64,000 nt of DNA from Camelus ferus (lineage: Eukaryota), in NCBI RefSeq assembly GCF_009834535.1, contig NC_045696.1, forward strand, positions 64,172,001-64,236,000, written 5' to 3'. Every line of letters begins with the position of its first letter. The first letter of the stretch is position 1. This document shows positions 1-64,000 of the stretch, piece by piece. Made by a program: the position numbers and the translations under genes. The notes under the pieces are model-generated. The model was given only the letters and a program-made list of their open reading frames with translations. It made no database searches and was not told where the DNA came from.

Positions 1-900
1 TTTTTCACTCTTTTTACTCTATAAGATGCACAGAAATAGAAGTTTATACAGAGGTTTAATTATGTATTTATTCTTTTGTTTTATCAAAACAGAATTGTTC
101 TATTTACATTAATCTAGAAATTATATTTTTCATCTTACAATGTATATATAATGGCCATCCACCATTATAAACAAATAATTCTAAATCATACTTAAAAACA
201 GTGGTGTGATATTCCATGATAAACCATAATTTATTCAAATGTTCTCTTATTTATGGAAAATAGGAGTTTCTTCTCCAATTTTTGCCACCATAAATATATT
301 AATTCAATTCAAGTTTAATTACAATATAGGACATCCTTACATATTAGTGTTTGCATTTCTTTTTTTCAGCAAAGCAACCAAAAGCTAGGTTGCTGAATCA
401 AAAGATATGTTTGTTTTGAAAAGATACTGTAATATTTTTTTCCCCAAATGAAATAATTCATTCTCCTATTAGCAACATATGAGACTAACCATTTTCTCAA
501 ATCGTCACCAGCAATAGGTGTTATATTTACATTAATTTACATTATAAAATTTTCAATCCATTTTTTAAAATTGCATCTCATTGATGTTTTAATTTCTATT
601 TCCCTGATTACTAGTGAGATTAGACACATTTTCCTTCGTCTAAAAGAGATTTGCATTTTTCTTCTCTACTTGCTACCTCTTTATATCTAGCATGCATTTA
701 AACAGTTTTATTTTTTAAATCTTTTCTTCTTTTGACCTTGACTTCTGCTAGATGAAAAAAAAAATGTCTAGTTAAATATGTTTCTTTCTTCTTTATGGTT
801 TCTGGGTTTCTTGTTTTGCTTATAAAAGTTTCCTCTTCCACAATTAGGTATGCTCTTTTTTTCTATTTCTTATTTTCTTAATATTTATTTTAAAATTCTT
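1..900 (-). mobile_element. Old degenerate L1 (L1M-type) fragment
   Basis: Very T-rich, with decayed L1 phrases (gcatctcattgatgttttaatttctatttccctgattactagtgag); boundaries approximate. Confidence 0.6.
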
Positions 901-2769
901 AATGGGATTTAAACATTCAAAATCTACACCTTAAATAATCTCTGACTGCCTTTATTCAAAACAGTGACTGGCATGGGAATTTCAGACTCGATGGCAGTAT
1001 TGCAAAGACTTCTTTGAAATGAAGATATGAAGCATTTGTTAATACAAACTTATCTGACTTAACCTGTAAGGCATCTCGTAACACTCTACAAAACGGACCA
1101 GTTTCCTGAAACTGTACCTTTGCAGTTTAAATCACAATCAATATCTGCTTAGCACTTTACAGTTTGCGGTGGGCTCTGACATTTATAATGAATGTGCTTG
1201 TGTGAGACTTGGCAACCTGTGAAATGATACACATATGATACATCCTCCCACCACCTGAAAGGGAGAGACAGTGGCACTCAGAGAGGGAAAGCGACTTGCT
1301 CACGTCACCCAGGAAGAGCAGCTCTACACCTTAGTCCCAGGGTTTCTTGACTCAAAGTCAAGTCACTGTCCCATTAAGCAAAATCACAAAGTAACCTGTG
1401 AGCTTCCTGTGGCAGTAAATGATTGTTTAATAATTTTATAACAAAAAGCAGATTAGGGGAGGAAGGCTGGGAGGAAAAGAAGGAGCATCTACTGCCATCT
1501 CCAAATCGTGCTAAACAGATACAGGCTTTTGAAAATTACAAGAGGGGAATAAGTTGGCAGAAGAGGCGTAAGGTACCTTCCTGCATCTGCTCTCGCCCCA
1601 CATCATGCCGCACAGAGAGAGGTTACCTTGCCTGAGCCAAGAAACTCCCCGCTGCCGTCCCGGTCTAACACGCTTGGTGCAGGTATGAGTCCAAATCTTG
1701 GCACTCCACTGTATTTCCACTGAACTGTGCTGCACACTCCATTGCTGGCTCCACGGGTGGCTGCGAGCAATAGCACAGAGGGTACCTGGCCCAGAGTGCT
1801 TTGCCTCATTCAGGACTGAGCTGGGCTCCAGAGACACCTGAGTTAATGCCCTCATTACTCATTGCTGGAGGAAACCCAGCTACAGCAAACACAAGGACAC
1901 ACAGCAACAGAGGCCAGATAATAACAATATGCAAATTAGTCTTGGAAACTGATCCTGGTCCCACTGAACAGGGACTGAAGAAACCAAAGGGGGTCTAATG
2001 AAAATCAGGCAGCGAGTTTCAAAATCATGGCGTGCATCACAGTGTTGGCTTTCTCCTAGTTGGTTGGTTGTCATGGAAACCTGTGTTTGTAGAGTTTCTG
2101 AGCACATTAGCTCAAAGAGGATGCTTACATTATCCTACTGCAGCGTTGTTGGGAGAAGTGGAATAATTCAGGTCAATTAAATAAGTATTTCTGAAGTCCT
2201 ACTATGTGATCCATCACTGGGGATCCATAGATGAATACACAGTCCCATCTTTGAACCTCTGTCCTGCAGGGGAGACCTGACAAGAAAACAGTTGTAGTGG
2301 GATGTGATCTATACACTAATACAGGTGGAAACCTAGCGAGCTGAACAATTAATTCTTCCTGGGGGTGTTAGGGACTTAGGGAGCAGAGATGACATTTGAG
2401 CAAGGCTTTATGGGAAGGATTAGGAAGAGTTGGCTAGTAGAAACCTGGGGTGAACATTCTAGGGACTAGTTTGAGCAAAGGCATGGAAGTGTGGCAGATT
2501 ATGCAGAATGCTATGTCTGATAAACAAATCCAGTTTTATGCCAGAATGTTTTGAGAATTATAGTCAAGCATTATTAACTCTTACTTCACCACTTCCAAAT
2601 GTGTTATCTTCCTCTTCAGCGAAGCTGAAGTTACATGACATTGACTAAGAGAGTTTGCTCAGCAAGAAAATAACTTAAAGAAATTTGTAAGGAAGAATGT
2701 TTATCTTCTTAAAAGACAAAAGCTGTTTTCAAGTACTTTCAGAGGACATATTCATCAACAGAAAAGGCT

Positions 2770-3010
2770 TCAGAGTCAGATATACCTGGGTTTTATTGTT
2801 AATTTTAGTACTTAGTAAGCAAATGATTGTAGGAAAGTTACTTTAACATTTTTAAACTCCTCAGTTTTTTTTAATTGTTTTTGCTTTTTGTACATCAGCG
2901 ATAATAACATTTTCATCATAGGATTATTTCGAGGATTAAAAAAGTCAAGCCATATATTCCAAGTGCCTAAAATAGCACCTGGTACATGGTGGCTGAATAA
3001 AGTTCTAAAT
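2770..3010. mobile_element. MIR-like SINE remnant
   Basis: MIR-like segments (agtcagatatacctgggttt; cataggattatttcgaggattaaa ... aagtgcctaaaatagcacctggtacatggt). Confidence 0.55.
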
Positions 3011-4708
3011 TGTTTAAAAATAATCATTTGAGTCATTTGTTGTACTCTGGGTATTTCTCCTAGGAACCCTTGGGGTTTTTTGAATAAAGCTCTGATATGT
3101 AGAATAAACTAGTATCATGCCATTTTAGAGGCTGAAAGGAATTTGGAAATGGTCCAATTCAACATTGTCTGTTTACAGAGACAACAGCTAATTTATAAGG
3201 TGAAATGTCTTACATACAGCTACTTGGCTGGTTAATGGGTAAGCTTGACCCACCACTCAGGAATCTTGACTGAGTCCGGGGTTCTTGCTGCCAAATCACT
3301 TTCTCATTGTTACCCACCATTAAAATGAATGCCCCAACAGACAAGCCTCAGGAAGTCAAGTTAGAGCAATAAATATGTGCCCAACAGTAATATCGCTTCT
3401 TCCACTCGGTCCAAATGACTGAAGTTTAGCTTTTCATGCAAAACTGAAGGAAAGAATAAATTGCCCTATATAAATATTAACGCTGAACTCATTATGTTCT
3501 CTCAAGAGGAAAGGTGCATAATTGTGTGCAGTGTTTGTTTAAGCCTGGTGACATTTGTAGCACTAAAAATCACCAACAAAACAGATAAAAATAATTTCCT
3601 CTAACACCTAAAAGAAAAAGGTTTATATTTGAATTACATTTAGCTGTGTTTATCTACTGTTGACTGAATTCAGACCTCTTCTTTTGGAAATGTGCGAGCA
3701 GCTGACATGCCTACAGAGAGGGACAGCGCCTTCTAGGGAAGCCCCGGCTGGTCCAGCATCTTGCTGCCTCTGACTGATGGTGCCCTTGACAGTCAGTATA
3801 GAGACTGTGTGGACCACACCCCCTCTCACCTCTGTCTTCCTGTCCCCTGAGTCATCCTAGGGGATGCTGCCTCCTCTTCTCCAGGCACCTTTTAATTCCT
3901 CTGCTTTGTGCAAGGTATATCTCAGTGAATTCCACCTCAAGTGAATCTTTCCAGCTGATGGACTCAGATATTTTTTTTAAACAGCAACTTTCTTATTTAT
4001 CTTCAACACTCATTGAGCTCTTCCCATCATAATGAGTACCATCCAAAGGGGATAACTAAAATAAGATAAGCATTAACTAACTTAAAACAACTGCATAAAA
4101 TAGATACTGTTATTATGTCCACCCTCGGAAGAGGAAAAGGAACTAAATAACTCATAAGTGGTAGCACCGGGATTCTAAACAGAGCAACGTGACTCCAGTC
4201 TGCAGACTCATCCAATATGAAAATCCACCAGTTCATAAAGGAGGCGATGGCTGTTCTACATCCAATCAAAATGCAACCTCTTACAATGGAAAGTCACTTA
4301 CAGATCAAATTCAGCTTTGTTGTTTGACAGGCAGGGCAGCAGAGGCACAGAGAAGGAGAGTAACCTATTTGCGGTCTCTTTGCTCTTCCCACTTCTAATT
4401 GTGTGTCCTTAGGCAGTGAAGCCTTGGTTCCTTAGCTTAAGTCCTTGGGGGCAGTGGTTGTGCATTATTTTCCCCAGGATTGAAACAGCATTAAATGAAT
4501 GAGTATATTTGCCGCTGCAAGTAGGGAGTTGGGGGTGAGGTAGGGGTTGGGGCAGGGACGCAGGAGCATGGAAAGTAGAACTTGAGTGTTTTCCCAGAGT
4601 CAGTTTGGCTGTGACAGCCGGAGCAGGCTCAGCACTTACTGTATTGAGATCAGGTGGTTTTCGCAACCCACACAATGTAATGTTTAAATATTGACTTTAA
4701 ATTTGTAG

Positions 4709-4781
4709 CAATCAGTTAAGCTGCACAACCTTGTGGAGGATCACAACAAAGTCCAGGTTACAGTCATTGTAAAAGGCAAAG
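4709..4781 (+). CDS. ATP13A5: ATP13A5 exon (73 nt), [24 protein letters not shown]
   Basis: tttgtag|CAA ... AAAG|gtaagt; phase 0 to 1. Confidence 0.93.
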
Positions 4782-7700
4782 GTAAGTGATATGTTCTGCC
4801 GACTTCAGCATCCTAATATTCCGAGTGGAGACAGTCACATTTGTTTTGATTATTAGTCAAGGAGAAAAAAATTTCTCTGATGAAACTGAGAACTGGGGCC
4901 AAGGTGAGGCAAACAAGGCAACACAGATGCAAAATTTAAGGAGGCAAGGTCATGAGAATGCTGGTCTGCACCTGCGGGATCCTGAGAGTGAGCCCCTCAT
5001 TGAATTCTGTGCCGTAGGTAGCTGGCATGCTTCACCATGGTCCCAGCCCTGAGTGAACCATTTCTGTCCAGTATGTGGTTTACTTCAAATTCTCTCTGTC
5101 CTCCACATCTTGCTTATTGGAATGTTATTGGTTAAACCTTCTCAAGGCTTTTGGATTTCCCCAACTAACCATCCCAGACTCTGCATCCTACATTTCAATC
5201 TGTTATCTAGAACCCAGGCCTGAGTGAAGCTTATAGCTGGCTGGCTGGACACTTGGCATTTGCTGAGTTAGCCTGGGGTGGGGTGGCCATGGCTGTCAGC
5301 AAGGAGTGAGGAACTGCACTCCAGGACAGCAGACGATGTCTGGAGTGTTCACCCAGGCCCCACTACAAGGACAGGGTATGCTACAGAGAGTCGGGAACAC
5401 AGCCAAAGAGAGCAAGCAGCAGCAAAGGGGCACTCCTCCGTTGACCAATGACCTTGAGAGTCTTCTGTGGGCAGAGCTCCGTCCCAGGTACTAGGATCAA
5501 GATGGGATCTTGTTGCTGAGCAAATGTTTTGCTGTGGCCCAGGCATCAATTCCCTAATCCCGGTTTTCCGCAGTTGAGGAGAAAGGGACTGGGGCAGGGG
5601 TGCATGCGTGGTAGTTCTTGGCCAACAGGTTGACAAGAGTTCTCCATTGCTTTTATTCTTAAGTAAAAACAGGAAAAGTTCAGCTAGTCATGAAAACTTT
5701 GCTGTTGTATAGGTTTGCAGGAGCTGGAATCCCGTCTCTTGGTTCCAGGAGATCTTCTTATCCTTCCAGGAAAAGTTTCATTGCCATGCGATGCTGTTCT
5801 GATTGATGGAAATTGTGTGGTGAATGAAGGCATGCTCACAGGTGGGCGGTTGTCATGGAGCTTCCTATTTCCATCCAAATTCCAGGCCAAATTAGCAAAG
5901 CAGATCAGGACACACTTAACCTGCTTTATACCAACGCTAAGACACTGAGAGATAGTTGGGGGAAACACACCCAGCCTATACATATGAGTGGAAACTCAAT
6001 ATATGCAAATAAGAAATGTTTAAGAACAGAAGAACCAAGCCACAATACATACGAAACTAGAAGAAAAGTCTAACACAACAGCAGAACAATTAATTGCTCT
6101 ATGAGTGGGATGAATAGGGCACTTTGAGTTCAGAGGAGGCTGAGAGCACTATCTTATATGATGCACAATCTCTTCATGAATGTGAGAGTGGTTCAGACAC
6201 CTGTCCAAACAAAACACAGCCTGAAACCACCGCCTCAGCACTGGCAGGGCATAGAGATTTTATCCGGCTCTGTACTCTGTAGGCAGAAAACTGAGCCCCA
6301 GCTGTCACTGGGAAGGAGACTAAGTTGAACCTTCCAGAAAGGCAGTAGAACAATTCTGTTCCTTAGAATCATGTGTCCAGTTGATCTCACCAGCAGAAAA
6401 TCAGTGTCTAGTTATGATTTGAACTGTCCTTGTCCTCATTTGGACTTGGTAAATTCCACTTGAATTTGTGCAATTAGTAAAGCACTATTTATAAAATATT
6501 CTTTAGGCCAAAAAATAAATAAATAAATACACAGAACATCATAATGAGAGAAGAAGAGACTAAATGGCAGCAGAAATACAGAAATTAGTTGTCTTTCATG
6601 CTTACAGATTGTTGCATTTTTCTGTTTCCAAATGGTGTAAAGACAGGAAAAAACACACAGACACAAATTTTTAATGTCACCTAAACATAAAGAGAGTCAT
6701 TATCTATTCCTCAATTGCTCAACATTAGCAGATTTCACATTAAAAATGGGTCTGCTTAATTTAAAATTGAGACAAGAAGATGTCGTAAATATAAATATGT
6801 TCAGGAGAATCATAAAATACCCATTTTATGTGTTAAACTCTAACTGCCTTATGATGGTAGTGACGAGGATTTGCATACTGATCATACCTTTCCTCCGGAG
6901 TGTTGCCATAGTGCACCGCTGCCAACCGCAGACCCGAGCAAACTGTTCTCTTCACTTGGAGACAGCGACCATCACACATTCCCAGCAGCCTGCCAGCCAA
7001 GAATGGCTTCTCTCCAGGGACCGAACGCACAGCAGTAGGAAGACCGCCCAGCAGGGTTTACTCCACTGGGTCTCCTGACCTGGAGGACAGTTCTTATCCT
7101 GATTCTCAGGGAAACTCAGAGAGTCTCAGAGAAGGAGAAATGGCAAAAATCCTGCCTTTTAACAAATGTGCAAAGTTGACCTAAAAATGACCTTACATGG
7201 TCAGTGGCTTTTCTGAGGGTCTGTTTCAGGAAAATTTAAGTCACCAGCATTAATATCTATATAACCTAAGTACTGATAAAGTCAATTTTAGAAATAGGCA
7301 TATAAAACAGAAATACATTTCTGTCTCATTAATTTCTTGAAATAGATCTAAGTGCCAGCCTGCTCTGAATACTTCATTACACAGCCTATACAGGTCCTCC
7401 CACTCACGCATGTATTTGTGGAAAGGACCTGATTGGACAATTGAATTAGGGTTAGGTTCCTGAAACTGCAAATGTATTTCTGGAGCATTTGTCCACAAAT
7501 GTGACTCATGTAATTTTTCTCATGGGCAAAAATAGGACTTTGCATATATAGACGTCTTTATTTATGTAAGAAGAAAAATAGCAAATACTTTTAAATATCC
7601 ATAGCAATTTGTTTTTATTTATTTGTTTGTTTATTGTTTTGGGGTTTCTTTGGTGGGGAAGGTCATTAGGTCTATTTATTTATTTATTATTAGTTTTTCT

Positions 7701-10700
7701 TTTTTAATGGATATACTAGGGATTAAACCCAGAATCTCACACACGCTAAGCATGTGCTCTACCACTTGAATTATACCCTCGCCCCAATTTATATTTTTAT
7801 AAACAACTTTTATATCTCACTCCATTGTGGCATGAAACAAATTAGACTGGGAGCCATTATAATACCCACTTTACAGATGAGGAAACCGAGGTGAAAAGAG
7901 ATCAGGGATGCTCAGCTCGTGAATGAAACAGTCAGAGTTGGAGTTGGCATTTGCTTCCAGGCATCAGGGACCCTAAGAGTGAGGATGAAGATTTGAAGGT
8001 GGTTAAAGTCCCCCCTTCCGTGTTTTTACCTCATTGTCTTTCCTCTCTGCTGGTTACCCCCATTCATAGCACATGCCCACTGTAGGATTTTCCTCTCATC
8101 ATCTTACCTTCATCCTATTGTCATAAGCTCAACTATGCAAGAAGCTTAACTGTATTTTATAACTACACTTAATTTTTATTTTGGGTCCAAATTTGGCCGT
8201 ACTTGAAAGTATGCCGCATGAAGTGTCTGATATAAGTCAGTCATCCCCATCAGTTAGCAGGACCTCCCTACAGAAGCTGTGCTAGGCCCTGGAGAGGAGT
8301 ATCTGGTCTGGGGCAGCTCTTCCTTCTGTTCCTTCATGCCGCTAGGGGCTTAGGAACCATCCCAGACCTATCTATCTGGGAAAGACAGCAGACCCAGGTG
8401 ACATTTGCTCCCACTTTCCATAAACTTCTAGAATGTTTCCATGTCCTATTTTGGTTCAAGTCCTTTCTCCCAGAGACACAATATCGAAGTTTCCTTTAGA
8501 TTTTTCTTTCAACTCCCAGTCCAGGGGTTTTTATTTGGCTAATAAGTAGCACAGGAAAGGCATGGAGCAGAAGAGTTTTGTTCCTGCAAGTGGTCTCTAA
8601 AAACCGTGACCAACTTTGTGAATGACTTTTGAAATACAAAAGCCAGTTATCATCACCTCTGCCTTTTTTTTTTCTACTTCCTGATATACTGATCCTCTTC
8701 AAGATTCAGCTCCACACGAAGGGGTCAGGAGGCAAAATGGTATACCACGGGAAATGCTATTTTGACATTTTCTCTTGGCAACAATAACTAGTTTTCCTTA
8801 GTTCTTATAGGTATTAGACATGGTGCTAGCCTGTACTTATGTTATATCATTCAATCCACAACTCTGTAGAGCGGGAGAATCTGAGGTCCAGAGATGGTAA
8901 GTAATTTATTTGCCTAAAAGTGGTGGAGTTGAGATTTGAATTCATTTGTTTATCTGTTCATTCATTCATCCCACAAATGTTTATTAGCCCTACTATGGCA
9001 CAAACACTCTACTTGGTACTGGGGATACAGCAGTGAAAAAGGCAGATTTCTGCCCCCCTGGAGCTGGCACTCTAGTGGGAAGACAGAAAAGCAGAAAGTA
9101 GGCAAATGCCATCGATTTCCAACAGCTGTAAGTTCTATGAAGGAAAGAAAACCCAGGCATTTTGTCCCTAGTGCCTGTGCTTGCAACTACTGCTCCTCAT
9201 TCTCTTAGGAATAATTATAGGGGAGGCAGGTAGCATTCACTCTGCCGTACTCCCATTCCTCGTCCTCCACTCACTAGAATTACTGACTGATTTGGATCAT
9301 ATGTGCAGGAAGTAGGCAGTGATCTGAGTTGGACACACAGGAATTTCCCTAAGTGGTTATTTCACACTTATATCCTCTCAGACAAGCTGATAATCAGTGG
9401 GTAGGTCAGATCTTTTCCTCTCTTCCTTTTTCCCTTTGTTCTCTCTCTCCTGTCTTTCTTTCATTTATTCACTCATTCAGTCATTTATTCAATAAAGTTT
9501 CAGAAATGCCTGCTATTTGCCAGCATTGGGTCGCCAAGCTGGAGTCACTGGAGTCACCAAGATGGATGAGAAATGGTCCTTGCTCTCAAGTAGTTTACAG
9601 TCTGATGGTCCCAGAAAAATAAATAAGTAAGCACATAGACTTTCGAAGATTGTCACCATGTAGAGACATTTGGCTCATTGGAGACAAAGAAAAAAAATCT
9701 CTATTTTCACGGCACCCGGGATCGCCAGGTTCCGTAAGCCAAAAGAACTGTTGATGGATGTACTTCCGCCTGAAGCCCTCTCCAGTCTGCTTAGATCTCC
9801 AAAATTGTGTAGGGGAATCCATCCTTTTCTAGGATCCCAAGAAAGGCCAAGAACACAATTCCTTATTAATATTTGAATAGTATAAACAAAAAAAAAGACT
9901 TGCAAATCATCTCTGTGTAAAAATCCTCTGAGTTGACTGTCATCTCTGCAACATGATCTCCAAAGGATGCTTTGATTGATCGAATGCCTGCCCCCATACC
10001 CTCAGTTATGTGGGTGAAACTATTCACTAACATTAGTCTAAGCACATGTTGTGGTTTAGTAGTCTGTGATCCAAAGGCAGAAAAACATTTGAAATTATCT
10101 ATAAGTATCTGCCTTTTACAAAGGCTGATTTCAAAGCAGTGTGGCACAATGATTTGGAGATTTTGTCAAAAGGTTCGATCCCTTTTACAAAGCCATTTAG
10201 AATGCAACTGACAAATCCATGCAATGGATGGATATCATAATTGTTTTAAGAAAATGATTTAGCGACAGTGCTTGGCTAGAGGAATTTCCTGAAGCATGTT
10301 CATGACCACTAATAAAAATATTATAGTTTCTTTCACCTGAAGAGATAAAAACTGCACCCTCGTAGAAGACTAGCTTTGAAAAACCAAACAGAACAACCTG
10401 GGTAATTGTTTTTATTTAATTCATCCATGCATCCAGCAAAAAAGACGTATTTTGAACCTATTAGATACCAGTAAGGAAAATGATTAATCTAAAATGTAAT
10501 ACGTGTCAAAGTCCTTGCCTTCAGTTACCACCTAGAAGGAGAGAGAAAACCTAAATTACTATAATCAATTTAATTAATATTTTCAAATAGGAAATATGAA
10601 TGTTATCTTGCTAATTGAATGATGTCGGCAAAGAATGGGCATCGTAGTAGCATATGCCAGTGGCCCAGGTGAGCTGGAGTCTGCAAAGAGCAATTAGCCA

Positions 10701-13700
10701 TGGATGCTCAGATTGTGGTGGCTCCGATCATCTAGCAAGAGAGACCGAGTCTTTTTAGTAATGGCAATGGGGAAGCTAAAGGACTTTTGAGAAAAGAATG
10801 AGATAATATAAGCGGGCTTTGATAGGATTCATTTACTTTCCTCTCCTTCCACCCTCCACATGAAGAATATTTTATAGATCTCATGAAGGCATCATTTCTC
10901 ATCCATCTCTGTACCTCCAGGACTCCTTTCCCAAACATCCTCAACTATATTTAATGCCCAGAGCACACCACACTCTTTCTCTCAGACCTTCTAAGAACAC
11001 TTTCCCCTCCTCTTGAACTGGCTGGGCCGAGTCTCCTTTCAAGTTGTCATTTATTAAATGTACAAGAAATCTTTCCTGATCCTCCATTTGGATTAGATCT
11101 TCAGATAACCAGGTACTGCTTCCAAAATATTTACTGTATCATATGTTTTTCCATATTGTATTTTAAATAGTTAATTATTTGCTGCTATGTACTAGCCTGG
11201 TTCCCTGAGCTTTATGAGGTTAGGATTTCTGTCTGTCGTCTTCATTATTACAGTCCCATCACCTAGAGCAGTGCCTGGTATGGAATAAGCACATAAAAAT
11301 ATTTGCTGAATCAACGGATGAAAGGGCTGATTAATAAGTGACTAAAAGGCAAAAAATAATAACTCTACACATGCTTTGTAGCTCCTTCATTGCCTAGAAT
11401 AATGCTGGGCTTAAAGAACACCTGGGGGAAGTGATTAAGTTATAACTCTCTTTCCTGAAGTGGGCTGCTTTTTAAATAAAAACAACAAACCATACTGGGC
11501 GTGTGTGGAAAACATAAACAAATCTTAAATAAACATTGGAAATATAATCATGTACCACTGTTTGAATCACCAGCATCCCTCAGAAGAGTCATCTGACTCA
11601 TCAGATAGGAATTAGCAACCAGATTAGCTGCGGTTTGTATCCTTTCTTAAAACTGCCAAGTACCAGCTCTAAATGACGCCTGAAGTTCATACAGAATCAA
11701 CAAAATACAATCTTCTGTAGGAGAAAGTATACCTGTTACAAAGACACCATTGCCCCCCACGGAGAACAGCACTGCCTGGAAATCCCACAGCTTGGAGGAC
11801 TATCGGAAACACGTGCTTTTCTGCGGAACAGAAGTCATCCAGGTCAAGCCCTCTGGGCAGGGGCCAGTAAGAGCAGTTGTTTTGCAGACAGGTTAGTAGA
11901 TTCCACTTTTGTAAATTTGGTTCAAGATTAGAGGTGGGGGAGCTGGACTAGGAAAACCTTGTTTCAGATTATGGAGTTTGTCACATTCTGGTTTATCAGA
12001 CCCTTATTGTTCTAAATTGCCACCGTTTCCAACTTAAGGGTTCATTGTTAATACCCTTGTCTATGATGAAGGGTATGAAGGATGAAGTACACTTCCTCAA
12101 AGCCAAAACGATGTTCACGGAGGCTTTCTGGTGTGCGTCCATCAGCTTCTTTTCTTTTCCCTCTGCACCCTGTCTAAGTGATTACCAAGAAAAGTTTCAG
12201 TCACTGTTACTTGAGGACTTTTTCCTTTCAAAGAGGTGTTTACTGGACTGTTATTTCAAGGTTTTTGCTGGATGCCTGCTGGATGCCTGCATGTCCTACA
12301 GATGCTTCAAAGTCAAGACATCTAAAAGGGAGCTTGCCTTCCTCTGTTGCTGCTCTCTGTTGACAGCATCACCATCTTGCTAGCCTCTTCATATCATCTT
12401 TAACTCCTCGCTTCCTCCCATACCAAATAGGGGACCACATCCTGGAGATTCTGCAGATACCTTCTCCCTCTCTTTCATCCCCATGGTTGGTGTTTTATCC
12501 AGGCCGTCATCATTGGTGCCCAAACTATTACAACACAGATATTCGTTTGACTGTTTCCCTTCACCTCAAATATGTTTCACCATTACTATGTTTTTAACCT
12601 TTCTCTAACCTATCCCCAATCAATCATCAAATCACACTTCTAAAACATAATTTGGAGCAATTCATAAACACCATGATCAAAAACTTTTCAAGACTACCAA
12701 TTTTAGTCCCACTCTTTCACATGACAATACATGATTAACACCTTCTGTGGTCTGGGCCCCGCTCTCTGTATTCACCCTTGACCTGTGTTTCTGCCACACC
12801 ACATATTCACTGATGCAAAACACATCATTTGATATCTCTATGTTTTAGTTTAGTGTATTATTCAGTTGATCTACCTGGTTATTAAAATTAAAATTTTAAT
12901 TTTAAAATTAAATATATCAAGGGTTTTGTTTTTTTTAATGCTCAAAAAGTGGGCATGAGAACATCCCTCAAACTGCTGCCTATGCAGAAGCTAAAGGGTA
13001 GAGAGCATGGGAACCCCTGACCTGAGCAGGTAAAATGCTAGGGCAACAGGTTAGAGGAAACTCCCCTCCTTTTCTCCAAAGCCTGCAAAACCATGTTGTG
13101 GAGACCAGATGTTCACCAAGCAGTGGGATTAAGGCATATTTTATACTTACAGTACTGACTCTTATCTGGAATATATGGTAGTGAATCTTTTTTGCCAATA
13201 TTTTAGACATCATTGATTACCCACTAAGTGTTATGCACAGAGAGCTAAAGAAAAAAAATTTGTGAGATACCTCACCCTTAAAGAAGATTATGGTCTGGCG
13301 CAAGAGACAGATGGATTTATAGCTAACGAAAACACGGGGCAGTGAGAGACGTCATGTGACCAAGTGTTACAGGGACTCCAGAGAGTGGAAGCAATTATTT
13401 TGGGTATGAAGTATGGGAGCAAAATTCTGGAAACACTTATTTAAAGAGTTGGCATTTTGAGCCAAGCCCGATAGGATGGAAAGGATTTAGCCAATCCTAT
13501 CAGAAAGCTGGAAAGATATGCTAACTTGTGTCTGCAAAACACAAAGGGAAGAATCCCTGGTGGTCTTCTGGGACCAGTCAGCAGTTAAGAGATAGGTCTA
13601 GAGAGGCAAGAGTACATCAAATAGAAAGGGACCCCAAATGCCATGCCTAGAAATTTGAACTTGGTTCTAAAACGTGTGGGATCTGGAAGCTTTTGAGCAT

Positions 13701-16700
13701 TAGGATGCTATGATCAGAGGCATGTAAGATTACTTGCCTTGTGCTTTATTTTTCTCTTAATTTTCTGTTATTTTCAACACATATTTGTGCTCTAAAGTCT
13801 TCTTCTCTCAGCAACTCGTCTTTTCTGGTCATTACCTTTGTCAGCCCCCTTAGCCTTCTCTTCCTTAACCCCATGTGTGAATGGGGAGCTGTACTTACAT
13901 AGGAGCCGCTGGACCACTGACTCCCAAAGCAAGAGAAATCGAGCAGGGCCAAGTGAACACAATTTATTGTTCCTAGCAACCTGTAAGAACAATAAACATA
14001 AATACACTGTTAGGTAACAGCAATGCTGTTTCTGAATTCCATATTCAAGTGATCCTATTAACGAATTCTTAATTCAATGCAAACCTTTTTTTTTTTTTTT
14101 TTTTTTTTTGGTTTTGAGGGAAACTGTATTGAAGGACCTTACTCTACGTATGATTATGTTCATGTAGGTTACAATACAGCCAAAGGGGACTTGGTGAGAT
14201 CCATCCTCTACCCCCGGCCTCTGAACTTCAAATTATACAGTGATGCCTTCAAGTTCATAGTGTTCCTGGCCTGCCTTGGAGTCATGGGTTTTTTCTATGC
14301 CCTTGGTGTATACGTGTACCATGGAGTAAGTACTAGGGGTAAGGCTTTTAATAGCATAGCTTTCTTTCACCACTTGGGTAGTCGTGAGAGTTTACTGCAT
14401 TTGTGGCATTTGTGAGATCCTAGTCCAACCAGCCTCAGAGGAAACACACATGTCTCAAGCCTGATTTGATGGGGAGGATTTAGTCAGTTGTATCAGAGAG
14501 CAGGAAGGATATACTAATTTGAATGAGCAAAATGCAAAGGAAGAAAAGCATTACAGAGGTATTCTGGAACCAGAAAGCAATTAAGAGATGAGTCTAGCAA
14601 AGTAGGAGTAGACCAGATTGAAGGGGACCTTGAATGCCTTGCCTAGAAGTCTGGACTATTGGAGAGTGTTGAAGTATTTGAGTGTGTACATTGTCCATGG
14701 CTTACCCATGGACACACCATGCAGTCAGTGAGTTTCCCTGTGTTCTTGTTAGCTTCTGAGATGAAATTAAATGTCTACTTTTACAGAGCTGTGTACTGTA
14801 TGAATCCCCACTTCCCTTTTTAAATTTCAGGCTTTCCGGTTTTATTTGGATATCTCTCTTAAGAGTTGTGATAGCTGTAGAGGAAAGGGTGGTCACCAAT
14901 GACCTCTGAGGTCCTTTCTGGCCCTGAGAGTCTGATTCTGTTATGAATTGTGTAGTCTCTTCCACAAAACATGCTGGGATCTTAGCAGTGTGGGCTTATC
15001 AGGAGGAATAAAACATTATAAATAAAAAGATCTAAACACAGGTATGAAACTGGGGCTGAGTGACCTATTTTCAATGCCCAACTTAATGACATCAGAGATG
15101 GTATGTGTGCTGAGGAAAGGAGGCAAAAACACAGTCATAAGAATTTCTGGGTAATGTTCATGCTCAAACTTGAGCTCTGGGTAGTCATTTCAACCTGAAA
15201 TAAGCCCTCAGGGAGCATTTTTAAAGGCAAGAAGGGCAGAGGAGGCCAGGGCACACTGGTGATGGTAGAATGGAGCCTGGACAGAGCGAGGCAGAATGTC
15301 AAAGCCAGTGGGGCTGGAATTTGAGGCCAATTTCATCTGGGAAGCAGGAACACTGAGCAGGCTAACCTGCACATCCCTCCCCTCCCTAGGTCTCTCAAAG
15401 AGATACTGCAGCCATGGCCCTGCTCCTTCTGACCGTGACTGTCCCTGCTGTGTTGCCCGCTGCCCTGACCACAGGCATCGTGTACGCACAAAAGAGGATG
15501 AGAAAAAAGAAAATCTTCTGTATCTCCCCGCAGAGAATCAACATGTGTGGACAAATCAACCTCGTGTGCTTTGACAAAGTATGAGCTCAACTTTCCAGGT
15601 TGGAGGTCACCAACTTTCAAGACACAACCGAGTTGGGAAGGGCCTCAGAAACTGTCCAGTCCAGCACCCCCATTTTACAGATGGGAACACTGAGGCCAGA
15701 GAAGGTCACCAAGTGAGCTAGTAGGAGATCATGTTCTAGATCACGCTTCCACTTACCCAAGTCCTAAGGAAGTAGTTTAGCCATCACGTCATGAATTTCT
15801 TCTCCGTGAAATTTAATATTTTTGTGCCTGTTTCAGGTTTCAAAACCATCTCATAATGTCATAACTTTTATGACTAACTGGCTTTTTCTGGCAAAAAATA
15901 TGAGGAACACTTCTGTTCCCTGAAACACTTTGTCCAGAGCTTAAGTGAGCATCTTCCTTTCTCCTCTGCTGCTTCTTTTAAGGAAAAGGAGGGAGTGGAC
16001 CAGGATGCATGTTTACACACTCTGGATCCTCTTTCCTCTTTTGCTTCCCAGGGTATTAGGATTCAGGACTAGGGCAGGTTGTCTGTGCTTAGGGCCTTGG
16101 AAAGGTGGCAGAGGAGAAATGTGTTTGGGGGGTGGGGGGTGGGGGACAGCTGCTGCAGAACAGTCCCGAGACCTCTCCCTGTGGCTTTCCTGTTGGGGAC
16201 CTGGAGGGGATATACAGTGTCTGTCAGCCATCTCAGCTTCCATCCCGCCCTCACCTCAGGCACCCAGTTTACTGGCTCTAATGCAGTGGACCCGACCTGG
16301 TTTCTCCGTGTCTTCAGTTCATTTGCATGCAAATAATTGATAAAGGCTTCGCCACTTTTTGGTTAACCCACCTCGGCAGAGAGCCCCATTCACGAGACAT
16401 TCCTAGCTTTTGAGAAGCTCATGGTCTAGCTGAAGAAGCAGCCAGAAGGGAAGTGTAGACAAAGAAAACGCAGAGAGATGCGTACTGAAAGAGATGAGCC
16501 AAATGTTGGGTGCAGTTACCTGCCACAGGTGGGATGTCCCCTTTGAGCTGTGGCTTTGATTGTCAGACAGAATGGGCCCAGCCTCAGCGGCGAGCAGCTC
16601 AGAAAACAGGGAAGTGAGGGCTGCAGCATGTGGTGACTGGGACCATGGATAGTGAGAATGCAGCTGCTTGGAAGGGATGCAGCTGTTTGGGAGGAGTCAA

Positions 16701-19700
16701 CTGCTGCGGGTCTGATGTGCCAAGCTAAGGGGTGGAGAATGGGAGCCCTTCTGATTTTTTAAGATCAGTGGCATCTCTCTTGGTTTGTTTTATTTATTCC
16801 ATTTGCGAAACTTGTGAGAAGGGATGAGAGAGAGCTAGGACTAATGCTGCCAGAAAATGGGTTCTTGCCTCGTACAAGAAAGAATTCAAGAACAAAGCAT
16901 AGTAAAGAAAAGTCAGGGAGATAAGTACTCCATAGACAGAGTGTGGGCCATCTCAGAAGGCAAGAGAGAGAGCAACCTCCAGGTATGGGGTTGTTAGTTT
17001 TTATGGGCTTGCTAATTTCATATGCTAATGAGTAGGAGAATTATTCCAACAATTTGGGGGGGGGATTTCCAGGAATTGGGCCCCCACCCACTTTTGGACC
17101 TTTTATGGTCAGCCAAGGAACTGTCATGGCGTCTGTGAGTGTGCCATGAGGCTCAAGGTCTACTGGAAGCCAAATCTTCCACCATCTTGGTTCTAACCAG
17201 TTTGTCCTCAATCACTGTGCCATTCCTTCAGTGGTTGTGCCCTGGCCCCTTCCCTCCTGTCTCACTAAGTCAGGAGGCCACCTGGGGACAACAGAAGAAA
17301 TGGCTCATTTTCCTACACAAGGAGGGCAGGGATGGAGAGCCCAGGACATGCTGGAGAGACACCATGAGCAGACATGACATGTCTTGGTCCCCAGGTGGAA
17401 GGGGCATAGCTCTACATCACTTCAGTTCTTGTTCAGTTTCCTTTGGCAAAGAAACCATCAGAGTTAACTTAAAAGTAGCCTCCTTTTAGATGCAGGGCCA
17501 GAGATCAGCCCCTAATAGGGATTCCCATCACTTACCCAGCAGCCTCACCAGTGTCTAGGATACCAGAGGGAGATTTATAAAATATGTTCATTACATATGC
17601 ATCTGTTTCTAAAACTAATTTTTCTGGAAGTGTTCATCTTACTTCCTGTATAAAGCTTTCTCTCCACATCCTCATGTGCTCCTTTGTTCGACTGTGTCAG
17701 GGACTGCACATCAGCAGGCTTGGCCGAATGCTATAAAGCCTGATGGCATATTATTGTGCAAAGAACATTTTTTTAAATTGAAGTATAGTCAAATTAAAAT
17801 ATTGTGTTAGTCTCTGGTGTACATCATAGTGATTCAGTTATACACAGACATATATATATATATACACTCTTTTTCATTATAGGTTACTACAAGATATTGA
17901 ACATAGTTCCTTGTGCTGTACAGTAGGACCTTGTTGTTTCTCTGTTTTCTGTATAGTAGTTAATATCTTCAAATCCCAAGCTTCCAATTTATCTCCCTCC
18001 CTTTTCCTCTGGGTAACCGTAAGTTTGTTTTCTATGTCTAGTGAGTCTATTTCTGTTTTGTAAATATGTTCATTTGTGTCATTTTTTAAGATTTCACATA
18101 TAAGTGATATCATATGGTATTTTTCTTTCTCTTTCTGGCTTACTTCACTTAGTATGATAATCTCTAGGTCCATCCATGTTGCTGTAAATGGCATGTTTCA
18201 TTCTTTTTTATGGCCGAGTAATATTCCATTGTACGTGTATACCACAACTTCTTTATCCAGTCATCTGTTGATAGACATTTAGATTGCTTCCATGTCTTGG
18301 CTATTGTAAATAGTGCTGCTATGAACCTTAGGGTGCATGTATCTTTTTGAATTAGAGCTCCATCCAGATTATTATCCACCTAGGAGTGGGATTGCTGGGT
18401 CATATGGTAAGACCATTTTTAATTTTTCAAGGAATCTCTATACTGTTTTCCATAGTGGCTGCACCAAATTACATTCTCACAAACAGTGTAGAAGGGTCCC
18501 ATTTTCTCCACACAGTCTCCAGCATTTATCATTTGCAGACTTTTTAATGATGACCATTCTGACTGATGTGAGGTGAGACCTCATTGTAGTTTTGATTGTG
18601 CAAAGATCTCTTGATTGGGAATCAGGAAAATGAGACATCTAATCCTGAATTTGACACTAAGTTTCTGTGTGACTTTTGAAGCTAAGAAGGTTGAACTACA
18701 ATCACCTCTAAGTTTTTTTTCTGTCTTTCATATTATAAAACTACCAATACAATGTTGGAATCAAGCACTCTACAACTAATTGAATTTCCATCTAGTATTA
18801 TTTCAATTTAGAAGATACTCACCACAGACTTTTTGAATACATTTGTTCCCATCTATTTCTAGTTTACATTGGTTTGTTATAAGTTCACTAAAACAAGTTT
18901 TCTCTTTCTTTTTTATTCAGTTCAGCCCAAGACTGGGCTAGTATGTATGCTAAGAAGTGTTCTTTTTCTGTCTTATTCCATTTAGAACAGCAACTATAAT
19001 TTAGGGGGTTTTTTTCTCCCATTATGGCTAGTTTTACTGTATCAGGGTCATTTTCATGTAAAGAAATAACATGGTCCTATATCTGTTTTGCTGCAGTATC
19101 ATCTCTGTTTTCATGTTCAAGATACTGATGTTTAAAAGTGTAATCTGATCATCAGGAAAACATTCCAGTTTGGATTAAGTTGCTAACTGTTTTTGAAGTG
19201 GAACAATTCAAGAGCATTTAGAATCTAAACACACAGATGAGGGCCCTTATAAAATACAGAAGGGAAATGAAGCAGATAGTCTTTTTTGTTTGTTGTTTGT
19301 TTGGTTTTTTTTTTCCTGTTGTTATTCTTCAAGGAATAACTCACACAAAGCATGTTAGCTCCCCATGAAGGCCGAATGAATTAAGAAAGCAAGATTCCTT
19401 ACTTCCTTAATCCAGAAGCCCACTGGGGGCTTTGTCTTTCAATATGCTTTGCAGAATTTATATAACATTTGCCATCTGGAGGACAGCTCCAGACAGGCTG
19501 GATTCTGGTTCTTCCTCTCCAACCTGCAGGCCCCTGGACCCCAAGGACTCTCATTTCACCTCTAATCTGAGGATATCTCTATCCTAATTACTCAGCTGTA
19601 AGAGCGAGAGCAGTTGTGAGCACTTCACCGCAAGCATTATGCTAATGTGATGTGCTGTCATGGTAGGAGATACCATTTGATAGAAAACTGGAAATTTCAG

Positions 19701-22700
19701 TGTCTTACACAGAGATGACTTTAAAGAAAAATAGTGTCACAGACCTGGATGTCAGTGTTAAAAGGATGTTCCCTCGTGCATGGAGATGCTCTGCTCTGCC
19801 TTGATGGTGCTGGGGCAGCTGGGCTACCTCCTTACTCTGGAGCTGGGTGTTAAGCAGGCCTAATGCTATTAGCCTACTGCCTACAGACACCGGGGTCTGT
19901 AATTAGTGATCGACTGTGAGGCAATGAGCAGACGGAAGGTGCTAGGTTAGTCCTCAATTCCATTTTGCTTTCTCTGTTACACTATCTGACAAATACTTGC
20001 CCATAATACAGCAAATCAGATCTCCCAACCATTTTCCTCTTGATCTAACAGTAAACTCACCCATGGGCATTAATTAATAGTTATGTTAGCACTTCATTTC
20101 TCTCTAGAGTCTCAAAGCCCTTTATCAACATTTTGTTTTTGTTATCAATCTGGACAGTCACCATGTCACCCATATTTGTAGGAAATAGGTGTGAACCAGC
20201 TGGCAGACTGTGAATGAAATAGTCTTGAAAAGAAAGACAAAGAAATTTCCAGCTCGGCTTTAGACAGACAGCAGGTGCCAACTGAAAAGTCAAACTCGAG
20301 CTGGTTCTTGTTGGCTTTCTATTCACTGAAACTTTCTCATTTAGCAACAGCAACAGTCACAACAATAAAAAAAAAAAAAAAAAAACCTACATTTTGTAAT
20401 AATTGAGAGCTTGACTCACCTGATTTTCAACATGGTCCTTTGGGAATCATTTGTCACCTCCTCAATCTCTCTTTCAGGCTCTCTTCTCTGATTCAAAATT
20501 AGACGCTTACAAATATTTAATAAGTTAATATTTTATCTACAAAGGGAGCATTACCTCTAAAAATGCTGAATCATTATATTGTGCACCTGTAATTTCATGA
20601 TATTGTATATTAATTATGCTTCAATAAAAATAGAATAGAAAAAATAAAATAAACATTTGATGTAAAAAAAATAAGGGCTTGGGACAATTAGATGTACTTT
20701 AATTTGTTGGGAGCTGGGGTTTTGTGTAAATCATCATATAATTAAAAGCTCTGAATCTTATGCTAAAACCAATGTTAATTTTTTCCAGACTGGTACTCTT
20801 ACGGAAGATGGACTGGACCTCTGGGGGACTGTCCCTACTGCTAACAACTGGTAGGCACTTCAGTGAAGATGGAAATGTGTGATTGGTGGGGCTATTTTGG
20901 TGACATTCTAACCCACCCTTCCAGTGTTGAGGGATGAATCTCACATAAAATATATATAATAATTGGCTGGTACCAGCTCCCCATTAGTCTAACTTGTGAA
21001 ATTAAATGAGTTCTAAGTTCAGAATCAAACAGGGAAAGTAGGTCTTCAAACTTCACATGAAAAATGGAATTGAATACAGTGGATGATTAGGGAGTTGAAT
21101 GAATAAAACAGAGAAGCAAAGAGTGAAATCAAGACTGTGCTTAATTCAAAACTGCACAGACTTCCTGGGTGTCTTGTGAGGTGGGAGATCCAGAGAGGAA
21201 GAAGTCCATCTCCCCCCTCGTGGGGTTCACAGTCTAGTGGGATTGGAGGTGCAGATGCACTCACCTTCAACGTACAGAGGAAAAGTTTGCAGTTATGGCA
21301 TGGAAATCAGAATAGAGGAGAAGACATTATAATGATCGCTTCATCTAAAACAAGTCCTGAGTTTGATATGAAAAGTCCTATGTGATAGAAAACGCAGTCC
21401 TGATTTTTATAACATAGTGGATAAAAGGTAGAGACTAATTTTGAAAATGAATGGAACCAGGAAAACCAATCTGAAGGAGAGAGCACTTGAGAGGTTCTGA
21501 AGGGGATAAGGCTAGAATTTTTACTAATTTGGTTTAAAAGTTGGCACTAGGGAGGGGAGAGGGCAATCACATAGGTGCTCCCCCAGAACAGAGCTAGAGA
21601 CGGGAGGGAGGGCTTGTCTGCAGAGAGGACCCCTGAACTCTCTTCTCTGCGGGGCCGGGACCTGTCTTCTCAGTCCAAGTGGAGAAGCCTCTGCTCTTAA
21701 GTTCTGGGTAGCCCGCCTGGGCTCCAGACAGTGGCCGAGGCTGCTGTCATTGAAGGGGTCATGCAGGGGCCTCCCAGGATGGTGACGGGGCCGGGTGCAG
21801 CACTGGCACAAGGGAACAGCAGTCAGGCAGTGAGACGGAGCAGAAGACACCTGGGCCGGGGGTCGATACACTGCCTGGGCTCTAGCCCTGTCCATGTGCC
21901 ACTGCTCCAGGCTGCTCCAATGCCCAGCTCAGGCCTTTGTCCAGGGCAGCCAGTGGCCAGAGCATTGAAAGGGGAAAGAGAGGTTTGCAATTTCCACCCC
22001 TTCTCTCCCTCCCTTGCCCCTAGTACTCTGAAAGTTTGGGGGAAGTAGAAACAGCTAGACATAGTTATTATTCAGCTTTAAGATGGGAGGATAGAAGTCA
22101 AGCCAAGCCAGTCTACAGTCAAAGAGAGCAGTGAGTTTTAGTTGCTGGATATCCATGCTGGGAGTTTCAGGCAATAGGCACAAAGGCCAAAGGGCCGAGT
22201 AGTGAGAACCATTTCAGAGTCCACGCGTGCTCTGCTTGAAGGAGAAAGGAACCAGCAAGTAGGCTTCCTTCCCATCCTGGTTACCCCATTCACCTGGAGA
22301 CACTTGGCCTGGGTTGTGTGGCTTTCTAGAAGCAGCTCTGCAGTTTGCAGGTGTCAGCTGTGAGCCTTCCCACAATGCGCCTTCCCTCACGACTGCCACC
22401 CCCGGGCTGACTGCCGGTAACCTGGCAAAAGTCCCTGTGACTGTACCCAAGTACTCAGACTTTATCATACAGGGCATGGGGAACGGTGAAAGGTTTTGAG
22501 CACAGCGGTTAGGTTAAGCTTGTGTCAGTAAGATTTAAGGGGAAAGGTGTGCAAAATGAGTTTGTTGAAGATCTTAACTTACTGATTACCTTCCCTACCA
22601 GTTTCCAGGAAGTCCACAGCTTTACCTCAGGCAGGGCTTTGCCGTGGGGCCCTCTGTGTGCAGCCATGGCCAGCTGCCACTCCCTGATCCTCCTGGACGG

Positions 22701-25700
22701 GACCATCCAGGGAGACCCACTGGACCTCAAGATGTTTGAGGGCACTGCCTGGGTAAGGTGACAGTTTCTCAGTTCAACTGAATGAGGAAAACTTAAAGAA
22801 ATACTGAGAGTTTATTTCCTAACTTCGGTTGACACTCAGATTCACAGCAATATACAAATGAAGGTCTGGTCCTACCTGAATTTCCCAACCTCTGCACCAA
22901 GACTTTGTTAATGAGACCAACATGAAATAAGTTTCCATGGTCGAATAAATTTGGGAACCACTGTTTAAACAAGGTTAAGCTGATTTCTTGACTATGGGGA
23001 TTTCGTTAATCTACTGCGGTGCATTGTGAACATTCACCAGGGGCTATGATACGCAGCATTTGCTAAACCTGTTTCACCACAAAAACCTTGACAGGCCAAA
23101 ACATGGTACAAAACACTCTCAGAGACATCCTGGTCTAAAGAAGTACTGATCAATACAGTAGCCACTAGCCACGTGTGGCTACAGAACACATGAAATGTGG
23201 GTATGCAACTGAGGAACTGAATTTTAAATGTTATTATTTAATTAATTGTAATTTAAATTTAAATAGCCACAAGTGGCTCGTAGCGGCTGTGATAGACAGG
23301 AAAGGTCTCGACACCGAAATGGAGGTCCCTCAATCCAGCAGGTTCAGTGTCCTGAGCTGAGTGTGAATGATGTTTGAAGGGTATAAGCCCATTTTGGTGG
23401 CTTTCGTGACGCAGTGGGAAAACCTCTCGACTCCACTACTCTCCAGCTGCGTGACTCCAAATCCAGAATGAAGACTCTGAGTCATTACCTCATCTGTGCA
23501 TTTTGCTAATAACGCCTCATTTATGGAGCATTGAGAGTGTGAACCGAAGAGGCTGCGTGCATTGGAAAGTGCCCAAACAATGGAGGGTATTCATTCATTC
23601 ATTAGTTAGTTAATTAATTACATTGTTCTGTCCTCAAAAAAAAAAAAAAATAAACATGCTCTAAAGCTTCTTACAATGACACTTCAAGTATAGGACAGCA
23701 TTTCAACAAAGTTGTAGAGGAATGAAAACAAATGATTGTAGGGATGTGAAGAACACAAAAAGGCTAATTGAAAGATTTATTGTACAAAAACTGTAGCTTT
23801 CTAGAGGCTAAGGTAATAATAGGAGAAACCTGGTAAATGGGGAAATTTCTGATATCAGTAAGTTAAAATTAAAGACTTTGCTGTGGAGAAGTGTTTGATA
23901 TAAAGACAAAACAGAAATTACTTTCTTGGATCGTAGTGGAGAGGCATCAGTGTAATGATTATAAGCAACGTCCTCACCAGCATCATTGGTGCTGACGCCG
24001 TGGTGAGCTGCACATGGTCATTACTGCTGTATGTGACTTTGATCCTGGTTCCAACAGTGCCCCCTTCTCCATTGGAGGAGGCTTGATCTATCTGTACAAA
24101 TGGCGTACATGTTGGGGTCTCATGCATAATACTATAATATCGATAGTATTAGCTCTGTGAGAACAGTTGTATCCACTCCAAACAAAGCATAAAAGTGTGA
24201 GATTGTTCACTGACTTTAAAGCTGGATGAGAAAGTCTCCAGTTAAATATCTTTGGTAGTTAGGAGCTTTTCACTAAACATAAAGGGGAGGAAAAATGTCC
24301 TTATAGACTCTAAGAATGTTTACTAGCAGGGAGGTCAGAATATTTTTCAGAAGAAAGCGAGATCTCGAGAAATGATACGATGTCCCCAAGGCTGGACAAG
24401 TAAAATGATTGAGCAGAGACCAGATGTTGTCTCCTATTTTCTGACTTCTACTGTTTACATATCTGACTGCTTTTCCCATATTTTAGCTTAATATTGGTTT
24501 CTCAGGTGGTATAACTTATACTGTTGTAACATCCAAAGAATACAAACTATTGTCAAATACGCTTTCTAATCGGCTAACAGCTAACTTGTAACTCTCTAGT
24601 TAGCCAATTAGGCTAGGAGCATAGACAGAGCATAAGAAATAGTTCTGTGCTCATCTCAAGACTCAGTTCTCAGTCATCTGAGAGCTCATGCCCTCAGGTA
24701 CACTGGAGGGTAGATTCCACTTCAACCCTCGTCCATTTACTAGACATGCCTTTTAGGAAGAGCCAGTGGGCTGTCATTAGCATTTCTTCCAGCAATTACT
24801 ACTTAAAATGTGGTCACAATAATTCTGGCTTCTTGACATTTTACAATAAGGTCCGTAATATGAACCAACACAACAGAAATTGGACAAGGATGGTATTAAG
24901 ATAATTGGCCTAGAAGAGAAAATATGTGAAAAGGGCTCTGAAAAGATTAAAGTGTCATGCCAATCAGAGGTAGTTCTTTCTTAGTATTTTTCTCGAAGTG
25001 ATGCTATGAATGTTTTCCTTTTAAAACAGGTAATGGAAGATTGCAATGTGGACTACTGCGAATTTGGGACGTCAGATACAAACATAATAATAAAACCAGG
25101 ACCAAAAGCCAGTCGGGTATGATTTGCTTCTTCAAATTATATAAATATTTCCCCTTAAAACGGGTGAAATGCCCCTGACTTTTATGTATTTTTATATTCC
25201 TGCTATTTTGGCTTATCCTAATGGTGTCCATAGTTGGTTTGCTCATTCTTGATTCCTGGATTTATCCATTAATTGACTCAACAAACATTCACAGGGTACT
25301 TGTGTATGCTCGAGCACTGTGCTAGGTGCTCAGGGATAAAGTGATTTCAAAACGAGACACGTTGGGCTCTGTTGGAGGAAAACGTGGGCTGATGGAAAAA
25401 TTAGTAGAGGTGCAAGTAAATGCAATACGACGTGCCAAGTGCTATAACAAAGGCTGAAGAAAGAACAGCAGGAGTCCAGAGGTGGGAGTGAACTCTGTTT
25501 CTGGGAGAGAAGTACCAGAGGAGGTGCCCTGTGAGCTTGGACTGGAAGATGATTGGGGTTTCTCCAGACAGCCAAGGGGAAGGGTCTTTCAGACCAGACA
25601 GCTTGATGAGGGAATCGCCTTAAACACAGTCAGAAAAATATCAATGCTGTGACAATATACCACTTCATGGTGTCCCTGGGCTCAGTGCAGAGTCAAGCTT

Positions 25701-28700
25701 ATTTGTTGTGTGCATCTGCTGAATCCTACTTAACAGCATCTTAAGCTCCCCTGTCTCGGTGTACTCACAGGGTCCCCGTGGAAGCCATCACCGTCTTGCG
25801 TCAGTTTCCATTTTCCTCCAGCCTGCAGAGGATGTCTGTGGTCGCTCAGCTGGCAGGGGACAGTCACTTCCATGTCTACATGAAAGGTGCCCCCGAGATG
25901 TTGGCCAGGTTCTGCAGACCCGAAACAGGTACTAACGGCCACTTGTCTCTTTCAGGATTTTAAAAGCTCAAACACACAGAGCTAACAAACCTAAATCAAA
26001 TGAATGTGGAGGTGGTTGTTTTCTCAGGAGGTGGGAGGTAGGCCCAGTAGATCTGCAAAGGCAGAGGTGATCATTTCAAAGCAGAGAAGCAGAGAGTACA
26101 TTCCAGGCTATGGTCCAGCCAGAAAAGCCCAACCACAGTGGGGCATCAGGAGCCAGAACAGGAAACAACACGGGGATCAGAGAACCAGGGAGGGTGAGAA
26201 TGAGGAGCATTCAGAGGGAACCAAAGAGACAGGTCTGGACACTGGGATAATTCTGCAGACAGGGGTGCTCCTTCACCCCCTGCGAGGCTCATACCACTTT
26301 GGGAGCCTCAGACAGATCAATGGGAGGAGAATATAAAAAAGATAATTCTTTTAGGGGAAAAAAAGTGATTAGAGTAAATTAGATGCCGTTAGAGCAAGGT
26401 AATTGATCATTTTCACAGCAATTTCATCTTTCTGGGCCAGATTTTGAGTTGATTTGTATTATTTCTTAGTCTTATAAACATATGCAATCTCGAAGCTGCA
26501 GCTCAGATTTATAAGAATATTGTTGCATTCAAATGAGTTCATTTGGATAAAATTGGCCTTTTTCCTCCTGATTTTCATCTATATTCTCCTTACAATTGCT
26601 GATAGCCATCAACTTGTGCACAGAATTCTAGATTTGGCAAATGATTGCTTTAACTTCTCTCTCTACTTGGAATCTTTTTTTAACTTCAGAAGTACCCCTC
26701 TTTTCCTGACTTTGATCTTCCTCGGAGCTCCCATTAACTTCATCCAGATTGATGGTCTACACTTGGCTGCAATTTTTTTCTTTTCAGTCTGTCATTTTCC
26801 ACCTCTTATTCTTCTGGTAGCCTTTCCAGCTCTTCTTCTTGTCCTAACTTCTGATCTTTGACATATGTTAATATCATTTTCAGCGATTTCTTTTTTTCCT
26901 GTATTTAAGAACTAGGGAGCCAAGAGCTTCCTTGAAATTAGATCCCCACCCCTAAAATTATTTAGAATTTCAAAAAGTCTGAACTGAAGGGGGACATAGA
27001 GAAACTCACAACCTCCTCCTATTATGGATGGGTAAATTGAGGCACAGAAGAGAGACATAACATGCCCAAGGTCAGGGAGCTGGTTGGCAGTAGAGGCTAG
27101 AACTCAGGTGGTTTGCTAGCTAAGCCACTACACTTCTCATTATACTGTGCTCCTTTCTAACACTTTTGTAGGCATACATAAACTGTAAAGATTTTATAGA
27201 TATATTAACATTACTTATGATCACCGTGCCAAAAGATACAAATGTTGGCATTGTGTCATCCAGTATATAAAGCCCAGATGGCAAACTTTTATGCAAAGAG
27301 CCAGGTAGTAAATATTTCAGGCTTTGAAGGCTACACCATCTCTGTCTCAACTGCTCAACCTTGCCACTGGAGCCTGAAAGCAGCCCTCAGTAGTAAACAA
27401 ATAGGTATGACTGTGTTCCAGTACAACTTTATTTACCAAAACAAGTAATGGGCTAGATTTGGTCTGTAGTTTGCTGACTCCTGATCTAGAGGATCAATAG
27501 TTTCCATCATTTCATCTGGGTAGGCAGTCCTGAGGTCTGTCTTTACTGAACCCAGGCAGCGCATAGGGCACCCAGCTGCTGAATGACACATCTTTGGCAT
27601 TCATTTCTGATAGAGTAATGATACCTCACTGATGAAGTTGCTGGTGGCCTTTAACTGAAGCTGTAGCTTTTCTATTAAAATATTTTTATAGACTGAAAGT
27701 TAAAACAAGGTAGAGTGACTGCAACTCGGTCTTTTTAGTTTGTTTGTTTGTTTGGGAGGGGGGTTAGGGGGGTGGAGGGAGGCAATTAAGTTTGTTTGTT
27801 TGTTTGTTTGTTTATTATTTTTAATGGAGGTACTGGGGATTGAACCCAGGACCTTGTGCATGCTAAGCACGCTGTCTACCACTGGTCTATACCCTCCCCA
27901 CTAGAGGTGGCTTTTGGAAAGCAGGATTGGGGGTAGTGAGATAAGCATTAGAAAGGGAGATGGAGTCAGCTGGAGGCAGAGCATGGAGTGGACGGAAAGG
28001 ACCAAGGAGAGGGAAACAGGAAGTCTTAGGCTCTGGCACTTTTCAAGGCTGCAGCCAGCCAGGGTCCACGGCTCTCAACATAGATGTAACCCAACGTCAG
28101 TGAGAGAACCGGGCTTTGCCTACAGATTTCTGAATATAATGGCTAGAGCGATGAGAGGTGATGTGGGCTGGGCCAAGTATAGTAAAGCCATATTTTCAGC
28201 CCAAGAAACTGTACAGCATGGTTGAATCTGGGAGGCAATCACACATCTATTTAGTAAGCAATATAATTAATAGTTTGTATGGTCTGGTTATTTTTGAAAC
28301 TATTGGCATTTTAAAAAGTTGGTTTTTTACTTACGTCACCAGCTACTTCCAAGTAGAATTCCAGTGTCTTCGTATATTTGGTCCTTGGGGTGATGCATCA
28401 TTTTGGCCAACAGATAATAGTAACCCTTCCTTTTATTCAGTCATGTAGTACTTTCGAGCTTGAAGTGTGCTTTCAGAGACACTCTCATTCTGGATCAGTT
28501 CGGCAGATGTTTGCCTACCCCTATCATCCCCTACATACTATGTTAGAGATTGGGTAGACAGACACGGAAAAGACTTGGTCCTGCCCTCAAGGATCTCACA
28601 GTCTAACTGCAGACCTATTAGGAAGACAAGGGAATTTCATTCCCACAATAGAGATGAGGAAACTGGAGCTGAAAGATGCTAAAGGATGCATGGTCAGTCA

Positions 28701-31700
28701 GCAGAAAGACAAATATTAGGATCAAGAGCCAGCTCCTAATCCAGTGCCTTTTTTTTTTTTTTTCTTTTCTGTTTTCCCTGTAGACCACAGTGCTATATCT
28801 ACTTCCCTCCACCTCTTCTCTCCTGGACTGTCTCTGGACTGCATCCTAGTCTTGCTTAGAAGTTGAGTCACCTTCGATGTGACCTTCATTTACCTCTCCC
28901 TTCTCTCCTGGCAGTGCCCAAGAATTTCTCACAGGAGCTGAGGAATTACACAATGCAAGGCTTCCGTGTCATTGCCCTTGCCCACAAAAACTTGAAGATG
29001 CAGAAGCTTTCAGAAGTGGAGAGTTTAGCAAGGTAAGGAGCTCAGAAATTGGCACCAGCACAGGTTCTGTGTGCACGAGGTGAATGAGTTCTGGAAGTGC
29101 ATGATGGACAGCTCAAACCCCATGAAGTCTCTTGGAGATGAAAAATCACTCATCGAGCCCCCTGTTTGGAGATGGGCCACACTGGGGAGGACTTGCTCAG
29201 GTCACAGTGCTGGTTGTTGGAGGAACAAGGGTGGCAGTTGAGATCTCCTGACTCCCAGACACCTGTGAGTCATCTCTCCATCATCCCATGAAAAACAACC
29301 GTCCCTCCTTCAACCTGGGACTGTCACATGGCTGACTGATCGGGGGTCCCCGTATAAAGAGATTGAGAGGATACAGCTGGCACTTTGAATGACCTCCAAA
29401 TCCTTCAGACTTGGCTTCTTTCAGGAATCACTAGTACACCTCCCTCAGATCTGGAGAAGCAGTGAGTGCAAACTGCATTCCTTATATGGAATGGCATTCA
29501 GTATTCTTAACTACATTCAGGGATAAACTGCCCACAGTAGTGGATAATCTATAGCTTAGTTTTTCTTTCTTTCTGTCTCAGTTATTAGAGGTTGTTTTTG
29601 AGTTGTTTATGACAAAGGAGTAGAGAAATACTGTGGAAAATTGAATAACAAATCTTATGCGTTCTTTACTTTCATTTTGTGTTGCTGTTAGAGAGATCCT
29701 CACTTACATGCAGTTACTAGCCCCTGTGTATATGATGTGGATATCCTTGGCTCCACATTGCTATTTACAACCTAAGTCCCTCTACTCTAATCGAATCAGT
29801 AATCACCATCCCTTTCTTACAGTGTATCTATTTCCCCCATCTATCAAATGTGGGATTGGATGATTTTGAAGGAGCCTTTCAGCCATGACATTTTAATCTT
29901 CCAAATAGAATCACAAAGCTCATTTTGAAATATATGAATGACACTCCCGGGTTTAACATTCATGGTGTTAGCTATACTTGAGCAACCGTAACACACAGGA
30001 TTTTGTAATTTTTCAAGATACAAATTTTAATAATGGAAGTTAAGGTCATGTGTGAAGAAAAGATTTATGTTGCTAGACATGGAGTGTGGCCACTGTGCAG
30101 CTGCCACATATACAGGCAGCTGTGATGTTCTCATTTAAAAGCCACTAGTGAGATGGACATTATTATAAATATAACAAAATAAGAAAATGAAGATAAATGT
30201 GCTAGATTTTCAAACAACTCAGGTTTTCCCAGAGAATATCAGGATTGATTATGTTTCTTAGAATATAGTTATTAGTTTCAAACAGGGTGAAAGAATAGAG
30301 TTTTGATTTTTTTAGGAATCAAATTATATTTAACAAAGTTTTCCAATGAGAAAAATCAATAACTTCCAAAAGACTGGGGTCAGAAAGGGGAAGTAGAAGA
30401 GTTTCTTGAGAGGACTTAGGGAAAAATCACTTAAAAATTAAAAACAGAAGAAATACCTGATCAAGATTTACCCTTTCATGAGCTTAGCAAATTTCTATTG
30501 AGCTTGACTATGTGTTAGATGTTCATCAAGGCACTGAGGATTCAGAAGTGAATAAAATAAAATCCTTGTCCTCGCAAAGCTTACATCCTAATGGAGGGAA
30601 ATGGGTAACAAAATTAATCTATAAAATATTCTCAGGTAGTGATAAATGTCCTGAAGGAAAGAAATAAAGTAGGTTAAGGGGATTTTTAAATGACAGAAAG
30701 TGCCATTTTCCCCAGGGAGATCAGAGAAGTCCTCCAAGGAGGCAAGGTTTGCACAGAGGTCAGAGTAAAGTGAGGGAGCAAGGCATGCAGATATCCAGGG
30801 GAGGACCATGGCAGGCAGTCATAGTCCATGGGTGCAAAGGCCTTGACACAGGATTTTGCTAGAAAGTTGCAGCGTCCCAAGAGACCCAAGTGCCTGATGC
30901 AGTGAACAAGAGGAGAGTCATAAAACAGAGACCAAAACCAGAATAAATTGGTGAGAAGATTTTTGGATATTTCTTTTAGTTTTAGTTAATGAGAAAACAT
31001 TAATCCAATTTATAATAGAAAGTCATTAATGTAAATGACGGGAATTTAATGAATTCTGTATGAAGGTGGATTTTATAACATTCTCTCAGATCCCTAAGGC
31101 AGGATTTATATCTGATTATCTGAATAATCACCAAAGTGCCTAATATAAGATCGAAAAGTCATGATTTAATGACTGGACTTTTGAACAAAGGATGTAGCCA
31201 CTTGCACTCTCCTCCGGAGAGAGGCTGCTTCATTTTAGTTCTATCCCAGTTGGAATTATTTCTCATCGAGAAATCCAACTCTGATCTTTCTCTTAAAGAA
31301 AGTTAACTGATCACCTGAGTATTTCCCTCCCAAGCCCTCCTAATGTGATAGGAAAAAAAAAAAACCAACAGTATGAAAGAAAACTAGAAAAGCAGTAAGT
31401 TCAGATGAAAGATTTCTACATATTTGTGTACGATGCAAAGTAGGTGGGGAAGAATGGCAGCTGAGTCAGCAGGACAGAAGAAGCTGTAGCCTACACCATG
31501 CCAGAGAGACAGAAAGGTACTGCAGGAGGAAAGTCGGTTTACCTTGCAGCCCCAGAGAGGGTGAGACTCTGACATGTCCTGTACTATGGCAGGTGAAGGT
31601 GAGACTCAGGGCACTGAACAGGGGGGATTAGCTGATAGCAGGTATAAAAGTTAGTTCCCGAGGTCTCCTCCTCCTCCCTCTTCCTCTCCCTGCAATCTTA

Positions 31701-34700
31701 ACTCCACCCTGGACAGAAAAAAGGGACAATGAGGGATCAAGAAAGAGCTCTTGGCCCCCAAATTTACTTTTTAAGAAACACCTGAGATTTATTTTATTCC
31801 AGAGGAGAAGTCCCACATAACTAATATAACCCGGTTAGACTCCAAGCCTCCGATTTCAAATTATGAAAACTCTTCCTTGGATGATGTCATGTATTTACTG
31901 AAGGTTACAGATGGAGGCTGAAGTTAAGTGATTCCACATTCAGCTGTTACTAGAGTATCCTACGTGTAGTCTGTACTTAATAAATTTCTAATAAGCTGAA
32001 ATGCTTACAGGCTCAAAAAATGAAAAAGTATATATGACTAACAAAAAATTTAAAAAACCAACAGAAGAGTTGAAAGATAAACACATTTTTTTTTAAATAG
32101 AATTGAAAACTGGAAAAAGCAGCCAAAAGATATAAAAGTGGTTGCCTCTGGGAAGCAGGAGGGGTGAGGTGTGGTGGAGACAATGACTATTAGTTTTCAT
32201 TACTATAAGCTTTGGGATTCTTTTTAGTTTTTCAAACCTGTACATATATTACATTGATAAAACTTGGACATTTTCAAAAGAAGAAATAGATCCAGCCATT
32301 GAGACTGTATGGATACACTTTAATGTTGTCTTTCTCCCCGAATCCAAAGAGAGAAGGTGGAGTCAGAGTTAACATTTCTGGGACTTCTCATAATGGAGAA
32401 TCGCTTGAAAAAGGAAACCAAACCCGTCTTGAAGGAACTGAGGGAGGCCCGCATCAGGACCGTGATGATCACCGGTATGGGTGGCTGAAGGCCTGACAGG
32501 TTGCCTGTATCCCAGGCATAAGAAAAAGAGCGTGTGAGCTGAGTTTATGTGACTGGGACAGAAAGAAAAATGCTTTGCTGTCAAGTTTGTTACCCTGTGT
32601 TCCAGTTAGCTGGGAACATGTGCCACTCCCCACAGCACGACCGTGAGCTTCAGAGGCAGGACTGGGTCTCACTCTCTTTGTCTGATGCCCACTGCTCCTA
32701 CCCAGGATCTGTGCAGGGCTAGTGGGCTCACAGCAAATGTTGGAAGATGAGATTGGGTTCTGATCAAGAAGCCCAGTGAGACCTCTGTGTAAAGGGTGTG
32801 AGTCTCTGCGGGACTGTCCTCCAGGTCAGTGGGGTAGGCACGGCATGTGATGACCCAACCCAACACGGGCAGCCCTAAGTGCTTTGTGCTCTACTTAACT
32901 GGAATCCAGACCCCAAGAATGGGTTTATGGTATCAGGCCGGGCCCATGTGACCATCACCACTTGAAGCTGTTAGTCTCCTGAGGATTCGTCATAAAGCAC
33001 TTAAATATTTATCTATTCATTTGTGCGTGTTTTAGAAATACGCCACGTTCACAACACGATGCTCTATGGGAGGGAGATGCAGACAGTGCTGGACTACTGT
33101 CTAGGCTTGATCAATGGTTATGGGAAAAGGCAGAAAGCACTGAATGCCCCCCAACAATATGGTCAAGGGCACCAACCATATGGTATGAACACTCAGAGGA
33201 GGGTGAGCTCAGTTCTGGATGCAGAGAGGTTTATACACAAAGCAAGCCCACTGAATTTCTTTGTCATCTAGGGGACAACCTTCAAACAGCCATTACTGTT
33301 GCAAAGAATTCTGAAATGATTCCTCGAGGGAGTCAAGTGATCCTTGTTGAAGCCAATGAACCAGAAGAGTCTGTCCCCGCCTCCGTGACATGGCAGCTGG
33401 TGGAGAACCAAGAAAGGGGACCTGGAAAGAATGTGAGTGAATAATCGAAGGCCCCTTTGTGGCCCTGGGTGGATGGAAAATAGCCCTGACCCTGAGCAGC
33501 CCTCTCTCGGTATTAGAAGTCACCATGGTAAAAGTCCCTCACATCTGGCCAGAGTTTTACAGATTACAAAGATCTAAGCATTTCTACCAGCAGGTCTCAG
33601 TCTTGGCTTCACATAGAAATCACCCGGAGAAGAGTTTTTAAGTGTCCAAAACCAAGACTCTACAGATTCAATCAGAATCTCCAGGCTGGGAGCCAGCGTC
33701 ACTCCCTCCCCCAGTGATTCCAGTGGGCAACGTGACTGAGAGCCGCTCACTAACATCCATTTCACCCCTCTGATCCTCGGTTACCCTACACAGTTCAGCA
33801 AACTATTCATTTTACGAATGAGAACACTGAGGCCTAGAGAGGTAAGCTTGCCCAAGACACACGCTGGTGAGCTGCAGAGCAGGACATTAAATTCGAATCC
33901 ACACCCTCCCCCCGCCATGCCCAGTCCATGGGCATTTGGACCGTACTGTACCCGTGACATGATGTGAACAGATGCTGGGATCGCTAGGTAGCAAGCTTCC
34001 CGGGCACTGACAACAGGACAGCCCTTTCATGTGACGAGAATGAGCTGCAGCCTGACAGTTCATTACTAAATGTAGCTCCTCTACCTTTGTATGAATTCAA
34101 AGAGATGGTCCTCCAGGTGATAAATTACAGAAATGCTCCCTCCCTCCAGGCTGCCCAGCCCTTCAGATTGTTCAGTGTAGAAGAGGCCTTTGTGCAGCAC
34201 ACAAACTGCACAGCTGTACAGAGCAGCCCTGCCCCTACCCTGTGAAGAGGTGCCTTTACTTGGCTCAAATCCATTGTGTGGGCTGTGAAAGGTAACAGCC
34301 AGCGCTCCGCTTTCAGTGGATTCCAGGTTCTGATTTCCTTGCAAACCCACCTGCCTCGGCATCAATGCAAGTTGCCTCAACTTCAGTGCATGATGAAACT
34401 CAGATCCCCGCTAATTTTTAAGAGTCTACTCACACTACCCACTTAGGAGTTTAACGCCTCTACTAAAGGTTTGTCGTTGCCGGGAGAAGTCACATCAGTC
34501 TCAGGCTTTCTCCTCCTCTCTGGTTCCCTCTCACTGTACTTTTTCTCCTCAATTTCCAAGAAAAACATCCAGTCCTTGCCTCAAGGGAACACTTAACAGC
34601 ACATCTTCTGTTGGCTGTTTTACAATGGAAGTTGGAAGGGGATGGGTGTATCACCTAGCCTCCCAATTTAACACATCAAAGCATTTTTTTTTGTTTCAAA

Positions 34701-37700
34701 TAAGATGCTTTCTTTAATGAATTCTTCCAATGAAGAAAATGTTCTCATCTTTTCTACTATCTGAATTTAGACTCCAACACAAATGTAAGGCCCTCTGAGA
34801 ATCGTTCGTGAAAAACCATCATCAGCTATTGACATGATGAGTGCATAGCCAGTCATCAGATGCTTTCTCTTGGAGCGGAGCCAGCTGGGGCTAGAACCCA
34901 GTGATGGGGCTACACTGACAGGTTAAAGGCAGGAGAGAGAGGGTTTCAGAAAAGGACTAGTGCTGCTGCAGGGGAACACAGGATGTGGAAGAGGATCTGG
35001 GCAAGATGAGGGAGAGGATAACTGTGAGGTGCAGAGAAGTCAGGTTAGGCTCTCGAGAAAGAGTCTACCTCTTTTACAGGGAGGAAACTGGGCATGGTTT
35101 CGAATGAATGAATGGTAAGAGATCTTAGGAAATAAAAGGATGCATGAGGAGAAGGAAGAGGATGGAAGAATGTTTCCTGTTCTTCCTCGGATTCACTCAT
35201 GGGGCCCTTGGGATGATTTCCTCAGTAGACTGACATCACCCGTGTTAGCTCCCAGGATAGGATCCAGAGAATCATGCTGCCAGGCATTCTATGTGCATAT
35301 CATGATGTGTGTGTGTTGGGGGTGGGGGGTCCTGGTGCGTGGTACATTTTGAGTGTCTTCCTCATATAAGACCAAGTTCACTGGGCAAATTACAGATGTA
35401 TTTGCTGGCCCTCACACTGTTATGTAACATGAATACCATTCCTTCCATAAAATGTAGGAAAATGGAGACATTCCTTAAGAGCCAACGTAGAAATAATGCC
35501 CTTTTAATTTTAGGACACTTACATCAGCATTGGAAACAGTTCAGTGTCTGATGGAGAGAGAGGGAGCTGCTACCATTTTGCTATGAGTGGGAAATCATAC
35601 CAAGTGCTATTTCAGCATTTTAACAGCTTGCTTCCAAAGGTAAGTACTGGAGAAATGAAGTGTTTTGCTCCCCAAATTACTGAAGCAAAAAAGGATAAGA
35701 GAACAATGCAGGTGACGATCAGCGAGGATCAGCGAGGTTGTCTCCAAGTTGGAGAATAAACACCCGCGAAGAGGCACTGCTGCTTCCGGACTTTCCGGGG
35801 ACCGCCCACTCTGCACATGCTCGTGGCCTCCTGCTCAGGGTGGGCGCCCTGGTCCTGCCCCTCGCCCCGCACCCGTAGCCAGTCCACTCCGTCCCCAGCA
35901 GAGGGAGCCTCCAGGTCAGGTCGTTCCAAACCTGCCTCCTGTTCTGGGGGTCAGCTTCTCTCTGAAAGTCACCAACTCATGTCAGGCTGAGCCCTAGTCC
36001 CTTTCCTGTCTGGATTCTTAAATTACAAGCCGGAGGAAACAAAGGCTTCGTGGTTTGTTCTCAAAATCGTTTGTTATCTTGTCGCTGTGTGTCTATTTTA
36101 AAATAGCGCCCTGTAGGGTTGTGCTGTCAGTGGGAAGAAGATAAGTAGAGCGCAAGCCCAGGGCAGCAACAATCAGTTAGCAGTGTGTTGGAAGTTCTGT
36201 TGCCTTACCAGTCAAGGACCGTAGAATCTAGACCCCCTCAAGGCTTGTAGCAAGCTGTTAGTGCAATTCCTCATTGGAGAGATGGGAAAGCGGGAACTCA
36301 GGTTGTCACTCCTCTAAGGTTTGCACGGTTTGGGACGGAGCTGGGAATAGAATCGTGAGTCTCACCTCTCAGTTTATTGCTCTTTCTTCTGCTTAGTCTG
36401 CACTTATGGAGACAGTGTTTAGTCACAAGAACTGTGTTTCCTTAAGCATCTTAATCCCGTATGCTCTGTTGCTTTTTAGTTACTGTTATTAATTAGAGCT
36501 TACCTCATCTTGGACAAACGACCTGGAAAAAAGTAATAGACTTGAGATGGAGAACTGAGAGTGAACGTTAAATATTAAAGCGCTAAATCCCCCCTTTTCC
36601 CTTTTTTGACATTTGGTCTAATGACACACCACCCAATGCTATATTAACACAGTGGCCAGGAGTAATTTTTCAGGGCTGTTCTTTTATTTTAAAAGTGTTC
36701 TTCTTTCTAATCTTATTGCAATACTTGTTTTTCTCTCCAGATTCTGGTGAATGGAACTATTTTTGCAAGAATGTCTCCTGGGCAGAAATCTAGCCTTGTT
36801 GAAGAATTTCAGAAATTAAAGTAGGTGTTATTGCATGAAAGGAGAGTGTATTCCTTATCTATTGCTATGTAACAAATTACCCCCCAACATAGTGGCTTCC
36901 TATAACACTGCTTATTATTTTACATTGCTGTGGCTCAGGAATCCAGGTGTGTTTAGCTGAGTCTTCTGGCTAAGTGAGTCTGTCACAGGGTGTAATCAGT
37001 TGTCGGCCAGGACCACAGTCATCTGAGCACTTGGATCTGCCACCAGCCTCACTCATGTTGTTGGCAGGATTCAGTTCTCTGTGGGTGGATAGACTAAAAG
37101 TTTCAGTTTTTCATTGGCTGTTGGGCAGAAGCTGACCTCAGTTCCTTGCCACCAGGGTCATTTCTTGAGGAAGCTCGCAGTGTCTCAGCTAGCTTCCAGG
37201 AGAGTGAATAAGCAAGAAAAGTCCGAGAGAGAGGTGTCACCACTTACATATCTTCATCTCAGAAGTGACATCCCATCCCATCCCATCACTTTAGTCTCTT
37301 CATTAGAAGCAAGTTACAAGGTCTTGTCCACACTCAAGGGAGGGCATTATACGTCATGAATACCAGGAGGGCCATTTTAGAAGTCATTTATCCCAGAGAA
37401 CATTCCTTCTGTGACCTAAGTTAGAGGAAGATCCCCTGCTCGATGTAGAGAAAAGAAACAACAGGGGTTTGTACAGCTCAGAATAGGGAAAATGGGGAAG
37501 CATGTGTTATCATCTGCAATTATTTGAGATTGGTCCATTAGAAGATATGTGAATAATTTCTGGCCCTCTAGGAAAGAGATGTAATGGCATTTTTACTGTT
37601 TTAGCTATAGAGGCCGAAGTAAAAACAAAGACAAAGTACTTTCCTATCTCCTTCAAAATACAGATGACCAAGTCACATCAGAGTGAAACGGGTCTTCTTG

Positions 37701-40700
37701 AGACCAGATCTACCTATTATTTGCTGGGAATATTACAATTTCTGGACCACAGGTTTCCAGAAAGTGAAAAGGAATGGACAGTTGTGAAACTTTAGATAAT
37801 TGCTGACAAGTAGTAGGTAAAATCTAGAGACTGCCTTTGACTGTTATTTTTTCTTGCCTAAGCGTTCTTGGGGAAGTTTCAAAAACTAACTATTAACTCC
37901 CACAATGCCTTGAGGCTGGGTTAGTAACCAGTGTCTAAAATAACTATTTTACTTACGTAGTTATTATATGATATTGGCTGAAGAGAGTAATTTTACCCTT
38001 CTCAAATGCCTGACAAATATTGCCAACTTAAATGCTTACTTTGGAAAAGCTATATTCCCCGAAAGAAAAATCAGTCCAGGGAGATATATGCTGTCTCAGG
38101 ATAGGCTGTCCTTTCAATTTCTCAATCTTCCTTTTCATACCTTTATCATTCAGAACTGATTCTGAATCCAGGCAATACTAGAAGATGTAAATTCTTCTCC
38201 GCATGTTATAAAAACTAAATATAGGCCTTATGCCTGAAGAAAGGAAGCCGCTTTCAGCAAATGTGCATAGTCCTGATATGTACATGATCACAAGCAAATG
38301 CTTACAGGGTGATTTTCATACATACTAGGTGAAGATCAGGTTGAACCATATGAATTTCTTTATGTTTGACCATTTTTGACCTGTAAAGATGGGTATTTCT
38401 TATGTGTCTACTGATAATAAGGAAATTATCCGAGCATTTCGTATTTCCCTGTGTTGACTGTGTTATTTCATGTGTTTTTGGCAAATTACCCCTGAGCCTT
38501 TAATAGTATTGCCATTCATCACTACCTACAATGTATTACTTACTAAGAAGACAGAGTGCATCTTGCAACAGAAATTCCTATTCTTTAACAACAGCTTTAA
38601 AACTTATTCTTCTATTTATACCGTTGTGTTTGCACATCAAACTGGTATAGATGGGGAGCATATTAGCTCATTTTCACTCCAAGATGCATCTAGGATATGT
38701 GAATATGCCTCTGATTATATCTGTTAAGCCATTTCCCAAATGCTTCTCATCCTACTGCCCACACTCTAAGCTTTCAGTGGCAGCCAGCAACCAAAACACA
38801 GATGGACTAGGTTATGGTCCGTGCGTTAGGTTGTGTGGGAAGCACTACGATTGTGACTGCACACACTTCAGCATGGCCCTGGTAGATATAACCCAACAGG
38901 AGTTCTTTTGAAGTGTGTGATCATCTTCCTGGACGTCCTTGTCGGTATCACCATCATTTCCATGTGATTGATTGAAACGATTTAAATATACAAGGACTTT
39001 CTTCCTCTGGGAATATTTCTCTCCAAGTCATTTTCCTTCAGCCTGATTCCACATGTGTTCAGGACACAAACACATCACGTATGAGCTACTTATGATGGGA
39101 ATTAATCACAGCGTTAAACTGTTAATTTTCCTTTTCCTTCCCCTGCAGCTATTATGTAGGCATGTGTGGAGACGGAGCTAATGACTGTGGGGTGAGTAGA
39201 AATTATACTTCTAATTTAGGGGGTTCACTCATATCTCTCTTGAGTACCCTGTATCCCCTGGGGTCTGACTCTTCACCCTTCCACCAGCAATCGCATCACG
39301 TGATCATTTTGATCTTTATACTCACAGTCCACTGGCGTGCGGGTTGGAAGTGGTGTGGGGTAAAGGGAGATGGGTGACTTCGGCTGTTTTCTGGCAACTC
39401 CTAGAATAATAAAGATGAGGAAAGGCTACATAGGCTCCCATACTTCAGACGCTAAAGGGACTTTACAAGACTAGCTGGTTTAAATCTCTCCAGTTATAAA
39501 AGGGAAATGAGTCTCAGAGGGGCGAATTCTTTTTTTGCCTGAAGTCACACGGCTGGTAAAGGCTTAGTGAAGGAAATATTTGAAACCGATGGCAAATGTT
39601 TGAATTATGTATTAACTATATTTATTTCTGCCAGACCTCTACACCGGGGTTAGTTTTTATAAGTTGGCTTTACCCCAGAACTCTTATGCTCAGTGAAATT
39701 ATAGACAAAATTATTTGATTATTACATACTACAGCAAACCTAAGTTAAAAGATTCTCTGTAGATTACTTGTCAAATACAGTAGAAAGCGGTACATACTTT
39801 GTAATCTGAGTTTCAAAGATATGGTTGAAATAGTAGCTTACCTTGAAGACTTATGTACAGAACAAAATATTTTAGAAGCTAATTTGTGAGACAAGAAGTG
39901 AAGAGAAATGCTTTGTATTTGCAAAGCTTATTAGATACTTAAGATCTGGGTATTTGTTTTACTTCCTTCTTAAATAATTTTTCCAAAGTTCTGTGAAAAA
40001 CTATGTTCATACTCAGAGATCTGTTATGAATATTTCTGCCTCATGCTTTATGAGAAGAAGCTAGTTGTTGCTCTTCAAAATCTAGAGTTAGTATCCATTC
40101 TCATGAATAATGTGGCATTTAGAACAAAACAAATAAATCAGGTGTTAAAAGGATTTAGTCTTTGCCTCCACAGAGTTCATTATCTGGCAGGAATAAAAAT
40201 CATGCATAAAACTAACCCTAACATAAAGTAGACGGTCCTAAATTACATAATGAAGCACAAAATGCTGAGGGAGAAAGGAGAAAGAAGGAGAGATTCTAAT
40301 ATCCACTGAACATGAATTGAGTGTATAGTGGCCATGTTAACCAGGTGCTTTGCACATTCTACAGAGCTGCAGAAATACACACTCTCATACAGTTCTCGTA
40401 GGATCAGGGGCTTAGTGACCTGTTTGCTGGCCAATGTGTGTGCACTCGTGGACAGTTTTCAGTCTTGGTGAGAAATTAACTAGCCCTGATTTCAGTGAGG
40501 CAACGTGTAGCCTGGAATGATTCTCTGCTGAGTGTGATCTGGTCCCTGTCTCCAGTGAAGATGCTGTGCGCCTGATACTGCATCCCAGCAGTTAGCTGAT
40601 TGGTTGGATCAGGCAGCCTAGGAAAAGATGGAGATTAGATAGTTTTTCCTATAGTTCATGAAGATGGCCTCTTAAGTAAGAACCATGATGGTAAAGGCTC

Positions 40701-43700
40701 CCATAAAGGTCCATCTAGTGCTGCCATCTTTTTAATAGACTTCCCAAACGAGTGCTTTCACTTTCTTATCATCTCTACACCCCCTCAACCAATACCTACA
40801 CAGCCCTCATTCTTCTACCTCTGGGTCGTTGTTCAGTTGGTGCCTCTTTAATTGGTGACTTCGTGTATTCCAAGTGGAGGGACAGCATAAACATAGACCT
40901 GGGGGTGGCAGGGTGAGATATTATCAACACTGTAATAAGAAGAATGGCCTCACGGTGTTTGAGCATTTAGAGGCTGGCCTGAGGAGTCGCGGGTGCAACA
41001 TGAGTTTATCATTCCAGGCTTTGAAAATGGCTCACGCGGGCATTTCGCTGTCAGAACAGGAGGCGTCTGTGGCATCCCCTTTCACCTCGAAGATAGGCAA
41101 TATTGAGTGTGTGCCTCAGCTCATCAAGTAAGCCACCTCTCCCTTTCCACTCCCTGACTGAGGGGCCCACAGTCTGGCTCCGGACAGAATTCAGCTATAA
41201 TTTAAAAGTGACAAATGTCACAGCAGAGGCACGGGGGAAGTGCCATTGAGCACCAAGTAAGGGGGCCATGAGTACTGCTTGAGAAGGCTAGTAAAAGCAA
41301 CAAAAAAGTGGCTTTTGTTGAGCTTTAAAGGATAAGTGGCTGTGTTAGGTGGATGGTCAAAAGCTAAAGTTGATCTTTAAAAACCGATTGTCTATCTCAT
41401 GTCTCATTTATTTTGTATGTTAGCTGCTCACTGGAACCTTTCTCTCAGGGGTTGGGGAAGGGGGAGGAAGCAGAAAAGGAGCACTCCATCAGATAGCTTC
41501 CCCAAAGTGTTCTGTCTCCAAAATCCAAATTTGTGAATATCCAAGATGATTGCACCAAAGACTTTTCCCGTTGATTGGCAATGATCAGGGAAAGGGAAGG
41601 AATTAAAAACTCTTTATTTTCCTGGTACAGCTCCTTCGCATCCACTCCACTCTTATTTCTGATCTTGTCTCTACTCATATTTTAAATGCAGTTAAAAATA
41701 AAACATCAGGTTTTACATTTTGTTTATAAATCGTATTCCTTTATTGTCTCCTATAACACTGTGGAGTAATCTCAGCCTATCTTCACAGCCAGTGGTCTGG
41801 AAGTCATCACTAAATCTTGAGGTTTATACAAAAAAAGACAACCATGATGTTCTCAGCATGTCCCTTAGGGCAGCTGAATTGGCACCTACTGGTAGGAGTT
41901 ACTCACCCAAAGGTGTTAGCTTCTGTCTGGCTGCAAATCAGCAAGACAGCTTGACTTCTTTCTCTGAGTCCTGGGTGCTTGCACCTGTGTCCTCCGTGCC
42001 TGCAAACATCATCACCTCCCCTGCCTTCAGAGCAGCTTCCCTTCCTCACTCCCATGTTTCCTGGTCCCGAGGACCACTGGGTCCTTAGAGTCCCTCACTG
42101 AGGCTCAGAACCTCGATGTGCTTTTAACTCTTTCCTTTTTTTCATCTCTAGTGAACAAGGCATCATGTTTTAGTGATTCGTCTTTTGGAGAGTGTCTCCA
42201 AGCCCTACCCTTACTATCGCTAGTGCCCTAACTTGATTTGCATCATGGTGACTACAAAACAAGACCATTCAAGACCCTCACCAGAGTTCATGCTTCCAGC
42301 CATCAACACAATCCATGGAGCTCTTTCTAAATATTGAGCTTAAAAATGTGATGGATTAAGAATGAGACAGAGCTTTGCCCTGAGGGCTTACATTCCAGTA
42401 AAGGGTATATATAGATAGATGTACAGAGATAAAATCGTGTAACACAGAATTTTCTACCTGGTAGGTGAGAGGTGCTCAATAAATGAGCTTTAAATAAGTT
42501 AGTGTCCAAATAATGCAGTAATATTTCAGTGCCGGGAGAGGTGATTTCAGAGGAGGGTTGTAATTTGAAGGATGAATAGGTTGTATGTAAACACAAAGGA
42601 GGCGGGGGGTGGAATTCCAGGTGGAGTTAGATGGAAAGCCATGCTTAGAAGTGGGGTTCTAATTGGAGACTGGGGTGAGAGGCCAGGTAGCCCAGTTGGG
42701 CTGGAAGTCTTCTCACATGGGAGCTGTGGAAGTTAAGCTGGAGTGTCAGGTGTGGAGGAGGTTTGAACTCCAGGATGGTTGCACAGAGCGCCTACTGGAT
42801 TCACCCAAAAAGCAGTGTCATGGAATTTCAGATGCTCTTTCTCATGCAAGCAGCTCAATGCATTTGTGAATGCAATATACTGTTTTAAAATATCAGTCGG
42901 AATGTAAAATTTTTCTCTTGGCAGATGGTTTAGTGAGACTTTGGGGTAGAAACCCTTTGCTTTTATATTTCACAGTTTCATAAACATTAGATATGGTTCA
43001 GCTCTTTTAGGCTGCTTTTACCCTGGCTATTCTTGGGAAAGCATCCTCTTGAGGATCGATGAAGTGTGGCTTTAGGTGCATGGATCCAGAACACAGGTTT
43101 TCATTGTTATCTTTTGAAACATGATTGACTTGTTATAGTTCAAGTGCTTTAGGGCAAGGACGATGTCTTACTCATTTCTGTGTCGCTGTGCCTGCCACAG
43201 TACCTCAGAGCGTTCCATGAACATTTGTGAATGCATTAAATAAACAACTGGGTTGCTTAAAATTCACAACTATTAGGAACAGCAGTAATTTTGGAGGCCT
43301 GTGCAAAACATTCTTTATGCTGTACCATTCTGGTTTTTTGCACTCTAAAAAAAAAGTCTAGGTGTCAGTTTTCTTGGAAATGTATGCAACTGCAGAAGGA
43401 AAGATGCAATCACAAAGTTCATGTCAGAAAACAATCCAGGCTTCCCATGCTTGCCCCTTCTCCGCTGGTTTCTTCCACCCTCTGTGTCGAAAACAAAGGG
43501 CCGTGCCTCAGCCTGGTGGAAAGCATCCACCCAGAGCATCCTGGCTCACTTCTCTCGAGAACCTTCTCATCTTGCCTGAAGCAAAGTGGTTATTGGTTTG
43601 GCTTTTTAGGTCTTATTTCAAGTGTCCCTGTTCTGTTGACAAAGTCTTTGAGCACCGCAGGTGCCGTGTCACTGGGAACTGGAAACCAAGAGGATGCGGG

Positions 43701-46700
43701 CTTCCTCTCATCCCCAAGCTTCCACCTTGACAAGAGGAAGCTGCAGGAGGGCTTGTTTGCCGGATTCCCCACCCCCCACCCCCACCCTGTGCTGCTACCT
43801 CACGTTGTCTTCTTTGGTCTGTCGTAATCTATCACCAACTAGACCCAGTTACAGGAATAACAGCTCGAACAGAATTTTTTATGGGGGTAATATTTGTTTA
43901 TTTTCTTTTTTAAATTGAAGTATAGTTGACATACAACATTATATTAGTTTCAGATGTACAACATAGTGATTCGACGTTTATATGCATTATGAATTGATCA
44001 CCATGGTAAGTCTAGTCACAGTCCATCACCATACAAAGTTATTGCAATATTATTGACTAAGGACTGTTTACTTTTTAAGCTGCCATTTTTACCATTATCT
44101 ATTTCTTTTGATTCCCATACTAGCTCCGATTATTACCCTGGGTTCTTCCTGGTGTACTGAAGCCAACAAAACCCATTTCAGCTTAAATATTGGTGTCACG
44201 TCTACACTCCCTATAATGTGAGAGCACCTGTCCCTTAGCTCGATATCTCTAAGGGACTTTAAAACATACACAGGGAGCAAGTGTTGTTAGAATGGAATGA
44301 GTCTCAGGAGAGCCAATGCTTGACATTTTGCACCTTGTCACAATGTATTGCGTTTATAATGTACATGGTAATCTTTTTAATTCACTGAAAGCTTGTTGAA
44401 AATGAGGACTGTGCTTGATTCATTTGTATCCTCCATGACTCTGAGCGAAACGCTGGTACTCAGAAGCCCTAAAAAAAGTGAGCCTGTGAATCAATGAGTG
44501 AGGTTAGGATTGAAGGAGAGAATGAGCAAATGGGTGGTTAAATGAATAATTGAGAGAATGAATCAGTGATTAAGTGATTGTATAACAACAGGCTATTAAA
44601 ATGAGCTCCTTTTGAAATAGAAAAGAGACTGAGAGATGTGTATCATACATAACCAATTTTTTTTTTCTTCAACAGAGAAGGCCGAGCTGCTTTGGTTTCA
44701 TCCTTTGGGGTATTTAAGTACTTGACCATGTATGGCATCATCCAGTTTATTGGTACATCGCTGCTCTATTGGGTATGAACCAAAATAATTTCTTCCCAGT
44801 TCTAATTGCATTTACATCCCTTGTGTATTTCCAGGGGTGGGGAGGGGTGCAGCTCCTACCCAGGATTTAATGTTTTATAAATAAATGACATTTCTCAAAA
44901 CAGATGTCTGCAAATTTGCAAACTTGGTAGAACTGTGCAGGAAACATGGCACTAGAAATAAGTGCACATGAATTGGTTTCTATGAGTGTTGTTTTTCTCC
45001 AGATAACCTGAGACTCTTGACCTCCCCAAGGCTCGATTTCTTCACTTAGAATGTGAAGAGAGCTTCAGAGCCGCCTAAATATAACACTGCAGGAAACGGA
45101 TCAGTCTCCAACTGTGGAATATTTTGGGCCCACTAAAAGGAGATAAAAAGAAAGATAAGTTGTTGAGTTTGACTTTGAAGGATTCAAAAACTGGAAAAAC
45201 TCCCATACTGGAGCTTTCCTTCTGAACCTGCCCAGAACTTTCACATGTCATTAGTAAAAGATTAGCAATTCTGTAAAAAAAAAAAAAAAAAAAAAAAAAA
45301 TTAAGATTTTTTGAAATGAAATGATAAAAATAATCATCTAAGAATTCATTAGCTGTATGGAAGAAGTATGTGTAGGTTGAAAGTAATCTGTATCGGTCCA
45401 GGTTTAACTTGCTCTGCAGGAAAATGACAGCAAGCTCAGGGCATGCTGCAAGGAGGGGATTATTTTACTGCTTTCCTGGTGAAGGAGAGACGCACAGGGC
45501 TCCAGCCTCTGGTAGACTACCAACTGCAAGAAGCACACACCAAGGCTAAGGGACAACCAGGTGGATAGAAACAAGACCTGAACTGCAAGTCAGGAAGCCT
45601 GGATTCACGTTCTGTCTCTGTCACTAAGAGTAAAAGCGATCGTGCTCTTGGCCAAGCCTTTATCCACCTCCAGGTAGTCAGGCTGGCTGATTGCCAAAGC
45701 CTTCCATCGTTCTATGAAAGCTGCTCCCAGAATAAAAAGAAAAGCCGCCTTTGAAAATTTCTCCCTCTTCCATCTCACCCTGCATATGTATCACTTTACC
45801 AATCTGAGGGGAAAAGTAGGGGAAAGGACATGAGAAGGAAATGTAAAGAAGGCAGGGGAAGAATTGGAGGATGAGAGGGATGCTGAGGAATCATTTGCAT
45901 CCTCTGAAAAATACAAAAGCAGATTTTCAGTCCCACTGTCCCCCTGGATAGAGTTGGAACCAGAGTTTACTCTGAAAAGTTACCCCATTCACTCTGAAGG
46001 TCTAACCCTAAGTAAGAGTATACCCCGAGGACCTTCACCTGGAAGCTTCTTGGCGTTGAGTTTGCCCTCTAGTTCTGGTTTACCCAGAAGTATTTTTTAT
46101 TTGCATGAGTCTGGTCTGTAAAATGTGTAGAACCAGATTATGATTGAGTGCTCAGTCAATAGCTAGGAAGCCAATAAACAGACCTGGCTGCGAAAGATAG
46201 TGCAGGGCAAGTTCCTGGAGAATAACCAGCTGACTTTTATATTGAAATTCTTCAATTCCATTAATGTGAACAGAAAAGAAGTTCTGTGTCTACATACAAC
46301 TTAGAAAGGCAGGTGTACTGGAATGAAGTCTGTGATGGGCTTACTTGACCTCAATCTGTGAATAGGATGGAGGGGAAAATGTGTGGAATGATTTGAGACC
46401 CTGACTTAAAAGACCCAGACTTAAGTTTGAAGTTCCCAGCAAGACTTTCAGGCTTAAATATCTCATGTTGAGGGTTCAACCGTCCAGGCTGAGACTACAG
46501 CAGCCAGAATTACTGTGGCCAATAGGAGGATATTTCCCAACTGACTGACTTTCATTGCTAATTTGGAATTAAATTAAACACTGGGAAAAGAGTGATCTAA
46601 AATTTTTTAATTTAATTTAATTTTACCCCCTTAACGAAGGCACTAGAGATTGAACCCAGGACCCTGTGCATACCAAGCATGCATTCTGCCACTGACCCAT

Positions 46701-49700
46701 ACCCTCCACCCCCTAGTAATGATTTAGTTCTGTTCTATCTAACGAGATGCTAAAGATTTTAGGTAAATGACTCTCTTCCTAAGGTGCGAGAAAAGTAACA
46801 ATTGCTTCCTGACTGCTTTCAAGAAGAGTGTTGGGAATGATGATGAAGTTATGATGAGCTTCACTTATGTTTACTTTCCTTTCCTTTTCAGCAACTACAG
46901 CTTTTTGGGAATTATCAGTATCTTATGCAAGATGTAGCCATTACCTTGATGGTCTGTTTAACAAGTAAGCTCTTTGGCAAAGTAAACCATATTGTTTGTA
47001 TTTATCCATGAAATACCAGAAATACTCATATAAATAAGAGCTTTGGAGAACAACACACTTCAACTACCAAAACCTCATTACCTATGAATTTTTTCAAAGT
47101 GGTCTTTACAGTAAGTTGAGGGTTGATGTCCTCAGACTTGGCCTTAAAATATCCTGATAGCGAATAGGTCTTAGCCTCAGAAAATTGTCAATGTATTCTG
47201 AGTTCTTTGTAGATTTGTGTCTTGTACATAGAAAAATGTACAAGAAATCCAGGAAGGGAAATCTTTAAAACCCAAAGGTCATTTTCCATTATGCAGCTAT
47301 GCTTCACATTGACGTGAAACCAGATTTTTGCTAGGTCTTTGACGTTTGAGGACAAATGCTAGCGTTTTATTCTAGTGGAATTCTCTCAAAAGCAAGGTGT
47401 GGCTTACAGTGGCTATCGCTCATTTCCTTCCTTTGAGATGACACTGATAAAGTATTTCCTGTCAAAGAACTCAGGGCTTGATACTAACTCTTAATAAGTA
47501 AGAAAGGTGACTCCTTCAACAGAGAGCAAAGAAAAAGAATGACATACACATCTCTTTTTCCTTGTTCAACAATGGAAGTGTTATGAAAAATAACAGATAA
47601 AACTTCAAGCAATGCAGAATATTAATGACCTTCCATGTAGCATCTTAAAGCATGAAACTGATATCAAAGTCATTTATCTTATCAGCCCAATGACAACATT
47701 TACTAGTATCAGAGATGTAAGTACTGTCAATTTTGATTCTTAAGGTTGAAATATTCATAGCCCATTAAAATATTTTCTGTGTTTTATGAATATTCACATG
47801 GCTGGATAATTTTGAATCAGTGATATTGCTTCTACTGTGTTGGATATTCTTTAAGCAATTTACATGATTTACTTGTGAACATGGACAAGGATGCTAAAAA
47901 GAAACAAAGAATACCAGGAGGTTCCAAGAGCTAAGCTAGCAGGCAGTAGCATCAAAGTGAAGGCCATGGGCATCCTCCCTGTCTCTGTGACCTTTGGCAC
48001 GTATTCACTAAGTAAATAATTGACTCATAGAAGCGTCCTTGTGGGACTCTGAGGATCCAATAACACGATGCATGTAAAGTGTATAGCCCAGTACATCGCA
48101 TCTTGCAAGTACTCATTACAAGATATTGTGCTCCACGCACCCTCTTCGTCTTCTTTTGAGAAGACTGACTAACTTGGTGAGTCCAAGAAAAGACTTAGAC
48201 TGTGTACAAGTAGACTATTTGATTAGAAACTCCAAAACATGGGTGGTAGCCTTGCCTCAGAATTGCCAGACGACCTTGAGCAAGTTGCTTTGAGCTTTTG
48301 CGCACTTAATTCCATGATATTGGTTATGAATCTGACTCCCATGGTGATGGGTGTACTTTACTCTTTCCCACGGCAATAGCCTGGTGACCTTCCTGCCATT
48401 TGGTCACCCTGTGAAACTTAGCCTCTCATCTCAGAGCTGGCTCGGCGGGAGAGTTGAGATGACTAAGGGCAGGACCACTGTTACCAATGGGAGACAAAAG
48501 CCTCAGAAGGGTGCTAGATCAGAAGCATAGTGTTCTACTGGAAAGATGGCACTTCATCCAATTATTAGTCAACAAATGTGTAGCTGGCTCAGTAAATGGG
48601 CTGGACTCGGGGTAGATTGGTGAAGGGAGTAATAGAGTGAGGAAACAGCTATTTTTTGTTTATTTTCACCCGCTACCTTCAAACACTATTGCTTTCCCAT
48701 CCTTGCAAGCTCAGTCATGCTACAGGCAGATCATTTCCTGGTCCATTCCAGGTATTAAAATAATCTCACTTTAGCTGTGAAAAGGCCAAGTATTAGAAAT
48801 TAACATTTCATGTTTTTATCCAATTTAAAATTTTCTTCCCCAAATCAAGCATGACCTGTGGCTTGGAGCAGGCAGTGGGAGAGAAGGCCAGGATGTCTAT
48901 TTTCCCTGTGTTGGCTACTCTCAGCCCTGCTTTGGCAACCATGAGTAGCAGCAGCCCAGAACTTTCTCCTTAAGTGGGGCTATTGTAGTTCTGTCCTGTC
49001 ACGTGCCCTCCAGCAGGGTAGGCGTCTAAACTCAGGCACTTCGCCTGCGGCTCACTTGTGAGTCCTTGCGTTCTTCAGAGTCCCTGAGGAGCGGTCTGCA
49101 CCAGACCACTCCCTGACATCGGTGCTGTTCTCTCCTCTGACCCCCTAGGATTCCTTTCAGCCACTGCTTTTTCTAGTGCTATGTGCTACAAAGCCGTTTT
49201 CTTCTGCTGGCCCTCTAGCCCCAGCAGACTGCCCCGCTGAGAAGATTCCTTCCAAGATAGCTCTAGTCTGGTTAATTTCCATAGCTTTTACTTGACCTAC
49301 CAGCTAATAGATGCATAGCTTGTTCTCAATGCTGCCCCCTCTCTCTTCCCTCTGCTATTACAAGCAGGGGAATGAGAAATTCAGTCTCCTCCTCGCCACT
49401 TCAGGTCTCTCCTAGGGTGATTCTTAGGACTTCCTCTCATTTGTATTGGGGTGCTGCTGGAAAGAAAACCACAGCTCTTGCTGTTCTTAACAATTCCCTT
49501 TAAAGAATCTCTTGATCATCTCCATGGTTTTCTCTTATATATGGTCTGTACCTGGGTAACTGGGGAAGAGGGGATGGAATGCTTACAGTTGAAGGACCAG
49601 GATACAGCTTTCTTACTAGGTACTATGAAGATACGATAGTCATCTCTCTTTACATTAAATTGGCACTTGCCTTTCATTGTCCTCAAACATGAGGCTCAGC

Positions 49701-52700
49701 AAAATTCCCCAGCCAAGAGGGACATCCCCATTCAACCTCCTCTTAGAAAAGTGTTCATCTCCCATTATGTGTTAGGCACATAAGTACCAGGGGCATTATA
49801 AGGCTTCTCACTGATGTTTCAAGTTTAGCGATGGATTCACATACATGAATGGATGAAATGCAAGTCAGAAGTACTGAGTACCAGAAACCAACAGATGCTT
49901 TGGGAGTTCATAAAAAGGAGATTGTTTCTAATGATGGGAAGAGATAACAATGGAGAAAAGAGAGATACCGGGGTGGCTTCATGGAAGAAGTAGCATTGGC
50001 ACCAAAATACAGGGTGAATAGATTTTAAATATTTAAAAAAAAAAAAAAAAAAGAAGGGCATTTCAAGTAGAAGGAAGCAGAAGGAGCAAGAGAGAGCTGC
50101 TAAGTATAGGGCGAGAGTTTTTCAATTTGACCACACTGCAGGGTATGTGGAAAGAAACAGCAGGAGATAAAATCTGAAAAAGTAGGTTGGGTCAGATCAC
50201 AGAATCTTGACTGCCAGGCTGAGAACTGTGGACATTTATCTGCAGCTGTTCGGAGTCATTGATGATTGTACGATTAACGTAAAATCACTCGCACCAAGGC
50301 ATCTACACTTCCCAGGTTCCCAGACTAAAGCCTTTGACCTTAAGCCTGAATTAGTATGGGGAAAAGACAATGCCATCACATGATTGATTGATTGGTTGGC
50401 TGATTGATTTGCTTGTCCATACACAGTCCCTGAGACAAAGGCTAGTCACTTTCTTTATTACACACCCCATCTGTGTCTTCCACTGGACTTCAAGCTCTTT
50501 GAAAACAGATGAGATATCCGTCTCATCTCTGCATACCTCATGGCCACTAGCCCAGCACCCTCCCGGGAAACACTGGTTAAACTGCTAGAGGTAAAGATTC
50601 AGGCAGGCAGAGAGATTCAGGGTGAGTGAGTTGGAAAAGCCTCTGGGGACCGTTTAGACATTCCAACATAGTCGTTTTATACTTGAGAAAATGAAGGACC
50701 AAAGAGTTTATGCGATCACCCCAGAACACACACTGAGCAAACTAAAGACCCACTTTAGAGTTTTATTATCCCAAACTGGACACACTCCTCACTGCCTTGC
50801 CCCTACATGCATGAACACAAAGCTAAGGAGACATACCCTACTTTCTTACAACAAAGAAAGCAGTCATCAGCTGTGGGAAGGAAAGAGATGACAGATGGGA
50901 AGAATTGAAACATCCTGACCTCCCCATGCTTCTTTCTTGCTCTGCCCTGAGAAGTAAAATACATTCCATTTTCATCAGTTTGTTAGAATAAAAGGCTTCT
51001 AAGATGGATGTAGTGATCTTTTTTTTTTTTTTTTTTGGCAGTTCTGTTTAATCTCTGACCCTTGCCAACCCCTCAGATGTTAAAAAAAAAAAATCCCAGG
51101 GCCAAAATATATTTTTAATACTCTCATCCAGAAGCAAGATTTTTTAAAGTTATTTTTCCTAAGTCTAATGTCCCCTAGCAGTCCTCCACTTACACACTTA
51201 TCCAGGAGGAAGCAGGACACACCTCTAGCATCTCCCTGGTACACTGAAGTGCTCAGAGAATGTTGGTTGAATGAATAATAGAGTGAGTGTTTTTTAAAAA
51301 ATACTTCCCAGTATATGAAGATTAGTCTAGCTAGATGCATCCTTACTCTCTTCATCTTAACTCTGCTTTCCCGTCAGCATTGAGAGATAATAGTGCTGTT
51401 ATCCTTACGGAAGGGCATCTTCCTCTTTTACGTATCATTCCTGGTCAGTCTGGTTGTGGAGAAATATTTGCACTATTCAATATGGTAAATGCATTAATTA
51501 TTGGACTTTTAAACCCACTACTTTTTGTTTCTGAGGGTGAAACCAAAGCATGGAAGAGGCAAAGGCTGGTAGCATTAGATGTGCAGTTAACTAAGCAATG
51601 AGCTTTCCAAGGTGTAAACCCTTAATTCATGTTTGCTGAACTTGAACCCTAACACAACACTCAGGATAATATGCATCTCAGTCTTTTATTCTCAATAATG
51701 AAATTGTAACAGGGGAAAAAATGGATTTGTCTTTCAGTGAGCTCAACTCATGCCTACCCAAAGCTGGCTCCGTACCGACCAGCAGGACAGCTCCTTTCTC
51801 CTCCTTTGCTGCTCTCAGTCTTTCTGAATACCTGTTTCACCTGCATTGTGCAGGTCTGTGCATTTCTCTACGTGAAGCAGCAGCCCTGGTATTGTGAGGT
51901 CTACAGATACAGGTAAAGTTTCGTTTCTTACTTTTCCTTTCTGAAGTTGGTACAATGAATACCCAATGACTTTGTACGACTTGGTTTGAACACATACTCT
52001 AAAATTTTAATTAACAAAAGTTATCTCCATTTTGCAAAACCCCAGTGATGGGACAGAACACAGAACACAGTCAGTAGGTGGCATGCTGGGGTGATCTAGC
52101 AGCAAGTTCTAGGGTGGGAAGACCTAACAGTGGGTTGACTGAATGTATTCATTCTCTGGTGATTTGGATATCGTATAGACCAGAGGTCAGCAAACATTTC
52201 TTGTAGAGGGCCAAGAAGTAAATATTTTGGCCTTTGTGGGCTCTGTGGTCTTTGTTGCAACTACTCAGTGCTGCTGTTAATAGTGAAAAAACAGCTGTGG
52301 ACACCATGTAAACAAGTCAGTGTGACTGTGTTCCAATAAAACTTTATTGACAAAACCAGCTGGTGAGTCGGATTTGGCCTATGGGCTAGTCGCCAACTGA
52401 CCCCTGATATACAAGAGAGATTTGCTTAATTTAAATGAATGTTAAACGAATGTTAAATTTCAAAGGAATGCTAATTTCAAATGAATGTTAAAATGTTAGT
52501 TGATGCTACTATCATTACTATGATTTGAATTGAACACTAGACTCAGGGCAAATCTCTTCACCTCCCAAGGCTTATTTCCTTAAATATAAATTAAGAGTAA
52601 GATGAAGTGAACTGCACCTTAGATGTTCAAACTAATTTTTTCTGACAAAGGCTGCCTGACCTCCAAAGGGAAAGACAGGAAGAGAGAGCTTCTCTTTTTG

Positions 52701-55326
52701 AAGTAGGGTTTGTACAAACTCCTGCTCACATCACTGTGATATTGAAAGTATCAGAGCCCCAGGAAATCCGTGAAGGACAGATTGAAAACTACCCAATGAT
52801 GTATTAGATTATGACGTAGACCCCAAATTCAGCAACTCGGGTATTCCTTGCAATATAGAAATTCATCTTTGTTTCAAAACCAAATTTTTCCCCAAATTGG
52901 AGTGTGTGTATTCAGAGAAGCAGGGTTCTGATTGAATCTGGGAGACAACGTGGTGTAGCCAAAAGGATGATAGGTGGCCAGTCCTGCTTCTATCATTAAC
53001 TAGCCATGCCAGCCTAGTCCTGAACTTTCTTGTCTGCAATGCAAGCATACTGCATTAGATACATTTTGGTATTAAGCTCTGTAATTCAGGCCTTTTAGTC
53101 TCTCTGTCCCCTTTGTACAAGGAAACTTTGTGACTACTGACTGTTTCATTAATGTATTGTGCAGACAGTAACTGAACATCTACTCTACGCAAAGCACATT
53201 CCTGGAGTCTAGGGAACCAAGGATAATAAGACTTAAGTCTTACATTTGAATTCACAATGGAAAAATGAATTTTATGTATAAACAGTTATAAAAGTAGTAA
53301 CAAGTTTCAAGCGGAACGAGAAAGCTGATGGGAACTAGTTTGTCGGTTTGATTGTTGGAAAAAAAATGAATATTGCAAATACATCAGTCAGGATTGAGAA
53401 AGCCCGTATCTTAAATGTTTTTCTGAGCAAATATTGAATGGCATGTCTGTGCTCAGTGCTGAGCATTTGTTGTAAATCTGAGTAAAACAAACAAAAAAAA
53501 CAAAACCAAAGGAGAAATTCCACATTCAGGAAATTCTCATCTCAGGGGTAGAAAATAATGGCAAAACAATGAGCTAAATGCAGCAGTAGAGGGAAGGATG
53601 GGGGCAGTAGTCACGATGGCTACCAAATATAAGGACGTTTTGGTTAGAGTTACATTAGAGGGAATAGGATGTGTGGACCCAGAGCTGTGCAAGTTGGGGA
53701 ACAGGGAATCTCTCCCTATGTTTGGAGTATAAGGAACATAGGAGGACTGGCAAAAGATAAGGCTGGAAGAATTGCTTGAGACCAGAGTATGAAGTCTTCT
53801 GGGCCTGCCTGAGAAGTCTGAACTTAATTCGTTAGCAAAATAGAAATATAGACACTCGTAAGCAGGAGAATGTCATGTTTGGATCTTGAAGAGAGGCTTT
53901 GGTTTTGGGAGGAGCATGGGTTAGAGCAGGCAGATTCAAACTCAGGATCCAAGTTAGGAGGCTCACATTAGTCCATGAAAGAAAAGACACCCCCAAACCA
54001 CCACAACTGCTCTCCCCTCCCCCACCACCACACACAGTTCATAGACTCTGAGTTGAAAGTAATTCCATAGGAAATTGTCATCCAAGCCCTTTCAAGAGCG
54101 ATCATTTGTTCTAAATGGAATTCTGGTCGAAGAACAATCTTGACTTCCTCTGAATTTTGTTTCTGCTTTGTCATCGCAAGAGGTGAACAGAATATGTTCT
54201 GGTAGTTACTGGCTGGAACAGCCTGAAAGGTGAGGTCCCTTGGTAATAATTAACTAATTCTTTTCCACCAGCTGGATTAACATAGAATAAAAAGTCCCAT
54301 AAATGCTGGTGATTTCTTTTGTAGTGAGTGCTTTCTGAACGACCAGAGTCATTTCTCAACAAATGTGAGTTTGGAAAGAAACTGGACTGGAAATGCAACT
54401 CTGATTCCTGGTTCAGTTTTAAGTTTTGAGAGTACCACCCTGTGGCCCATCACCACCATCAACTGTATCACAGTAGCATTTATCTTTTCCAAGGGAAAGC
54501 CATTTCGAAAACCCATCTACACAAACTGTAAGTATGATGTTTGGTTTTTTTTTTTCAAATATCTTTTTCCTACTCTTCCACCATCCCCAGAGTTGCAACT
54601 CACTGGTGAAGCAATTGACTGAGAAGCAAAAAAAAATCACATTACTGTAAAACTGAGCACTGAACGGTACTTGCCATAGGTAGGAGAGCCCATGGGCAGA
54701 AAGCTCACGTGCAGATAAACGTGTGCAATAGTGAATGGTCACGAGAGTCCTGTCCTAATTTGAGTCATCAAGAATTATTTTAAGCACATCCATATATGTC
54801 AAGATATTTTGTAAGAGGTTTTCTAATCAATTCAAATACAACTTGACCTTTTAGTAGCTTTGTATCTTTGGGAGAGCCACTTTAATCATGCTGTGAATTT
54901 CTTTGATCCCCAGTAAAAATGAATGCATTTTCATATTGTTAGCCTTTCTTCTTCTCTGAATTTTCTATTTACATTTTCATCCGTTTTTTTTTTTTTTCTA
55001 TTGGGCTGCTGTTATATTTCTTATTTATTTGTATGAGCTGTTTATTCCTTTGTGATTTTCTTCCATTGCTTTTATGCACAGTTTTTTCTCATTACAAAAT
55101 CAGATAGATCATCACTCATTTAGTTTTTTTAATTTATTTTTATGCTTTTTTAAATCTAATGTTAATTTTGGCGTATAGTTTGAAGTAAAGGTCAAACTAG
55201 TTTATCCATCTAGTCAGTAGTTTTCCCAGCAGATTCCATCATTTAATATTCTTTTTGGTCATTTATTCAACTGAATATAATGCCACCTCTATCATACCTA
55301 TATACATGTATACTTATGGTTTCCTG

Positions 55327-55360
<34 letters not shown>

Positions 55361-58300
55361 AGTGTGTGTAAACTTGTATGTTTCTATATTATATTTATGT
55401 TATATACTTACATATTAATTTATATATAATTAATTTGTTTCTAGACTATGTTCTCTGTTTCGTTAATATGCCAACCTCTTCTTGATCTATCACTATACTT
55501 AAAAAACTATAGTTTTCTAACGAGTTTTAATACATAGTAAGATTGGTGTATCATCATATTACTCTTCATTTTTTTCTTACTTTCTTACTTTTCTTTCTTG
55601 TTCATTCTTCTGAATATACTATAGAATAAATTGCCAGGCTTCTAAAAAAAAAATCACCTTTGGGATTTTGATACTAGGGGAAACATTTATTTGTTTACAC
55701 AATCTGGTATTCACATTTAAGAACATGTCATGTCTCTCCATTTATTCGTGCTTTCTTTTATGTCTCTTAGTAAATATTCAGTTTTCTCCATTATAGATCC
55801 TGTACCTCTATCTAAACAACTAGTCCTATGCCATCTGTATTTCTGCTTATATTGTGATTGACTTTTTCCTGTTATAGTTTCTAACTGGTAATCACAAATA
55901 CTCGTGAAAGGTACAGTGTTGTTTATCGTATTTATTTCTTATTCAGAAGTCTTTCTGAACTTTGCTATTACTGTTTGATTTTTGAGTGTTCTAGAAAGAT
56001 AATTATGATCATCTGCAATTAATAATGTTCCTTCTTCCTTTCCAATAGCTAAAATGCTTATTTATATTTTCTGTTTCCGTGTACAATCCAGAATTTCGAG
56101 GACAATATTAAGTAATAACGGAAATAGCAGAGTTCTACTTTGTAAAAATATATCTTATAGTTTTCACTTGCAAATGTGATTTTGAATACTAAGTCAAGTA
56201 GGTCACATCATGTAAAGAAAATGCCCTTCTATTTCTAGTAAATCAAGAGTATATTTTAAAATCAAGAATGAGAGATGTATTTCATCAAATGACTTCCCAT
56301 CACCTACTGAGATGATTATACTCATTTGCTCCTTTGACCTTTGCTGGAATGTGTTCCATTAATAAATTTATTATTAAATCATCTTCATATTTTTCAGGAA
56401 ACTCTATTTATTTGTGGTAGATTATACTTTTACTGAATTGAATTTTATTGTTTTTAAATATCTGCATTTTATGTTGGGTTGATCTGTAGGTTTCTGTGTA
56501 GTGTTTTGTTAGGTTTGGGTGTTAGATTTGGAAACTCTTGGACTTTTCCTTTCCTTTGAAAAATGTATTTTATAGATAGAAATAGTCTATTCCTTGACCA
56601 CTTGCAAGAACCCAGTAAAATCATCTGGTTCCAAATTCTTTCTTTTGAAAAAAATCACTTTTTTCAGAATTGATTTAGGTTATCCTCTTTTTAAATTGTT
56701 TCTTAAAATAAAAAAAAAAAAAGATTGCCCAGGTAATTCCTTTTCCTTGAGATTATTATGTCTTAGCATAGGATATTCGGTGGTATTTTCCTATAATTTT
56801 TAATGCCTTCTACAACTCTTTTAATATCTTCTCATCTTAATTATGTTTATGTGTGTTATTTCCATTTATTTTTACCAGAAATGTGTTTTTACTGGTTTTC
56901 TTTAAATAACAAGCTCTCAGATATAATAATTCTGTACACTTTCTAGTTTCCAATTTGTTAATTTTTGCTTTTCCCATTTTCCCCCCCCTCTTCTTACCTC
57001 CTTTGAAAATTTTTTAAATGTTTGACTTGATTTTATAATCCATGTATTTTCTTTTATTCTTGTGAAATTGGAAAAGCATTCAAGGTCAATAATTGTAATT
57101 TGGGTTACATTCTTTACATTTTCTTATGTCTCTAATTATGACCCACTAGTTTCAAGAACAGTGATTTTTAATTTTCAAGTGGGAAGGGATTTTGTTCTCA
57201 TTCTTCTACGGCTCTTCTTCTCAACAGCTTACAAGTGGACTAAGTTTCCTTACTGACCAAACAAATTTTTAGAATTTTGTTTTTAATTTGTATGTGGGAG
57301 GGATTTTTAATTTAAATTTGGTTCATAATTTCTAATTTTATTGTCATGATCAGAGAAAATCTAGCCTGTAATATTTCTGCTTTGGAAAATTTACTCTAGT
57401 TTTATACATCATCCGGAATACCCTCTAACTTCTGATTTTCTAAAAAAGTCATAGGTATTAGAGACATCCATTCTTATTCCTAAATTAGAAACATAATTTA
57501 CTACATAAATTAGTTTTAGCAATTATATGATTCATATGTATCAGTTTTCATCCCCTCCTCCACCTTTTTCGTATAGGTGTTTTGTCAAAGATTTTGAGGG
57601 CATGCTAAGATCTTCTTTTAATTATAGTTTTTTTAAATAAATTTCTTCCCAAATTTCTTATATTTTTATTAAATTTTGATATAGTATTTGATAATTCCCC
57701 AGCTTCTCTCACAACAAACCATGATTCCATTTTATGTTTTCAATTCAGAGTCATCTATTTTATTGTAAACGTGCTTTACAAGGAGGCTATATTATGTTGG
57801 CCAGCACTTTCATTTGATTAGTAGCCGCAGAGTCCTTCTACATAAATTGAGTTAATTACAGTTGGATTTGTTACACCATAGCGACTTAAAGCTTATGGGT
57901 AAATTCAAATCCCGATGTCAAACATAACTGATAATTTTAGGTGGAAAACAGTTTTTATAAATACATTCTAACAAACACAATCTTACAATAAATCATATAC
58001 TCTCAAGTTTACAAATCAAAAGTCCTTGGAACTACTGTTAAAATACACAAGCAGTTTTACTTTGATGTAACAGAAAAGTCCTGACCCTTCTTAACAGCCT
58101 TTGACAGAAGGTCAACTTTATGATGATGAGATAGATAAAAAGTACAGATTTAATTTTTATGCAAACAGGAGGGAATATTTACTAACCCTTCTCTTATCTG
58201 AGAATAATCTGTAATGGCTGGCCCAGGACTTGTCTCCAAATCACCTGTGCAAACAGAACCCCATCCTTTCGAGTTTCTGCATCAATAGCAACTAACTAGG

Positions 58301-61300
58301 AAGGGCAACGTTCACTTCAGGTCATCTTGTGTTTTCCAATCAAAGCTGAATTGAAGAAGGGAGCCTTATTCTGTTTCCACACTGCTCCCTTGTGCACCAG
58401 CCTGGCCTGCTCTTCAGATCACTGGTCTGAGGATGGTGTGATGTGCAGAGCACCCAGCCCAGTTCTAGTGAGTACCAGGCCTTCATCAGGATGGACATTG
58501 GCGGCATCATCTTCATCCCCACATCTGGGTCCTTGGGACTTGGAAACAATACAGTACATGAAAACTCTACACAGCCATCTCCTAGGGTCTTCTTTTCACC
58601 AAGCTGCTCAGATTGCTTTATTTTAAGAGATGCATCTCCCTTTTTTCTTCTCTCTGCCTCACTCCCCTCTCAAGTAAGCTTGAGTATTCCTCCGGGAGGT
58701 GATGCATCTAGTTGTATATGTAAAATGAGGCATGGGTGAAGATGAGGGTGCATGTAGGTGAAATTACAGCTCTAATGGCCTCAAAAAATAGGGCCTACTG
58801 TAGAGGGACATCGCTTCTGACTTCTAGTTGGTATAGAACTATGTAGAGTTGGGGGCCGGTAGACTATCAACACTGGAATAAATGAGGTAGAGAGAAAATA
58901 AATCAGAGAAAACCTAGTTTGCTTGTTCATAAATCTGACGGTTGTAAGAATCATTTATAGCACAGCAACACTGATTAAATGCTGTTGTTGGGGCCTGAAG
59001 GTGCTAATCCCATCAAAGAACATCTACAAGGCGCTGTCTACAAAGTGCTTGAAAGCTCTGATGGACACCGAAGTGGACGGGGTGGGGGAGATAAGAACAG
59101 GGATGTCGGCACAACGCATTCTGAGAAGTTTAGCTCCCCAAAGTAAAGCGATTGGGGCAGGTTAGAGAGAAAGAATCCAGCAGATGTGCGTGCTACTTTC
59201 GCAATTCCTCTTTCAATTCAGAGTCCCAGAGAAGCAGATACAAAGTCCCTTTCAGGTGATTACAGTCTAGTGGATACATAAATGGAGATCATGCCAAGCA
59301 GAGTGTGATACACACCATATGAAATAAAACTTTGTAAGGGAGGACTGGGGAGACTTTAAAAGAAAGTGGTATTGGAACCAAGCTTTTTTTAATACATATT
59401 TTTACTGAAGTATAGTCAGGTTACAAACTGAGCTTTTTAAGAAAAACTGGAACTTGCCAGGACTGAAGAACAGCATCTACACAGGGTATTCTGTGAATAA
59501 AGGCACTGAAGCTGGAAGGTGATGGGCCTCTGTGGAAGCAGCAGGTTTGTGGTTGAACTTTCTTGGCACATAGGAAGAGCAATCAGAGATCAGTTTAGAA
59601 AGGCTGATTGGAACCAGACTCTGGAAGGCCTGGCATGTCAATCATTGGAGATCTTGGACCTTATTCTCCAGGCAACAAGGAAGAGTCAGGTGCCACCAAG
59701 AGGACTGACTATGTCACGGAGTTCAAGCTCACACTGCTCTCTGTGTGACAGGGAGATCAACAGATGAGATCAACATTCCTTGTCCCATCAACGTTGGGAC
59801 AAGGAATGAGAATTTAATTCAGAAAGTCAGCAGATCAAGAAGATAGTAAACTAGGGTCCCAAAGAACCATCTTATTCGAGTTGGAATTCAGGCTTCTTTT
59901 ATACTAAAAGGGGAGGGAGGGACTGGCTGGTTGTTGCAAACTTCTTGGTGCCAGAATCCTTTGTTCTTGCAGCTGTCAGTATAGGTCTGGTCACAGTGCT
60001 CCCGTAAACCTCCAACAAGACAAATGTTGTTCTCTGTTCTGCAACTTTTTATCTATGAATGGAAATGTGTTATACCTTTAAAGGTCAAACCCAGGAGACA
60101 GAGCCTTGAGAATAGGCTATCATGTATATTTCAAACTATAGGCAACATCCTTTTACAAATGTGCAGAGTCAGCATGACTAAGCACAGGCTACAGAGCACA
60201 AAGATTAGAGCTCAAGAAAAGATCCAATATGGAGTCAGGTTTGTTCCTCTGTTACATTTATGTATTTGTGCACAGCTCACTAGACCCGCCATGACAAAGC
60301 ATCAAGACCTCCTTGGTTACCATTTATTTGCATGGGCTGGTCACTGCAGGGTGTCCCAGCCCAAGGACTCCTCGGTGGAGGTAACTCCTTTATAGAGTTT
60401 ACTAGTATATGTTTAATTAACAGCTTTCTACACCCAGCTCTTTAAGGAAAGATTATAAGATATCACCTTTGTCTTGCAAGCATTAGAACATATTTTAAAA
60501 CATATGAGGATATATCAAAACATCTGAAGATGTATCCAGTATTTGCACAACAGAGTTAATTGATTCTGCAACATGTGTGCCAAATTATAGGAAACATTCC
60601 TTTAGCATCTAAAAATAATGTTTGCTGTTTCTTCAGATATATTCTCCTTTCTGCTGATGTCTGCCTTGGGCCTCACAATTTTCATTCTGTTTTCTGATTT
60701 TCAAGATATATACCATGGAATGGAGGTACGTGGTATCCGTGACTCCCATGTGCAGGGGGACTATGTTGTAATTTGCATGTCAATCACTCTTATATTCTCT
60801 CTGGCCGCTGAATAGAGTGGCCCATTTACTAGAAGAGCAAATAACACATCTCAATCCCACAGAGGCTGGCCTCTGAGTGTTTTCGTATTGTTAGTACTAT
60901 TAGTTGGGTCCATTTGTCCTGTTCATGCCTGAGATACCATGTTTGGATACTTTATTCTTCCATGTTATACTAATACAATGAAATTAATACATTAATACAA
61001 TAATAAATTCTTTAATTTTTTTAATCATATAGTAGAAAGCCTTTATAATGTAGTTGTGAAGAGTAAGAAAAAGTTGGTTTATAGGCCAATCATGTTCCAC
61101 CTGTCAGATGTTGATTATAGGGAGTTTTAGTTGCTTTTTGAGGGTTAGGCAATGGGGGGGGGGTAATTTAATTAATTGTTTTTAAGTGGAAGTACTGAAC
61201 CCAGGATCATGTGCATGCTAAGCATGCACTCTACACTGAGCTACACACCCTCCCCATTTAGGGAGTTTTAGTTCAGTGAGCATCATTGGATCCAGGGTGC

Positions 61301-63284
61301 ACTGAGATAAGATTAAATTTATTAAATTATTTAATAACTTTATAAATAGTTATTGAATCCATTTTTGGACCCAGCACTGTGGGAGAAATAAAGATAAAGA
61401 TTGACCCTTGACCTCCAATCTATAGTTTTGTTTCAAAGATGAACCAGACCCAAGGGAAATGATGGCATCGCCACCTGAGGTCATCATAATTGCAAAGAGT
61501 GTCAAATAGAAGCGGGAAGAATATAGGAAGGAGCAGCCTCACTGGGGCCTGTGGCTGCCATGAGAGGCTTCATGCAGGGGATACAACTTGATCTGGGTCC
61601 GGAAGGATGGGCTAGATTTTGCAAAGTAGGAGGCAAGGGTATTCCCAACCAGGAGAACAGCCTAAGCACAAGCAGAAGGCTAAGCAAATCTCTTTTGTCT
61701 CAGAAATGCAAAAGAATGTAGGGTGGCCGAGCTAAAACTCCAAAGCAAGGCTTGTTTCAAAGAAGCCCTGGAAGGTTAGCTAAGACCCATGCAGTAGAAT
61801 ATGAGGAAGGCACAGATGGATGAAGGCAGCCAGTGATGTTTGGACTCTGTGCTGAAAGCAACGAGAGTCACTGAAGATATCTGAGCAGGTTTTCAGCAGT
61901 GCACTTAAGACAGATTAATTAGATGGCGGAAGGAAGGCTGTGTATGACAGCAGAGAGGCTGTGGGAGAGAAGCAGTAAGGAAATGAAAACCTAGACCTTT
62001 CAGTCATTTTCAAAACACTATGAAGCTCCAGAGTGTGCTTGGCATCGGGGTTACAAAGGTGGGTAAGATGTGGTCACCACTCTCAAGTAGCTCAGGTGCT
62101 GAGAGGGAAGAGCATCACACAAGCAGATGATCCCAAGGCAGTGTGGCCAGTGCCTTCCAGGCCAAGGGCTGGAGAGGAGACCTCCCAGATGAGGGTGGTG
62201 GCAGCAGTGAGGGGAAGGGCCAGGTTCCCCATTATGATCTGACCCACGGCCGTATCCTACAGACTTCTCCAAACAACCCTTGCACCCAGGGTACCTATTT
62301 CACAACCCTGAGAAAGGCTGTCTCCACTTAGGGAAAAAAAAAAAAACCAAACATAGTGTTACTTTGAAATAACCCACATCAGAATAGGGATGAGAATCAA
62401 AGGTGAGCATTTAGACACTGCCGGGGGTCTGTGGTTTTAGTCCCAAAGGCAGCTCCTCCCTTACAGAGTCATCGTACACATTCTCTACCCTTTAGGGTCA
62501 AAAAGGGGGCTGCACAACTATTCTTCTGCTGTGGATGCGGCCATGGGAACTTGTAGCTCTTATGTCTATTAAATAAGTGTATCTGGTGGTCAAGGCATAG
62601 CCTTTAATCCTTACAAAGAGGTTGGTTGGGTGGGTTCAACTCTCATCAAGTCATTAGATTTAGGGCTGGGAACATAGGTTCAAAATTTTTTCACTGAGTT
62701 TCTATCAAAATAAACTTGAGCCTCTGGCCCCCTTTTGTTTCTTTTACTCATGTGTCAATTTTACTGAAAGAATGAACTCTAAGTAGATTTTGCTTTAGGA
62801 AAATTAGGATTAATAATATTATTAGCTGAATGATTTAATCTTTTTCTATTTGAAAAGGTAAAAATGAAGAGAGAGACACAGAGGCCCCAGAGCAGTCCTG
62901 TCTCATGGCTGTGACCCAGGGTGCATTTGCTCCACGTCTGTCATCAGGCTGGGGAGGGGCACAGGCCAAGAGGCAGTCAGTTCTCCACCGAATCCTGGCT
63001 CTGCCATTTACTTATTGGCATTTATTTATTGAGTCCTTAGGCAAGGTACTGGCCTTCTCATCTGTCAAGTGGAAAAAAATCATGCCTATTCGCCATGCCC
63101 AGAGAGTTGTTACAAATATATCAATTAGATAAGATCATTAATATGTGAGTTTTTTCAAGTTTAAAGTATGCAAATTATAAAAGTGGTATTTCTCTCTCTG
63201 CAGCTCATCCCAACCATCACATCATGGAGGGTTTCGATTTTGGTGGCAGCCCTCACCCTGTTCTGTGTGGCCTTCTTTGTAGAG
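4709..63284 (+). CDS. ATP13A5: P5B-type ATPase ATP13A5, partial multi-exon gene (22 internal exons, probably exons 8-29), with an apparent +1 frameshift at 25771-25777
   Basis: Hand-spliced exons translate to a P-type ATPase with LVPGD, TGES, DKTGTLT, KGAPE, TGDN and GDGAND, plus ATP13A5-type segments ([33 protein letters not shown]). All introns are GT-AG. Intron phases are compatible at every junction except 25116/25771. Exon lengths sum to 2659 nt (3n+1). Confidence 0.96.
4890..5052. mobile_element. hAT-type DNA transposon relic (MER96-like)
   Basis: Ends are roughly inverted (ggggccaaggtgaggca ... tgcttcaccatggtcccagccctg); family name from memory. Confidence 0.45.
5713..5841 (+). CDS. 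ATP13A5: ATP13A5 exon (129 nt), actuator domain [14 protein letters not shown]...NEGMLT
   Basis: tatag|GT ... ACAG|gtgggc; overlaps ORF 5715..5948. Confidence 0.95.
7611..7785 (-). mobile_element. tRNA-Ala-derived SINE (camelid Vic-1-like)
   Basis: Reverse complement GGGGCGAGGGTATAATTCAAGTGGTAGAGCACATGCTTAGC...GGGTTTAATCCCTAGT has A/B boxes followed by an (AAAT/AAAC)n tail. Confidence 0.85.
7850..7960. mobile_element. MIR SINE core
   Basis: cccactttacagatgaggaaaccgagg is the MIR core; similar cores near 15670, 27030, 28650 and 33810. Confidence 0.7.
8940..9140. mobile_element. L2 3' remnant
   Basis: ttcattcattcatcccacaaatgtttattagccctactatg...ggggatacagcagtgaaaa is typical of L2 ends; similar remnants near 2180, 9460, 13210, 25260 and 30490. 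Confidence 0.65.
11721..11891 (+). CDS. ATP13A5: ATP13A5 exon (171 nt), [12 protein letters not shown]...AVVLQT; completes the TGES motif
   Basis: ctgtag|GA ... ACAG|gttagt; open frame, phase 1 to 1. Confidence 0.95.
14086..14109. repeat. Poly(T)24 tract
   Basis: Direct read. Confidence 0.95.
14168..14325 (+). CDS. ATP13A5: ATP13A5 exon (158 nt), [16 protein letters not shown]...VYHG (TM3)
   Basis: atgtag|GT ... GGA|gtaagt; overlaps ORF 14077..14415. Confidence 0.95.
15390..15578 (+). CDS. ATP13A5: ATP13A5 exon (189 nt), TM4 [12 protein letters not shown] ... LVCFDK, including the phosphorylated Asp
   Basis: ccctag|GTC ... GACAAA|gtatga; 63 open codons. Confidence 0.95.
16845..17264 (-). 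mobile_element. Solo ERV1-class LTR, 420 bp
   Basis: TG...CA termini with 4-bp target-site duplication CTAA (16841-16844 and 17265-17268); orientation inferred from resemblance to ERV1 LTR ends. Confidence 0.8.
17765..18594 (-). mobile_element. 5'-truncated L1 (ORF2 C-terminus plus 3'UTR)
   Basis: ORF remnants [14 protein letters not shown] and [19 protein letters not shown] are L1 ORF2-like; flanked by 12-bp duplication ATTGTGCAAAGA (17753-17764, 18595-18606). Confidence 0.92.
20565..20672 (+). mobile_element. Short L1 3'-end fragment in sense orientation
   Basis: gtgcacctgtaatttcatgatattgtatattaattatgcttcAATAAA followed by an A-rich tail. Confidence 0.6.
20789..20850 (+). CDS. ATP13A5: ATP13A5 exon (62 nt), [20 protein letters not shown]; completes DKTGT
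   Basis: ttccag|ACT ... TG|gtaggc. Confidence 0.95.
22602..22752 (+). CDS. ATP13A5: ATP13A5 exon (151 nt), N domain FQEVHSF...CHSL...[14 protein letters not shown]
   Basis: taccag|T ... TGG|gtaagg; overlaps ORF 22522..22761. Confidence 0.95.
23140..23302. mobile_element. MER3/MER33-like hAT-Charlie relic
   Basis: Inverted arms tagccactagccacgtgtggcta / tagccacaagtggctcgtagcggct around an AT-rich core. Confidence 0.7.
25030..25116 (+). CDS. ATP13A5: ATP13A5 exon (87 nt), [29 protein letters not shown]
   Basis: aacag|GTA ... CGG|gtatga; phase 0 to 0. Confidence 0.9.
25771..25928 (+). CDS. ATP13A5: ATP13A5 exon (158 nt, one base too long), [22 protein letters not shown]...KGAPE...CRPET
   Basis: tcacag|GGTCCCCGTG ... 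ACAG|gtacta; the conserved frame has GTG at 25778, 7 nt after the acceptor. Confidence 0.9.
27273..27483. mobile_element. MER58A-like DNA transposon relic
   Basis: ggcaaactttt...gagccaggtagtaaatattt...tgttccagtacaactttattt...tagtttgctgactcctg; homologous to the copy at 52181. Confidence 0.75.
27732..27899 (-). mobile_element. tRNA-Ala-derived SINE (Vic-1-like)
   Basis: Reverse complement GGGGAGGGTATAGACCAGTGGTAGACAGCGTGCTTAGCATGCACAAGGTCCTGGGTTCAATCCCCAGTACCTCCA followed by an (AAAC)n tail. Confidence 0.9.
28915..29032 (+). CDS. ATP13A5: ATP13A5 exon (118 nt), [25 protein letters not shown]...SLA
   Basis: ggcag|TG ... AG|gtaagg. Confidence 0.95.
32350..32474 (+). CDS. ATP13A5: ATP13A5 exon (125 nt), [21 protein letters not shown]...TVMIT
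   Basis: ccaaag|A ... ACCG|gtatgg; AAG acceptor inferred from phase. Confidence 0.92.
33272..33432 (+). CDS. ATP13A5: ATP13A5 exon (161 nt), [17 protein letters not shown]...GPGKN; completes TGDN
   Basis: tctag|GG ... AAT|gtgagt. Confidence 0.95.
33588..33750. mobile_element. MER5-like DNA transposon relic
   Basis: ttggcttcacatagaaatcacccggag...aatcagaatctcc...tccccagtgattc...tgagagccgct. Confidence 0.55.
35514..35639 (+). CDS. ATP13A5: ATP13A5 exon (126 nt), [10 protein letters not shown]...[23 protein letters not shown]
   Basis: ttttag|GAC ... AAG|gtaagt. Confidence 0.94.
36741..36820 (+). CDS. ATP13A5: ATP13A5 exon (80 nt), [26 protein letters not shown]
   Basis: ctccag|ATT ... AA|gtaggt. 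Confidence 0.95.
36847..37397. mobile_element. MaLR LTR (MLT1-like)
   Basis: Starts tgtattccttatctattgctatgtaacaaattacccc...tagtggctt, a typical MLT1 terminus; begins about 27 nt after the donor at 36820. Confidence 0.75.
39149..39191 (+). CDS. ATP13A5: ATP13A5 exon (43 nt), [14 protein letters not shown] (P-domain GDGAND motif)
   Basis: ctgcag|C ... GGG|gtgagt. Confidence 0.96.
41018..41127 (+). CDS. ATP13A5: ATP13A5 exon (110 nt), [24 protein letters not shown]...QLI
   Basis: ttccag|GCT ... AA|gtaagc. Confidence 0.95.
43900..44060 (-). mobile_element. L1 3'-end fragment
   Basis: ttttttaaattgaagtatagttgacatacaacattatattagtttcagatgtacaacatagtgattc. Confidence 0.8.
44676..44772 (+). CDS. 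ATP13A5: ATP13A5 exon (97 nt), [32 protein letters not shown] (TM5)
   Basis: caacag|A ... TGG|gtatga. Confidence 0.95.
45275..45300. repeat. Poly(A)26 tract
   Basis: Direct read. Confidence 0.95.
46603..46713 (-). mobile_element. tRNA-derived SINE (Vic-1-like, diverged)
   Basis: gagattgaacccaggaccctgtgcataccaagcatgcattctgccactgacccataccctcc aligns with the copies at 7700 and 27830. Confidence 0.85.
46892..46964 (+). CDS. ATP13A5: ATP13A5 exon (73 nt), [24 protein letters not shown] (TM6)
   Basis: tttcag|CAA ... ACAA|gtaagc. Confidence 0.94.
51738..51912 (+). CDS. ATP13A5: ATP13A5 exon (175 nt), [23 protein letters not shown]...[11 protein letters not shown] (TM7)
   Basis: tttcag|TG ... 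AG|gtaaag. Confidence 0.95.
52181..52406. mobile_element. MER58A-like DNA transposon relic
   Basis: Inverted ends cagaggtcag ... ctgacccctg; internal tgttccaataaaactttatt. Confidence 0.8.
54325..54527 (+). CDS. ATP13A5: ATP13A5 exon (203 nt), [25 protein letters not shown]...[14 protein letters not shown] (lumenal loop and TM8)
   Basis: ttgtag|T ... AACT|gtaagt; overlaps ORF 54365..54622. Confidence 0.95.
54930..57700 (-). mobile_element. Long, highly decayed L1M-type region
   Basis: About 2.8 kb of strongly T-rich sequence with L1 antisense phrases (tctctccatttattcgtgcttt, atcatctgcaattaataatg, cccttctatttctagt, gtaaaatcatctggttcc); boundaries approximate. Confidence 0.65.
55327..55370. 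repeat. Compound (TA)n(TG)n microsatellite
   Basis: Direct read. Confidence 0.9.
57753..59210 (-). pseudogene. Candidate retrocopy of an mRNA 3'UTR (source unknown)
   Basis: Exact 15-bp direct repeat TTTCAATTCAGAGTC at 57738-57752 and 59211-59225; minus-strand AATAAA at 57759-57764; no repeat family recognised inside. Confidence 0.5.
59712..60256 (-). mobile_element. ERV1-class solo LTR (MER41-like)
   Basis: Ends ...ccaatatggagtcaggtttgttcctctgttaCA (reverse complement TGTAACAGAGG...GACTCCATATTGG), like MER41-type LTR starts; left boundary uncertain and no clean TSD. Confidence 0.65.
60637..60725 (+). CDS. ATP13A5: ATP13A5 exon (89 nt), [30 protein letters not shown] (TM9)
   Basis: cttcag|AT ... 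GAG|gtacgt. Confidence 0.94.
61133..61258 (-). mobile_element. tRNA-derived SINE (Vic-1-like) with 15-bp TSD
   Basis: gaacccaggatcatgtgcatgctaagcatgcactctacactgagctacacaccctcccc; TSD TAGGGAGTTTTAGTT at 61118-61132 and 61259-61273. Confidence 0.9.
63204..63284 (+). CDS. ATP13A5: ATP13A5 exon (81 nt), [27 protein letters not shown] (TM10)
   Basis: ctgcag|CTC ... GAG|gtaaag. Confidence 0.94.
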
Positions 63285-64000
63285 GTAAAGTAACTTCCGT
63301 ACGCTTCTTACAATTTTCTGGGGAGATAAATAAAGGGGCTCATTCTCAACAGGTGAACATTTTTTAGAACAACCATGTTTGTCCCCCCAAAATTATAGTT
63401 ATTAAGGGTTTGTAAAAACTGTACACATTCTCTTTGGGGGAAATGAGAATGACTTAAAATTCTTTAAAGGCTGCATTGAAATGCTCTCAGGATCTGTGGC
63501 GTAGAAAGCAAAACATCAAATTAACTCTAATTGCGACTCATATGAAAGCCATGTGTTGTATCTCCCTAGTATTCTCAATAATCAGGCAGAGGCTAGACCA
63601 GGTGACCTTCCAGCTCTAAAATTCAACGAGACCTTTTAGAGTGAAGGACTGTCTTCAGGAGAGCTTCCTTAATTAAGAGAGAAGGGAAGTCATTGCTCAT
63701 TCTAGTCAATTCTCACCCTTGAAGGTCTTCCCCTATAGCATTTTTCTTTTACTCAGTGTCACTAAATGGCTTTTCCTACTCAGCGAAAGGCTGAGGTATC
63801 ATTTTTTAAAGGATAGTTTTAAAAAAAGATTCATGTACTGAAGTTCCTTGGGAAAAGAAATCAAATTAAGAAAAAAATATGTATATATACAAATATCTCA
63901 TGTATCCAGTGTACATAAAACTTCTCCTACTTTTTAACTGAAAATTTCCATTTCTGAGACTATATTTTTAAAAATAACCCAAAAGGAGAGAAAAAAAATT

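Follow-up and report, generated by a model that had tools for sequence, protein, structure and literature searches.

An apparent frameshift in camel ATP13A5 is probably a consensus error of one assembly in an otherwise intact gene

In one assembly of the wild camel, Camelus ferus, the reading frame of ATP13A5 is broken by a single surplus base at the start of a coding exon, and the question is whether camels have lost this gene, whether some animals carry a null allele of it, or whether the base was never in the animal. ATP13A5 is a P5B-type ATPase predicted to be a polyamine transporter; the prediction of polyamine transport is made in the part of PMC13691954 that was consulted, and the consulted text of PMC11502228 describes the gene as a marker of central nervous system pericytes in mouse. 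Because autophosphorylation of ATP13A5 went undetected in eight preparations, according to the consulted part of PMC5837089, the activity of the protein is itself unproven.

The stretch of DNA that was analyzed (64 kb; hereafter the window) contains 22 coding exons of the gene on the forward strand, between positions 4709 and 63284 as anchored by tblastn, and these cover residues 248-1133 of a camelid protein of 1219 aa. The top homologue matches are named ATP13A5, and over three control exons the identity to a distinct paralog lying upstream is 54-75%; by these comparisons the gene in the window is the ATP13A5 orthologue and not ATP13A4. All 22 exons are preceded by AG and followed by GT. When the exons were rebuilt from the tblastn anchors, this AG/GT-bounded model summed to 2659 nt, which is 3n+1, and no other break was found in 884 codons. 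The initial annotation had reported the same total and had described the other 21 exons as open with canonical splice sites, and both statements hold.

The extra nucleotide lies at the boundary between the upstream and the affected exon (Table 1). The upstream exon ends in phase 0, and the acceptor that follows, cacag/GGTCCCC GTG GAA GCC, places seven nucleotides ahead of the frame that encodes VEAIT, just as had been noted from the letters of the window. The site consists of short runs, G3 across the acceptor and C4 at 25774-25777. A spacing of 15 residues across the junction is common to 110 of 117 records of at least 300 aa, and in the seven unmatched ones the model omits the upstream exon or puts another in its place; because the spacing is this uniform and its exceptions are explained, the protein alignments indicate that the frame is truly off at 25771 and that this is not a natural length variant.

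Table 1 Features bearing on the ATP13A5 reading frame, in window positions; a slash marks an exon boundary.
Feature	Position	Strand	Description
Upstream exon	25030..25116	+	87 nt; phase 0 to 0; canonical GT donor; end AGT CGG/gtatga
Affected exon	25771..25928	+	158 nt here versus 157 expected; N-domain FPFSS...KGAPE; Pfam PF13246 at residues 595-636
Exon start GGTCCCC	25771..25777	+	7 nt versus the 6 nt (Gly-Pro) implied by other camelid records; contains the single surplus base
Candidate cryptic in-frame acceptor cag/TTT	25805..25928	+	Would skip the lesion and drop 11 residues before FPFSS; weak score
Premature TGA	33312-33314	+	Met in the shifted frame after 147 codons

Read as spliced, the shifted frame continues for 147 sense codons over four exons (25771-25928, 28915-29032, 32350-32474 and 33272-33432) until it meets the premature TGA, which stands 118 nt short of the end of its exon and has 10 further exons downstream of it in the window. 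Nonsense-mediated decay (NMD) is predicted by the established rule of 50-55 nt, and because of this position of the stop the shifted transcript is predicted to be an NMD target. The predicted product would consist of 587 native and 147 foreign residues; it would retain DKTGT (residue 486) and lose FPFSS (599), KGAPE (625), TGDN (720) and GDGAND (850). TM5-10 would presumably be lost as well, following from general P-type topology. The initial annotation had arrived at the same stop, at NMD and at the removal of KGAPE, TGDN and GDGAND, and the rebuilt model agrees with it on each.

Outside the junction, the translation of the window is identical to the Bactrian record P0125 and the dromedary record P0121 at 340 of 340 residues upstream and 544 of 544 downstream; it differs at 2 residues from a second Bactrian record and at 14-15 from alpaca. 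The P-type motifs TGES, DKTGTLT, KGAPE, TGDN and GDGAND were placed in P0125 and are matched by the exons of the window. Camelid ATP13A5 resembles the known protein in its P5-ATPase and E1-E2 domains (Pfam PF12409, PF00122 and PF13246, found in both P0125 and P0003) and is 87% identical to the human record. Constraint was assessed at 711 near-invariant columns in records of 1210-1230 aa (n = 50), where the camelid proteins show 7-8 departures (12 in P0121, whose N-terminus differs) the leave-one-out median for the 44 other full-length records at the same columns being 12.5. These counts argue for the absence of protein-level relaxation or decay in camelid ATP13A5; an old loss would thereby be excluded, and a very young allele would be compatible with them.

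Camelids differ from the known ATP13A5 in TM4, where PAV replaces PPx before LPAAL. At residue 444 (exon 15390-15578), PAV-LPAAL is present in all nine camelid records that cover TM4, and PPx-LPAAL in 101 of 108 non-camelid records, the remaining seven having no match. On this alignment the Pro-to-Ala change (P444A) is camelid-wide, and it falls in a motif that we take to line the substrate path of P5B ATPases.

Two further observations concern other parts of the window. The exon at 22602-22752, in the P/N domain region, differs at only 6 of 150 nt (96% identity) from an exon of the upstream paralog (L002:4575-4724; G000:C1:64085571-64085728), which we take from gene order to be ATP13A4-like. 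Silent changes affect 3 of the 47 codons shared by this exon pair versus 31 of 49 in three neighbouring control exons (Fisher P 2e-9), and the introns that flank the two exons are unrelated, with 30% and 17% ungapped identity. This pattern likely reflects exon-limited gene conversion with the ATP13A4-like paralog, a known process; we found no literature on gene conversion between ATP13A4 and ATP13A5. The intronic stretch at about 27739-28836 (1.1 kb) matches G000:C23:14867958-14869013 at 86%, with further matches to its opening 130 nt at many genomic sites, and is probably a low-copy interspersed repeat.

The state of the junction in other camelids was read from 10 protein records, gathered by homologue search and cluster look-up and labelled dromedary, Bactrian camel, alpaca or wild camel. 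Nine of them, spanning the four species labels, read G-P-V-E-A, although they do not represent nine independent genomes: P0124, P0125 and P0127 are isoforms from a single annotation, P0122 and P0126 are two versions of one accession, and the nine lie on contigs of five different lengths. Seven have KASR-GPVEAIT (dromedary P0121; Bactrian P0123, P0124, P0125 and P0127; alpaca P0122 and P0126), and two automated models that lack the 87-nt exon have TAW-GPVEAIT (dromedary P0001 and wild camel P0002). The initial annotation had pointed to sister sequences with six nucleotides before the GTG as one refuting comparison, and at the protein level this is what the nine records display: the surplus base is absent from the sequences behind them. 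S-P stands at the same place in 103 of 125 matched records, and the alignment indicates that G-P is the camelid state at the junction and S-P that of most other mammals.

The tenth record, P0003, reads V-P-V-E-A (RVPVEA), with Val588 where every other camelid record has Gly, and its listed name carries no low-quality flag. We scanned all junctions with donors from -12 to +29 and acceptors from 25740 to 25789: none of them yields GPVEAIT from the window, and RVPVEAIT can be obtained from it only via non-canonical ends, for example GG-AG or GT-GG. P0003 is not independent of the window, because its contig has the length of the window's own (G000:C1, 122,453,268) and its V-P-V-E-A needs a non-canonical junction, shifted by 1 nt, on the window's own sequence; it would be a model built on that sequence which steps round the surplus base, and not a second allele. 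Protein records may mask frameshifts, as this one does.

Public sequencing runs were approached through a run index, which was queried for 24980-25960 with 94 sampled words and returned 24 runs. Among the DNA-type runs, the 14 best (7 studies, 3 organism codes) each contain 0.94 of the 94 words, and none contains more. The C4 run is covered by 28 of the 951 words of the interval, which gives a probability of about 0.95 that at least one sampled word covers it, about 0.05 that none does, and an expectation of about 2.8 covering words. About 6 sampled words, whose identity the index does not give, are absent from the best runs, versus the 2.8 or so expected from the surplus base (P of at least 6, about 0.05). 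The ceiling of 0.94 hints that the base is private to the window, possibly together with a second private difference nearby, and a private allele would look alike. The RNA runs X15-X20 hold 0.17-0.33 of the words; 0.17 is about the yield of two spliced exons, and these runs were not counted as evidence. Camel host DNA was sought in metagenome contigs by exact 23-base matching, which gave 0 loci. A search for short read-assembled ORFs that would display the intron-exon frame recovered 14 proteins, of which none equals the camel exon and the best reaches 88%, and a search of the genome for a second copy or haplotig of the affected exon returned the window itself as its sole match.

Several explanations can be set against these results. 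Were the loss of ATP13A5 fixed in a camel species or lineage, making the gene a unitary pseudogene, only the lesion itself and the camelid-wide P444A would speak for it; against it stand the intact G-P-V under all four species labels, the lack of a second lesion and the conserved columns, which carry no excess of change. We rejected lineage-wide loss on the nine intact records, all of which would have to hide the same base for it to stand, whereas no junction on the window's sequence gives P0001 or P0002, and regard the chance that it is nevertheless correct as negligible. It is also conceivable that the base is real and that the mRNA stays in frame, through a non-canonical junction shifted by 1 nt, the cryptic acceptor at 25805 or a cryptic donor at 25070. 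The RVPVEA of the unflagged P0003 and the existence of in-frame cryptic sites would agree with this, as would the weakness of the normal acceptor, which scores 2.8 (2.2-17.0 for the 21 others; 1.4 for 25805) on a crude matrix trained on this gene only. On the same matrix, however, the shifted sites score low (acceptor 25772, -7.4; donor 25115, -5.4), and donor 25070 reaches -0.1 versus 4.8-12.1 for true donors. Canonical rescue was considered for both ends and rejected: two of the nine AG sites in 25650-25811 are in frame, of which 25691 meets a stop and 25805 would cost the protein 11 residues, and three of the four frame-restoring GT/GC donors read into a stop, the fourth being the weak 25070. 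Rescue by splicing, which presupposes that the base is real, is thus very improbable. A recent +1 insertion, private or rare, heterozygous or homozygous, is the more serious competitor; it would be an NMD-targeted null allele in a polymorphic pseudogene state. The frameshift and the stop are present exactly as described, and a signal of relaxation is not expected from a very young allele. The consulted part of PMC11576641 reports that loss of function of ATP13A5 is tolerated in humans, in whom p.Gln355Ter (rs74437357) has an allele frequency of 0.01 and a homozygote frequency of 0.001. Both cases place a premature stop in the same gene well upstream of its 3' end; the human variant, a nonsense SNV, is known from population genotyping, whereas the camel lesion is a +1 change in one assembly only.

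Loss elsewhere in mammals would also make such an allele less surprising. A synteny legend in the part of PMC10760033 that was consulted marks atp13a5 as absent from baiji, blue whale and Myotis myotis, at the level of annotation, and the ATP13A5 records of humpback whale (P0117) and dugong (P0092) are flagged low quality. The humpback model, the sole cetacean among the 120 matches listed, is without the exon that follows the one studied here. A real loss of ATP13A5 in cetaceans is possible; the main texts of the cetacean gene-loss papers that our search listed do not name the gene. In the openly accessible literature, searched by title and the opening of the abstract, we found no report of a lesion in camelid ATP13A5. 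Against a real allele in the camel stand the G-P-V of P0002, a second record labelled wild camel, and of all dromedary, Bactrian and alpaca records, the best indexed runs that never exceed 0.94 of the words, and the position of the site within short homopolymer runs. The coding allele is evident in protein records and the null form in this assembly only. We therefore judge a real rare or private insertion to be unlikely, and give a similarly low probability to the proposal that a null allele segregates in a camel population, masked in public annotation by the shifted splice junction.

The explanation that we favor, and hold to be quite probable, is that the surplus base entered this assembly through a consensus error and that ATP13A5 is an intact, constrained gene in camels; the base is real in the sequence, and the animal itself was probably without it. 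Error is preferred to fixed loss because nine of the ten camelid records read G-P-V, and we counted for it that the lesion is single and lies within the G3 and C4 runs. The initial annotation had offered recent or polymorphic inactivation on the one hand and a homopolymer error on the other: the second is now favored, fixed loss is excluded, and a rare or private allele keeps the smaller probability given above. The surplus base would have arisen in consensus calling, by lengthening of the C run from C3 to C4 or by consecutive writing of both bases of a heterozygous SNP beside the run, at position 2 or position 3 of the Gly codon. These three routes appear to fit alike, and protein records do not assign the surplus base to any one of them. 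The annotation behind P0003 would then have bypassed the base via the junction shifted by 1 nt, turning Gly588 into Val.

Homopolymers and indels are named as the chief residual errors of long-read assemblies in the consulted text of PMC12212083. That text also counts against an error, since among the genes with frameshifts in polished HiFi human assemblies about 78% proved to be real variants and frameshifts in human assemblies of top quality are mostly real. Screening for gene loss accepts such mutations only when at least 10 raw reads validate them, according to the consulted part of PMC5865188. The camel case is like the consensus indels treated in these two papers in being a lone frameshift, in short homopolymers, in an otherwise intact gene and absent in sister records; it differs in that PMC12212083 stratifies long homopolymers (>7 bp) and the runs here are short, and in that our call is made at the level of the assembly and of protein records.

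If the base is an error, the outcome is a correction only: Val588 of P0003 would be an artefact of annotation, and the case illustrates how a frameshift can be concealed by a protein model that carries no flag. If instead the allele is real, it would add a further loss of function to a gene with a known human null allele and be no new kind of event: a natural knockout of a transporter without proven activity, beside human p.Gln355Ter and the apparent losses in whales.
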